Of a stretch of 64,000 nucleotides of DNA, positions 1-64,000 are shown piece by piece. The number at the start of each line of letters is the position of its first letter. Position 1 is the first letter of the stretch. The position numbers and the translations under genes are program-made. This DNA is from an uncultured Candidatus Binatia bacterium (GTDB taxonomy: Bacteria; Desulfobacterota; Binatia; UBA9968; JAJDTQ01): assembly GCA_965213675.1 (NCBI GenBank), contig OZ243916.1, forward strand, positions 1,152,001 through 1,216,000, in the 5' to 3' direction. The notes below the pieces were generated by a model. That model searched no databases. It was not told where the DNA came from and saw nothing but the letters and a program-made list of their open reading frames with translations.

Positions 1-1375
1 GATCGTGTCCCTTCTCCACGGTGGCCCGGCGGATGAGGTCACTCATGTGCGCGTTGGCAATGCGGTAGATGCCGCGGGCGGCCTCGGTCACGCTCATGCC
101 CAGGGGCGCGGCGATTCGCCGCTCCACGGCCTCGAGGGCGGCAGCGCGGTCCAGGCGCATGCGCCCGCCCAGGAAATAGTCGGGGTTGAGATAGCCAAGG
201 ACGACGTCGGCGTCGGAAACCGTGGGCTCGACCCCGCCGAGTCCGTAGCACACCGGCCCCGGACTGGCGCCGGCGCCCTCCGGGCCGACCTTGAGGAGGC
301 CCGTGTCGCCGTCGATCCAGGCGATGCTGCCGCCGCCGGCTCCCACGGACTCCACCCATATCTTGGGCGCCAGAACGCGGTGGCGCAGCACCACCGGCGT
401 ATAGTCCCGCTCGATGCGCCCCTCGCGCACCACTCCCACCTTGAACGTGGTGCCGCCCATGTCCGTCGCCAGGATGTCATCCTCGCCGATCAGTTCGCCC
501 AGGAAGCGGCTCCCCACCACGCCCGACGCAGGACCGGATTCCACCGTGCCCACCGCGTTGCGGCAGGTGGCCTCGATGTCGAGCACGCCGCCGTAGGCCT
601 GCATGATCATCGGCGGCTTCGCCAATCCCCTGCTTCGGAGCACTTGGTGGAGATTCAGGAGGTAGGCGGAGATGCGCGGGCCGATGTAGGCATTGAACAC
701 CGTGGTGGCGGTGCGCTCGTACTCGCCCACGAAAGGCGCCGCCGCGCTGGAAAGGGTCACGTAGACACCCGGATGACGCCGCTTGAGGATGTCCGCCACG
801 GCCTTCTCGTGGACGTCGTTGGCGGGGGACCAGAGCAGGCACACGGCCACCGACTCCACCCCACGCCCCACCAGTTCGTCCAACGCCGCTTCGGCCTGCA
901 CCTCGTCGAGGCGCACGGTGACCGCGCCCTTGTAGTCCATGCGCTCGTTCACCTCGGCCACCAGGGAGCGGGGCACGAAGGGCTCGGGCTTGCGCAGCCA
1001 CGCCAGCCGTCCCGCCTCGGTCTCGGTGAGACCGTCGGTAACCTTGCCGCGCATCATGAGCAGCGTGTCCGGGAAGCCCCGGGTGACGACGAGGCCGGTC
1101 CTCGGACCCGCGCGGGTGATCAGGGTGTTCTCGCCGATGGTGCAGGCATGGAGAAACAGGGTGGTCTGCCGGAGGACGTCCTCTTCGCCGCCAAGGCCCA
1201 TGTTGCGCGCCGCGTCCCGCACCGCGTCGGTGGCGCCGCTGGAGTAGTCCGGCGGCGTGGACAGCGACTTCCCCACCACCAACTCGCCCAAGTGGTTGAC
1301 CACGACGCAGTCGGTGAAGGTGCCGCCGATGTCCACGCCGACCAGGTATCGGCCTCGGGAGTCACCCATTACCAT
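1..1375 (-). CDS. Hydantoinase/oxoprolinase family protein (HyuA / acetone carboxylase beta-like), 3' end runs off the window
   Basis: Read manually on the minus strand: MVMGDSRGRYLVGVDIGGTFTDCVVV...HACTIGENTLITRAGPRTGLVVTRGFPD. Missing from the ORF track because no stop lies in the window. Confidence 0.9.
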   Translation of the reverse strand, partial: MVMGDSRGRYLVGVDIGGTFTDCVVVNHLGELVVGKSLSTPPDYSSGATDAVRDAARNMGLGGEEDVLRQTTLFLHACTIGENTLITRAGPRTGLVVTRGFPDTLLMMRGKVTDGLTETEAGRLAWLRKPEPFVPRSLVAEVNERMDYKGAVTVRLDEVQAEAALDELVGRGVESVAVCLLWSPANDVHEKAVADILKRRHPGVYVTLSSAAAPFVGEYERTATTVFNAYIGPRISAYLLNLHQVLRSRGLAKPPMIMQAYGGVLDIEATCRNAVGTVESGPASGVVGSRFLGELIGEDDILATDMGGTTFKVGVVREGRIERDYTPVVLRHRVLAPKIWVESVGAGGGSIAWIDGDTGLLKVGPEGAGASPGPVCYGLGGVEPTVSDADVVLGYLNPDYFLGGRMRLDRAAALEAVERRIAAPLGMSVTEAARGIYRIANAHMSDLIRRATVEKGHD

Positions 1376-1376
1376 A

Positions 1377-1504
1377 TTCAGGCCGACGGCTGCCCCGCGT
1401 TCCAATCGAGCATCACCTCGTGACGCGACGCCGCCGGGGTGCCGTCGAGATGGACTGTCGGAACCTCGGCCTGGAATCTCGCCCTTCTGACTTCGCGCTC
1501 CGGG
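1377..1504. repeat. 128-bp direct repeat, copy 1 (3' end of the CmcJ-like gene)
   Basis: Matches 19632-19759 with 3 mismatches by manual alignment. Confidence 0.95.
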
Positions 1505-2307
1505 TCGTCCTCGCGGAAGACCGCGACGACGCGCGCCTCCACCGATCGACGCAACGGCGCGTCCTCCCGGGTCGTTGGATCCTTGAAGGCGGAATGAAAC
1601 GTCATCCTGCGATTCGGCTCCTCCCGGCGCGAATCATACTGCACGAAGATCAGCGCCTCGTCCGGCGTCATGCGCGGAAAGTAGTACCAGCACTGACCGT
1701 GACTGTGGACAAGGCGGTAGTCCACCAACAGCGTTGGCGGTTCGGTCCGTCGCATACTGTCGGCGCAAACCATGTCGGTGCGGGATACGGTGGCGCCGTC
1801 GCAAAGGGCCAGCGGCATGAACTCTATTTCCCGTTCCGGATCGATGCTGCGCCAGACGTTGAACAGGCCGAAATGCCGCCCTTCCGGCACATCCACAACG
1901 TCCTCGATGTAGGGGGTCACGTCGCCGTGGGCCGGCAGTCCATAGGCGCCCTTGGGGGTTCCATCCCTGAACTCGTGTTGCATGACCTCCGCGGTCAGGC
2001 ATCCGGTCGCCGCTTTGACGAGGTTCGAACAATATTCGTAGAAGCGCGTCTTGACGAGATCCCTGTTGGAGAAATCCATGCGAATGGGAGCTTCGACCAA
2101 CTGGAAGCCCCGGTCATCGAGACTCGGAGCCTGCTTGAGCGCGCGGGCGTCATGGACCCGGACCGGCTTGCGAAGAAACATCCGCCGCCTCTCATCCAGA
2201 TCGGGGGTTTGCTCGAACCCCAGGCGCTTGCCGCGATACTTCGGGTTTACAAAGATCGTGTCGGAGATTACCGAGGGCGCGTCTGCCAGGGCCGGGATTC
2301 GTCTCAT
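1378..2307 (-). CDS. CmcJ/NvfI/AsaB-family non-heme Fe oxidoreductase
   Basis: Motifs AHGD (HxD), FNVWRSI, MPLALCDG, WYYFPRMTPDEAL..QYDS, FHSAF, RRSVEAR. Starts 21 nt after the NHLM transporter stop, with a GGAG RBS. Confidence 0.8.
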   Translation of the reverse strand: MRRIPALADAPSVISDTIFVNPKYRGKRLGFEQTPDLDERRRMFLRKPVRVHDARALKQAPSLDDRGFQLVEAPIRMDFSNRDLVKTRFYEYCSNLVKAATGCLTAEVMQHEFRDGTPKGAYGLPAHGDVTPYIEDVVDVPEGRHFGLFNVWRSIDPEREIEFMPLALCDGATVSRTDMVCADSMRRTEPPTLLVDYRLVHSHGQCWYYFPRMTPDEALIFVQYDSRREEPNRRMTFHSAFKDPTTREDAPLRRSVEARVVAVFREDDPEREVRRARFQAEVPTVHLDGTPAASRHEVMLDWNAGQPSA

Positions 2308-2328
2308 GCTTCCATCTCCGGGTTGATC

Positions 2329-5289
2329 TCAAGCCATTTGCCGCGATGCAAGGTCGCGGAACGGACCGTCCACGTTGAACAGCTCGTCGAAACGGCCGAC
2401 CTGCACCACGCGGCCGCCTTTCAGCACGTAGATCCGATCCGCCCTGCGGATGGTGGACAGCCGGTGGGCAATGACGAAACGGGTGCTGGTGGATTCCTCG
2501 ACGGCCTTCATCGTCTGCGCCTGGCTCTTGGTGTCGAGCCAGCTCGTGGGCTCGTCGAGGAAGACGATGCGCGGGTTCCGCACCAGCGCGGCGGCGAGGC
2601 CGATGCGCTGACCCTGACCACCCGAGAACGTCGCCGCGTTCTCGCCCACCGTGGTGTAGAGCCCCATCGGCATGTTGCGGATGTCCTGGTCGACGGCAGC
2701 CAGACGGGCGGCGCGCCATGCATCGACCGTGGTCAAATCGTTGCCGACGCCGACGATGTTGGTGAGGATGGTGCCGGCCTGGAGCGAGCCGTTCTGCATG
2801 ACCACGCCGATCTGCCGCCGCACGGCGCCGACGTCCAGGTGGGCCAGGTCCTGACCATCGTAGTACACCGCGCCCGACGACGGCTTCTCCAGTCCCAGCG
2901 CAAGCCGGAACACCGTGCTCTTGCCGGTGCCCGATTCGCCCACCACCGCGACGAACTCGCCGGGCTTCGCGTGAATCGACACCTCTTGCAGTATCCTGGG
3001 GCTGCCCTCGGAATAACTGAAGCTCACCTTGTCGAGGACGACCTCCCCTTCGAGTGTCGGCCGGATGCCGCGTCGGGCTCCGGCGTCCACCGGGCTCGCC
3101 AGTATCGGAAGCACCTGCTCGCATGCCGGCTTGACGAATGCCACGGCCCTGGCCGAATTGCCCAACATCACGATGGACAGGCAAAAGACCATGGCCGCGA
3201 TGTGGACGGCCACAAAGCCCGCCGCCGGGAGTCCACCGGGGCCTTGCGACGCCACCACCGCGAACAGGACGGCGCTGGCCAGCGCGGGCACCCCGGCGCT
3301 GAAGGCGGTGAGGCGTTCGCCGAGGACGGCTATCCGGATCTCCGCCTGCTTGTGTTCCCGGTAGCGCTTCGCCCATGCGGCGAAAGCCGAGTCTTCCGCG
3401 CCGGTGGCGCGCAGCTTGGCGATGCCGTTCAGGAACTGGTGCATGTCACCGGCGAGTTGGCGCGCCGTTTCGAGGTGGCGCCGCTGCGGTTCGACATTGA
3501 GGATGCAAAAGACGGCCGTGGCGCCGAGCACGACCATGCCCAGAAGCACCATGGCCCAGCCCAGCGCCGCGCTGTGGTAGAACAGCAGCCCGAAGGCCGG
3601 CAGCACGAACAACGTCGACAACACCGCGTCGGCCGTGACTCCGGCGACATTATCCCTGATTTCCTGGAAGACCATGGACCGCGCCACGAGCTCGCCCGCG
3701 GTGAAGCGGCGAAAGAAGGCCGGTGGCAGGCGCAGCAGACGGTCCCATACCGTCGAGACGAGCCGCGCGGCCAGACGTCCCTCCAGACGCATGAGCGCGG
3801 TGCCGCGGAGGACATGCGCCGCCGCCGCCACGAAGGCCAGCCCCACCAGAACGGCCGAGAACTGAATCAGCGCGGCCGCGTCGCCCGCGGGGATCACCCG
3901 GTCGACCAGCAGGTCGACGGCCACGGCCGGCGCGAGACTCAGCAAACCGGCGCCGAGGCCCGCGGCCACGAGACGGCCGGTCTCGGTGGCGGCCTTTGTG
4001 CCGCCAACACGGAACAACTCGCGCAGTCCGGCGGCGCCCTCGGCGTGGAGCCTGGGATAAAGCAGGCGAGCGTCGCGGAGCTCGTGGGTCGTCTCGGCGC
4101 TGGCGGGTGTGGACTCACCGGTCACCGGATCCACCACGCGGTACCGCCCCGCCCGGCCGGGCAGCAGGACGACAGGGCGGTCATCGTCGCGCCGAAAGGC
4201 CAGCAGCGCGCCGCTGTCCCCCAGGTACCAACGGTCCTCCTCCAACAGCCGGATACGGCGTTCACGCACTCCCGACGCCTCGCAGTAATCGCGCAGCGAC
4301 GGTTCCGCCCCGGCACCGGCGGCCGGGGTACTGAATCGGATGCCTTCGTGCTGTCCGATGATCCGCAATGCGTTCCCGAGGGCCGTACCGTCCAACGACG
4401 TCTCGTCACCCGCGTCAGACAAGCTCGACAGGTTCCGCCTGGCCAAGGCCTTGTCGTGGCGGCGCTGCGAAGCCTGCGCCACCTGCAGATTGGCGTCGTC
4501 GACCCGCAACAGCCGCCGGTGGATGGACTCGGCGCCGAGAACCAACCGATGAAATTCCGGCAAGGCTGAGGTCAGCAGCGTGGCGATGTCGATCTCGCCC
4601 GTGGACACCCCGGTAATGTCCGTGGCCGAATGCAACCTGAGCCAGGTATCCCGGGTCAGGGGCATCATGCCGGGGCCGTCCCTCCCCCCGGTGTCCGCCA
4701 GATCGAGGAAGGTAGCGTGGAGGTCGTCGGCCACAACCCAGACCACGCCGCGCTCGGCCGACACGATGCCGCTGCCCGCCGCACCTCCGGGAAGAAGCCG
4801 GTGCTCGGTTCGAGGATGCTCCTCCATTTCGCGAACCACGGCGGCGCCCAGGTCCTCGATCCAGGCATCGACCTGCGCGCGCAACGCGCACGAGAGCCGG
4901 TCGGCGTCGTCGCTCCGCTGCGCCGCGTCCAGCAACCGGTGGAGTGACAGGCAACGCAAGGAGGACCCTTGCAGTCCCTTCGCGATCAATTTCAGGGAAT
5001 CGGCGGCCGCGCCGGCGGCGAACGCCAGCCGGCCCTGCTCCAGACGCACCACATGCCTGAAGGGCGACTGCATCCGGTCATCGGCGTACTCTGCCGCCAG
5101 AACGTCGATGGCCCCTCGTTCGACGAACCAGACGACGCCGGCGTCCTGCAGGTGGATCGGGCGGCTTGCGGCGGCTTCCCGTGGCTCGCCGAACGCCGCG
5201 GCGAACTCGGCCAGCACGTCCCTCGGTTGTTCGTCATTCGCCACGAAGCAGCTCGTGATAGAAGGTGCCGGCGGCGTGGAGCTCGTCAT
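2329..5289 (-). CDS. NHLP/NHLM bacteriocin system ABC transporter, permease/ATP-binding (no active peptidase)
   Basis: N-terminal cNMP-like region, TM domain, Walker A GESGTGKS, FSGGQ, LDEPTSWLD, IAHRLST. Confidence 0.9.
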   Translation of the reverse strand: MTSSTPPAPSITSCFVANDEQPRDVLAEFAAAFGEPREAAASRPIHLQDAGVVWFVERGAIDVLAAEYADDRMQSPFRHVVRLEQGRLAFAAGAAADSLKLIAKGLQGSSLRCLSLHRLLDAAQRSDDADRLSCALRAQVDAWIEDLGAAVVREMEEHPRTEHRLLPGGAAGSGIVSAERGVVWVVADDLHATFLDLADTGGRDGPGMMPLTRDTWLRLHSATDITGVSTGEIDIATLLTSALPEFHRLVLGAESIHRRLLRVDDANLQVAQASQRRHDKALARRNLSSLSDAGDETSLDGTALGNALRIIGQHEGIRFSTPAAGAGAEPSLRDYCEASGVRERRIRLLEEDRWYLGDSGALLAFRRDDDRPVVLLPGRAGRYRVVDPVTGESTPASAETTHELRDARLLYPRLHAEGAAGLRELFRVGGTKAATETGRLVAAGLGAGLLSLAPAVAVDLLVDRVIPAGDAAALIQFSAVLVGLAFVAAAAHVLRGTALMRLEGRLAARLVSTVWDRLLRLPPAFFRRFTAGELVARSMVFQEIRDNVAGVTADAVLSTLFVLPAFGLLFYHSAALGWAMVLLGMVVLGATAVFCILNVEPQRRHLETARQLAGDMHQFLNGIAKLRATGAEDSAFAAWAKRYREHKQAEIRIAVLGERLTAFSAGVPALASAVLFAVVASQGPGGLPAAGFVAVHIAAMVFCLSIVMLGNSARAVAFVKPACEQVLPILASPVDAGARRGIRPTLEGEVVLDKVSFSYSEGSPRILQEVSIHAKPGEFVAVVGESGTGKSTVFRLALGLEKPSSGAVYYDGQDLAHLDVGAVRRQIGVVMQNGSLQAGTILTNIVGVGNDLTTVDAWRAARLAAVDQDIRNMPMGLYTTVGENAATFSGGQGQRIGLAAALVRNPRIVFLDEPTSWLDTKSQAQTMKAVEESTSTRFVIAHRLSTIRRADRIYVLKGGRVVQVGRFDELFNVDGPFRDLASRQMA

Positions 5290-7453
5290 GCGTTCCCTGC
5301 TCCACGATGCGGCCCTTGTCGACGACGATGATCCGGTCGGCGTCGCGGATGGTGCTCAGCCGATGCGCGATGATCAGACACGAGCATCCGCGACGCCGGA
5401 TTCGATCGTCGATGAGCAACTCGGTTACGGGGTCGAGGGCGCTGGTGGCTTCATCGAGGATCAGCAGCGACGGGTTGTTGACCAGCGCCCGGGCGATTTC
5501 CAGGCGCATGCGCTGTCCGCCGCTGAAGTTGCGTCCTCCCTCTTCCACCATGGACTCGTAGCCCGCCGGGCGGCCGATGATGTCCTCATGAACCGCGGCG
5601 TCGCGGGCCGCGGCGGTCACATGGTGATCCGGTATCGTCGCGGTCCACATGGTGAGGTTGTTGCGTATGGTCGTGGCGAACAGGACCGCATGCTGATCGA
5701 CCATGGAGACGGACCGGCAGAATACCTCCCGCGGGATATCAACTTGCGGGTGGCCGTCGAAGAGCACTTCCCCGGACCAGGGCCGATGCAGACCCGCCGC
5801 CAGAAGCGCCAATGTGGACTTGCCCGAACCGCTGGGCCCCACCACCGCGACGCGCTGGCCGGGTTCGATGGTCAGGTTGAAGTCCTCGACGAGCGGCGCA
5901 CGGTTCCGCTGGAAACCGAACGTGACGCCCCGCATCTCCAATCGTCCGACCAGCCGCAGCCGGCCGTCGAGCGTCATAACCCGCTGTTGCGAGTCGGCGG
6001 CATGGTCGGGATAGGACATCTCCTGCGGCGCATTGAGCACGTCGTCCATCCTTGCCATGTCCGCCTCCAGCGTCTCCAGCAGATCGGAGAACTGAGAGAC
6101 ACGGGCCACGGGACCCAGAAAATTACCGGCGAGAACGTAGAATCCCATCAACTCGCCAAGGGTCATGTCGCCCGACATCGTGCGCCAGCCGCCGAGGCCG
6201 AACACCGCCGCCGCCGCGAGTATCTGAAACAGTTGCGGCAGCGCCGCGGCCACATGACCGAGCTCCACGAACGCCTGCCGCGCGCCCAGCTCACGGGCCT
6301 GTCTGCCACTCCACAGCGAGAAGAAATCGGCCTCGCGGGCGGTTGCCTGCAAGGTCTCGATCATCTTGACGCCTGCCGTGCCCACCCCGAACGATATGCC
6401 CTGCTCGCGCCGCAGTCGATGGTTCTTGTCCCGGCGGAGGCGGGTCAGCACCTGTATCGACGCGACGCTGGCAACTCCCAAACCCCCAACCACAAGCGCC
6501 AGCCAGACATCGTATGCCACCATGACGACCAGAAAGGTCACGCTCATGATGAGATCGACGGACAGCCGCACCATCTGACCGGCTCCGGTGTCGGCGATCT
6601 GGTCGATGGTCCGCATGCGCAACGCCAGGTCTCCGGCCAGCCGGTGGGCGAAGAACCGCATGGGAAGCCGAAGCAAACGATCCAGGAAGTAGTCTGATTG
6701 GTTTATGGCAAGCCGGACGATGAGCTCGCGCAGGGAACGCATCTGGAGCCAGGTCAACAGGCAGATCAGCACGCTGGCGGCGAACATCGCCGCGATCAGC
6801 GCCCTGCTCTGACCCATCTGCTGATCCTGAAAAACGCGATCCACGAATTCCGCAAGCAATACCGGCGGCGCCAGCAAGGTCACGGCAAGGAGCAGGCCGT
6901 AGACGGCGGTGCGGGTCAGGAGGGAGCGATGGCCTCGCAACCACGGCCACAGGCGGCGCGCGACACCCGGCCGCGCCCCGCCGGGCTGAAACGCGGGGCC
7001 CGGCTCGAGCATCAGGCCGACGCCCGTAAACTCCTGACCGAAGTCACGCGCGTCGACCACGCGATGACCTTCGGCGGGATCATTCAGATAGTAGCGCCCG
7101 TGTGCGATGCCCTCCAGGACCACGAAGTGCCTGAATCCCCAATACAGGACCATCGGCTTCGGCAGCTTGGCCAGGCCATGGACCTGGCTGCTCCAGCCGG
7201 TGGCCTTCAGGCCGTATTTCCTGGCGGCGATGGCGATGTCTTCGAGGGTCGAACCGTCACGCCCGACTCCGCAGTCGTCACGCAGAACTTCCAGAGGCAC
7301 CCTGCGCCCGAAATGGGCGAGCACGGCGCCAAGGCATGCCGCGCCGCAGTCGGCCGCCTCCAACTGCATGAACAAGGGTGTGCGGCGCGGTCTCCGCCGG
7401 CGACCGCGCGTCACGGGAGCAGCGGAGAATTTCGATTCGGCAGGATCAGCCAT
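5234..7453 (-). CDS. NHLP/NHLM bacteriocin export ABC transporter with C39 peptidase domain
   Basis: QLEAADCGAACL (catalytic Cys), HFVV, NDP; Walker A GPSGSGKS; FSGGQ; LDEATSALD. Confidence 0.93.
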   Translation of the reverse strand: MADPAESKFSAAPVTRGRRRRPRRTPLFMQLEAADCGAACLGAVLAHFGRRVPLEVLRDDCGVGRDGSTLEDIAIAARKYGLKATGWSSQVHGLAKLPKPMVLYWGFRHFVVLEGIAHGRYYLNDPAEGHRVVDARDFGQEFTGVGLMLEPGPAFQPGGARPGVARRLWPWLRGHRSLLTRTAVYGLLLAVTLLAPPVLLAEFVDRVFQDQQMGQSRALIAAMFAASVLICLLTWLQMRSLRELIVRLAINQSDYFLDRLLRLPMRFFAHRLAGDLALRMRTIDQIADTGAGQMVRLSVDLIMSVTFLVVMVAYDVWLALVVGGLGVASVASIQVLTRLRRDKNHRLRREQGISFGVGTAGVKMIETLQATAREADFFSLWSGRQARELGARQAFVELGHVAAALPQLFQILAAAAVFGLGGWRTMSGDMTLGELMGFYVLAGNFLGPVARVSQFSDLLETLEADMARMDDVLNAPQEMSYPDHAADSQQRVMTLDGRLRLVGRLEMRGVTFGFQRNRAPLVEDFNLTIEPGQRVAVVGPSGSGKSTLALLAAGLHRPWSGEVLFDGHPQVDIPREVFCRSVSMVDQHAVLFATTIRNNLTMWTATIPDHHVTAAARDAAVHEDIIGRPAGYESMVEEGGRNFSGGQRMRLEIARALVNNPSLLILDEATSALDPVTELLIDDRIRRRGCSCLIIAHRLSTIRDADRIIVVDKGRIVEQGTHDELHAAGTFYHELLRGE

Positions 7454-7460
7454 GCGGGGC

Positions 7461-7631
7461 TTACAGCCACAACGTAACTGCGGCCCATGCCACGAGCATC
7501 AGCAACGGGACCAGAAGCGCCGCCACGAAAACGCGCTCATGCGGCGCCGTCACGCGCAACAGGTCGTCCAGCGCCTCGGGCTGCGCGCTGCGGATGAGCG
7601 CTTCCTGGCGGTAAACGGAGCGGGCCGGCAT
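7461..7631 (-). CDS. 56-aa membrane protein resembling only the N-terminus of NHLM secretion (HlyD-type) proteins
   Basis: Manual translation MPARSVYRQEALIRSAQPEALDDLLRVTAPHERVFVAALLVPLLMLVAWAAVTLWL*. Matches the FRxxAL...PEQLD.LL.VT.P pattern plus one TM helix; below the ORF-track size cutoff. Confidence 0.7.
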   Translation of the reverse strand: MPARSVYRQEALIRSAQPEALDDLLRVTAPHERVFVAALLVPLLMLVAWAAVTLWL

Positions 7632-7647
7632 CAGGCAAGGAAGGGGT

Positions 7648-7673
7648 GGGCGGCGCGTCTACCCGCGCCGCCC
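7648..7673 (-). terminator. GC-rich stem-loop just downstream of the precursor gene
   Basis: GGGCGGCGCG-TCTACC-CGCGCCGCCC, perfect 10-bp stem, no U-tract. Confidence 0.55.
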
Positions 7674-7695
7674 CTCATTGAACCGGTCTAAGCGA

Positions 7696-7956
7696 TTACC
7701 AAAGAGCGCTCCAGGAACCACCGGCGACCGCGCGCATTTCTTCGTCCGAGAGAGCACCCCCGGCCGGCGGCAGGACCAGATGAAAGTCCGTGGCGCTCTC
7801 TTCGTGAACGTGGACGGTCAGGTCCTCCGGCATGGCCAACCCCGTGGCTTGCTCAATGGCCTTCCTCGGATCTTCCAGGAGCATGGCACGGAATGCTTCG
7901 TCCTCCTCCGCCTTCCCTCGCACGAGAGCCTCGACCTCTGGTGAAGAATTTGCCAT
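7696..7956 (-). CDS. NHLP-leader (proteusin-type) RiPP precursor; core SWSALW
   Basis: MANSSPEVEALVRGKAEEDEAFRAMLLEDPRKAIEQATGLAMPEDLTVHVHEESATDFHLVLP...LSDEEMRAVAGG|SWSALW; GGAGG RBS before ATG 7956. Confidence 0.92.
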   Translation of the reverse strand: MANSSPEVEALVRGKAEEDEAFRAMLLEDPRKAIEQATGLAMPEDLTVHVHEESATDFHLVLPPAGGALSDEEMRAVAGGSWSALW

Positions 7957-8200
7957 TGAATCCTCCTTTACGTTCGCCGTTAGATGTGAATTTCCAGGCC
8001 TCGGCTTCGCCCGCGGCCGCTCCAGCACGGTCGCCGAACCGGCGCTGAAGGCCCACCTCAGCACGGGACCCACTGATACACGCACCGCTTGCGAGAGTCA
8101 AGGCAGCCTGCGACCGACGGCGCGCCCATGGTGGCAAGGGCGACGGTGAGCGGCTATAGGAACAGGGGACCGAACTGCTTAACCCTGAGGGTTTCGTGCA

Positions 8201-17229: not shown

Positions 17230-18102
17230 TCAAGCTACAAAATGGCGGCGCGGCAGGAACCGCGTCCGCAGGCTGCCGCGCGGACCCGCGACAACCGAGA
17301 CGATGTAGACGCCCCCGGCGACCAGGATGATCGCCGGTCCGGACGGAAGATTTACGTGGTAAGAGAGCAGCAGTCCCGCATACGCGGAAGCGAAGGCGAT
17401 GGCGCTGCTCGCGGCCGCGAGCGTCGCAACTTGACCCGCCCAGAACCGCGCGGCCGCGGCCGGGAGCATCATCAACCCCACCGCCATCAGGGTACCGAGC
17501 GCGTGGAACCCGGCGACGAGGTTCATGACGACCAACACCAGAAACACGAAGTGAACGGCGGCGCCGGGGCCACCCACGGCGCGCAGGAAGCCGGGATCGA
17601 AGCACTCGACGATCAATCCGCGTCCGATGACGGCCAGGGTGAAAAGAGTCAGCGTCGCGATGGAGACAATGAGCAGCAGGGACGCATCGTCGACAGCGAG
17701 AATGGTTCCGAACAGCACATGCATGAGATCGACGTTGCTGCCGTGTGTGGAGACGATGAGCACCCCAAGCGCCAGCGAAATGAGATAGAAGGCGGCAAAG
17801 CTGGCATCCTCGCGTTGAGGGGTCACACACGCCACGAGACCGGACAGCCCCGCCACGACCAAGCCCGCGATGAAGCCGCCGAAGCTCATGACGACGAGGG
17901 AGAGCCCGGCGACCATGAAACCAACGGCCGCACCCGGCAGCACCGCGTGGCTCAAGGCATCCCCGACGAGGCTCATGCGGCGCAGAACAAGGAGCGTGCC
18001 CGCCGGGCCGCAGCCGAGGCTGAGCGCCAGGCAAGCCGCCAGCGCCCTGCGCATGAAGCCGAACTCGATGAAGGGCTGGATCAGGGCGGCATGGATGTCC
18101 AT
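17230..18102 (-). CDS. Zn/Mn ABC transporter permease
   Basis: RRMSLVGDALSHAVLPG, PSGPAI. Confidence 0.92.
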   Translation of the reverse strand: MDIHAALIQPFIEFGFMRRALAACLALSLGCGPAGTLLVLRRMSLVGDALSHAVLPGAAVGFMVAGLSLVVMSFGGFIAGLVVAGLSGLVACVTPQREDASFAAFYLISLALGVLIVSTHGSNVDLMHVLFGTILAVDDASLLLIVSIATLTLFTLAVIGRGLIVECFDPGFLRAVGGPGAAVHFVFLVLVVMNLVAGFHALGTLMAVGLMMLPAAAARFWAGQVATLAAASSAIAFASAYAGLLLSYHVNLPSGPAIILVAGGVYIVSVVAGPRGSLRTRFLPRRHFVA

Positions 18103-18845
18103 CAGGCAACGCCTCGCCAGCAGACCTCGGCACGGTCATCCCACGCCTCCGCCATCTGTCGCGCCTGGAAGAGATGTTCTGCCCGCAGAACCTTGGGAGT
18201 CGCCCCCCAGCCAATGGGCTCCCGGGCAATCAGCAGGGTGTCGGGAAAACTCTCTCGCACCTGCTCGAGGTCATGCAGCACGGCGATGATCGTTCGTCCT
18301 TCGCCGTGCCATCCCATCACCACCCTCAGAAGGTCGGCCGTGGTCTTGGCGTCGATTGCCGTGAAGGGCTCGTCGAGCAGAATGACAGGACAGTCTTGCA
18401 ACAGCATGCGGGCAAACAAGACCCGTTGAAACTGCCCGGCTGACAGGGAGGCAATCGGCCGTCGACCGAAGCCATCGAGACCGACAGCCACCAGCGCTTT
18501 CTCCGCTTGCCGCCGCAGGGTACGCGTGATTGGGCGGAACAGACCGGTCGTGCGCCAATGACCCAGCAACACCGTTTCGATCACCGAAATCGGGAAACTG
18601 CGGTCGACCTCTGCCTGCTGGGGCAGATAGGCAATGTCGCTCTGGCACAGGCCGTTGCGTTCCAAGTGGCCCTCAAGAGGCGCCAGGAGACCGATCAGTC
18701 CCTTGAGCAAGGTGCTCTTGCCTGATCCATTGGGGCCGACCAGCGCCGTCAACGAACCGGTTGCGAAGCTGCCGGTCAGGTGATGCACGGCCGGATGGCG
18801 GTCGTATCCCAGGGTGACGTCGTGGAGGGAAAAGGCGGTTGTCAC
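18102..18845 (-). CDS. Zn/Mn ABC transporter ATP-binding protein
   Basis: GPNGSGKS, LSAGQFQR, LDEPF; GTG start in a GTGA overlap. Confidence 0.9.
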   Translation of the reverse strand: MTTAFSLHDVTLGYDRHPAVHHLTGSFATGSLTALVGPNGSGKSTLLKGLIGLLAPLEGHLERNGLCQSDIAYLPQQAEVDRSFPISVIETVLLGHWRTTGLFRPITRTLRRQAEKALVAVGLDGFGRRPIASLSAGQFQRVLFARMLLQDCPVILLDEPFTAIDAKTTADLLRVVMGWHGEGRTIIAVLHDLEQVRESFPDTLLIAREPIGWGATPKVLRAEHLFQARQMAEAWDDRAEVCWRGVA

Positions 18846-19003
18846 GGCAGCCACCCCATCGCCCAGGCCGCGGCAACCCACAGCAGGGTCGCGAGGGTAC
18901 CAGCGCAAACAAGTTGAACGGCCACGCCACTGTCTAGAGGCGAGACGGCACGTCCGAACCGCGCCTCTCCCGCGGAGCCATTGACTCTGATTGGCCTACG
19001 CAT
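18842..19003 (-). CDS. Small membrane peptide at the head of the metal ABC operon
   Basis: Single hydrophobic helix (GTLATLLWVAAAWAM); stop overlaps the ATPase GTG. Confidence 0.5.
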   Translation of the reverse strand: MRRPIRVNGSAGEARFGRAVSPLDSGVAVQLVCAGTLATLLWVAAAWAMGWLP

Positions 19004-19164
19004 TGATAGGAAAAACCGGCGGTCGCCGCGATGATACATCGAGATTCGAGTTTTCCATGGGATACCCTCTCCCCCGTTCAGGCCGGGCCAGCCGCGATGC
19101 AAGTCCTGCGAGGGTCCTCGAACTCGGCCGACGCCCCGCATGGTTTCTCCTTCTGATCTGAGGC

Positions 19165-19198
19165 ATTATTGATAAAATATTATCATTAAGCTTGTCAA
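19165..19198 (-). promoter_or_regulatory. Sigma70-like promoter with overlapping Fur-family (Zur-like) operator
   Basis: AT-rich patch with inverted repeat TGATAA-AATA-TTATCA (19170-19185) next to TTGACA on the minus strand, upstream of the Zn operon. Confidence 0.6.
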
Positions 19199-19439
19199 GC
19201 ACCCCCTGACGGTCTCGCCGTCACCTCCAACAAGCCCGGGCCATGAATCAAAAGGGTGCGTCGGCGGACAATCCACGAGTGGATCGCGGGAACGGCCACA
19301 CGATGGGACCCTGCGGAGACGATCGATGGATGCTGCCGATGCGACGGGGCGGTCGAAGACATCTGCCACCGAAACCCGGCGGGAAAGGAACCAAAGGAAG
19401 GTTGAGAAGGCAGAGGAGCCTATGGGGAGCCAAGACACT

Positions 19440-19560
19440 TGCGGCAGCCAGCGGCCATTACCGCCAAGAACCGCGCCCAGCTCCGCTCCCGGCCAGAGCC
19501 GATCGCGCAGCGCGGCCAAAACGCCCTTGCTGCCGTTGGGCACGTGGGGCTCGTCGGCGC
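19440..19560 (-). pseudogene. 3' fragment of an amidohydrolase paralogue of 20203-21183
   Basis: DEPHVPNGSKGVLAALRDRLWPGAELGAVLGGN versus DEPHVPDGSKGVLAALRDRFWPEAELEGVLGGN. Confidence 0.85.
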
Positions 19561-19631
19561 CCTCTTCGCTTGCCTTTGGACGCTGATGGCGGGACTGTCA
19601 GGTGATTACCGTCTCAATACTCAACAGCGTC

Positions 19632-19759
19632 TTCAGGCCGACGGCTGTCCCGCGTTCCAATCGAGCATCAACTCGTGACGCGACGCCGCCGGGGTGCCGT
19701 CGAGATGGACTGTCGGAACCTCGGCCTGGAATCTGGCCCTTCTGACTTCGCGCTCCGGG
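19632..19759. repeat. 128-bp direct repeat, copy 2 (orphan 3' end of the CmcJ-like gene)
   Basis: 125/128 identical to 1377-1504. Confidence 0.95.
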
Positions 19760-20196
19760 GGATGTCTTGAAGTGACATACCTCCGCATTGGAGACCTTGG
19801 ATATCCAGCGCCGATGGACCCTTGGGACGACTAATCGGCAGGTGAGAAAGAGCACCGGCATGACCGAGTTGCGGCCATATGTGAGCGCCCTCAATCGTGG
19901 CACGGCTGACCAAGGAATGTATCGCCCGCTGATCGGTATGAGATCCGAACACCAGATTCCCGGGCTTCTCCGGATAGCGAGGATCACCCTGTACCTCACC
20001 AATGATCGATACCGCTACTCCGCTTTCCGCCCACCTCTCGTAGAGTCGGATCTGGGCCTCGGTGGGATCACCTTGGCCGTTCCCAAGCGAATCCGACATG
20101 GCTGACTTTGCCAGTCGATTTTTCAGGATTGCGCCACAAGGAAGTTCCAGGGAGCTTCGAAGTACCTTGTCGGGATTTGAGGTCTCACGCTCCAAG
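19760..20196 (-). pseudogene. 5' fragment of an NADH:flavin oxidoreductase (old yellow enzyme family)
   Basis: LELPCGAILKNRLAKSAMSD...LYERWAESG...WPQLGHAGA, truncated at the repeat junction. Confidence 0.82.
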
Positions 20197-20202
20197 GTTC
20201 GT

Positions 20203-21183
20203 TCACTCAGGCGCTTGCAGTAGCCGGCAGGCATTGCCGCCGAGAACTCCCTCAAGCTCCGCTTCCGGCCAGAAGCGATCGCGTAGCGCGGCGAGGACGC
20301 CCTTGCTGCCGTCGGGCACGTGGGGCTCGTCGGTGCCGTAGACGAGGCGGTCTGCACCGAAGGTGGCGCGGGCGCAGTCGAGGGCCGGACCGGAAAAGGT
20401 GACGGTGTCATAGTAGCATCGGCGCAGGTACTCGCTCGGCGGACGCAGGCATTTCTCGTAGCGGCGGTAGCCCCGGTCGATGCGGTCCAGCACCATGCAC
20501 AGGCCGCCGCCGCAGTGGGACCAGACGACGCGGACGTCGGGGCACTCTTCGAGCACGCCGCCAAGGGCCAGCTTGGCAGCCGCCATGGCGGTCTCGCCAA
20601 GGTAGCCCACGGAGAGATACTCGCCCCGGTCGTTGGCCGGGCCGCCCATGGGGAACGTCGGGTGCACCAGCACCAGCAGGTGGCGGCGGTGGGCCTCGCT
20701 CCAGAACTCCCGGAGTTCTGGAGCGTCGAGGGTGTGGCCGCCGACGGTGGTGGTGATGCAGGCGCCGACGGCTCCCAGACCCTTGGCCCGGTCCAGCTCG
20801 TCGACCAGCGCGACGGTGCTCGTGAAAGGCAGCGCGGCGACGAAACGGAAACGGTCCGGGTGCTCCCGACAGACCGCCGCCAGGCCATCGTTGACGAGCC
20901 GCGCGGTGGCCGGGCCGGTCCAGCCGGTGTCGAGGGCGCCAACGGACAGCACTTCGACCTTGACGCCCGCCTCGTCCATGGTCCGCAGCCGGCTGGTAGC
21001 ACCGGCTTCGAAGGGCGCGGACATGGTGTGGCTCCCGCGGCAGGTGAGCGACAGCCCGCGTCCGGACCGGACCAAGGCGAACTCGGGCTTGGCCTTCAGC
21101 ACCTCGTCGAAGCAGCCGTCGGGATAGACGTGGGCATGCATGTCGACGATGTCGCCGGGTGCAATACGACGATTGTCTGTCAC
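20203..21183 (-). CDS. Amidohydrolase_2 family protein (ACMSD-like decarboxylase/hydrolase)
   Basis: DMHAH, LVHP, SHCGG, YYDT, GTDEPH. Confidence 0.88.
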   Translation of the reverse strand: MTDNRRIAPGDIVDMHAHVYPDGCFDEVLKAKPEFALVRSGRGLSLTCRGSHTMSAPFEAGATSRLRTMDEAGVKVEVLSVGALDTGWTGPATARLVNDGLAAVCREHPDRFRFVAALPFTSTVALVDELDRAKGLGAVGACITTTVGGHTLDAPELREFWSEAHRRHLLVLVHPTFPMGGPANDRGEYLSVGYLGETAMAAAKLALGGVLEECPDVRVVWSHCGGGLCMVLDRIDRGYRRYEKCLRPPSEYLRRCYYDTVTFSGPALDCARATFGADRLVYGTDEPHVPDGSKGVLAALRDRFWPEAELEGVLGGNACRLLQAPE

Positions 21184-21270
21184 CGCCGTGTCCTCACACC
21201 GGCCCTCCCCTTCGGTCCGATTCCATTACTCGTCCGAACCAGAGCTGACAGTTTTCGGGTATCGGCGCGC

Positions 21271-21516
21271 TCAGCCCTTCTCCGCGGTATCCATCAACTC
21301 CAGCAGGTAGCCCGGTTTGAGGGGTAGCCGGGTGACCTCCACCCCCCCTGGGCGTGGGAGACGGCGTTGGCCAGGGCCGCGCCCGCGGCGGCGCTGCCGC
21401 CCATGACCGTGGAGCGGCTGGCGTTGCTGCCGTTGCCGTAGGGCACCTTGGCGGTATCGCCGTGCACCACCCGCACCTCGTCGATGGCAACGCTCATCTC
21501 GTCGGCGACGATCTGG
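21271..21516 (-). pseudogene. Internally deleted fragment of a xanthine dehydrogenase/CoxL-type Mo-binding subunit
   Basis: QIVADEMSVAIDEVRVVHGDT...GSNASRSTVMGGSA joined directly to the C-terminal ALANAV...VTRLPLKP. Confidence 0.8.
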
Positions 21517-21533
21517 CAAGGGCGGGGTTACGG

Positions 21534-21655
21534 ATGAAGAAGACCACACTTGGGGCGTTAGTCGCGCTGGCGTTCGCGTTTCTCGTACTCGCCGCATCGA
21601 CGCAGGCCGCGGTGACGCTGAAGGTCCGCACCTGCCTGGTCAAGACCCACGATCA
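21534..21655 (+). pseudogene. 5' fragment of a dctP paralogue
   Basis: MKKTTLGALVALAFAFLVLAASTQAAVTLKVRTCLVKTHD resembles the N-terminus of 9570-10556, including the upstream TACGGATG. Confidence 0.8.
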
Positions 21656-21732
21656 CTCGTTCATACGCACGCGCAACGCCTTGCTTTCCCCCGCCCGTCA
21701 ACCTGTTCCGGAACCGTGGGTGACTTCTCGCA

Positions 21733-22965
21733 TCACGCGGTATGGCGTCGTGGCGGGCTCTTGACGCGGCGCCGGGATCGTTTCTTGTACTGGAGATACC
21801 AGTCGTAGATGCGGTCGGCCACGGCGTCCTTGCTCATGAGAGGGAGCGGAGTGGCGGCGCCATCGCGCTCCAGCAGCGTGACCACGTTGGTGTCCACGTC
21901 GAAACCGCTTCCCTCCTGGGTGACGTCGTTGGCCACCAACAGGTCGAGGTTCTTCTTGTCGAGCTTGGCGCGGGCGTTGGCGAGCAGGGACTCGGTCTCC
22001 GCGGCGAAGCCCGCCACGACCTGGTGGCGCTTGCGGGCGGCCAACTCCGCCACGATGTCGCGGTTGGGCACGAACTCCACACTGAGGGCGCCAGCGCCGC
22101 GTTTCATCTTCTGCGTGGCGGGCGCGCGCGGCCGGTAGTCGGCCACCGCGGCGGCCATGAATACGGCGGTGGCGCTGTCGAACTCCGCCAACACGGCGGC
22201 GCGCATCTCTTCGGCCGTCACCACGGAGACCGTCCTGACGCCGGTGGGCGGTGCCAAAGCCACGGGACCGCTTACCAGCGTCACCCGGGCGCCGCGCCGC
22301 GCCGCCGCCCGCGCCAGCGCGTACCCCATCTTCCCGGACGAGCGATTGGAGAGGTAGCGCACCGGGTCCAGCGGCTCCCGGCTCGGACCCGCGGTGACCA
22401 CAATGTGCTCGCCCGCGAGGTCCTTGGGCCTGAGCAGCGCGCGGATCTCCTCGACCAGGGCCGGCGGCTCCGGCAACCGGCCCTTGCCCTCGTAACCACA
22501 CGCCAGGGAGCCCGATGCGGATTCCATGACGTGATACCCGGCGCTTCGCAGCTTCGTCAGATTGGCCTGCACCAACGGGTGCGCCAGCATGTGCACGTTC
22601 ATGGAAGGCGCCACCAGCAGGGGCGCCTGCGTGGCCAGCGCCACGGTGGTGAGCAGGTCGTCGGCAATGCCCGCAGCGAGCTTGCCGACGATGTTGGCGG
22701 TGGCGGGGGCGATCACCAGCAGGTCGGCGCTGTCCGCGAGGTTGATGTGGCCAATGTCGGATTCCTGGGTGAGGCTGAAAAGGTCCGTGGCCACGGGCGC
22801 CCCGGAGAGGGTCTGGAAGCTCAACGGCGTGACGAACCGGGTGGACTCCCGAGTCATCACCACCCGGACGCTGCACGAGTCCTGGACCAGCAGCCGCACC
22901 AGCTCGAGCGCCTTGTAGCACGCGATGCCCCCGGTCACGCCCAGGACGATGTTCGGCTTTTCCAC
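21733..22965 (-). CDS. coaBC: Phosphopantothenoylcysteine decarboxylase/ligase
   Basis: GVTGGIACYK, APATAN, PSMN, LACG, TAGPSREPLDPVRYLSNRSSGKMG, GFAAET. Confidence 0.97.
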   Translation of the reverse strand: MEKPNIVLGVTGGIACYKALELVRLLVQDSCSVRVVMTRESTRFVTPLSFQTLSGAPVATDLFSLTQESDIGHINLADSADLLVIAPATANIVGKLAAGIADDLLTTVALATQAPLLVAPSMNVHMLAHPLVQANLTKLRSAGYHVMESASGSLACGYEGKGRLPEPPALVEEIRALLRPKDLAGEHIVVTAGPSREPLDPVRYLSNRSSGKMGYALARAAARRGARVTLVSGPVALAPPTGVRTVSVVTAEEMRAAVLAEFDSATAVFMAAAVADYRPRAPATQKMKRGAGALSVEFVPNRDIVAELAARKRHQVVAGFAAETESLLANARAKLDKKNLDLLVANDVTQEGSGFDVDTNVVTLLERDGAATPLPLMSKDAVADRIYDWYLQYKKRSRRRVKSPPRRHTA

Positions 22966-22979
22966 GTCTTTCCTTGCCG

Positions 22980-23144
22980 CTCGTGTGGTGTCTGGTTAAT
23001 TCGCGTCATAATCTGCGGAGGATTTTTTGTCGTCGGCAAGGCGTGATGACGAGCAGTGGCGGGTACCACGCGAGGAAGAGCAACGCAGCCGACGGCGAAA
23101 AAGACCCGCAGATTATGACCCGAATTAACCAGACACCACACGAG
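22980..23144. mobile_element. MITE-like palindromic element with long terminal inverted repeats
   Basis: CTCGTGTGGTGTCTGGTTAATTCG(C/G)GTCATAATCTGCGG at both ends in inverted orientation; 165 bp; no transposase. Confidence 0.75.
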
Positions 23145-23272
23145 TGTTGCGTTTCGGAACCCAAGGTATCCCATGGGCGGGCCGTTTTCAAACCGGACGC
23201 GGCGGAAACCCGGCTTGCTTTCAAGGGCCGCAATGCTATTCTCTCCGAATATCCATCGCTTCACCGCAATCC

Positions 23273-24019
23273 ATGAAAACACTACGCCTGCCGCTTCTGC
23301 TCGTGCTGCTCCACCTGAGTTTCGCTCAATCCGTGGCTTCTCAGGAGCCCCCCGGACTCCCGCCGGAGGGTCCCCCGGCTGTCCGCGAGTTGCACACGCG
23401 CGACCAGCATTACGACCGGCTCGAATGGTTCAACGAAAGGATGTTCAAATTCAACAGCACGTTCGACCATTTCGTGTTGAAACCCGTTGCCCTGACCTAT
23501 GCCGTCATCGTCCCCGCGCCCGCACAGCAGGGTATCCGCAGGGCCGTCGGCAACCTCGACGTGGTCCGGAAGGTCGTCAACAACACGCTTCAGGGCAGGC
23601 CCCTCAGCGCCAGCCGGGAAGTCGCCCGCTTCGTCATCAACAGCACCGTGGGCGTCGCCGGCCTCTTCGACATGGCCGCGAAGTTCGGACTCGAACCCCA
23701 CGACCAGGACATGGGCATCACCCTGGGCGTCTACGGCTTCAGACACGGCGCCTATCTCGTGCTCCCGTTGTTGCCGCCGACCACCATCAGGGACGGCGTG
23801 GGCATGGCGGCCGACTCGTTCATGAACCCGCTGGGATACCTCGTGCCCGCGTATGTGCCCTGGTCCATCCGGGCGGTGAACATCGTGAACAGCCGCGCCC
23901 TCAATCGCAGGGTGTTCGAGGAACTGGAACGCAGCATCGACCCCTACAGCGCGGCGCGGAACGCGTACCTGCAGATTCGGGAACGCAAGCTCAAGGCGGC
24001 CCGCGCCGCGGGTTACTGA
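23273..24019 (+). CDS. mlaA: MlaA/VacJ family lipid asymmetry protein
   Basis: EWFNERMFKFN, RFVINSTVGVAGLFD, DMGITLG.YG, YLVLPLLPPTTIRD, DPYSAARNAYLQ. Confidence 0.9.
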   Translation: MKTLRLPLLLVLLHLSFAQSVASQEPPGLPPEGPPAVRELHTRDQHYDRLEWFNERMFKFNSTFDHFVLKPVALTYAVIVPAPAQQGIRRAVGNLDVVRKVVNNTLQGRPLSASREVARFVINSTVGVAGLFDMAAKFGLEPHDQDMGITLGVYGFRHGAYLVLPLLPPTTIRDGVGMAADSFMNPLGYLVPAYVPWSIRAVNIVNSRALNRRVFEELERSIDPYSAARNAYLQIRERKLKAARAAGY

Positions 24020-24058
24020 CGTGGCCCGTCATCGGAGTTGAAGCTTCACGATGAAGCC

Positions 24059-25171
24059 ATGAGCAAGCCATCTCTTCTTTCGGGGCGGAAGATCGACCCC
24101 AGACCCATCGACGCAGGCACGAGTATCGTCGATCTCATCGACGACAACTTCGTCTCCTACAACAGCGGCCGTTTGCGGGAGGCGTGCCAGCTCTTCACCG
24201 AGAAGATCCTCGCGGACGACGTCACCGTGGGGCTCAGCATCACCGGGGCACTGACGCCCGCGGGGCTGGGCATGACGGCCTTCATTCCGCTCATCGAGAA
24301 CGGCTTCGTCGACTGGATCGTCAGCACCGGCGCCAACCTCTACCACGACACCCACTTCGCCATCGGCCTCACCATGCACAGGGGCGCCTTCGACGCCGAC
24401 GACGTGGCTCTGCGCGATCAGGGCGTGGTGCGCATCTACGACATCTTCTTCGATTACGACGTGCTCATCTCCACCGACGACTTCTTCCGCGAGATCCTCA
24501 AGGCGCCGGAGTTCCAGAAGGAGATGGGGACCGCGGAGATGCACTACCGCGTGGGCCGCTACCTCGACGAGCGCGAGAAAATTCTGGGCCTGGAGCGCCG
24601 CTCGCTTCTGGCCGCCGCCTACCGGAGCGGCGTGCCCGTGTACACCTCGTCTCCCGGGGACAGTTCCATCGGCATGAATGTCGCCGCCTTGGCCCTCAAG
24701 GGCAACGGACTGCGCTTCGACGTCTCGCGCGACGTGAACGAGTCCGCCGCCCTGGTGCTCGAAGCCAAACGGCGGGGCGGCCGCAGTGCCGCGGTCATCC
24801 TCGGCGGCGGCTCGCCCAAGAACTTCCTGCTCCAGACCGAACCGCACATCCAGGAGGTGCTGGGGCTGGAGGAGAAGGGCTTCGACTACTTCATCCAGAT
24901 CACCGACGCGCGCGTGGACACCGGCGGCCTTTCCGGGGCTACCCCGGCAGAGGCGGTCAGCTGGGGCAAGGTGGACCCGGACCAACTGCCCGATTCCGTG
25001 GTCTGCTACGTGGACAGCACCATCGCCGTGCCGCTCCTGACCGCCTACGCCGTCGGCAAGCACGCGCCGCGCGCGCTGAAGCGCCTCTACGACACGCGCG
25101 ACGAAGCACTGGACCACATCGCCGGCGAGATCCGCGAGAAGTTCGGCAACGTGCCACTGGCGCAGCGCTGA
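24059..25171 (+). CDS. Deoxyhypusine synthase-like protein (probably homospermidine/polyamine synthesis)
   Basis: [46 protein letters not shown]. Confidence 0.9.
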
Positions 25172-25195
25172 CGCCGGGAGCCTGTCGAATCGGGG

Positions 25196-26449
25196 ATGAC
25201 CACGACAAACGCTTCCAAGGCCTTTTTCAGGGTGGTGACGCCGGCCGAGGCGCTGGACACCCTGTGCCGGGTTTCCCCCGTCGGCGCCGAGGCCGTCCCC
25301 ACCACCGAGGCGCGCGGCCGAGTACTGGCGGAAGACCTCCATGCGCAAGTGGATCTGCCCCACTTCAATCGGGCCGGCATGGACGGTTACGCGGTCCACG
25401 CAAGGGACACCTTTGGCGCCAGTCCCGCCCTGCCCGCCTGCCTGCAGCTCGCGGGCAGCGTGGAGATGGGGGAAGAGGCCGCGCGCCGCCTGGGGGCACG
25501 GGAGGCCGTGCGCATCTCCACCGGCGGCATGGTCCCGCCCGGGAGCGACGCCGTGGTCATGGTGGAGCACACCGAGGAGACCGGCGACGGCACGGTGGAA
25601 ATCCACCGGGCGGCCTCGCCTTGGCTCAACGTCATTCAGGTGGGCGACGACATCCGCAGGGGCGATCCCGTGTTCGCGCGGGGCCGGCGGCTGCGCGCCC
25701 ACGACCTCGGCGCCCTCACCGGCATCGGCATCGCCTCCGTGCCCGTATACCGCAAACCGCGGGTGGCCCTCATCTCCACCGGCGACGAGATCGTCGCGGT
25801 GGACACGCATCCCCTGCCCGGACAGGTGCGGAACATCAACCAGCATTCCCTGGCCGGCCTCATCGCCGAATGCGGCGCCGAACTGAACGACCTCGGCGTG
25901 GTGCCCGACGAACCGGAGGCATTGCGCGCCGCGCTGACCCGCGGCCTCGGCTGGGGCGACCTGGTGCTGCTCTCGGGCGGCAGCTCCATGGGCACGCGGG
26001 ACATGGCGGTGGAGGTGATTCGCTCGCTGCCTGACGCCACCCTCCTGTTCCACGGCATCTCCGTCAGCCCGGGCAAACCCACCCTCCATGCCCGAGCCGC
26101 CGGCAAGCCGGTGCTTGGGCTTCCCGGATATCCGGTGTCCGCGCTGGTGATATTCGATCTCTTCGCCGCCCCGCTCATCCGTACCCTGTCCGGCGAGGGC
26201 GCGCCCGCCCCGTACACCCGGCGCCACACGGTCCGAGCCGTGATGGACACCAACGTGTCGTCCCAAACCGGCCGCGAGGACCATGTTCGCGTCACCCTCG
26301 AGCAACGCGGGAAATCGGTCTACGCCGCGCCCCTGCCGAGCAAGTCCGGCGCCATTTTTACCCTGGTCAAGGCCGACGGCATGGTGCGCATCGACCTCAA
26401 TCGCGAGGGACTGGAGCAGGGCGAGGAGGTGGAGGTGCGGCTTTTCTGA
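25196..26449 (+). CDS. moeA: Molybdopterin molybdotransferase
   Basis: MDGYAV, ISTGG, STGDE, SGGSSMG, PGKP, LPGYP. Confidence 0.93.
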   Translation: MTTTNASKAFFRVVTPAEALDTLCRVSPVGAEAVPTTEARGRVLAEDLHAQVDLPHFNRAGMDGYAVHARDTFGASPALPACLQLAGSVEMGEEAARRLGAREAVRISTGGMVPPGSDAVVMVEHTEETGDGTVEIHRAASPWLNVIQVGDDIRRGDPVFARGRRLRAHDLGALTGIGIASVPVYRKPRVALISTGDEIVAVDTHPLPGQVRNINQHSLAGLIAECGAELNDLGVVPDEPEALRAALTRGLGWGDLVLLSGGSSMGTRDMAVEVIRSLPDATLLFHGISVSPGKPTLHARAAGKPVLGLPGYPVSALVIFDLFAAPLIRTLSGEGAPAPYTRRHTVRAVMDTNVSSQTGREDHVRVTLEQRGKSVYAAPLPSKSGAIFTLVKADGMVRIDLNREGLEQGEEVEVRLF

Positions 26450-26533
26450 TACCGTGGGCTGACCCGGACGATCATCCCGCCCAATGTTCCACACAGCCTG
26501 TGTGGATATGACGACAGGAAGCGCTGGCAACCG

Positions 26534-28468
26534 ATGGTACGAAAACGATACCTCAGGAAGACCCCGCTGGAGGAAGCCCGCGCCCTCTTCCTGAGCCGCG
26601 TCGACGACACCCGCCTGGAGGCGGAGACGGTGGCGGTGCCGGACGCGCTCCATCGCGTCACCGCCGCGCCAGTGTTCGCGAAGATTTCGTCGCCGCACTA
26701 CCACGGCTCCGCCATGGACGGCATCTGCGTGCGCGCGGAAGACACCTTTGGAGCGACGGAGTTCGCGCCGCGGGAGCTGCGCTTGCTCGCGGACGAGACG
26801 GACCCGCAAGGCTGTTTCGCCTACCTGGACACCGGCCAGCCGCTGCCGCCCTGGGCCAACGCCGTCATCATGATCGAGCACGTGCGCGAGAGGGACCGCG
26901 CCACCGTATCCATCGATCAGGCGGCAACCCCGTGGCAGAATGTGCGGCTGGTGGGAGAAGACGTGGTGGCCACAGAAATGCTGCTGCCGCGCAACCACCG
27001 TCTGAGACCCTACGACCTGGGAGCGATCCTCGCGGCGGGCCACACCACGGTGCGGGTCAAGGCGCGGCCACGGGTGGCTTTCATCCCCACGGGCGACGAA
27101 ATCACCGGGCCGGGAGTGGCGGCGCGTCCGGGACAAGTCATCGACTTCAACTCCACGGTGCTGGGAGCCATGGTCACCGAGTCCGGCGGCGCGCCGGTGG
27201 TCCTGCCCGCGGTGGCCGACGATCCCGCGCTCCTGAAACAGGCCCTGAACCAGGCGTTGAAGGACCACCACCTCGTGGCGCTCATCGCCGGCTCGTCCGC
27301 GGGCGCGCGCGACTTCACCGCCGAGGTCGTGGACGATGCAGGCGACCTGCTGGTTCACGGCATCGAAGTGATGCCCGGGAAGCCGGCCGTTCTGGGAATG
27401 GCGGGCGGCAAGCCCGTCATCGGTATTCCCGGCTATCCGGTGTCGGCCATCGTCATCGCGCGCGAGATCCTCCAGCCCGCGCTCCAACGATTGCTGGGCG
27501 CGGGCGCTTCGTCCCCTGCCACAGTGCGCGCCGTGGCGCCGCGCAAGATCCCGTCCCGGCTGGGCCTGGAGGAGTTCGTCCGGGTGACCCTGGGGCGGGT
27601 CGGGGAACGGCTCGTGGCCTTGCCGTTGGCGCGCGGGGCGGGTGTCATCAGCACCATGGTGCGTGCCGACGGTTTCCTGCGCATTCCCGGAATGGTGGAA
27701 GGGATCAACGCCGGCGAGGAAGTCGCCGTGGAACTGCTGCGCTCGCCGGACGAGGTGGAACACACCCTCCTGTGCACCGGCAGCCACGATCTCTCCATCA
27801 GCGTGCTGGAAGATCAACTCAAGCGCCGCGACCCGCGCCTCAAGATCGCCGGCGCCAACGTCGGCAGCCTGGGCGGTCTGCACGCCATCCGCCGCGGCGA
27901 GACCCACATGGCGGGGACCCACCTGCTGGACCCCGGCTCCGGCGCCTACAACATCCCGGACATCCAGCGGGTGTTGCCAGGGGTACCCGTCGTGCTCGTG
28001 CACTGCGTCAAGCGCCGTCAGGGACTGCTGGTGCCGCGCGGCAACCCCAAGGGATTGTCAGGCATCGCCGATCTGGCGCGACGGGACCTCAGCTTCGTCA
28101 ACCGCCAGCCTGGCTCCGGCACGCGGGTATTGCTGGATTTCGAACTGGCCCGTCTGGGCGTGGACCCCACCGCGATACGGGGCTACGAGCACGAGGAATT
28201 CACCCACATGGCCGTGGCCGTAGCCGTGGCCAGCGGACTGGCAGACGCCGGACTGGGCGTCCTTTCCGCAGCCGGGGCCCTCGGTCTGGATTTCATTCCG
28301 GTGGGCGAGGAGCAGTATGACCTCCTGATGCTGCGGTCATTCCGCGAATCGCCGGCCGGCGCCACGCTGCTGGCGGCGCTCGGGTCCGAAGAATTCAAGG
28401 AGGCGATGGAATCCCTCGGCGGTTACGACACCAGCGCCACTGCGGAAATCCTCTACGAGCAGCGGTAG
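26534..28468 (+). CDS. moeA: MoeA fused to a C-terminal PBP (LysR-substrate-like) domain
   Basis: MoeA motifs plus GSHD, GSLGGL, FVNRQPGSGTR, THMAVA. Confidence 0.93.
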   Translation: MVRKRYLRKTPLEEARALFLSRVDDTRLEAETVAVPDALHRVTAAPVFAKISSPHYHGSAMDGICVRAEDTFGATEFAPRELRLLADETDPQGCFAYLDTGQPLPPWANAVIMIEHVRERDRATVSIDQAATPWQNVRLVGEDVVATEMLLPRNHRLRPYDLGAILAAGHTTVRVKARPRVAFIPTGDEITGPGVAARPGQVIDFNSTVLGAMVTESGGAPVVLPAVADDPALLKQALNQALKDHHLVALIAGSSAGARDFTAEVVDDAGDLLVHGIEVMPGKPAVLGMAGGKPVIGIPGYPVSAIVIAREILQPALQRLLGAGASSPATVRAVAPRKIPSRLGLEEFVRVTLGRVGERLVALPLARGAGVISTMVRADGFLRIPGMVEGINAGEEVAVELLRSPDEVEHTLLCTGSHDLSISVLEDQLKRRDPRLKIAGANVGSLGGLHAIRRGETHMAGTHLLDPGSGAYNIPDIQRVLPGVPVVLVHCVKRRQGLLVPRGNPKGLSGIADLARRDLSFVNRQPGSGTRVLLDFELARLGVDPTAIRGYEHEEFTHMAVAVAVASGLADAGLGVLSAAGALGLDFIPVGEEQYDLLMLRSFRESPAGATLLAALGSEEFKEAMESLGGYDTSATAEILYEQR

Positions 28469-28615
28469 CGCGTCACGCGCGAAGGCTGCATCTCAGCCAG
28501 CGCATCATCGCGAAGTCAACGGAAACCGTGGTCGGTCGCTGCGGCGCCAGCGCCCCTTCGACTTCGTCCCGCTGGCGCGCGAACGAGTGGGTGCCTGCAA
28601 GGACCCGGAGGGGAG

Positions 28616-28699
28616 TGCCGGGAGCCGGACTTGAACCGGCACGGGCTTGCGCCCGCGGAATTTTAAGTCCCGCGTGTCTACCCATTCCACCATCCCGGC
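28616..28699 (-). tRNA. tRNA-Leu (anticodon TAA), CCA not encoded
   Basis: GCCGGGA acceptor stem, D loop TGGAATGGGTAGAC, anticodon loop CTTAAAA, long variable arm, GGTTCAAGTCC. Confidence 0.95.
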
Positions 28700-28855
28700 G
28701 CAAGCCATTTCCATAACTTGGCGCCCTTTCTTCGTCAACCAGACCCCACCCCACAGGCGGGTTTCAAACTTGGCCGTGTAGAGTTTGTCCTACCGGCTGC
28801 CGCCCGTAACTTGCTGAAAACAGGGGAGCAAGACTCTCACTGTTTCCGTGCCGCC

Positions 28856-30355
28856 TCAGCGCTTGCCTCCGAAGCTTGCCGTGAAGTCGCCGCCTTCGAC
28901 CACGCCGCCCATGCCTTGGTGCGCATCGCCGAAAAACCCGGCTGTGATCTGGCCGGCGTCGCGGCCGGCGCGGACGAAACGGTTCCCGCCCACAACGACC
29001 TCGAAGAACAGGTCGCCCTGGCTCCAGCGCGTGCCGCTGCCGGGCGCTCCCGGGGGCTGTCCGCCGGGCCAGAACTCGGCTTCCGTCAAACGCAGCGTGC
29101 CGGTGCGGGCATCGGAACGAATCGTGAGGTCCGCCGCGCCGGCGACCGTTCCGTGATCCCGCGTGAACCCCAGAAAGCGACCCGCCCAGGCACGACCGCC
29201 GGACAGTCCTGGGCTTTCCGCCAAGCCGGTGTGCGGCACGGGACCGCGAGCCCAGGGCCGCGCCAAGCCGTTCCGGAGCCCGACGCCGAATGCCACCACC
29301 GCGCCGGCCGCGTCCAGTTCGCCGTGGACGTGCGTGGACCTATGCTCCCAGGACCGCAGGGTCCGGGCGATTTCGTTGGGGGCCGCGTGCGGGCCGAGCC
29401 GTCCGTGAACGGCAAGAAGGACCTCCCGGTCCAGCGGATCGAGTATCGCGCCGGGCCTCACCGGTCCGTACACGGGCCGCATGACCGATTCGGGGAACCG
29501 CTCAGGGTCGGCGTGGTGGCGCCCGAGCACATGCAGCATCTCGTGCACCAGGACGTGGAGACGGCTGTCGCCGGTGGCGCGCGCCGGGTCGACCCACACC
29601 TGCCCCGCCCAATGAGAACGGCGGTGCTCGCCCGTGCTGCGGCGCAGGACCCAGCCGTCGAACTCCCCCTGGCCCGAAATGTGCGCAGTCTTCGCGGCGC
29701 GCTCGGCGCCCAGCCATATTTCCGCGGGCGCGAACCGGACCAGGATATCACCGTTCGGGATGGCCGGTTCGTCACACGGGACACGGTCACACTGGAACGT
29801 ACCGGAGGTCTCGGCGATTTTGCGCGGAACAAGCGCGGCATCGAACCTCAGTCGATGCTCCCGCGGCAGGGCCGCGTTGATCCACTGCACCGCGCGCACC
29901 GTCTGATCCACCATTTCCGGGGTCGCTCCCTCCACCACCCGGACAGTCATCGTCAACCTGTACGGCTTCCGGATACCGGAAGTCTCCCTGGCCTCGGCCG
30001 AAAGATATTCGATCAGCATGCGCGCGCCTGCGCCGTCGGCGACGCGGCCGTACGCTACCCGGACCTTCCCGTGCTCAGCCACGACGTTCAGGGATCCCGA
30101 TGCGGGAGCCACGCCCGGGTTCAAATGCAGCGCCTGGCCGAGATGCACCATCGGGGCGTTGAGCGCATCTGACGGCCGTTGCAGCGGCAGCGCGACGGCG
30201 TTTCGCGGCCGGACGGCGAGTGGCGCCACCGCGCCTGAATACGCCGGACGCACTTCGCCTGCGGCTCCACGCATCCCCTCGCCAGGAACGGCGCAGGACA
30301 GGACTGCCGCCGACACGGCGAACACAACCAGAGAAACGGCTCCACGCGCCTTCAT
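28856..30355 (-). CDS. Putative lipoprotein with a metzincin Zn-protease motif and TbpB-like C-terminal beta-barrel
   Basis: Lipobox VLSC; HEMLHVLGRHH followed by SVM; C-terminus ITAGFFGDAHQGMGGV...ASFGGKR. Confidence 0.7.
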   Translation of the reverse strand: MKARGAVSLVVFAVSAAVLSCAVPGEGMRGAAGEVRPAYSGAVAPLAVRPRNAVALPLQRPSDALNAPMVHLGQALHLNPGVAPASGSLNVVAEHGKVRVAYGRVADGAGARMLIEYLSAEARETSGIRKPYRLTMTVRVVEGATPEMVDQTVRAVQWINAALPREHRLRFDAALVPRKIAETSGTFQCDRVPCDEPAIPNGDILVRFAPAEIWLGAERAAKTAHISGQGEFDGWVLRRSTGEHRRSHWAGQVWVDPARATGDSRLHVLVHEMLHVLGRHHADPERFPESVMRPVYGPVRPGAILDPLDREVLLAVHGRLGPHAAPNEIARTLRSWEHRSTHVHGELDAAGAVVAFGVGLRNGLARPWARGPVPHTGLAESPGLSGGRAWAGRFLGFTRDHGTVAGAADLTIRSDARTGTLRLTEAEFWPGGQPPGAPGSGTRWSQGDLFFEVVVGGNRFVRAGRDAGQITAGFFGDAHQGMGGVVEGGDFTASFGGKR

Positions 30356-30682
30356 CGTCGTCCGCGACCGACTCCTTCCGCGAGAAATCGGGGGCTTGAT
30401 GGGGATCCATGGAGAGCCCGGACCATTCCGGTGCATTCGACAGGCCGCTTCCCTTTGGTCATTCCCGCACGCATCTTCCACAGGGCTCCTCAAACGTCCG
30501 GCGCAGCCTCCCAAGGGCACCGGCCTGCGTCTGCCGCTGGACACCGCTTCCCCATGAAACGGCCTCCCCATATAAGGCAGATGATCGAAACGTGTCAAAG
30601 CGCACGGCGCCCTTGCGCGGGATGGACCGCTTCGCTACCGTGAACCGGAATTCGCTTTCATCCCATGCCAAGGAGGTCGACC

Positions 30683-32008
30683 ATGAAACGCGTGGCACAC
30701 GTCGTGAACCAGTTCTTCGCGGGCATCGGCGGGGAGGACAAGGCCGACGTCGGAGCCGGCACCCTCGACACCCTCGCCGGGCCGTCGCGGGGTCTGCAAC
30801 GGCTGCTGGAGGGGCACGCGCAGGTGGCGCCCACCATCTACTTCGGCGACAACCACTTTCACGAGCAACCCGAAGCGGCGGCGGCGCTCCTGCGGGAGAT
30901 CGCGGCGGCAGAGGCGGACGTGGTGGTGCTCGGTCCGGCGTTCAACGCGGGGCGCTACGGCCTCGCGTGCGTCGAGATGGGTCACAGGGTCGCAGCCGGG
31001 CTGGAGCGCGTGTGCGTGACCGCCATGCACGAGGCCAACCCGGCGGTGGATACCTACCTCGAGTACCATGACGCGCGCCTGTACCTCTTCCCCACCACCG
31101 AGACGGCGGCGGGCATGGGCCAGGCCCTTGAGAATATCGCCCGCTTCGTTGTGCGGCGTCTCCAGGGCGAACCCGTGGGCGCGGCCGCGGACGAGGGCTA
31201 CCTGCCGCGGGGCATCCGTTTCCAGGAGCGCAGCGGCCGCACCGGCGCGGATCGCGCCCTGGACATGCTGCTGGACAAGCTCGCAGGCAAGCCCTTCGCC
31301 ACCGAGATCCCCATGCAGACCTGGGACCGGGTGACGCCGGCCGCCGCGGTCAAGAACGTGGGCAAGGCCAGGATCGCCCTGGTCACCACCAGCGGCGTGG
31401 TGCCCTGGGGCAACCCGGACGGCTTCAAGACTTTCCGCAACACGTTCTGGCGCAAGTATCCGGTGGCGGAGCTGAAAACCATGGAGCCGGGCATGTGGGA
31501 AGCCGTGCACGGCGGCTACAACGTGGCCCACATGAACGCCAACCCGCTTTACGGCGTTCCCCTGGACGCCTTGCGCGAACTTCAGCGCGACGGCAGGTAC
31601 GAAGACCTCTACCCCGCCTACTATGTGGTTCCGGGCAACCAGGGCTCGCCCGCGAACATGCAGCGGATGGGCCAGGAGATCGCCGCGGAACTCAAGGCCA
31701 ACAGCGTGGACGCCGCGCTGTTGGTAAGCACGTGAGGCACCTGCAGTCGCAGCGGAGCTGTGATCAGCAAGGAATTGGACCGTGCCGGAGTTCCCGTGTC
31801 GATGGTCAGCGCCATGTTCCCGCTGGCGGAACAGGTGGGCGCCAGCCGCATCGTCAAGGGCGTCAAGATCCCGCATCCCTGCGGCGACCCGAGCCTGCCG
31901 CCGGAGGTCGACGAGAAACTGCGCAAGTCCATCGTCGAGACCGCTCTCAAGGCCCTTGAGGCAGAGGTGGAGGAGAGCACCGTGTTCACGCCGGAAACCG
32001 CGCCATGA
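30683..32008 (+). CDS. Glycine/sarcosine/betaine reductase selenoprotein B-like (Sec at TGA 31733-31735)
   Basis: VNQFFAGIGGEDKAD, GPAFNAGRYG, ALVTTSG, HGGY, STUGTCSRSG, IPHPCGDP. The two ORF-track pieces are in frame across the TGA. Confidence 0.9.
31746..31764 (+). promoter_or_regulatory. Candidate bacterial SECIS hairpin
   Basis: GTCGCAGC-GGA-GCTGTGAT starting 10 nt after the in-frame TGA; G-containing apical loop. Confidence 0.65.
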
Positions 32009-33330
32009 GCGGCGCCCGGGACGCCGGGACGCTGGAGCTGGGCGAGTTCCCGGTGCGGGATCTCCGGTTCGGCGGGGCGCTGGGGTACGACGGCGGCACG
32101 CTGCAGGTGGCGGAGCCGGAGCTGGCGGAGGCGGCGTCGCGGGACCCGCGCATCCTCGAGGTCGGACTCGACATCGTCCGTCCGGGGGAGCGGGTGCGGG
32201 TCACCGGCATCCGCGACGTCGTGGAGCCCAGGGTCAAGGTCGGCGGCGACGCGCAGGTATTCCCCGGCATCACCGGTCCCGTGTTTCCCGTGGGCCGGGG
32301 CCGCACCCACCGGCTATCCGGCATGACCCTCATCACCACCGCCGCCTACGACGGCACCATCCGCACCGGCACCACCGCCCAGCGGAGCGCCATCCTCGAC
32401 ATGTGGGGGCCGGGGGCCGACCTCTCGGGCTTCAGCCGGGTTCCGGGCCTGGTGCTGAACCTGCGGCTGCCGCCGGACTTGATCGAGGCCGAGGCGCACC
32501 AGGTGATCCAGGCCGCCGAATACCGGGTGGCTCAGAGGCTCGCCGAGACCACGGCCGCGGCCGAACCCGCGGCCGTCGAGACCTTCGGCTCGGCCCGCGG
32601 GAACGCGAATCTGCCGAAGGCGGTGGTGATCGTGGGCTGCATCACCGAGTCGGAGCATCTCCCCTCCGGCCTGGGATACTACGGGCTGCCGGTGCGCGAG
32701 TCCCTGGCCACCGTGGTGCACCCCAACGAGCTGATGGACGGCGCGGTCACCGGCAACACGCTCAAGACCATCGCCTACTACCCCACCACCTGGGACTGGC
32801 AGAACCAGCCGCTGGCCATGCGCTTGGCCCGGGAGCATGGTAAGCGAGTCGATTTCGCCGGAGTGATCCTGCAACGCATCCGCTTCGAGGCCTTCCGCGA
32901 CAAGGAAGTGGCGGCGCACAGCGCCTCGCAGGTAGCGCGGGCACTGGGAGCGGAAGCCGCCCTCATCACCTGGCTCGGCTCGGGCAACGCCTTCCTGGAG
33001 GTCATGCTGACGGTGCGCGCGTGCGAGGAGAAAGGCATCCGGACCGTGCTGGTCACCTACGAGTACGGCGGCCAGGAAGGAACGGACTCACCGCTGCTGT
33101 TCTACGACCCCCGCGCCGACGCGGTGGTGAGCACCGGCAGCCGCGACCGCATCGTGGAGCTGCCCCCTGCCGACCGGGCGGCCGGCGCCTACCAGGAACT
33201 CCAGGTGCTCAACTATCCCGGCGCCCCCGTGGTGTCGGCCCGGGACGCCCTCACCCTGGACGCCACCGACGCCATCATCGGCGGCGCCGACCTGTGGGGC
33301 GGCCGCGACTGGACGTGCCGAGCGCACTGA
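32005..33330 (+). CDS. Glycine/sarcosine/betaine reductase component B proprotein-like (GrdE/GrdI family)
   Basis: LELGEFPVRDLRFG, IVRPGERVRV..IRDVVEPRVK, GRGRTHRL, HPNELMDGA, AVVSTG; ATGA overlap with the GrdB-like gene. Confidence 0.85.
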   Translation: MSGARDAGTLELGEFPVRDLRFGGALGYDGGTLQVAEPELAEAASRDPRILEVGLDIVRPGERVRVTGIRDVVEPRVKVGGDAQVFPGITGPVFPVGRGRTHRLSGMTLITTAAYDGTIRTGTTAQRSAILDMWGPGADLSGFSRVPGLVLNLRLPPDLIEAEAHQVIQAAEYRVAQRLAETTAAAEPAAVETFGSARGNANLPKAVVIVGCITESEHLPSGLGYYGLPVRESLATVVHPNELMDGAVTGNTLKTIAYYPTTWDWQNQPLAMRLAREHGKRVDFAGVILQRIRFEAFRDKEVAAHSASQVARALGAEAALITWLGSGNAFLEVMLTVRACEEKGIRTVLVTYEYGGQEGTDSPLLFYDPRADAVVSTGSRDRIVELPPADRAAGAYQELQVLNYPGAPVVSARDALTLDATDAIIGGADLWGGRDWTCRAH

Positions 33331-33509
33331 GCGCCGGCCATCGGAAACGACATTTCAGCGAGACAGGCTCTGTCCAGGCTCGTGTGGCAAGGACCCTGCG
33401 AGCCGTCCTTCCCGCTCTCGCGGGAACGACACATCCGTGACGTATCTACCTGGTGCCTTGACACGGCCTGTTCCGCGGCACGGACGGAAGGGTGCGGAAG
33501 GGAGAACCC

Positions 33510-33962
33510 ATGCCCGTTGAAGTCATCTGCATCGACCACATTTTCATCCCGGTCCAGAACCTCCCCAAATCGGAGACGTTCTACGACACGGTCATGCCGA
33601 TCCTGGGTTTTCGCAAGGGTCCGGTGTCCGACAAGGCGTCGCCCCGTGCGCGCTATGACAACCGGCACCTCACCTGCTGGATCGTTGCGCGCGAAAACGC
33701 TCCGGCGGAGCCCGGAGCAGGTGGGAGCGCACCGTCGCACTTGTGCTTCCGCGTAGTGGACGAAGAGGCCGTGGACCGGGCCTGCCGGGAGCTGCGGACC
33801 GCGGGCATCGACGCCTCCGAGCCGCGAGCCTACGCGCAGTACTCGCCCGACTACTACGCCACCTTCTTCTCCGACCCCGACGGCCTTTTGCTCGAGGTCA
33901 TCAACTTCAACCAGCGCCGGCGCCGGCGCATGTTCGATTGGAATGGCGAAACCGGCCGGTAA
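33510..33962 (+). CDS. VOC/glyoxalase family protein
   Basis: IDHIFI...FYD..LGF, HLCF, YYATFFSDPDGLLLE. Confidence 0.88.
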   Translation: MPVEVICIDHIFIPVQNLPKSETFYDTVMPILGFRKGPVSDKASPRARYDNRHLTCWIVARENAPAEPGAGGSAPSHLCFRVVDEEAVDRACRELRTAGIDASEPRAYAQYSPDYYATFFSDPDGLLLEVINFNQRRRRRMFDWNGETGR

Positions 33963-34147
33963 ATCGGACACGCCCTTCCCGGAAACCCACCACGCGGATG
34001 CCCGGTCCGCGTGGGACCGCCGTCGCCCTTGCGCAAGGGGGATTCCTGATGCATGGTCGCATCGGTGAAACTCAACTGGCGCAAACCGATACTAGTGTGG
34101 TGTCCGGTCCTGCGAAGTCGTGCGACCACAGTCAAGGGAGGGAAGTC

Positions 34148-34951
34148 ATGGCGACGAAGATCAAGCATCTGGCCATCGTGAGTGAGAACTACGCCATCGA
34201 GGAGAAGTTCTATCAGGCGGTGTTCGGCATGAAGACCGCCGCGCGCGCCCGCATCGAGAGCGCCTCGGTGGTGAGCGACGGCTACGTGGGCATCAACATC
34301 AATCCGCGCCGGCCCGGACGCCAGGGCGGCCTCGACCACTTCGGCTTCGAGGTGGACGACGTCGAAGGGGTGGCCGCGCGCATGAACGAGAAGTACCCGG
34401 AGGTGCACATCCTCAAGCGGCCGAGCAACCGCCCGTTCGCCGGACTGAGCACACACGACCCCGCGGGCAACGTGTTCGACCTTTCCCAGGAGGGCATGGA
34501 GAACCGCACCGACGTGTACGTGGACGGGAATCGTGACGCTGAGCGCTACGTCAATCACTTCGTGCTGCGCGCGGTGGAGCCGGAACGGGTGGCCCAGTTC
34601 TACCGGGACGTCTTCGACCTGTTGGAAACCGAGAAGCCCGCGGACGACCCCAACTGCTACCTGACGGACGGACGGGTCACGCTGATCATTTCGCCGTGGA
34701 AGATCTCCGACTACGCCGGCACCGGCATCGAGCGTCCCGCGCTGGAGCATATCGGCTTCAAGGTGGAGAGCGTGCAGGCGGTCACGGACCGGCTCGAAGA
34801 GCTGTCCAAGCGCAATCCCTACCTGAGTCCCGGCCCCGTGGGCGCGGGACCGGAGGGGGAGGCGCGGCTCGCGCTGTTCGCCAAGTGCAAGTTCGGCGAG
34901 TACCAGCTCTCGGATCCCGACGGGGTGATGATCGACATCAGCGAGCACTGA
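34148..34951 (+). CDS. Tandem VOC family protein
   Basis: IKHLAI, LDHFGFEV, HDPAGN, LEHIGFKV, SDPDG. Confidence 0.85.
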   Translation: MATKIKHLAIVSENYAIEEKFYQAVFGMKTAARARIESASVVSDGYVGININPRRPGRQGGLDHFGFEVDDVEGVAARMNEKYPEVHILKRPSNRPFAGLSTHDPAGNVFDLSQEGMENRTDVYVDGNRDAERYVNHFVLRAVEPERVAQFYRDVFDLLETEKPADDPNCYLTDGRVTLIISPWKISDYAGTGIERPALEHIGFKVESVQAVTDRLEELSKRNPYLSPGPVGAGPEGEARLALFAKCKFGEYQLSDPDGVMIDISEH

Positions 34952-34954
34952 CAC

Positions 34955-35187
34955 GCCTCACCGGGGAGGCGCTTCTCTGGATCGTGGCGCTGGTGGGAGG
35001 CGTTCTTCTCATCGGCTTTCACGTGACCCTGCCGCTCTTCACCGCGGGCTACGCCTTCGCCTACGGCGCCCGTTGGCGCACCGCCCTGCTTCTGGGCGCG
35101 TTGGCCGAAGGCTACCTCTATCTGGTATTCGATAAGTTGTTGCACGTGTTGTGGCCCGAGCCTCTGCTGCTATCGGGTTGGAACTGA
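34955..35187 (+). pseudogene. 3' fragment of a TctB-like tripartite tricarboxylate transporter small subunit
   Basis: LLIGFHVTLPLF...LVFDKLLHVLWPEPLL with no start codon of its own after the VOC stop. Confidence 0.6.
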
Positions 35188-35301
35188 CGGGCGCACGCAC
35201 CGTGCTCGCACGGATGATCGCAGGCACGAGTGGAAGGGCAGGCGCTCGTGTTTCACGATCACGGACCGACAGGGCGCCGACACAGGAGGAATGTCCGCCG
35301 G

Positions 35302-35565
35302 ATGGCCAAGGCGAGCAGGAAACGACCGTACGCGCGGACAAGGAAGTCACGGGGACGGCGCGGATGTCTGTGGATCCCGTTGATCGTCCTCGCGATGATG
35401 CTGGGTTGGCTCTACCGTTACGAAATCGCGAATCTCGTGGGGTTCGAATTCGGGGCGAGCGACTTCTCGCGCCGGTCGGAGGAGAAGTCCCGGATCGGTC
35501 GGAGCGGCAACGGCATCACCGAAGAGGAGCGCAAGGAGCTGGAGAAACTTCTGCGGAATCAGTGA
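35302..35565 (+). CDS. Small single-pass membrane hypothetical protein
   Basis: Basic N-terminus, one TM helix, C-terminal ITEEERKELEKLL; AGGAGG upstream. Confidence 0.65.
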   Translation: MAKASRKRPYARTRKSRGRRGCLWIPLIVLAMMLGWLYRYEIANLVGFEFGASDFSRRSEEKSRIGRSGNGITEEERKELEKLLRNQ

Positions 35566-35660
35566 ATCGGGATGGGATTCACGCGGAGGACCCGGTCCTC
35601 CGCGTGCGACGGCTTGGGAAAGGTCTGAACAAACAGGAATCGGGCGGGTGTTCGACGGAA

Positions 35661-36740
35661 CTACAGCCCCGCCGGCAGCTTGTAGAAGCGTTCCGCATTG
35701 CGTGACAGCACCGCGGCCTTGTCCTCCTCGGTCAACTCATCACTCTCCATGACCTCGCCCAACTCTTCCTTGCAGAACTCGTTGTTGACCTCGTGGGGGA
35801 AGTCCGAGGAGTAGACCCACGGCTTGTTGCCCACCGTGCGGATGGCGTGCGCCAGGTCCGGCTCGTGTCCCTCGCAGCCCACGAAGACGCGGCCCTCCTC
35901 GATGTGCCGTTTCACGTAATCGCTCACCGCCTCGCCGTCGCGGAGCTGCAGGAACTCGCTCCGGGGATCGTGCTGGATGTGGGTCTCGTACGAACGGTCG
36001 AAGCGTTCCAGGCACATCAGCAGCCACGCCACGCCGCCTTCCAGGAAACCGATGCGCACGTTGGGGTAGCGGTCGAAAATGCCGTTGAAGACGATGCCGC
36101 CCATGGAGATCATCTGCCCGAAGGGATGGCCCAGGGCGTGCACCGGCGCGTAGGGATGCAGGTCGTCCATGCCCAGGTTCTCGTGCGCACCGCCGTGGAT
36201 TCCGATGCAGCAGCCCAGCCGGTCCGCCTCTTCATAGATGGGCCAGTAATACTTGTGGCCCAGGTGCAACTGGATGCCCGTGGACGGCAGCATGGCGCCA
36301 CACATGCCCAACTCCTCCACCGCCCGGCGCAGCTCCTTCACCGCCTCCGCCGGCTCCTGCAACGGGATCAGCGCCACTGCCTGGAAGCGCGGGCTCTTGT
36401 GCACGTAGTTCTCGGCGATCCAGTCATTGTAGGCGCGCGCCAGATCGATGGCCCAGTCCTGGCTCACCACCTTGCCGTAGGACAGGCCCACGGTGGGATA
36501 GAGGACGGTCCGGTTGATGCCCACGTCCTCCAGGAACTCCACCCAGCCGTCGTAACCCACCTGCTGGAACGAGCCCTCGGGGAGCTTGTGCGCATTGGCC
36601 GAGTGCAGGTGATCCAGCGGCGGAAACGGATTCGACCAGCGCATCTGCTGCCGCACCGCTTCGGGGAAGCGGCTGGTGATGGCCTCCATGTCCTCCACCA
36701 CGTGCCCGTCGCCGTCGATGATCTGGTACTTGTTCGCCAT
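35661..36740 (-). CDS. Amidohydrolase_2 family protein
   Basis: IIDGDGH, VLYPT, AYNDW, FLEGG, SSDFPH; GGAGG RBS. Confidence 0.9.
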   Translation of the reverse strand: MANKYQIIDGDGHVVEDMEAITSRFPEAVRQQMRWSNPFPPLDHLHSANAHKLPEGSFQQVGYDGWVEFLEDVGINRTVLYPTVGLSYGKVVSQDWAIDLARAYNDWIAENYVHKSPRFQAVALIPLQEPAEAVKELRRAVEELGMCGAMLPSTGIQLHLGHKYYWPIYEEADRLGCCIGIHGGAHENLGMDDLHPYAPVHALGHPFGQMISMGGIVFNGIFDRYPNVRIGFLEGGVAWLLMCLERFDRSYETHIQHDPRSEFLQLRDGEAVSDYVKRHIEEGRVFVGCEGHEPDLAHAIRTVGNKPWVYSSDFPHEVNNEFCKEELGEVMESDELTEEDKAAVLSRNAERFYKLPAGL

Positions 36741-37131
36741 GGTAACCTCCTGGTCGGTCCGGTCCTTGTCGCGTTTGTCGCGGGGTGGTCGCTCAAGGAA
36801 ACTCTGATTCTTCAAGGAAACTTTGATTCGTTGCCAACGGGGAAGCGTCGTTCGACTTCGCGTCCCCCGGGCCAACGGCCGGCTTGGGCGCCGGTCATGA
36901 CCCATGCATGCCGCGCCGGTTGTCCGGGTATTAGCCCGCCCCATGAGCCTTGTCAAGAAATGCCCGCCGGTCGGACGGGACCAAAGCAGACGAAGTCTCG
37001 CAATCTTGCGCCCCACGACGCATCGCGATACAAAGACTCTGATCCATCGGGCTGGCCGAATCGGGCGCGCCGTCCGTGATGCCTCCATGTCCTTCTCGAG
37101 GTGTTCATTTCTTCCCGGAACGATTCAAACG

Positions 37132-38436
37132 ATGAGTTGGCTCAACCTTGGTTCCCTCGGCGGATTGGCGGTCCTGGCATTTCTCGCCTGGGCCGCGGGG
37201 GGCTTCCGCAGGCCTGTTCCCTGGCGCACCGTGCTCGCGGCCGGAGGGCTCATGCTGCTCCTGGGCGCCATGGTGTTCTGGGTGCCGTGGACGCGCACGG
37301 CTCTGATATGGATCAACGACACCGTGATCACCATCCTCCGGTCCGGCAACGAGGGCGCGCGCTTCCTGTTCGGACCGCTGGCCCTCAGTCCGGGCGAGAC
37401 CTCCGGGGACGGGTCGCAGTCCATCGGCTTCATCCTCGCCGCCCAAGTCTTCCCGGCGGTGATCTTCTTTGCCTCACTCATGGCCGCGCTCTATCATTTG
37501 CGCATCCTGCAGCCCGTGGTGAAGCTCTTCGCAATCCTGTTTCACCGCACCATGGGCCTCTCGGGCGCGGAGTCGCTGGCGGGCTCATCCAACATCTTCA
37601 TCGGCATCGAATCGGCCATGACCGTGCGGCCGTATCTGGACCGCATGACCCGATCCGAGCTGCTGACGCTCATCACATGCGGCATGGCCACGGTGGCGTC
37701 CACCACCCTGGCGCTCTACGTGCTCTTCCTCAAGGACAGCTTCCCGCTCATCGCCGGACACTTGGTCTCTGCCTCGCTCATGTCCATCCCGGCCGCCGCG
37801 CTGGTCTCCAAACTGATCCTGCCCGAGACCGAAACGCCCGACACCCTGGGAGGCGTGCCGCCCATGGCCGACAGCGAACGCAAGCAGAACACCATGGCGG
37901 CGCTGATGGAGGGCTCTTGGGAAGGACTCAAGTTGGCCGCGGGCATCGGTACCCTGCTCGTGGCCATCCTCGGATTCGTTGCGCTCATCGACTGGGGGCT
38001 ATTGAAGGCAACCGCGCCGTTAAGCGACGCCCTCGCCGGTCCCGTGGACCTGCGGCGCATCCTAGGCTGGATCTTCACGCCGCTGGCGTGGCTGCTGGGG
38101 CTGCCTGGAACCGACCTCGCGGACGCCGGCCGCCTGCTGGGGGGACGCGCCATCCTCACCGAGGTGGTCGCCTACCAGGAGTTGGGCCGCCTCGCGGCCG
38201 AAGGCGCGATCTCGCCCCGCGGCATCCTCGTCCTGTCCTACACCCTGTGCGGCTTCGCTCACGTCGCCTCGGTGGGCATCTTCATCGGCGGCATCGGCGC
38301 CCTGGCCCCGGCGCGCCGCGGCGACCTGTCCGCGCTCGGCATCCGCGCCTTGGCGGGCGCCACCCTGGCAACCTTCATGACCGGCGCGGTGGCGGGTTTC
38401 TACTACTACGGGCAGCAGGGCCTGCTGGGCGTCTGA
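37132..38436 (+). CDS. Concentrative nucleoside transporter (NupC/CNT family)
   Basis: GARFLFG, FPAVIFF, SGAES, GMATVA, LMSIPAA, LCGFA. Confidence 0.92.
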   Translation: MSWLNLGSLGGLAVLAFLAWAAGGFRRPVPWRTVLAAGGLMLLLGAMVFWVPWTRTALIWINDTVITILRSGNEGARFLFGPLALSPGETSGDGSQSIGFILAAQVFPAVIFFASLMAALYHLRILQPVVKLFAILFHRTMGLSGAESLAGSSNIFIGIESAMTVRPYLDRMTRSELLTLITCGMATVASTTLALYVLFLKDSFPLIAGHLVSASLMSIPAAALVSKLILPETETPDTLGGVPPMADSERKQNTMAALMEGSWEGLKLAAGIGTLLVAILGFVALIDWGLLKATAPLSDALAGPVDLRRILGWIFTPLAWLLGLPGTDLADAGRLLGGRAILTEVVAYQELGRLAAEGAISPRGILVLSYTLCGFAHVASVGIFIGGIGALAPARRGDLSALGIRALAGATLATFMTGAVAGFYYYGQQGLLGV

Positions 38437-38451
38437 GACCCGCGGCTTGAG

Positions 38452-38620
38452 CCTGGGAGCCTGTCGGGTTTATCAAGAATCTACTGCGAGGCAGCGAAAT
38501 GGGTCCATTTCCGGTTGGATTTTCGTCCAATATTACCAATATTCTCCTCAAATCCGCCCGAAACTGGCCTCCATTTCTCTGCCTCTCGCTACGATTCGAT
38601 AATCCCGACAGGCTCCCAGG
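38452..38620. mobile_element. MITE, copy 1 (TIR GGAGCCTGTCGGG)
   Basis: Terminal inverted repeats; near-identical inverted copy at 50931-51093. Confidence 0.85.
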
Positions 38621-38713
38621 GAACCGGACAACGGTAATCCTGCAGGCGCGACCGGGCGGGCGCCCGTGCATGCAACGTCGCAGCGAATCAACACAGAACC
38701 AGGAGGCCAACGA

Positions 38714-40000
38714 ATGAGTTCAGGCTACGCGCCCCCCGACGCCATCTCGCGGCCCGAAGTGGTGCAACTGTCCCGTGAAACCCTCGACCGGCCGGACATA
38801 CCCGTGGAGAACCGCGAGGATATCTTCCGCATCCAGGCCCTCGAAATGGACTGGGACATCGGCACCATGACCTATGCGCCGGAAGATCCCGCGCGCATCC
38901 CCAAGGCCCCCGACGGCAGGCGCGCCGGCATCTTCCTGCTTCACGGCGGCACCTCGGACTACAAGTCGCTGGAACCGGTGGCGCGCATGTTGTCCACCAA
39001 GTTCGGCTTCAAGGTCACGCTCATGACCTTTCCCGGGCGGCTGTACCTGCTGGACCCTTCCAGGGACTGGCCTGGCGACACCCTGGAGCCCGACGGCACC
39101 GGCCGGACGCCACTGTGGACCAGGGAGACGCGCATCACCCGTGACCAATACGAGGTGGCGCGGGACGACGCCCGCCGCGAGAGTTACGGCACTGTCATTT
39201 CGCTCGTGGCGCGGGAAGGCACGGAGTTCTACCACCGCATGGCGGCGTGGCCCGTGGCTTTCGAGGAGGCGCTACGCGAAAGCTGCCGGCGCGAGTTCGA
39301 CCCTTCAGAGTACGCCCTCTATGTCCACGGCCATTCCACCGGCGGGCCGTTCGCCATGATCGCCGCCCAACGGGTCGCCAACGTCGAGGGCGTGCTCGGC
39401 TACGGTTCCTCCACCTTCGCCTACATCTACACGGCTACCACCGGCGACCGCTGGGAGTTTCCCTTCAACCACCTGCGCCTGCGCACCTGGCGCGACACCG
39501 CGCGCTACCTTTACGAAGGGCTCAAGGACAAGGGCTATGGCCTGCCCATGCTGATGGAACTCACCATGGACAAATGGGAGGCGTCGAAGAAACGCACCAA
39601 CTTCAAGGCTGAAGACTTCGTCCACAAGAACGGCGCCGGCGCGCTGGAACAGGCCGCCAGGGTCAGCGCCCGGCGGCTCAGGATGAGCGGCGCGGACGAA
39701 GAGCGCCTGGTCACCCGCTATCTCGGCTATCTGCGGGAGCTGTCCGGCGCCGATGCCAAGCCCGTGCCGCCCATGCTCTCGCTCCACGGACTGGACGACG
39801 ACACCGTCACCCTCCGGCGCTGCCGTGACGCCCTGCCGCTCTACGCCGCCATGGACCCCGCGCCCAAGGTGGCCGGCGTTTCCCTGGGCGCCGGCATCCA
39901 TACCTGGGGCCTCACCTACGACGACCTACCCCACGGCATCATCCCCCCGGTGTGCCGCCTGTGGCACGACGCCATTGTGGGCGGGTTCTTCGCGCCCTGA
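38714..40000 (+). CDS. Uncharacterised alpha/beta-hydrolase-fold protein
   Basis: LLHGG, GHSTGG nucleophile elbow, HGLDDD, late His (GIH). Confidence 0.7.
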   Translation: MSSGYAPPDAISRPEVVQLSRETLDRPDIPVENREDIFRIQALEMDWDIGTMTYAPEDPARIPKAPDGRRAGIFLLHGGTSDYKSLEPVARMLSTKFGFKVTLMTFPGRLYLLDPSRDWPGDTLEPDGTGRTPLWTRETRITRDQYEVARDDARRESYGTVISLVAREGTEFYHRMAAWPVAFEEALRESCRREFDPSEYALYVHGHSTGGPFAMIAAQRVANVEGVLGYGSSTFAYIYTATTGDRWEFPFNHLRLRTWRDTARYLYEGLKDKGYGLPMLMELTMDKWEASKKRTNFKAEDFVHKNGAGALEQAARVSARRLRMSGADEERLVTRYLGYLRELSGADAKPVPPMLSLHGLDDDTVTLRRCRDALPLYAAMDPAPKVAGVSLGAGIHTWGLTYDDLPHGIIPPVCRLWHDAIVGGFFAP

Positions 40001-40072
40001 AGGCGCGAGCGCCACGCGCCGTGTCTCAAGGAGCCTGCCGGTATCGCCGCCGTCCAGCCGACACACGAGGGG

Positions 40073-40978
40073 ATGACAAACACGATGATCGACGCACCTT
40101 CACAGGCCCGGCGCAAACCTTCGTGGCTCAAGGTGCGGCTGCCCGCCGGTTCGGACTACAACCGCCTCAAGGACAACTTCCGCGGGCTCAAGCTGCACAC
40201 GGTGTGCGAGGAGGCGCGCTGTCCCAATCTGGCCGAGTGCTGGAGCGCCGGAACCGCCACCATCATGATCCTTGGCGATGTATGCACGCGCGGGTGCCGG
40301 TTTTGCGCGGTGAAGACCGCCCGGACGGGGACGCCCGTGGACCCGGACGAACCCAGGCGGGTGGCGGAGGCATTGGCGCGCCTGGACCTTCGCTACGTGG
40401 TCCTCACCTCCGTGGACCGGGACGACCTGGACGATGGGGGCGCGGGGGTCTTCGCCCACACCATCCGCGAGACCCGGCGGCGCTGCCCGGAACTGATCAT
40501 CGAGGCGTTGATCCCGGATTTTCGCGGCGACATCCGCGCCCTCGGGAAGGTCGTGGACGCCGCGCCCCAAGTGATCGGGCAGAACCTCGAAACCGTCCAA
40601 CGCCTCACTCGCCAGGCCCGGGACCGGCGCTGCGGCTACGAACAGACCCTGGACGTGCTCGCGAACGTCAAGACGCTGAACCCGCGCATCTACACCAAGA
40701 GCGCCCTCCTCCTCGGCATGGGCGAGACCCGCGAAGAGGTGCTCGCCACCATGCGCGACCTGCGCGCCCGCGGCGTCGACATCCTCACCCTGGGCCAGTA
40801 CCTCCAGCCCACCCGCAAGCACCTGCCCGTGGCGGAGTTCGTGCACCCGGACCGTTTCCGGGACTACGAAGAGCAGGGATCGGCGCTGGGCTTTCGCTAC
40901 GTCGCCGCCGGCCCCATGGTGCGCAGTTCCTACAGGGCCGCCGAGTTTTTCGTTGAGAAGCTGCTCAAGCCGCATTGA
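40073..40978 (+). CDS. lipA: Lipoyl synthase
   Basis: [30 protein letters not shown]. Confidence 0.97.
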
Positions 40979-41191
40979 CTCATTCAACGGGCCCCATGTG
41001 AGAGTGGAGGGCCGGAAAAGTCACGCAACCCAGGAGCTTGCGCCGCAGGAATTCACGGCTGCAAATCCGCTCTTGATTCACAAAGTCACGTTTTTCGAAC
41101 ATGCCGGTCCGAGGCGTGGCCTCGCGATGCCACACGGCGGCATTCGGCTTGTCAGGCACGGAACGCTGTGAGAAAAGGAGGGCCGGAGGAA

Positions 41192-42328
41192 ATGATCATG
41201 AGCGACCGTATCATCTCGGCCGACGGCCACATGGACCTTTTCTATCTCGACGAGGATACGTTCCGGTCGCGCGCCCCGGCCGGCATGAAGGACCGGGTGC
41301 CCAACGTGCGCATGGTGGAGGGCAAGCCCTCGTGGATCGGCGACGGCGTCAACATGGGCGGCCACCGGGCGTGGATGGGGCGCCAGCCCATGACCAACCA
41401 CCGGGGGCGGAGAATGCGCGAGGCGGGGTGGGAACCCACGCACCCGTCGGATCCGAAGCTGCGCGCCCGGGACCTGGACATGGACGGGATTGCGGCGGAG
41501 GTCATCTACGGCATCCGCTTCGTGGAGGACAGCATCAAGGACCCCGACGTCATCAGCGCCACCTACCGCGCCTACAACGACTTCATCGCCGAGTTCTGCG
41601 AATACGACTCGAACCGCTTCATCGGCATCGCCGACATCCCGGCCCACTCGCCCGATGCCGCGGCCGCGGAAATCCGCCGCGTCGGCCGGAACGGCCTGGG
41701 CCTCAAGGGCGCGCTGTTCGATTTCTTCAACGGCCCCGCGCCCATCTGGCACGAGATGTGGGAGCCCATGTGGGCCGCTGCCGAGGAGGAGGAAGTCGCC
41801 CTCTCCTTTCACATCGGCGCGGGCCACGGCACCACCACGGTAGGGCCACGGAACGCCGAGGAGAAGCTCAGACGCAACATCCCCAAGGTGTCCTACGAGG
41901 CGCACATCGCGGTGGTGGCCATGCAGGCGGACGAATGTCTCGTGTCCATCCTGCTGTGCGGCGCGCTGGAACGTCATCCCGCCCTCAAGGTGGTGATGGC
42001 GGAGAGCCACATCGGCTGGATCCCGTACGTGCTGGAACGGCTCGACACCAAGTTCCGGGAGGGCGAGTACGAAGGCATGATTCACACGCCGCCGAGCGCG
42101 CTGTTCCGGCGCCAGATGTGGGCCACGTTTCAGGACGACCGGGTCGGCGCGCACCTGGCAGAGGAATACGCCCCGGACAATTTCTGCTGGGCTTCGGACT
42201 ATCCGCACCGGGACGGCGTGTGGCCCGACTCCCAGGAGTTCATCCAGCAGACCATGGGCGGATTGAGCGACAAGATGCGTCAACGCCTCACCGCCGACAA
42301 CGTCACGCGGCTTTACCATATCCAGTAG
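41192..42328 (+). CDS. Amidohydrolase_2 family protein
   Basis: ISADGH, AYND, SFHIG, ASDYPHRD. Confidence 0.9.
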   Translation: MIMSDRIISADGHMDLFYLDEDTFRSRAPAGMKDRVPNVRMVEGKPSWIGDGVNMGGHRAWMGRQPMTNHRGRRMREAGWEPTHPSDPKLRARDLDMDGIAAEVIYGIRFVEDSIKDPDVISATYRAYNDFIAEFCEYDSNRFIGIADIPAHSPDAAAAEIRRVGRNGLGLKGALFDFFNGPAPIWHEMWEPMWAAAEEEEVALSFHIGAGHGTTTVGPRNAEEKLRRNIPKVSYEAHIAVVAMQADECLVSILLCGALERHPALKVVMAESHIGWIPYVLERLDTKFREGEYEGMIHTPPSALFRRQMWATFQDDRVGAHLAEEYAPDNFCWASDYPHRDGVWPDSQEFIQQTMGGLSDKMRQRLTADNVTRLYHIQ

Positions 42329-42456
42329 GCGCCGTTCCGTAGACGCTGGCGGCCGTGTTTGCGCGCCCATGACCGCGTGTGGCGGCACACGACGTGGCGC
42401 CCGCAAAGCCCGCGACCGCGGGGACGATTTCCGCGATGGGCGCCGCGGGCGCCCGA

Positions 42457-43083
42457 TCAAAGAATCCTGATCTTGCCGCGGTTGTAGACGGCCACGGACG
42501 CGCTGGCCGCAACGCTGTCGCGGTACTCCTCCGCATCCAGGCTCCACACCATGGTGTCCCGCGGGCGCCCCTCGGCGTCGATCTTGTTGCGGTAGAGCGT
42601 GCGGCGGTGGATGTAGCCGAGCTTCTCGGCCACGCGCGCGCTGGGCCGGTTGCGAGGATCGCAGCGGATCTCCAGCCGCTCCACGCCGTGGACCTCGAAG
42701 GCCACGCGCGTGAGCGCGGCCGTGGACTCGGTGGCCAGCCCCTTGTTGGCGTGGGAGCGGCCGACCCAGTAGCCGATCTCACGCGCATCCTTGCTGTCGC
42801 GGGTGTGCAGACCGGTCCCGCCGATGATGCGCAGGCCGTCCGGGGCGAAGATGCCGTAGACGAACTCCCGCCGCAAAAGGAAGTCGTCCCGGAAGCGCCG
42901 CAGCCGTTCCGTCTTCATCTCCAGGGACTCCGGCTCCTGCTGCGCCCAGTCCATCCACGGACGCAGGTATTCCAGGTTGTCGTTGATCTCTCGTTGCAAC
43001 AGGTTGGCGTCGGTGGGATGCCAGCAACGGAGGATCAACCGCGACGTGTGGATGCTGTAGGCCAGTCCCGGAGATTGAGCCAT
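42457..43083 (-). CDS. RimJ/RimL-type GNAT acetyltransferase
   Basis: TSRLILR, EIGYW, KGLATE, NRPSARVAEKLGY. Confidence 0.9.
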   Translation of the reverse strand: MAQSPGLAYSIHTSRLILRCWHPTDANLLQREINDNLEYLRPWMDWAQQEPESLEMKTERLRRFRDDFLLRREFVYGIFAPDGLRIIGGTGLHTRDSKDAREIGYWVGRSHANKGLATESTAALTRVAFEVHGVERLEIRCDPRNRPSARVAEKLGYIHRRTLYRNKIDAEGRPRDTMVWSLDAEEYRDSVAASASVAVYNRGKIRIL

Positions 43084-43152
43084 GTCGTGAAGATTCGGCA
43101 AGCGCGGAAAGGCACGGTCGCGGCAGGTTCGGGTTGGACGTGAACCGCGACG

Positions 43153-44253
43153 CTACACCCGCGCGGCCACCCAGTCGTGCATGAACGGGAAGATCTCGGC
43201 GTGGTTGTCGTAGGAGCAATGGACGGCGCCGGGCTCGCCGGCGCGGAGAAAGCGCAGTTCCTTCTCGCACCTGGCCTCGCTGTAGGTCTGGTGGGCGCAA
43301 CGTGGGTCGGTGATGATGTCGTCCTCCCCGTGGAGGATGAGGAGCGGGCACTCGACCTTCTCGATGCTGCCGGCCAGGGTGAACTCGCTCAGGCGGCGGC
43401 GCACTTCTTCCTCGGTGCTCGATCCCGTGATCCAGCGGAACTGTCCTCGGAGCGGCTCGTAGTACTCGTAAATGTCACGGAAGCAGTCGTAGGGGCCGAA
43501 GTGGGAAACGCAGCACCGCACGCGCTTCTCGTAGGCGGCGGCGCGGGTGACGTAGTAACCGCCCATGCTCATGCCCATGAGCGCCACGCGGTTCATATCG
43601 ACGTCGCCACGGGCTTCGAGGTAGTCCACCATGGCCGTGACCGGGCGCTCGAAGTCGGGGATGGCCAGGCTGTTGCGCAGCCGGAGCATTCCGCCGCGTC
43701 CGGGACCGTCGACGATGAGCAGAGCGAGACCGCGCTGGGCGGCCTCGGGGCCACCGACGAAGTAGACCTCCTCGGCGGTGGAGTCGGCGCCGCCGGTGTA
43801 GATCAGCACGGGCGGCTTGGGTCCGGCCGAGGGCGGGGCGTGAAAGAAATAGCCGGGCATGGCGGTGTCCTCGTAGGGCACCTCCACGCGCTCAATGCCG
43901 GGCGAGAGCGCCGCGGCGGCCTGGAAGCTCTTGGCGGACTTGCGGTAGGTGGGAACCTTGCGGTGGTCGGTGAAGGGCAGCAGGAACTCGGCCACCCGGT
44001 AGTAGTTGGAGGCGCGGAAGAAGGCCTTGATGGCGCTTTGCCCGTGGCCGGCAAGCTCTTGCTCGTGGCCGAAGGCGGCCACCCGTTCCGCGGTTGCGAG
44101 CCACTCGGCGTGCCAGCTCTCGATGTCGCCGGACTGGATGCGTTGCGCGGTGCGGTGGATCTCGTTGAAATCGCCGCCGCCGTAGTAGCTCTCGGCCAGC
44201 AGCCGGATGCACGCGAAGGACCAGCTTCGGTTCCCCGGGAAGAATTCGAACAT
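43153..44253 (-). CDS. Alpha/beta hydrolase (2,6-dihydroxypseudooxynicotine hydrolase/FrsA-like)
   Basis: RASNYYRVAEF, GGADS, DGPGRG, GMSMGG, HC. Confidence 0.85.
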   Translation of the reverse strand: MFEFFPGNRSWSFACIRLLAESYYGGGDFNEIHRTAQRIQSGDIESWHAEWLATAERVAAFGHEQELAGHGQSAIKAFFRASNYYRVAEFLLPFTDHRKVPTYRKSAKSFQAAAALSPGIERVEVPYEDTAMPGYFFHAPPSAGPKPPVLIYTGGADSTAEEVYFVGGPEAAQRGLALLIVDGPGRGGMLRLRNSLAIPDFERPVTAMVDYLEARGDVDMNRVALMGMSMGGYYVTRAAAYEKRVRCCVSHFGPYDCFRDIYEYYEPLRGQFRWITGSSTEEEVRRRLSEFTLAGSIEKVECPLLILHGEDDIITDPRCAHQTYSEARCEKELRFLRAGEPGAVHCSYDNHAEIFPFMHDWVAARV

Positions 44254-44304
44254 GGCCCCTCGCGTCGTTCCGGCGCCGCCCGTTCAAACTACGGGTGTGG
44301 CTTC

Positions 44305-45345
44305 CTATTGATACAGCTTCTGAATGCGCGCCTTCCACTTGTCGCCGTTCTGGCTCACCTCGCGCGCGATGACCTGCGGCGTCGGGTCGAAGAACTTGAC
44401 CCCCGTCAGCTCCTTCTTCAGGGCATCCAGGGGATCCACGGTCTTGTCAGCCACAAGCAGACCTTCGTCCCTGAAGATAGACTGGCCCTCGGTGCTTACC
44501 AGGAAATCGACGAACAACTTGGCCGCGTTGGGATGGGGCGCGTGCTTGTGGATGGCCGCCATGTTGGGCCACCAGATCGCCGGTTCCCGGAAGGTGGAGT
44601 AGCCGAGGTCCGGATAGCTCCGCCCGAACGTGTAAGGCGTGTACGGCAGCGTGAAGATGCCCAGCGAGAACTCCTTGAGTCCCACCGCCGCGTGGAGTTG
44701 GCCCCACTTGGGCTCGTAGCGCCCGACGTTGGCCTTGAATTTCGTCCAGTAATCGGCCCACTTCTCCTCGTTCTCGCCGAACCACGCGTAGAAGGAAGCG
44801 ATATGCACGAGGTAATTGGAGCCCAGCCACGGCGTACGGGAAATGATCTTCCCCTTGTACTCGGGCTTGATCAAATCCTGGATGCTCCGGGGCGCCTTGT
44901 CCGGAGGCACCAGCTTCTTGTTGTAGGACGCCCCCACCACATGATTGAAGAGCGGGATCTGGTTCCACTCCTTGGGGAGCGGCTCCATGACGTGCGCCAC
45001 GCGCTCGTAACCGGCGGGCTTGTAAGGTTGGGTCCAGTGGTTGAGCCCGCTCAACGGTCCCGGCGAGGTGGCGAAAACGTCGATGGCGTGGATGCCCGCC
45101 TGGGTCTCCTGACTCACCTTGCGGAGAATGTCAGGCGCCCCCACATAGGTGCCCTCCACCCGGATGCCGTACTTCTTCTCAAAGGACTCGGCCGCCTTCT
45201 TGTAGCTGGAGAAGATGATGACCCGCAGCTTGCCTTCCTTTTTGGCCGCGGCCACCAGGTCCGCGCTTGAAGCCAGCGCCATGCCGGAAAAGCACAGTGC
45301 TGCGCCCAACGAGAATGCCAACGCCTTTGCAACCAAGCTTCGCAT
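44305..45345 (-). CDS. ABC transporter substrate-binding protein (Fe3+/AfuA-like), no cognate permease nearby
   Basis: Signal peptide, AAAKKEGKL, YNKKLV, APHPNAAKLFVDFLVSTEGQ. Confidence 0.88.
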   Translation of the reverse strand: MRSLVAKALAFSLGAALCFSGMALASSADLVAAAKKEGKLRVIIFSSYKKAAESFEKKYGIRVEGTYVGAPDILRKVSQETQAGIHAIDVFATSPGPLSGLNHWTQPYKPAGYERVAHVMEPLPKEWNQIPLFNHVVGASYNKKLVPPDKAPRSIQDLIKPEYKGKIISRTPWLGSNYLVHIASFYAWFGENEEKWADYWTKFKANVGRYEPKWGQLHAAVGLKEFSLGIFTLPYTPYTFGRSYPDLGYSTFREPAIWWPNMAAIHKHAPHPNAAKLFVDFLVSTEGQSIFRDEGLLVADKTVDPLDALKKELTGVKFFDPTPQVIAREVSQNGDKWKARIQKLYQ

Positions 45346-45688
45346 GAGAACCTCCCTTGATGGGTTGGAGAACGTGATGTGTGGCTATGAGAAGCTGCCT
45401 GTAGTTGAAACTTTCGGTTATGGTTCAAGCTTCTGGTTATACGCCACCCGTCAGTCGCGCCACCGACCAGTCGCCGAGACCGTGACTTGCCGCCACACTA
45501 TAGCGGCACGAGACAAGCGTCAAGGGCCGGAGGCGCGACGCCTCCCCTGGGTTCACTGGAGTTGGCGCCAGCAGGGACGTGGGTTGGCGCCCGCTGCGCG
45601 TCTGTGCGGTGGCGCCCACCGCGCGACGCCTGTACTGTTGCCCATGGACTTCAATGGCTACCGCGCCCATGAGTGAGGAGATGAATCG

Positions 45689-46714
45689 ATGCTACCAGAT
45701 GTAACCCCGGACGCTTGCCTGGCCAGTTTCCGTAAAATGCTCGTGATCCGGCGCCTGGAGGAAGCCTGTATCGTCGCCGCCCACGAAGGCAAGGTGCCCG
45801 GCCATTTCCACGTCTACATCGGCCAGGAAGCCACCGGCGTGGCGGTGATGGGCAATCTGAACGAGGACGATTACGTCTACAGCACGCACCGCAATCACGG
45901 GCATCTCGTCGCGCGGGGCGCCGATCCGAAAAAGGTCCTGGCCGAAATCATGACCCGGGAAACCGGCTATGCCGGCGGCAAGGCGGGCACGCTGCACGGC
46001 TGCGCGCCGGACCTCAACTTCCCGCTGAGTTCGGGCATCGTCGGCGGCATTCTGCCGATTGCGGTGGGCACGGCCTATGCGCTGCAGCACCGCAGGCAAC
46101 CCAACGTGGCCGCGGTCCTGTTCGGCGAGGGTGCGCTGGAGGAAGGGGCGGCCTTCGAAGCCATCAACCTCGCGTCGCTGTGGAAGCTGCCGGTCCTTTT
46201 CGTATGCGAGAACAACACCGCGGAGGTATCCCGCGTACCAGGCGGGTCCCAGTACCACGCGCCCAATCTGTGTGTCGAAAGCCTGACCGGCTACGCCGAG
46301 ACCATGGGTTTGCGTGCGGTTGCGGTCGATGGCGTGGACCTCGGTGCGGTATGGGCGGCCGCCAGGGCCGCCAGGGAACGCGCCGTCAACGGCGAAGGCG
46401 CCACCTTCATCGAGGTGCGCACCGTCACCTGGCCGGGCGGACAGTGGCCAACCCTGGCGACGGGCATCACCGATATCCGCCACGTCTGGAACGACGAGAT
46501 TCCGGCGGAGTTCGCCCATCGCGAAGCCTGGTTCAAGCGCAACGACCCGGTCTTGGGCATCGGCCGCGCACTCATGGCCGGCGGCGTGATCGATCGGGCC
46601 GGCCTGGAAAAGCTCGATGCCGAGATACGGGAGGAAATGGCGCAGGTGGTGGCCTTCTGCAACCAGAGCCCGTTCCCCTCGGTGGAGACCGCCACGACCC
46701 ATGTCTGGCCCTGA
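45689..46714 (+). CDS. ThDP-dependent dehydrogenase E1 alpha subunit (AcoA/PdhA-like)
   Basis: GQEA, STHRNHGH, FGEGA...CENN, VDGVD. Confidence 0.9.
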   Translation: MLPDVTPDACLASFRKMLVIRRLEEACIVAAHEGKVPGHFHVYIGQEATGVAVMGNLNEDDYVYSTHRNHGHLVARGADPKKVLAEIMTRETGYAGGKAGTLHGCAPDLNFPLSSGIVGGILPIAVGTAYALQHRRQPNVAAVLFGEGALEEGAAFEAINLASLWKLPVLFVCENNTAEVSRVPGGSQYHAPNLCVESLTGYAETMGLRAVAVDGVDLGAVWAAARAARERAVNGEGATFIEVRTVTWPGGQWPTLATGITDIRHVWNDEIPAEFAHREAWFKRNDPVLGIGRALMAGGVIDRAGLEKLDAEIREEMAQVVAFCNQSPFPSVETATTHVWP

Positions 46715-46745
46715 TCAGAAGGAACCTCACCGAAGGAACATTACG

Positions 46746-47711
46746 ATGGCGGAAATCACATTTGGCGAAGCGAAGGTCAAGGCGGTCGGCGACATCATGC
46801 GCGCGGACGAGCGTGTGGTGGTGATCGGCGGAGCCGGGTTCGGCGGATTGGAACATGCCGCCAAGGTCAAACCGCTGATCGACGAGTTCGATGCGCGAAT
46901 CCTGCGCACGCCCATCGCCGAGCTGGGCTATTGCGGCATGGGTGTGGGCGCGGCCATCGCGGGCCTCTATCCCATCGTCACCATCGGCACCGGCAGCTTC
47001 GCCTTCGAGGCCTGGCCGCAGATCGTCAACGAAGCGCCCAACATCTTCTATATGAGCGACGGCAAAGTGAAGGCGCCCGTGATGTTCCATGCCGTCGGCG
47101 GCATACGCATTTCCGGCGCTGCGCAGCATTCGGCGCGCCCGCAGGCCATGCTCATGCAGGCCGCCGGCCTGCAGATCATCGCGCCGTCGGTGGCCTCCGA
47201 CGTGAAAGGACTGCTCACGGCGGCCAAGGAAAGCGAACGCCCCACCTTCTGGATCGACCACGCCCAGCTGTTCGAGGAAACCTGGCCCGAAGCAGGCGAC
47301 TCGCCGCCCCTGGGCAAGGCGGCGGTGTTGCGCAGCGGAAAAGACGTGACCCTGGTGGGCTATTCCATCGACCTCGTCCGTTGCGTCAAGGCGGCGCGGG
47401 AACTGGCCGTCGCGGGCATCGAGGCGGAGGTCATCGATCTCAGGACGCTGGCGCCGCTGGACCGGGAAACCATTCTGGAGTCGGTGGGCCGCACCGGACG
47501 GCTGGTGGTCGCCGACGAATGCTATCCCGCCGCCAGCGTCGCGTCCGAGGTCGCCAGCATCTTTGCCGACGAGGGGCTGGGCCTGCTCAGGAAGCCGGTC
47601 AAGCGGCTCAACTTCCCACCCGTCCCGGTCCCCGCCAGCCCACCCCTCGAAGCGCATCTGATTCCAGGCGTGGACAAGATCGTCGCCGCGGCCAAGGCGC
47701 TGGTCGCATAA
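46746..47711 (+). CDS. ThDP-dependent dehydrogenase E1 beta subunit
   Basis: [32 protein letters not shown]. Confidence 0.9.
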
Positions 47712-47985
47712 CGCCCTGTTTGGCGATAACGAGGGGAACACGGTTGGCCAGCATGACACCGCCGGCGCCGACCCGGATGGTTGCGGTTGCCTGGGCGACC
47801 TGGCCAAACACCACCTCTCCTTGGCGGTATTCCCGGCCAGCCACATGTACGCGAGAGTCCTGACACGGTCGTCCTTGACCTCGTGACCTCCATGATAGCG
47901 ATGGCGGCAATCATTCTGAACTGGACGAGGAGCCCAACCGCGATGTTCGCCGGGACGGTCACCGGCAGCGTCATCAGGCCGCCAT
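47712..47985 (-). pseudogene. Chimeric remnant: EcsC-like fragment fused to an LLM oxidoreductase fragment
   Basis: GGLMTLPVTVPANI...QFRMIAAIA, frameshift, [19 protein letters not shown], then [26 protein letters not shown] (compare 59292-60332). Confidence 0.65.
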
Positions 47986-48008
47986 GAACCGGCGCTCTTG
48001 CCGGTCCG

Positions 48009-48893
48009 TTACGACACGAAAGCCGTCGACAGGTCCACCCTGCCCTCCAGGCGGCCGGTTTCGATGAGCATCTCCATGGTGGCTTCCGCTTCCCGGCGCT
48101 CGGTGTCGGTGAAGGTGAACTCGATCCTGGGGTAGCCGGCGGAGGCGAGGATGTCGTGCTTTTCGCCGCCGTATTTCGCGATGAACTGGTCGGCGACTTC
48201 TTCGAGGTGGGCGTCGCTGTAGGCGATGGACTTGCGGCAGGCATCGAGGATCTGGCCGGCGAACTCGGGGTGTTCCTGCAGCAGGTCCTCGCGGGTGGCG
48301 AGCATGTGCTTGATGATCTCGGGGAGGCCGTGGAGGCCGCGCCAGGCGTCGCCGTCGGTGTAGAGGCAGCGCACATCCGGGTCCTTCTCGCCATGCCAGA
48401 AGACCTGGTCGATGAGGGTCACGGCGTCGGCCTTGCGCTCCTTGAGGATGGCCAGAAGCTCTTCCTGGGGATGGGACTCCCAGCGGATGGTGGCGTCGTC
48501 CACCTTGTAGTGCTTGCGCAGGAGGTAGCAGTGCATGGCGTGGGGGTCGGAATGGTGGCTGGCGATGAGCCGACCTTCCAGGTCCTTGGGCGTTTGCACC
48601 GGGCCGTCCTTGAGCACGAAGACGCCGTTGCCCTTGGCGGTGGATTTCCACTCGGTGGACAGGCCGACGATGGGCGCGCCGCCGAGCTTGCGCTTGAGAA
48701 AGTTGGGCAAATAGACGTTGGCGAACGCCACCTCGCCCCGGATGAGCACCTCTTCCAGCTCGTGGCTGGGCGGATCGGCCACCTCGATGACCTTCAGGTC
48801 GAAGCCTTCGGGCTTCACGATGCCGGCGGCCAGGGCGTAGTAGGTGCGGAACATGCAGAAACGGTTGCGATAGTGTGCGAGTGTCAGCTCCAT
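48009..48893 (-). CDS. MqnA/MqnD/SBP-fold (type 2 periplasmic-binding fold) protein without a signal peptide
   Basis: PKDLEGRLIA, ADAVTL, W..LHGLP, SIAYS; overall SsuA/MqnD-like pattern. Confidence 0.6.
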   Translation of the reverse strand: MELTLAHYRNRFCMFRTYYALAAGIVKPEGFDLKVIEVADPPSHELEEVLIRGEVAFANVYLPNFLKRKLGGAPIVGLSTEWKSTAKGNGVFVLKDGPVQTPKDLEGRLIASHHSDPHAMHCYLLRKHYKVDDATIRWESHPQEELLAILKERKADAVTLIDQVFWHGEKDPDVRCLYTDGDAWRGLHGLPEIIKHMLATREDLLQEHPEFAGQILDACRKSIAYSDAHLEEVADQFIAKYGGEKHDILASAGYPRIEFTFTDTERREAEATMEMLIETGRLEGRVDLSTAFVS

Positions 48894-48995
48894 GAGAACT
48901 CCTGGCGGCGGCGCCTCGGCGCGCCGCCGTCTCCAACGGAAACGGGCGGCCCGTGCGTCACGCCCGGCCGCCCGCTTCTACCTTGTCAATGGGAA

Positions 48996-50234
48996 TCAGT
49001 CCAAACCGAGTTCCGCGCGCGTCCTGCTGCAAATGTCCAGGGCCGCGAGCGCGTACACGCTGCTGCAGCGGATCATGTTGTTGATGCCCACGCCCCGGCG
49101 GGTGCCGGACGGCCGGTCCCACTCGGCGCCGGTCTCCTGTTCGTCCGGATCCACCAAGTGGGTGCCGAAGCCCGCACCGTAGGTGATGACGGACACGCCG
49201 TACTGATTGATGCGCGAGCCGTCGCTGGTGATGCCGTAGCGCACCGGTTCCGAGAACTGCATGTCGCTGCCGTTGACCTCCTTGTGGGCCGCGCCCATGG
49301 CCTGGACCACGTAGTCGGTCTCGGGGATTTCGTAGCCGCCGGTGGTGAGGTACAGCTTCACGCGGGTATCGATGTCCCCTTCCCTGGCCGCGACGGCGGC
49401 GGCGACCTTCTCCAGCTCCCGCTGGATCTTCATGGTGGGCACGTCGGGCAGCGTCTTGACGATGACGTAGATCTTGCACACCGGATTGGTGCCGGGCTTG
49501 AACGGGTTGCCGCCGTCGATGGCGCCGATCTGCACGGTGGGCAGCATGAACGGGTGCGGGAACAGCTTCTGGTAATCGGCCTCCCACGCCTGGATCGCCT
49601 TGCACACCTCGAACGCCTTCATGACGAAGGTCTTGGCCGGCCCCTCCACGGTCACCTCGGCCCACACCAGGCCGGCGTTGCCGATCTGCATGCGCAGGCC
49701 GGTGGGCTCGCCGATGATGCACATATCGGCGGTGACGCCGTGGTCCATGAGATAGCGCGCGCCCACGCCCGCGCCCCGGTAGCTCTTGCCGTAAAAGCGG
49801 TTGACCTGGGCCTTCTCGATCTCGCCCACCACGCCCGAGATGACGACGTCACCCTTGAGCTCCACCCCCGCCTTGACGAGCATGTCCACCGCGGTGACGT
49901 AGCAGGGGAATGCGCACTTCATGTTGACCAAGCCGCGCCCGTAGACCCGGTCCTCGGTCACGCGGGTGGGCTCGGGGTTGTCGAAATGGTCCATGTGGCC
50001 GTTGAACATCAGTGTCGGCCCGCCACCCGACCCGCGCAGCGTGCCGATGACGTTCTTCCGTCCCTCTTCCACCTCCTGGTACTCCACTTCCATGCCCAGA
50101 CGCTCGAACTCGCGCCCCAGGTATTCCGCCACCGGGACTTCCTCGCCGGTGATGGTGACGATGTCCGCGAGGTCCCGCGTCATCTCCACCAGGTGCGCGC
50201 GGTCAAGTTGTGCCAAAACGTGCTTGCTATCCAT
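48996..50234 (-). CDS. M20 family (ArgE/DapE-like) metallohydrolase
   Basis: GPTLMFNGHMD, VYGRGLVNMK, VVGEIE, IIGEPT. Confidence 0.85.
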   Translation of the reverse strand: MDSKHVLAQLDRAHLVEMTRDLADIVTITGEEVPVAEYLGREFERLGMEVEYQEVEEGRKNVIGTLRGSGGGPTLMFNGHMDHFDNPEPTRVTEDRVYGRGLVNMKCAFPCYVTAVDMLVKAGVELKGDVVISGVVGEIEKAQVNRFYGKSYRGAGVGARYLMDHGVTADMCIIGEPTGLRMQIGNAGLVWAEVTVEGPAKTFVMKAFEVCKAIQAWEADYQKLFPHPFMLPTVQIGAIDGGNPFKPGTNPVCKIYVIVKTLPDVPTMKIQRELEKVAAAVAAREGDIDTRVKLYLTTGGYEIPETDYVVQAMGAAHKEVNGSDMQFSEPVRYGITSDGSRINQYGVSVITYGAGFGTHLVDPDEQETGAEWDRPSGTRRGVGINNMIRCSSVYALAALDICSRTRAELGLD

Positions 50235-50277
50235 CTGATTGAACCTCCTCCATGCATGACGCGGCGCAACGCGCGCG

Positions 50278-50673
50278 TCAGTCCTTTTCGTGCTTCAGGG
50301 ACACCGAGTTGATGCAGTATCTCAGATACGTCGGTGCCGGCCCGTCATCGAAAACATGCCCGAGATGGGCATCACATACGCTGCACAGGACCTCCACCCG
50401 GCGCATGCCGAAGGTGTAGTCCTCCTCGGTGGCAACGTTCGCTTCATTCACCGGCGCCCAGAAGCTCGGCCAACCGGTGCCGGATTCGAATTTGGCGGCG
50501 GCATCGAAAAGGTCCGTGCCGCAGCACACGCAACGGTACACGCCGGGATCCTTGCTGGCGTGGTACCTGCCGGTGAACGGCCTCTCCGTGGCCCCCCTGC
50601 GCGTCACCTGGAATTCCTCGCGGGTGAGCTGCTGGCGCCACTCCTCGTCGGTCTTGACGACTTTCTCGCTCAT
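50278..50673 (-). CDS. msrB: Peptide-methionine (R)-S-oxide reductase
   Basis: TERPFTG, KFESGTGWPSF, HLGHVFDDGP, RYCINS. Confidence 0.97.
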   Translation of the reverse strand: MSEKVVKTDEEWRQQLTREEFQVTRRGATERPFTGRYHASKDPGVYRCVCCGTDLFDAAAKFESGTGWPSFWAPVNEANVATEEDYTFGMRRVEVLCSVCDAHLGHVFDDGPAPTYLRYCINSVSLKHEKD

Positions 50674-50930
50674 GGAACGGCTTCCTCCCGGAACCCTGCG
50701 CCCGCGGTCCGTGTTCAGGCCTCATCGGCGTTCATGATTTCAACCATAACGCGAAACACCGATCATTTGTACCGGAAGGCTTCGCCCCGGCCGGGGCTTC
50801 CACGGACCCGAGCCTTCCGGTCGTCTGCGCCATGAAAAGCTGCCGCGTTACAGGCGGACATCTCTGGTGGCATCCTTCGGGTTCGCAGGGCCAGGTCGAA
50901 TGATGCCAGCCATATCCGCGGCGCAGGCTA

Positions 50931-51093
50931 CTGGGAGCCTGTCGGGATTATCGAATCGTAGCGAGAGGCCGAGAAAGGCCAGTTTCGGGCGGATTTGAGG
51001 AGAATATTGGTAATATCGGACGAAAATCCAACCGGGAATGGACCCATTTCCCTGCCTCGCAGCAGATTCCTGATAAACCCGACAGGCTCCTGG
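50931..51093. mobile_element. MITE, copy 2 (inverted relative to 38452-38620)
   Basis: Same TIRs and internal sequence; flanked by CTGG on both sides. Confidence 0.85.
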
Positions 51094-51107
51094 GAATCGG
51101 CCCGTCT

Positions 51108-51995
51108 TCAGCGCAGGAACAGCAGCGCCGTGCCCATGACAACGGCTGCCGCCCCCGCCGCGAGCTTCCAGTTGACCGACTCGTGGGCCTGGAGGAAGAG
51201 CCACGAGATCAGCAACACGAAGAGCGGCCGCGTTTGCGCGATGGGCTGCACCACCACCACCGGCGCGTGCCTGAGGGCGAAATAGCCGCAGGTGGTGCCG
51301 ATGGCGGAGACCAGTCCCACCAGCCAGAGGTAGCCCCAGTGCCGGGGCGTCCAGTCCGTCACGCTGCGCAGGGGCCGGCTCGCGACGGCGGGCAGAAAGC
51401 TCGGCAGTGCGATCAGGCTGGCATAGAAGTTAGCCCCCAGCGGCGAAGAGAACTCGTGCACCACGAGCCGGGTGAGGGCCGCGGACAGCGCCATGGCGAA
51501 GGCGCTGCCCAAGGCGAGCCCCATGCCCGCGGCGTACCGGGCCCAGGTCTGAGCCGCCGCCCCCCGGTCCCGGCTCATGGCCACCAGCACGCAGCCGCCC
51601 ACCACCAGCACGGCACCGGCCGTGAGCAGGGCCGTCAACTCCTCCGCCAGGATAACCACGCCCAGAAACATGGCGAAAAACACGTTGGTGGCGCTGAAGC
51701 TGCTGGAGCGCGCCACGCCGATGTACTTGATGGCCGTGAACAGCGTGGTGCGGCCCACGGTGATGCGCAGGATGCCGGCCGCGCCGATCACAAACAACGG
51801 CCAGCCCCACCCCGGAAAGCCCGCGTGCAGGTCGCCGTTCAGCAACGCCGCGCACGTCAACACCACGAGCCCGGTGAAAGCGGTGGCCGCGGTGCCCAGC
51901 ACCGGATCGATGTCGTGGGTCGCCATGCGCCCGAAGATGTCACGCAACGCCAGGAAAAACGCCGTGCCCATGGCATAGACGAGGGCGATGTCCAT
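51108..51995 (-). CDS. EamA/DMT family transporter
   Basis: Ten hydrophobic helices in two repeats; AIKYIGVARS, ALRHAPVVVVQPI. Confidence 0.88.
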   Translation of the reverse strand: MDIALVYAMGTAFFLALRDIFGRMATHDIDPVLGTAATAFTGLVVLTCAALLNGDLHAGFPGWGWPLFVIGAAGILRITVGRTTLFTAIKYIGVARSSSFSATNVFFAMFLGVVILAEELTALLTAGAVLVVGGCVLVAMSRDRGAAAQTWARYAAGMGLALGSAFAMALSAALTRLVVHEFSSPLGANFYASLIALPSFLPAVASRPLRSVTDWTPRHWGYLWLVGLVSAIGTTCGYFALRHAPVVVVQPIAQTRPLFVLLISWLFLQAHESVNWKLAAGAAAVVMGTALLFLR

Positions 51996-52064
51996 GGACG
52001 TGAGATGTAACACGCCTGATGAGATTCGTAACCAACCGGGCCAACCACAGTGTCGCCTGGCGTT

Positions 52065-52156
52065 GTCATTCCGGTCCCCTTCCCGTCATTCCCGTCCCCA
52101 CTGTCCCGTCATTCCCGCAAAAGCTTGCCCTCGACACCGATCGGGGGCGGGAATCC
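52065..52156. repeat. REP-like cluster: two partial GTCATTCC units plus one full palindrome
   Basis: GTCATTCC at 52065, 52085 and 52108; the full unit ends GCGGGAATCC. Confidence 0.7.
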
Positions 52157-52391
52157 AGGGATGGAGAGGCGCCAATCGGACAGGGTATGACGCCACGGGA
52201 AATGCAAGTTTGTCACGCCCCCCTGAATTACCGGGCCGAAATTTCATTCTCACATCAATGACGGGACGGAGAGGACGGGAACGGTTCCGAGGTCGGTCCG
52301 GAGGCCCAAATGAGATTTGCCGGTGTCGAAGCTCCGTTGATAGTGTGCTATACCGCACCCAATTCAACGCGGCGGCAGGACGGGAGCGTAC

Positions 52392-52853
52392 ATGAACTTC
52401 GAAGGTACGATTACGGTAGAACACGGCAGGGATGCGGTGTGGGACTTCGTGCTGGACATCGACAAATTCTCGGCGTGCATGCCGGGGCTGGATTCCATCC
52501 ACCGCATCGACGACACCACCTTCGAAGGCGTCATCAGCGCCAAGGTGGGACCCATGGCGGGGAAGTTCAGTTTCCGCTCCACCATCACGGACCAGAACCC
52601 CAAGGAATCCCTCACCGTGCGCATCGACGGCAACGACTCCGTGACCAAAAGCTCGGTCGTGGCCGGCGTGGACGCGCGCATGGAGGCGCCACGGGGAAAT
52701 TGCACGGAGCTCCATTACAAGGCGCACGTGGAAATCAAGGGGCGCCTGGCCATTGTCGGCGACATGATCCTGCGCGCCACCACATCGCTCATCCTGGAAG
52801 AGTTCCGCAAGCGCCTTGGCAAGGCGCTGGACGAAGAGGCCGCCAAGGCCTGA
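52392..52853 (+). CDS. CoxG/SRPBCC family protein
   Basis: VWDFVLD...CMPG...KVGP...GRLA..G. Confidence 0.85.
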   Translation: MNFEGTITVEHGRDAVWDFVLDIDKFSACMPGLDSIHRIDDTTFEGVISAKVGPMAGKFSFRSTITDQNPKESLTVRIDGNDSVTKSSVVAGVDARMEAPRGNCTELHYKAHVEIKGRLAIVGDMILRATTSLILEEFRKRLGKALDEEAAKA

Positions 52854-52895
52854 AGCGCGACCCGCGCGACGAACAGGCAGGAAAGGATCGTATTC

Positions 52896-54413
52896 ATGGC
52901 CGAACATTATGACGTCATCATCATCGGCGGGGGCTCGGCGGGCTGCGCCGCGGCCAGTCGTCTTTCCGAGGACTCCGGGCGCAAGGTGCTGCTGCTGGAG
53001 GCGGGGCCGGACCCGCGACCCATCCCCGAGATGGTGGCGGAAGCCAGGAACCAGGTGCGGCTGTTGATGGAGACGGACTACCTCGCCATGTACCCGAGCC
53101 CGCGGGACGTGGACGGCAGCGTGTGCTACAAGCTCGCCGGGCGGATCATGGGCGGGGGCTCCTCGGTCAACGTCATGGCCGCGCCCCGGCCCCTCAAGGC
53201 CGACATGGACAACTGGGTGGCCGCGGGCAACCCGGACTGGTCCTGGGAAAGTGTGTTGCCGGTGTTGAAGCGGCTGGAATCGGACCAGGACTTCCCGGAT
53301 AGCCCGATTCACGGGAACTCCGGCCCGCTGTACGTCAAGCGCCCCTTTACCTTCGGCACGCCGGACGCCGCCGATCCGGTGCAGGCGTTCATCGAGGCCG
53401 GCCAGCAGAAGGGGCTGGCGCGCCTGGAAGACACCAACATCCCCGATCCCGAGGGCATCGGCCATCCGCCGTTCAGCATCAAGGACGGCAAACGGCAGTC
53501 CACGGTGGTGGCCTACCTCGACCCGGCGCGCGACCGCGCCAACCTCACCGTCCAGGCCGAGGCCGAGGTGACGGGCCTGGAAATTTCCGGCAACCGGGTC
53601 ACGGGGGTGCGCTACGAAAAGGACGGGGAGCAGGCGACCGCCACCGGCAACCACGTGGTGCTGAGCGCCGGGGTCTACCACTCGGCGCCGCTGTTGATGC
53701 TGTCGGGTATCGGAGCCGCGGCCGACCTGCGGAAGCTGGGCATCGGCGTGGTCCAGGACCTGCCCGGGGTGGGCCGGAACTACCAGGACCACGCGGTGGT
53801 CTACATGACCTTCGCGTGCAAGGACAACTTCGACGCCGACTGGATCATCCCGCGCATCCGCTACATCTACAAGAGCCACGCGGACCGCGACTGCGCCAAC
53901 TTCCATATCGCGCTGCGGCCGCCCACGCAGGTGGAAGGCATCCAGACCACCATCCCGCTTTCGGCGGCGTTGCTGGAGCAGATGAACCGTGGCCGGATGT
54001 ATCTACAGAGCGCCGATCCCAAGGACCTGCCGGTGATCGAGTCCAGGATGCTGGAGGACCCGCGCGACATCGACGCCATGACCACGGCCATGGAGTTCAT
54101 CAAGGCCATTTCCGAGACCCCGGCCATGCGCGAGATCTACGGCGACCTGGTGACGCCCACCCCCGACGAGGACTGGGCACGCTTCGCCCGCACCACCTAC
54201 GACAGCTACCACCACGGCGTCGGCACCTGCCTCATGGGTCCGGCCTCCAACCCCGAGACGGTGGTGGGTCAGAACCTCCAGGTTCACGGCATGGACAACC
54301 TGTGGGTGGCCGACGCCTCCATCATGCCCACCGTGGTGCACGCCAACACCAACGTCACCTCCATCATGATCGGCGAGCGGCTATCGGATTTCGTGAAGAC
54401 GGCCGGCGGATAG
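52896..54413 (+). CDS. GMC family oxidoreductase (choline dehydrogenase-like)
   Basis: GGGSAG, GGGSSVN, GVGRNYQDH, YHHGVGTC, VADASIMP, ANTN. Confidence 0.93.
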   Translation: MAEHYDVIIIGGGSAGCAAASRLSEDSGRKVLLLEAGPDPRPIPEMVAEARNQVRLLMETDYLAMYPSPRDVDGSVCYKLAGRIMGGGSSVNVMAAPRPLKADMDNWVAAGNPDWSWESVLPVLKRLESDQDFPDSPIHGNSGPLYVKRPFTFGTPDAADPVQAFIEAGQQKGLARLEDTNIPDPEGIGHPPFSIKDGKRQSTVVAYLDPARDRANLTVQAEAEVTGLEISGNRVTGVRYEKDGEQATATGNHVVLSAGVYHSAPLLMLSGIGAAADLRKLGIGVVQDLPGVGRNYQDHAVVYMTFACKDNFDADWIIPRIRYIYKSHADRDCANFHIALRPPTQVEGIQTTIPLSAALLEQMNRGRMYLQSADPKDLPVIESRMLEDPRDIDAMTTAMEFIKAISETPAMREIYGDLVTPTPDEDWARFARTTYDSYHHGVGTCLMGPASNPETVVGQNLQVHGMDNLWVADASIMPTVVHANTNVTSIMIGERLSDFVKTAGG

Positions 54414-54427
54414 GGGCCGCCCGCGTG

Positions 54428-54455
54428 GCAGGGGCGACCGGCCAGTCGCCCCTGC
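54428..54455. repeat. REP-like hairpin between convergent genes
   Basis: GCAGGGGCGAC-CGGCCA-GTCGCCCCTGC. Confidence 0.6.
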
Positions 54456-54491
54456 GGGACGCCACCGCAATCCGGCCATCGCAATCCGGCC

Positions 54492-56177
<1,686 letters not shown>

Positions 56178-56410
56178 GAGCCCTCCCGTTGCCGGATTCG
56201 TAAACCGCTTCCGGCCACCCTACTATACAAACCGTCCCCGCGGGCTGGAACCCTCGTGGCTTTGCCCCAACTTTGCCCCAAACTCGCGGAACCTGGAAGC
56301 AAGGCCGCACCCGGCATTGCCGCTCGCGATGCGAATCGTTGGCCAGCTTCCGCGGGGAAACCGAAGGCGCAACGGCCGGTTGAACGGCGCTGCGGACGCC
56401 GGGTTCGCAA

Positions 56411-56439
56411 TTGACACCCATGGGGCGACTTGGTAGTTT
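56411..56439 (+). promoter_or_regulatory. Sigma70-like promoter of the aldolase-dioxygenase pair
   Basis: TTGACA-17 nt-TAGTTT, 60 nt upstream of ATG 56500. Confidence 0.55.
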
Positions 56440-56499
56440 CGCGGCCAAGCCAGACGCGTCTTGCGTGTGCGCATTCCCGCCCGAAGAAGGGAGCCCTCC

Positions 56500-57450
56500 A
56501 TGATCCAGGCCAGCGACATCCACGGCGTCATGGCCATGATGCCCGCCTTCGCCACGGACGACGCCAACGCGCCGCGGGCGAAGGACACGGTCAACGTGCC
56601 CGAACTGGAACGCAGCGTCGATCAGGCGGTGCGGGACGGCATCGGCGTGCTCACCTCCACCGGCACCTTCGGCGAGTGCCACACGCTCTTGTGGGACGAG
56701 TTCGCCACCCTCACGGACGCCACCGTGGCCACGGTGAACAAGCGCATTCCCGTGGTCATCGGCTGCACGAGCCTGAACACGCGCGAAGTACTGCTCAAGA
56801 TGGACTACGCCGCCAAGGCCGGCGCCGACGCCGTGCTCGTGGGCGTGCCGTTCTACTTCAAATCGAGCGTGCCCAACGCCGTGCAGTTCTACTTCGACCT
56901 CGCGGACGAGCACCCGGAGCTGGGCATCTTCATCTACCACAACCCGCGCAATCACCACATTCACATTCCAGTGTCCGCATTCAAGGAACTGGTCAGCCGG
57001 CCCAACATCGTGGGCATGAAGGACAGCCACCGCACGCCCATGCAGTTCATGCAGCTCATGGACATCGTGCGCGGCAAAATCAGCGTCATGACCAACCAGA
57101 ACCAGATGTATCCCTACATGATGATGGGAGCCGCCGGCTGCTGGTCCATCAACGCCTGGATGGGACCGTCGCCGGTGGTCCGGGCCTACCGGGCAGGGCG
57201 CGAGGGACGCTGGGACGAGGTCCGGGAAATATGCATGGCCATGGCGCGGGTGGGCGGAAAGGATCCGAGCCTCACCGATCCGGTGGAAAGCAAGATATCC
57301 ATCAACGAGGCCGGCTACTGCTACGCCGGTCCGGGCAGGCCGCCGTTCCGGGTGACCACGGACGAGACCCGGGCCGAGGCCAGGGCCATCGCCCAGCGCT
57401 GGCGCAAGCTGTGCGAAACCTACCCGCTGCCGGAGGAGGCCGCGGCCTGA
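56500..57450 (+). CDS. DHDPS-family hydratase-aldolase (NahE/PhdJ-like)
   Basis: GTFGEC.TL.W.E, GCTSLNTR, YHNP, GMKDS. Confidence 0.85.
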   Translation: MIQASDIHGVMAMMPAFATDDANAPRAKDTVNVPELERSVDQAVRDGIGVLTSTGTFGECHTLLWDEFATLTDATVATVNKRIPVVIGCTSLNTREVLLKMDYAAKAGADAVLVGVPFYFKSSVPNAVQFYFDLADEHPELGIFIYHNPRNHHIHIPVSAFKELVSRPNIVGMKDSHRTPMQFMQLMDIVRGKISVMTNQNQMYPYMMMGAAGCWSINAWMGPSPVVRAYRAGREGRWDEVREICMAMARVGGKDPSLTDPVESKISINEAGYCYAGPGRPPFRVTTDETRAEARAIAQRWRKLCETYPLPEEAAA

Positions 57451-57541
57451 AGCGCGGCGTGGATCGACGGGGTCGCGGGCGCACTCGACGCTTCCCGAGT
57501 CCACACGCCCCACGACGAGCGGACCGGAGAGGAGCACGAAC

Positions 57542-58561
57542 ATGGCCAAGGTCGCACCCGATCACCAACAGAGGCGGGACGAGCTGCACGAGAGGTTCGC
57601 CGCCCTCGGGCTGGTGGGCTACTGGCAGCGCCAGCGGGAGCACCACAGCGTGGAGCCACGCCTGTGGCGCTGGGACGAGGTCCAGCCGGCGCTGATGCAG
57701 GCCGCCGACGTAATCACCATCGGGCAGGAGGCCTTCCGCCGCAACGTCGAGCTCGAGACCGAAAGCCGCACCATCATCATGGGCTATCAGATCGTGATGC
57801 CCGGCGAGGCCGCGCCCGCCCACCGGCATACCAACACGGCCCTGCGCTTCGTGGTCCAGGGCGGCGGCGCCTACACCACCTCCAACGGCGAGCCCATGAC
57901 CATGCAGCCGGGAGACCTGCTGATCCAGCCCAACTGGATCTGGCACGACCACGTCAACGATTCGAAGGAACCCATCATCTGGATCGACGCCCTCGACGTC
58001 GGCGTGGTCAATTTTCTCGGCGCCTCCCGGTTCCGGGAAGAGTGGTCGGAGGGCATGCAGCAGCCGCTGACCCGGAAGTCCGGCGCGTCACGCCGGCTCT
58101 ACGGCCCCATCCGGGAGCCCGAGGTTCAGTTCGAAGGCGCCGGCGTCCCTTACCATTACAAGTGGGACGAAACGCTGGAAGCCTTGCACGAGGTGGCCGA
58201 TGCGGGCGGCGGCGACCCCCACGACGGCATCCTGCTCGAATACAAGAACCCCGTCACCGGCGGCCACACCTTCCTCACCATGACCTGCCACATCCAGATG
58301 CTGCTGCCCGGCCATGCCACCCTGCCCCACCGCCACATGGGCACCACCCACTACCACGTGGTGCAGGGACAGGGCGCCACCGTCGTCGATCGGGACGAGC
58401 CCAGGGAACTCGAGTGGGAAGTCAACGACGCCTTCACCCTGCCGCCCTGGCGCTGGCACCACTTCCGGAACGCATCCGAGACCGAGCCCGCCATCCTGTT
58501 CTCGGTGACGGACCGGCCGCTGCTGGAAATGACCGGGCTGGATCGGGAAGAACGGGCATAG
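57542..58561 (+). CDS. Bicupin ring-cleaving dioxygenase (gentisate 1,2-/1-hydroxy-2-naphthoate dioxygenase family)
   Basis: PAHRHT..ALRFV..G.GAYT, WHDH, EYKNPVTGG, PHRH. Confidence 0.88.
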   Translation: MAKVAPDHQQRRDELHERFAALGLVGYWQRQREHHSVEPRLWRWDEVQPALMQAADVITIGQEAFRRNVELETESRTIIMGYQIVMPGEAAPAHRHTNTALRFVVQGGGAYTTSNGEPMTMQPGDLLIQPNWIWHDHVNDSKEPIIWIDALDVGVVNFLGASRFREEWSEGMQQPLTRKSGASRRLYGPIREPEVQFEGAGVPYHYKWDETLEALHEVADAGGGDPHDGILLEYKNPVTGGHTFLTMTCHIQMLLPGHATLPHRHMGTTHYHVVQGQGATVVDRDEPRELEWEVNDAFTLPPWRWHHFRNASETEPAILFSVTDRPLLEMTGLDREERA

Positions 58562-58591
58562 GCCCGCTACGTCACGGACCGCGTTCTCGAT

Positions 58592-58965
58592 TCAGAAGGC
58601 GATCCGGCTGACGCCTTCGACGGCGTCGAGATGTCTGTCATTACTCAATACCGGGAGCAGGTGCTGGCGGGCGACGGCGGCTATCCAGACGTCGTTCGGC
58701 GGGATGGGAGTGCCTAACCGTCTCAGTTCCAGCCGGACGTCGGCGTAAACATCCGCCGTAGCCGAACGGTCGCGATTTCGGTCAGCGGCAGATACCGGGT
58801 GAGCCACTCCTCGTAGCGCCTGCGATGACGTGACTGGCGGATGCCAAAGAAGTATTCCCCTAGAACGACGCTGGGTACGACCAAGCGCTCGGCCGAGCGA
58901 AGCGGGGCCATGATTCCCGGGCGTCCCTCTGCCCAAGCGGACAGGGCGTTGGTGTCGAGGATCAT
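58592..58965 (-). pseudogene. vapC: VapC PIN-domain toxin, frameshifted near 58765
   Basis: MILDTN...VLGE in one frame; PIPPNDVWIAA...SNDRH in another; span 374 nt. Confidence 0.85.
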
Positions 58966-59228
58966 GCGAGGTCTTCGGGGGAGAATGCCTCGAACTCTTC
59001 TTCGATGGCACTGAGGACGCGACGGGTCTCGTTGGAAAGATCGGATAGCGCGCCGAAGCCGGCCATCCATGGAGGCTCGGCCGTGCCGGCGCGATGCTCG
59101 CTTGTGCAGTGCCGGAGTTGTTCCTCAAGCGCTTCGGTGAAGAAACGCTTCAGGGTAACCCCGCGGGCGGCGGCAAGCGCCTTGGCGTGCCGGAACATGA
59201 CGTCGGGAATCTCGATGGTCGTCTTCAT
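58962..59228 (-). CDS. VapB-like ribbon-helix-helix antitoxin
   Basis: MKTTIEIPD..FR.AKA.AA.RG.TLK; ATGA overlap with vapC. Confidence 0.85.
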   Translation of the reverse strand: MKTTIEIPDVMFRHAKALAAARGVTLKRFFTEALEEQLRHCTSEHRAGTAEPPWMAGFGALSDLSNETRRVLSAIEEEFEAFSPEDLA

Positions 59229-59291
59229 GAAGCCATATTCCCACAAAAAACGGAGCCTCCTCAACAGCGCCCTGTCGCTACGCGCCCGTGA

Positions 59292-64000: not shown

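Follow-up and report, generated by a model that had tools for sequence, protein, structure and literature searches.

An oxygenase gene near the left end of the window, the 64,000-nt stretch of uncultured Candidatus Binatia DNA analysed here, shows conserved co-localisation with an NHLP-leader RiPP precursor gene and its exporter. The best overall explanation, which we regard as likely, is that the clade to which this enzyme belongs has become fixed in an NHLP RiPP cluster, where it would modify the precursor core, at the C-terminal Trp rather than at any other one site.

The genes of the cluster lie on the minus strand in the order precursor, HlyD stub, C39 ABC exporter, second ABC subunit and oxygenase, with a halogenase gene diverging from them. 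The NHLP-leader precursor (P0002, 7696-7956, minus strand, 86 aa) scores 66.6 bits against TIGR03793, has an AGGAGG 5 nt before its ATG, and consists of a leader ending in AVAGG followed by the core SWSALW. It is followed by a 56-aa stub ORF (7461-7631, minus strand) whose likeness to the NHLM HlyD adaptor is confined to the N-terminal portion of the latter, cytoplasmic and transmembrane, by an NHLP export ABC transporter with an N-terminal C39 peptidase (ABC1, 5234-7453, minus strand; TIGR03796, 854.4 bits against a cut-off of 853.3), and by an NHLP bacteriocin export ABC permease/ATPase subunit (ABC2, 2329-5289, minus strand), which at 668 bits stays just below the equivalog cut-off of TIGR03797 (709). 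The divergent gene (P0003, 8201-9475, plus strand) encodes a SrpI-like flavin-dependent Trp halogenase of PF04820 with GRGTAG, K84 and WIFVIP. A hydantoinase/caprolactamase-like gene flanks the cluster on the left, and TRAP transporter genes on the right.

The oxygenase (P0001, 1378-2307, minus strand, 309 aa) matches the NCBIfam model NF041278, “CmcJ/NvfI family oxidoreductase”, with 169.5 bits (cut-off 80; E 1e-49; model positions 30-263 of 263); a Pfam-A scan gave no match, and the precomputed labels on its homologues are PF27522. The predicted Fe ligands H127 (codon 1927-1929) and D129 (1921-1923), which form the triplet H127-G-D129, and H238 (1594-1596) are intact, as are R253 (1549-1551) and R259, and all five residues are invariant in the 52 aligned subfamily members. 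In the subfamily profile, the HxD, H and RES..R stretch aligns with H-C-D, H and R-E-S..R of NvfI, and the 2-oxoglutarate ligand is assigned here simply to a conserved Arg, be it R253 or R259. R55, Q110, R114, Y122, Q205, W207, R234 and R274 are also invariant and, in addition, specific to the subfamily. The AF2 model (pLDDT 91.2, pTM 0.90) has the double-stranded beta-helix fold seen in NvfI and CTB9, which are its only strong Foldseek matches (NvfI: E 8e-21, TMq 0.68, TMt 0.75-0.79; CTB9: E 1e-18); the next tier consists of other 2-OG enzymes at E ~5e-4 and TM 0.35. By sequence and predicted structure, then, the protein is a CmcJ/NvfI-family Fe(II)/2-oxoglutarate enzyme with a predicted intact active site. 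The initial annotation had placed it in the CmcJ/NvfI/AsaB family, an assignment now confirmed by both the HMM and the NvfI-like fold, and the HxD...H...R motifs that it reported as intact have been located residue by residue and aligned to those of NvfI. Its description of the gene start holds as well: 21 nt separate the ABC2 stop codon (TGA, 2329-2331) from the oxygenase ATG (2305-2307), and within this gap a GGAGA ribosome-binding site (2315-2319, minus strand) is placed 7 nt 5′ of the ATG.

The structurally characterised enzymes that share family and fold with the oxygenase are NvfI, the fungal novofumigatonin endoperoxidase (PDB 7de2, 7emz; profile E 3e-27), and CTB9, the 2-OG dioxygenase of cercosporin formation (PDB 7eus-7euu; profile E 6e-19), with TM values from 0.66 to 0.79 over the two. 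The resemblance is nevertheless distant, with only 20-27% identity, and both are fungal enzymes that act on a meroterpenoid or a perylenequinone, whereas the oxygenase is bacterial and sits in an operon-like RiPP cluster. CmcJ, the cephamycin pathway hydroxylase that gives NF041278 its name and is likened to the oxygenase here through the family model and its description, is bacterial and tailors a peptide-derived antibiotic; its substrate, however, is a small beta-lactam and not a leader-bound peptide of the kind proposed for the oxygenase. Enzymes of the CmcJ/NvfI type carry out unusual oxidations of small molecules, such as the formation of endoperoxides and methylenedioxy groups.

Close homologues with usable flanks were obtained for 19 loci in 14 genomes, at 44-94% identity. 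Apart from the window, these are L092 in the same genome, L001 (counted twice) and L091 in a near-identical Binatia MAG, L002 in a Rhodobacter-labelled MAG, L003 in an Alteromonadaceae-labelled MAG, L090 in a member of the Poriferihabitaceae, and L095-L105, which are 11 loci from nine further genomes of the Poriferihabitaceae order. An NHLP precursor was found by tblastn within 10 kb of the oxygenase in 18 of the 19 loci, which should not be taken as independent samples, since many of them are kin or recent transfers. The case named in the initial annotation as speaking against a RiPP role, in which the closest homologues are never found near NHLP genes, is contradicted by this count. At the remaining locus, L103, no precursor was seen in its 18 kb; the complete L101 cluster is about 11 kb away. 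The order NHLP precursor, stub, ABC1, ABC2 and oxygenase is found in the window, L001, L090, L095, L096 and L098-L102, and the distance from ABC2 to the oxygenase on the same strand, 21 nt in the window, is less than about 60 nt in 8 of the 10 ABC-containing loci among L095-L102, L104 and L105. Seven oxygenase/precursor pairs obtained from protein searches list longest contigs of equal size. At the other extreme, L091 and L092 carry minimal sets of three genes, namely precursor, halogenase and oxygenase.

The L092 set (L092:8323-11882; G000:C1:1226322-1229882) is the second in this genome and lies about 10 kb past the right end of the window. A canonical Trp halogenase gene accompanies an NHLP precursor with the core IGDINTW and a decayed piece of a precursor gene; the second oxygenase copy shares 56% identity with that of the window, and transporter genes are lacking. 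L001, from the near-identical Binatia MAG, has this trio with the first oxygenase as its immediate neighbour on one side and the hydantoinase-like gene on the other. The proteins of the L092 trio are 92-94% identical to those of the L090 cluster from the Poriferihabitaceae (Gammaproteobacteria), indicating that the trio was recently transferred between phyla, as one partner belongs to the Binatota and the other is a gammaproteobacterium. The L090 cluster carries a fragment of an IS1595 transposase.

The 18 oxygenase-linked cores have 5-8 residues, the last of which is W in 16 cases and Y in two, with no other position conserved. They comprise SWSALW (two), IGDIHTW or IGDINTW (five), FAPGGDSW (three), and SISDIDTW, FSGQAW, FAPTDDSY, YAPSNGNW, YYSDSW, YLPANGNY, GSDMGGW and FGQGW. 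Database precursors with the same leader type likewise end in W or Y in 41 of 42 cases, the single exception ending in WG. Some cores, such as GMPPSW and GSDMGGW, contain a single aromatic residue. The initial annotation had suggested that a Trp of the peptide is hydroxylated or cross-linked; a Trp target agrees with the cores, whose sole conserved feature is a W, or in some relatives a Y, at the C-terminus, while the cross-link lacks a conserved partner residue. The terminal W or Y could also be conserved for the sake of the halogenase, the prenyltransferase or the exporter, and not of the oxygenase. On these grounds of gene context and core comparison, we consider it likely that the oxygenase tailors the precursor peptide, and give about even chances to the terminal aromatic residue being the site at which it does so.

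In the proposed sequence of events, the oxygenase would bind the leader-bound 86-aa precursor in the cytoplasm, before C39 cleavage and export, and its Fe(IV)-oxo species would oxidise the short core, SWSALW in the window. The likeliest site would be C-beta or C-alpha of the C-terminal Trp, and the same Trp would be expected to be brominated by the adjacent SrpI-like halogenase, after which the C39 domain would cut behind the GG of the leader and the ABC pair would export the hexapeptide. The outcome might be hydroxylation through OH rebound at C-beta or C-alpha, or decarboxylation-assisted desaturation to a C-terminal enamide, and we regard these two outcomes as comparably likely. For the latter, the plant Fe/2OG enzyme ZjuDC, as described in PMC12871766, oxidatively decarboxylates the C-terminal Tyr of a RiPP, and the same source gives small-molecule precedents for decarboxylation-assisted desaturation on tyrosine isonitrile. 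The analogy with ZjuDC, which is hypothetical and concerns function and not family, is that an Fe/2OG enzyme has as its target the aromatic residue at the C-terminus of a ribosomal peptide, as is proposed for the oxygenase; ZjuDC differs in being a plant enzyme and, in the description given there, in working on a macrocycle after proteolysis (PMC12871766).

By this analogy the oxygenase might be a C-terminal oxidative decarboxylase, which would abstract a beta-hydrogen from the terminal (bromo)Trp or Tyr and, with loss of CO2, leave an indolyl- or hydroxystyryl-enamide, a proposal that we put forward tentatively. A role for the free carboxylate fits the cores, because W or Y is strictly terminal in all 18 neighbouring cores and in 41 of the 42 database precursors; the same strictness is explained equally well by substrate recognition alone. 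If true, the proposal would supply a bacterial counterpart of the ZjuDC reaction from another enzyme family. It could also provide a biosynthetic source for orphan marine peptides with dehydrotryptamine- or dehydrotyramine-type ends, of which the halocyamines and celenamides are examples.

The oxygenase might instead tailor the precursor elsewhere, at a non-terminal residue, in the backbone or in the leader, for instance by hydroxylating Ser, Asp or Pro or the residue after GG. Many cores in this cluster family do contain Asp, Ser or Pro, and other RiPP Fe/2OG enzymes, such as CinX and PoyI, hydroxylate internal residues. We nonetheless consider a non-terminal site improbable, given that across the 11 oxygenase-linked core types only the terminal W or Y is conserved, and no internal position or residue.

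The enzymes that accompany the oxygenase bear on the preferred reading, in which the terminal aromatic residue is the target. The oxygenase is the constant enzyme of these clusters, while its partners vary and include halogenases of two lineages, a methyltransferase and a protein like ABBA prenyltransferases. The SrpI-like halogenase is present in the window and in L001, a canonical Trp halogenase (PF04820, 569 bits) in seven loci, and a SAM methyltransferase in five loci, with a weak match in a sixth. A conserved protein of 330-390 aa occurs in 11 loci (L002:11004-12074 and L003:6317-7474, both on the minus strand, and nine more) and, among clusters that lack a halogenase, accompanies the oxygenase more often than any other partner. 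Scans of this protein against Pfam and NCBIfam returned no match; its predicted structure (pLDDT 82.5) has as top matches exclusively ABBA aromatic prenyltransferases with Trp or Tyr as substrate (PriB, 5- and 6-DMATS, DMATS1 and IptA; E 1e-5, TM ~0.5), and weak language-model leads agree with them. The modelled likeness suggests that such clusters make prenylated peptides ending in Trp or Tyr. Each variable partner thus belongs to a kind of enzyme by which aromatic side chains are decorated, and all of them point to an aromatic target of the cluster. A link between the methyltransferase and Tyr-ending cores was entertained and dropped, as clusters with FAPGGDSW also have the methyltransferase.

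The halogenase also invites comparison with srp clusters, which are those of sponge-derived RiPP proteusins. The peptide brominase SrpI has Lys84 as its catalytic residue in the account of PMC10858898, and, as described there and in PMC12615548, it adds bromine to the Trp at the C-terminus of cores that follow NHLP leaders and have 5-7 residues; SWSALW, a short core on an NHLP leader with Trp at its C-terminus, fits such a substrate. Like srp clusters, the window has a C39 ABC exporter pair and an NHLP precursor with a short Trp-ending core, together with a halogenase that carries K84 and is called SrpI-like on the strength of this residue and of its 74% identity to the homologue in an LCCCW cluster. 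Unlike srp clusters, the interval 1378-9475 has no YcaO gene, and there is no Cys in the core, so that it departs from LCCCW. A further difference is the CmcJ/NvfI-type oxygenase itself, of which there is no copy near the canonical srp-type cluster of the same genome. That cluster (G000:C1:58000-81000; L093, L094), whose precursor ends in AG-LCCCW, encodes a fusion of a YcaO/SagD cyclodehydratase with a leader-binding domain, an ABBA prenyltransferase-like protein, ABC1 and ABC2, a HlyD stub and the halogenase homologous to P0003, as well as a 433-aa protein that starts with an NHLP leader domain.

Outside the close clade the picture is different. A word-indexed search returned about 60 clusters at 47-95% identity, followed by a drop to 34% or less, and in a full HMMER scan the clade condenses to what is essentially a single 50% representative (57% identity, 368 bits), behind which the matches tail off gradually; the family as a whole numbers 2760 representatives at E≤1e-3, and 20 at E≤1e-30. 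Neither NHLP genes nor halogenases were found by tblastn near oxygenase relatives in any of 80 metagenome loci, of which 77 are at 38% identity or less and the other three (L010-L012) are close relatives on contigs of 1.3-3.7 kb with no visible neighbours. Similarly, none of the 32 ORFs neighbouring four relatives at 36-38% identity and L012 is RiPP-related. In a FastTree phylogeny of 19 oxygenases, the non-RiPP relative L013 is placed inside the clade on a long branch and is not cleanly set apart from it. The distribution of the clade is patchy: it was found in one of 301 sampled genomes of the class to which the window belongs, in none of 21 other genomes of the same genus, and, for the Poriferihabitaceae order, in 10 of 201. 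Its members come from Binatota, Gammaproteobacteria and Alphaproteobacteria-labelled MAGs, and the record names point to sponge symbionts. The genome of the window has three further CmcJ/NvfI-family genes (G000:C1:1114855-1115646, 1253289-1254074 and 1520829-1521614; L005-L007), which score about 300 bits against NF041278 and are about 30% identical to the window oxygenase; no NHLP gene, halogenase or exporter was seen within their 3.7-kb loci.

These three canonical copies elsewhere in the genome, together with the large size of the family and the non-RiPP contexts of its other members, would be in keeping with an oxygenase that acts on a small molecule or a free amino acid, and is either a mere conserved neighbour of the precursor or the supplier of a building block or cofactor. 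All characterised relatives are, moreover, small-molecule enzymes, as the NvfI and CTB9 structures illustrate, and CmcJ is a small-molecule enzyme too. What makes this quite improbable in our judgement is the persistence of the linkage to the precursor in 18 of 19 loci from Binatota, Gammaproteobacteria and Alphaproteobacteria-labelled MAGs, which is maintained despite rearrangements and is kept even in the minimal three-gene sets of L091 and L092; small-molecule pathway genes are, in addition, not conserved beside the close clade. The branch that includes the window oxygenase is therefore, judging from its gene neighbourhoods, probably one of peptide-modifying enzymes.

That the oxygenase has no catalytic role, and serves as an immunity protein, a chaperone or a leader-binding accessory, is very improbable indeed: nothing specific favours it beyond a predicted complex that weakly suggests binding, and the facial triad and the Arg residues, unchanged in every one of the 52 members, argue for retained catalysis. 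The predicted complex of oxygenase and precursor has a median score of 0.36 (0.34, 0.36 and 0.39 in individual runs) versus 0.00 for the best of three controls, a value in the weak score band, and the runs agree in at least 56% of contacts with a partner pLDDT of at least 75. In the calibration, the mark was reached by 116 of 157 solved complexes and by 2 of 215 mismatches; scores of 0.60 or lower comprise only 18 of the 157 solved complexes together with both passing mismatches, and the complex is not counted as evidence here.

We also looked at transcription across the cluster. No terminator-like site was found between ABC2 and the oxygenase in a promoter/terminator scan, which yields no more sites than shuffled sequences do. 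One run of a polyA RNA library (X1) contains seven short contigs matching the oxygenase, ABC2, ABC1 and the halogenase, with parts of these genes lacking cover, and none of the seven spans the ABC2-oxygenase junction at 2307-2329; X6 provides no such contigs. The likeness of these contigs to the window is only 90-99%, indicating that they derive from a relative, and carry-over of DNA into the library is possible.

A RiPP role would be new for the CmcJ/NvfI family, as the initial annotation had supposed, and this view stands within the reach of full-text literature searches (subscription literature being outside their scope), in which no report of the family in a RiPP pathway was found. The cupin-4 enzymes with NHLP domains in a survey of sponge metagenomes, as presented in PMC9426513, belong to a different family. 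If the clade is dedicated to leader-bound peptides, it would constitute a new enzyme family for RiPP tailoring, embedded in a compact family of RiPPs that spreads between phyla and combines W/Y-ending cores of 5-8 residues with brominase, prenyltransferase-like and methyltransferase partners that can replace one another. Such tiny peptides and such minimal gene sets, reduced to three genes in one variant, make the chemistry directly testable in E. coli, and the oxygenase clusters are a good lead for genome mining: they could tie brominated or prenylated indole products of sponges to genes, or yield a biocatalyst for peptide C-termini.

A few features of the locus deserve separate mention. The hydantoinase/caprolactamase-alpha-like gene (2-1375, minus strand) has its likely ATG 2 nt past the oxygenase stop codon (TGA-AT-ATG, 1373-1380), so that the oxygenase is not necessarily the end of the presumed operon, and read-through or coupling from the oxygenase into this gene is possible. 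As a member of the cluster it was rejected, since it is absent beside the oxygenase in other lineages; in L101, a relative with 30% identity lies 4 kb away. Between the precursor stop codon and the stub ORF there is a 10-bp all-GC hairpin (7648-7673, minus strand), which may act as an attenuator setting the ratio of precursor to enzymes, and whose folding energy is ordinary for its G+C content (z -1.58 versus shuffles, not significant). The stub itself corresponds to no more than the first ~50 residues of the NHLM HlyD adaptor (TIGR03794, of which the srp-cluster copy at L093:18465-19034 covers positions 6-56 of 421 with E 2.9e-8). By tblastn, a stub match is found upstream of or beside ABC1 in all 14 related loci with an exporter pair (L001-L003, L090, L095-L102, L104 and L105), so that a truncated HlyD adaptor seems to be the rule in oxygenase clusters.
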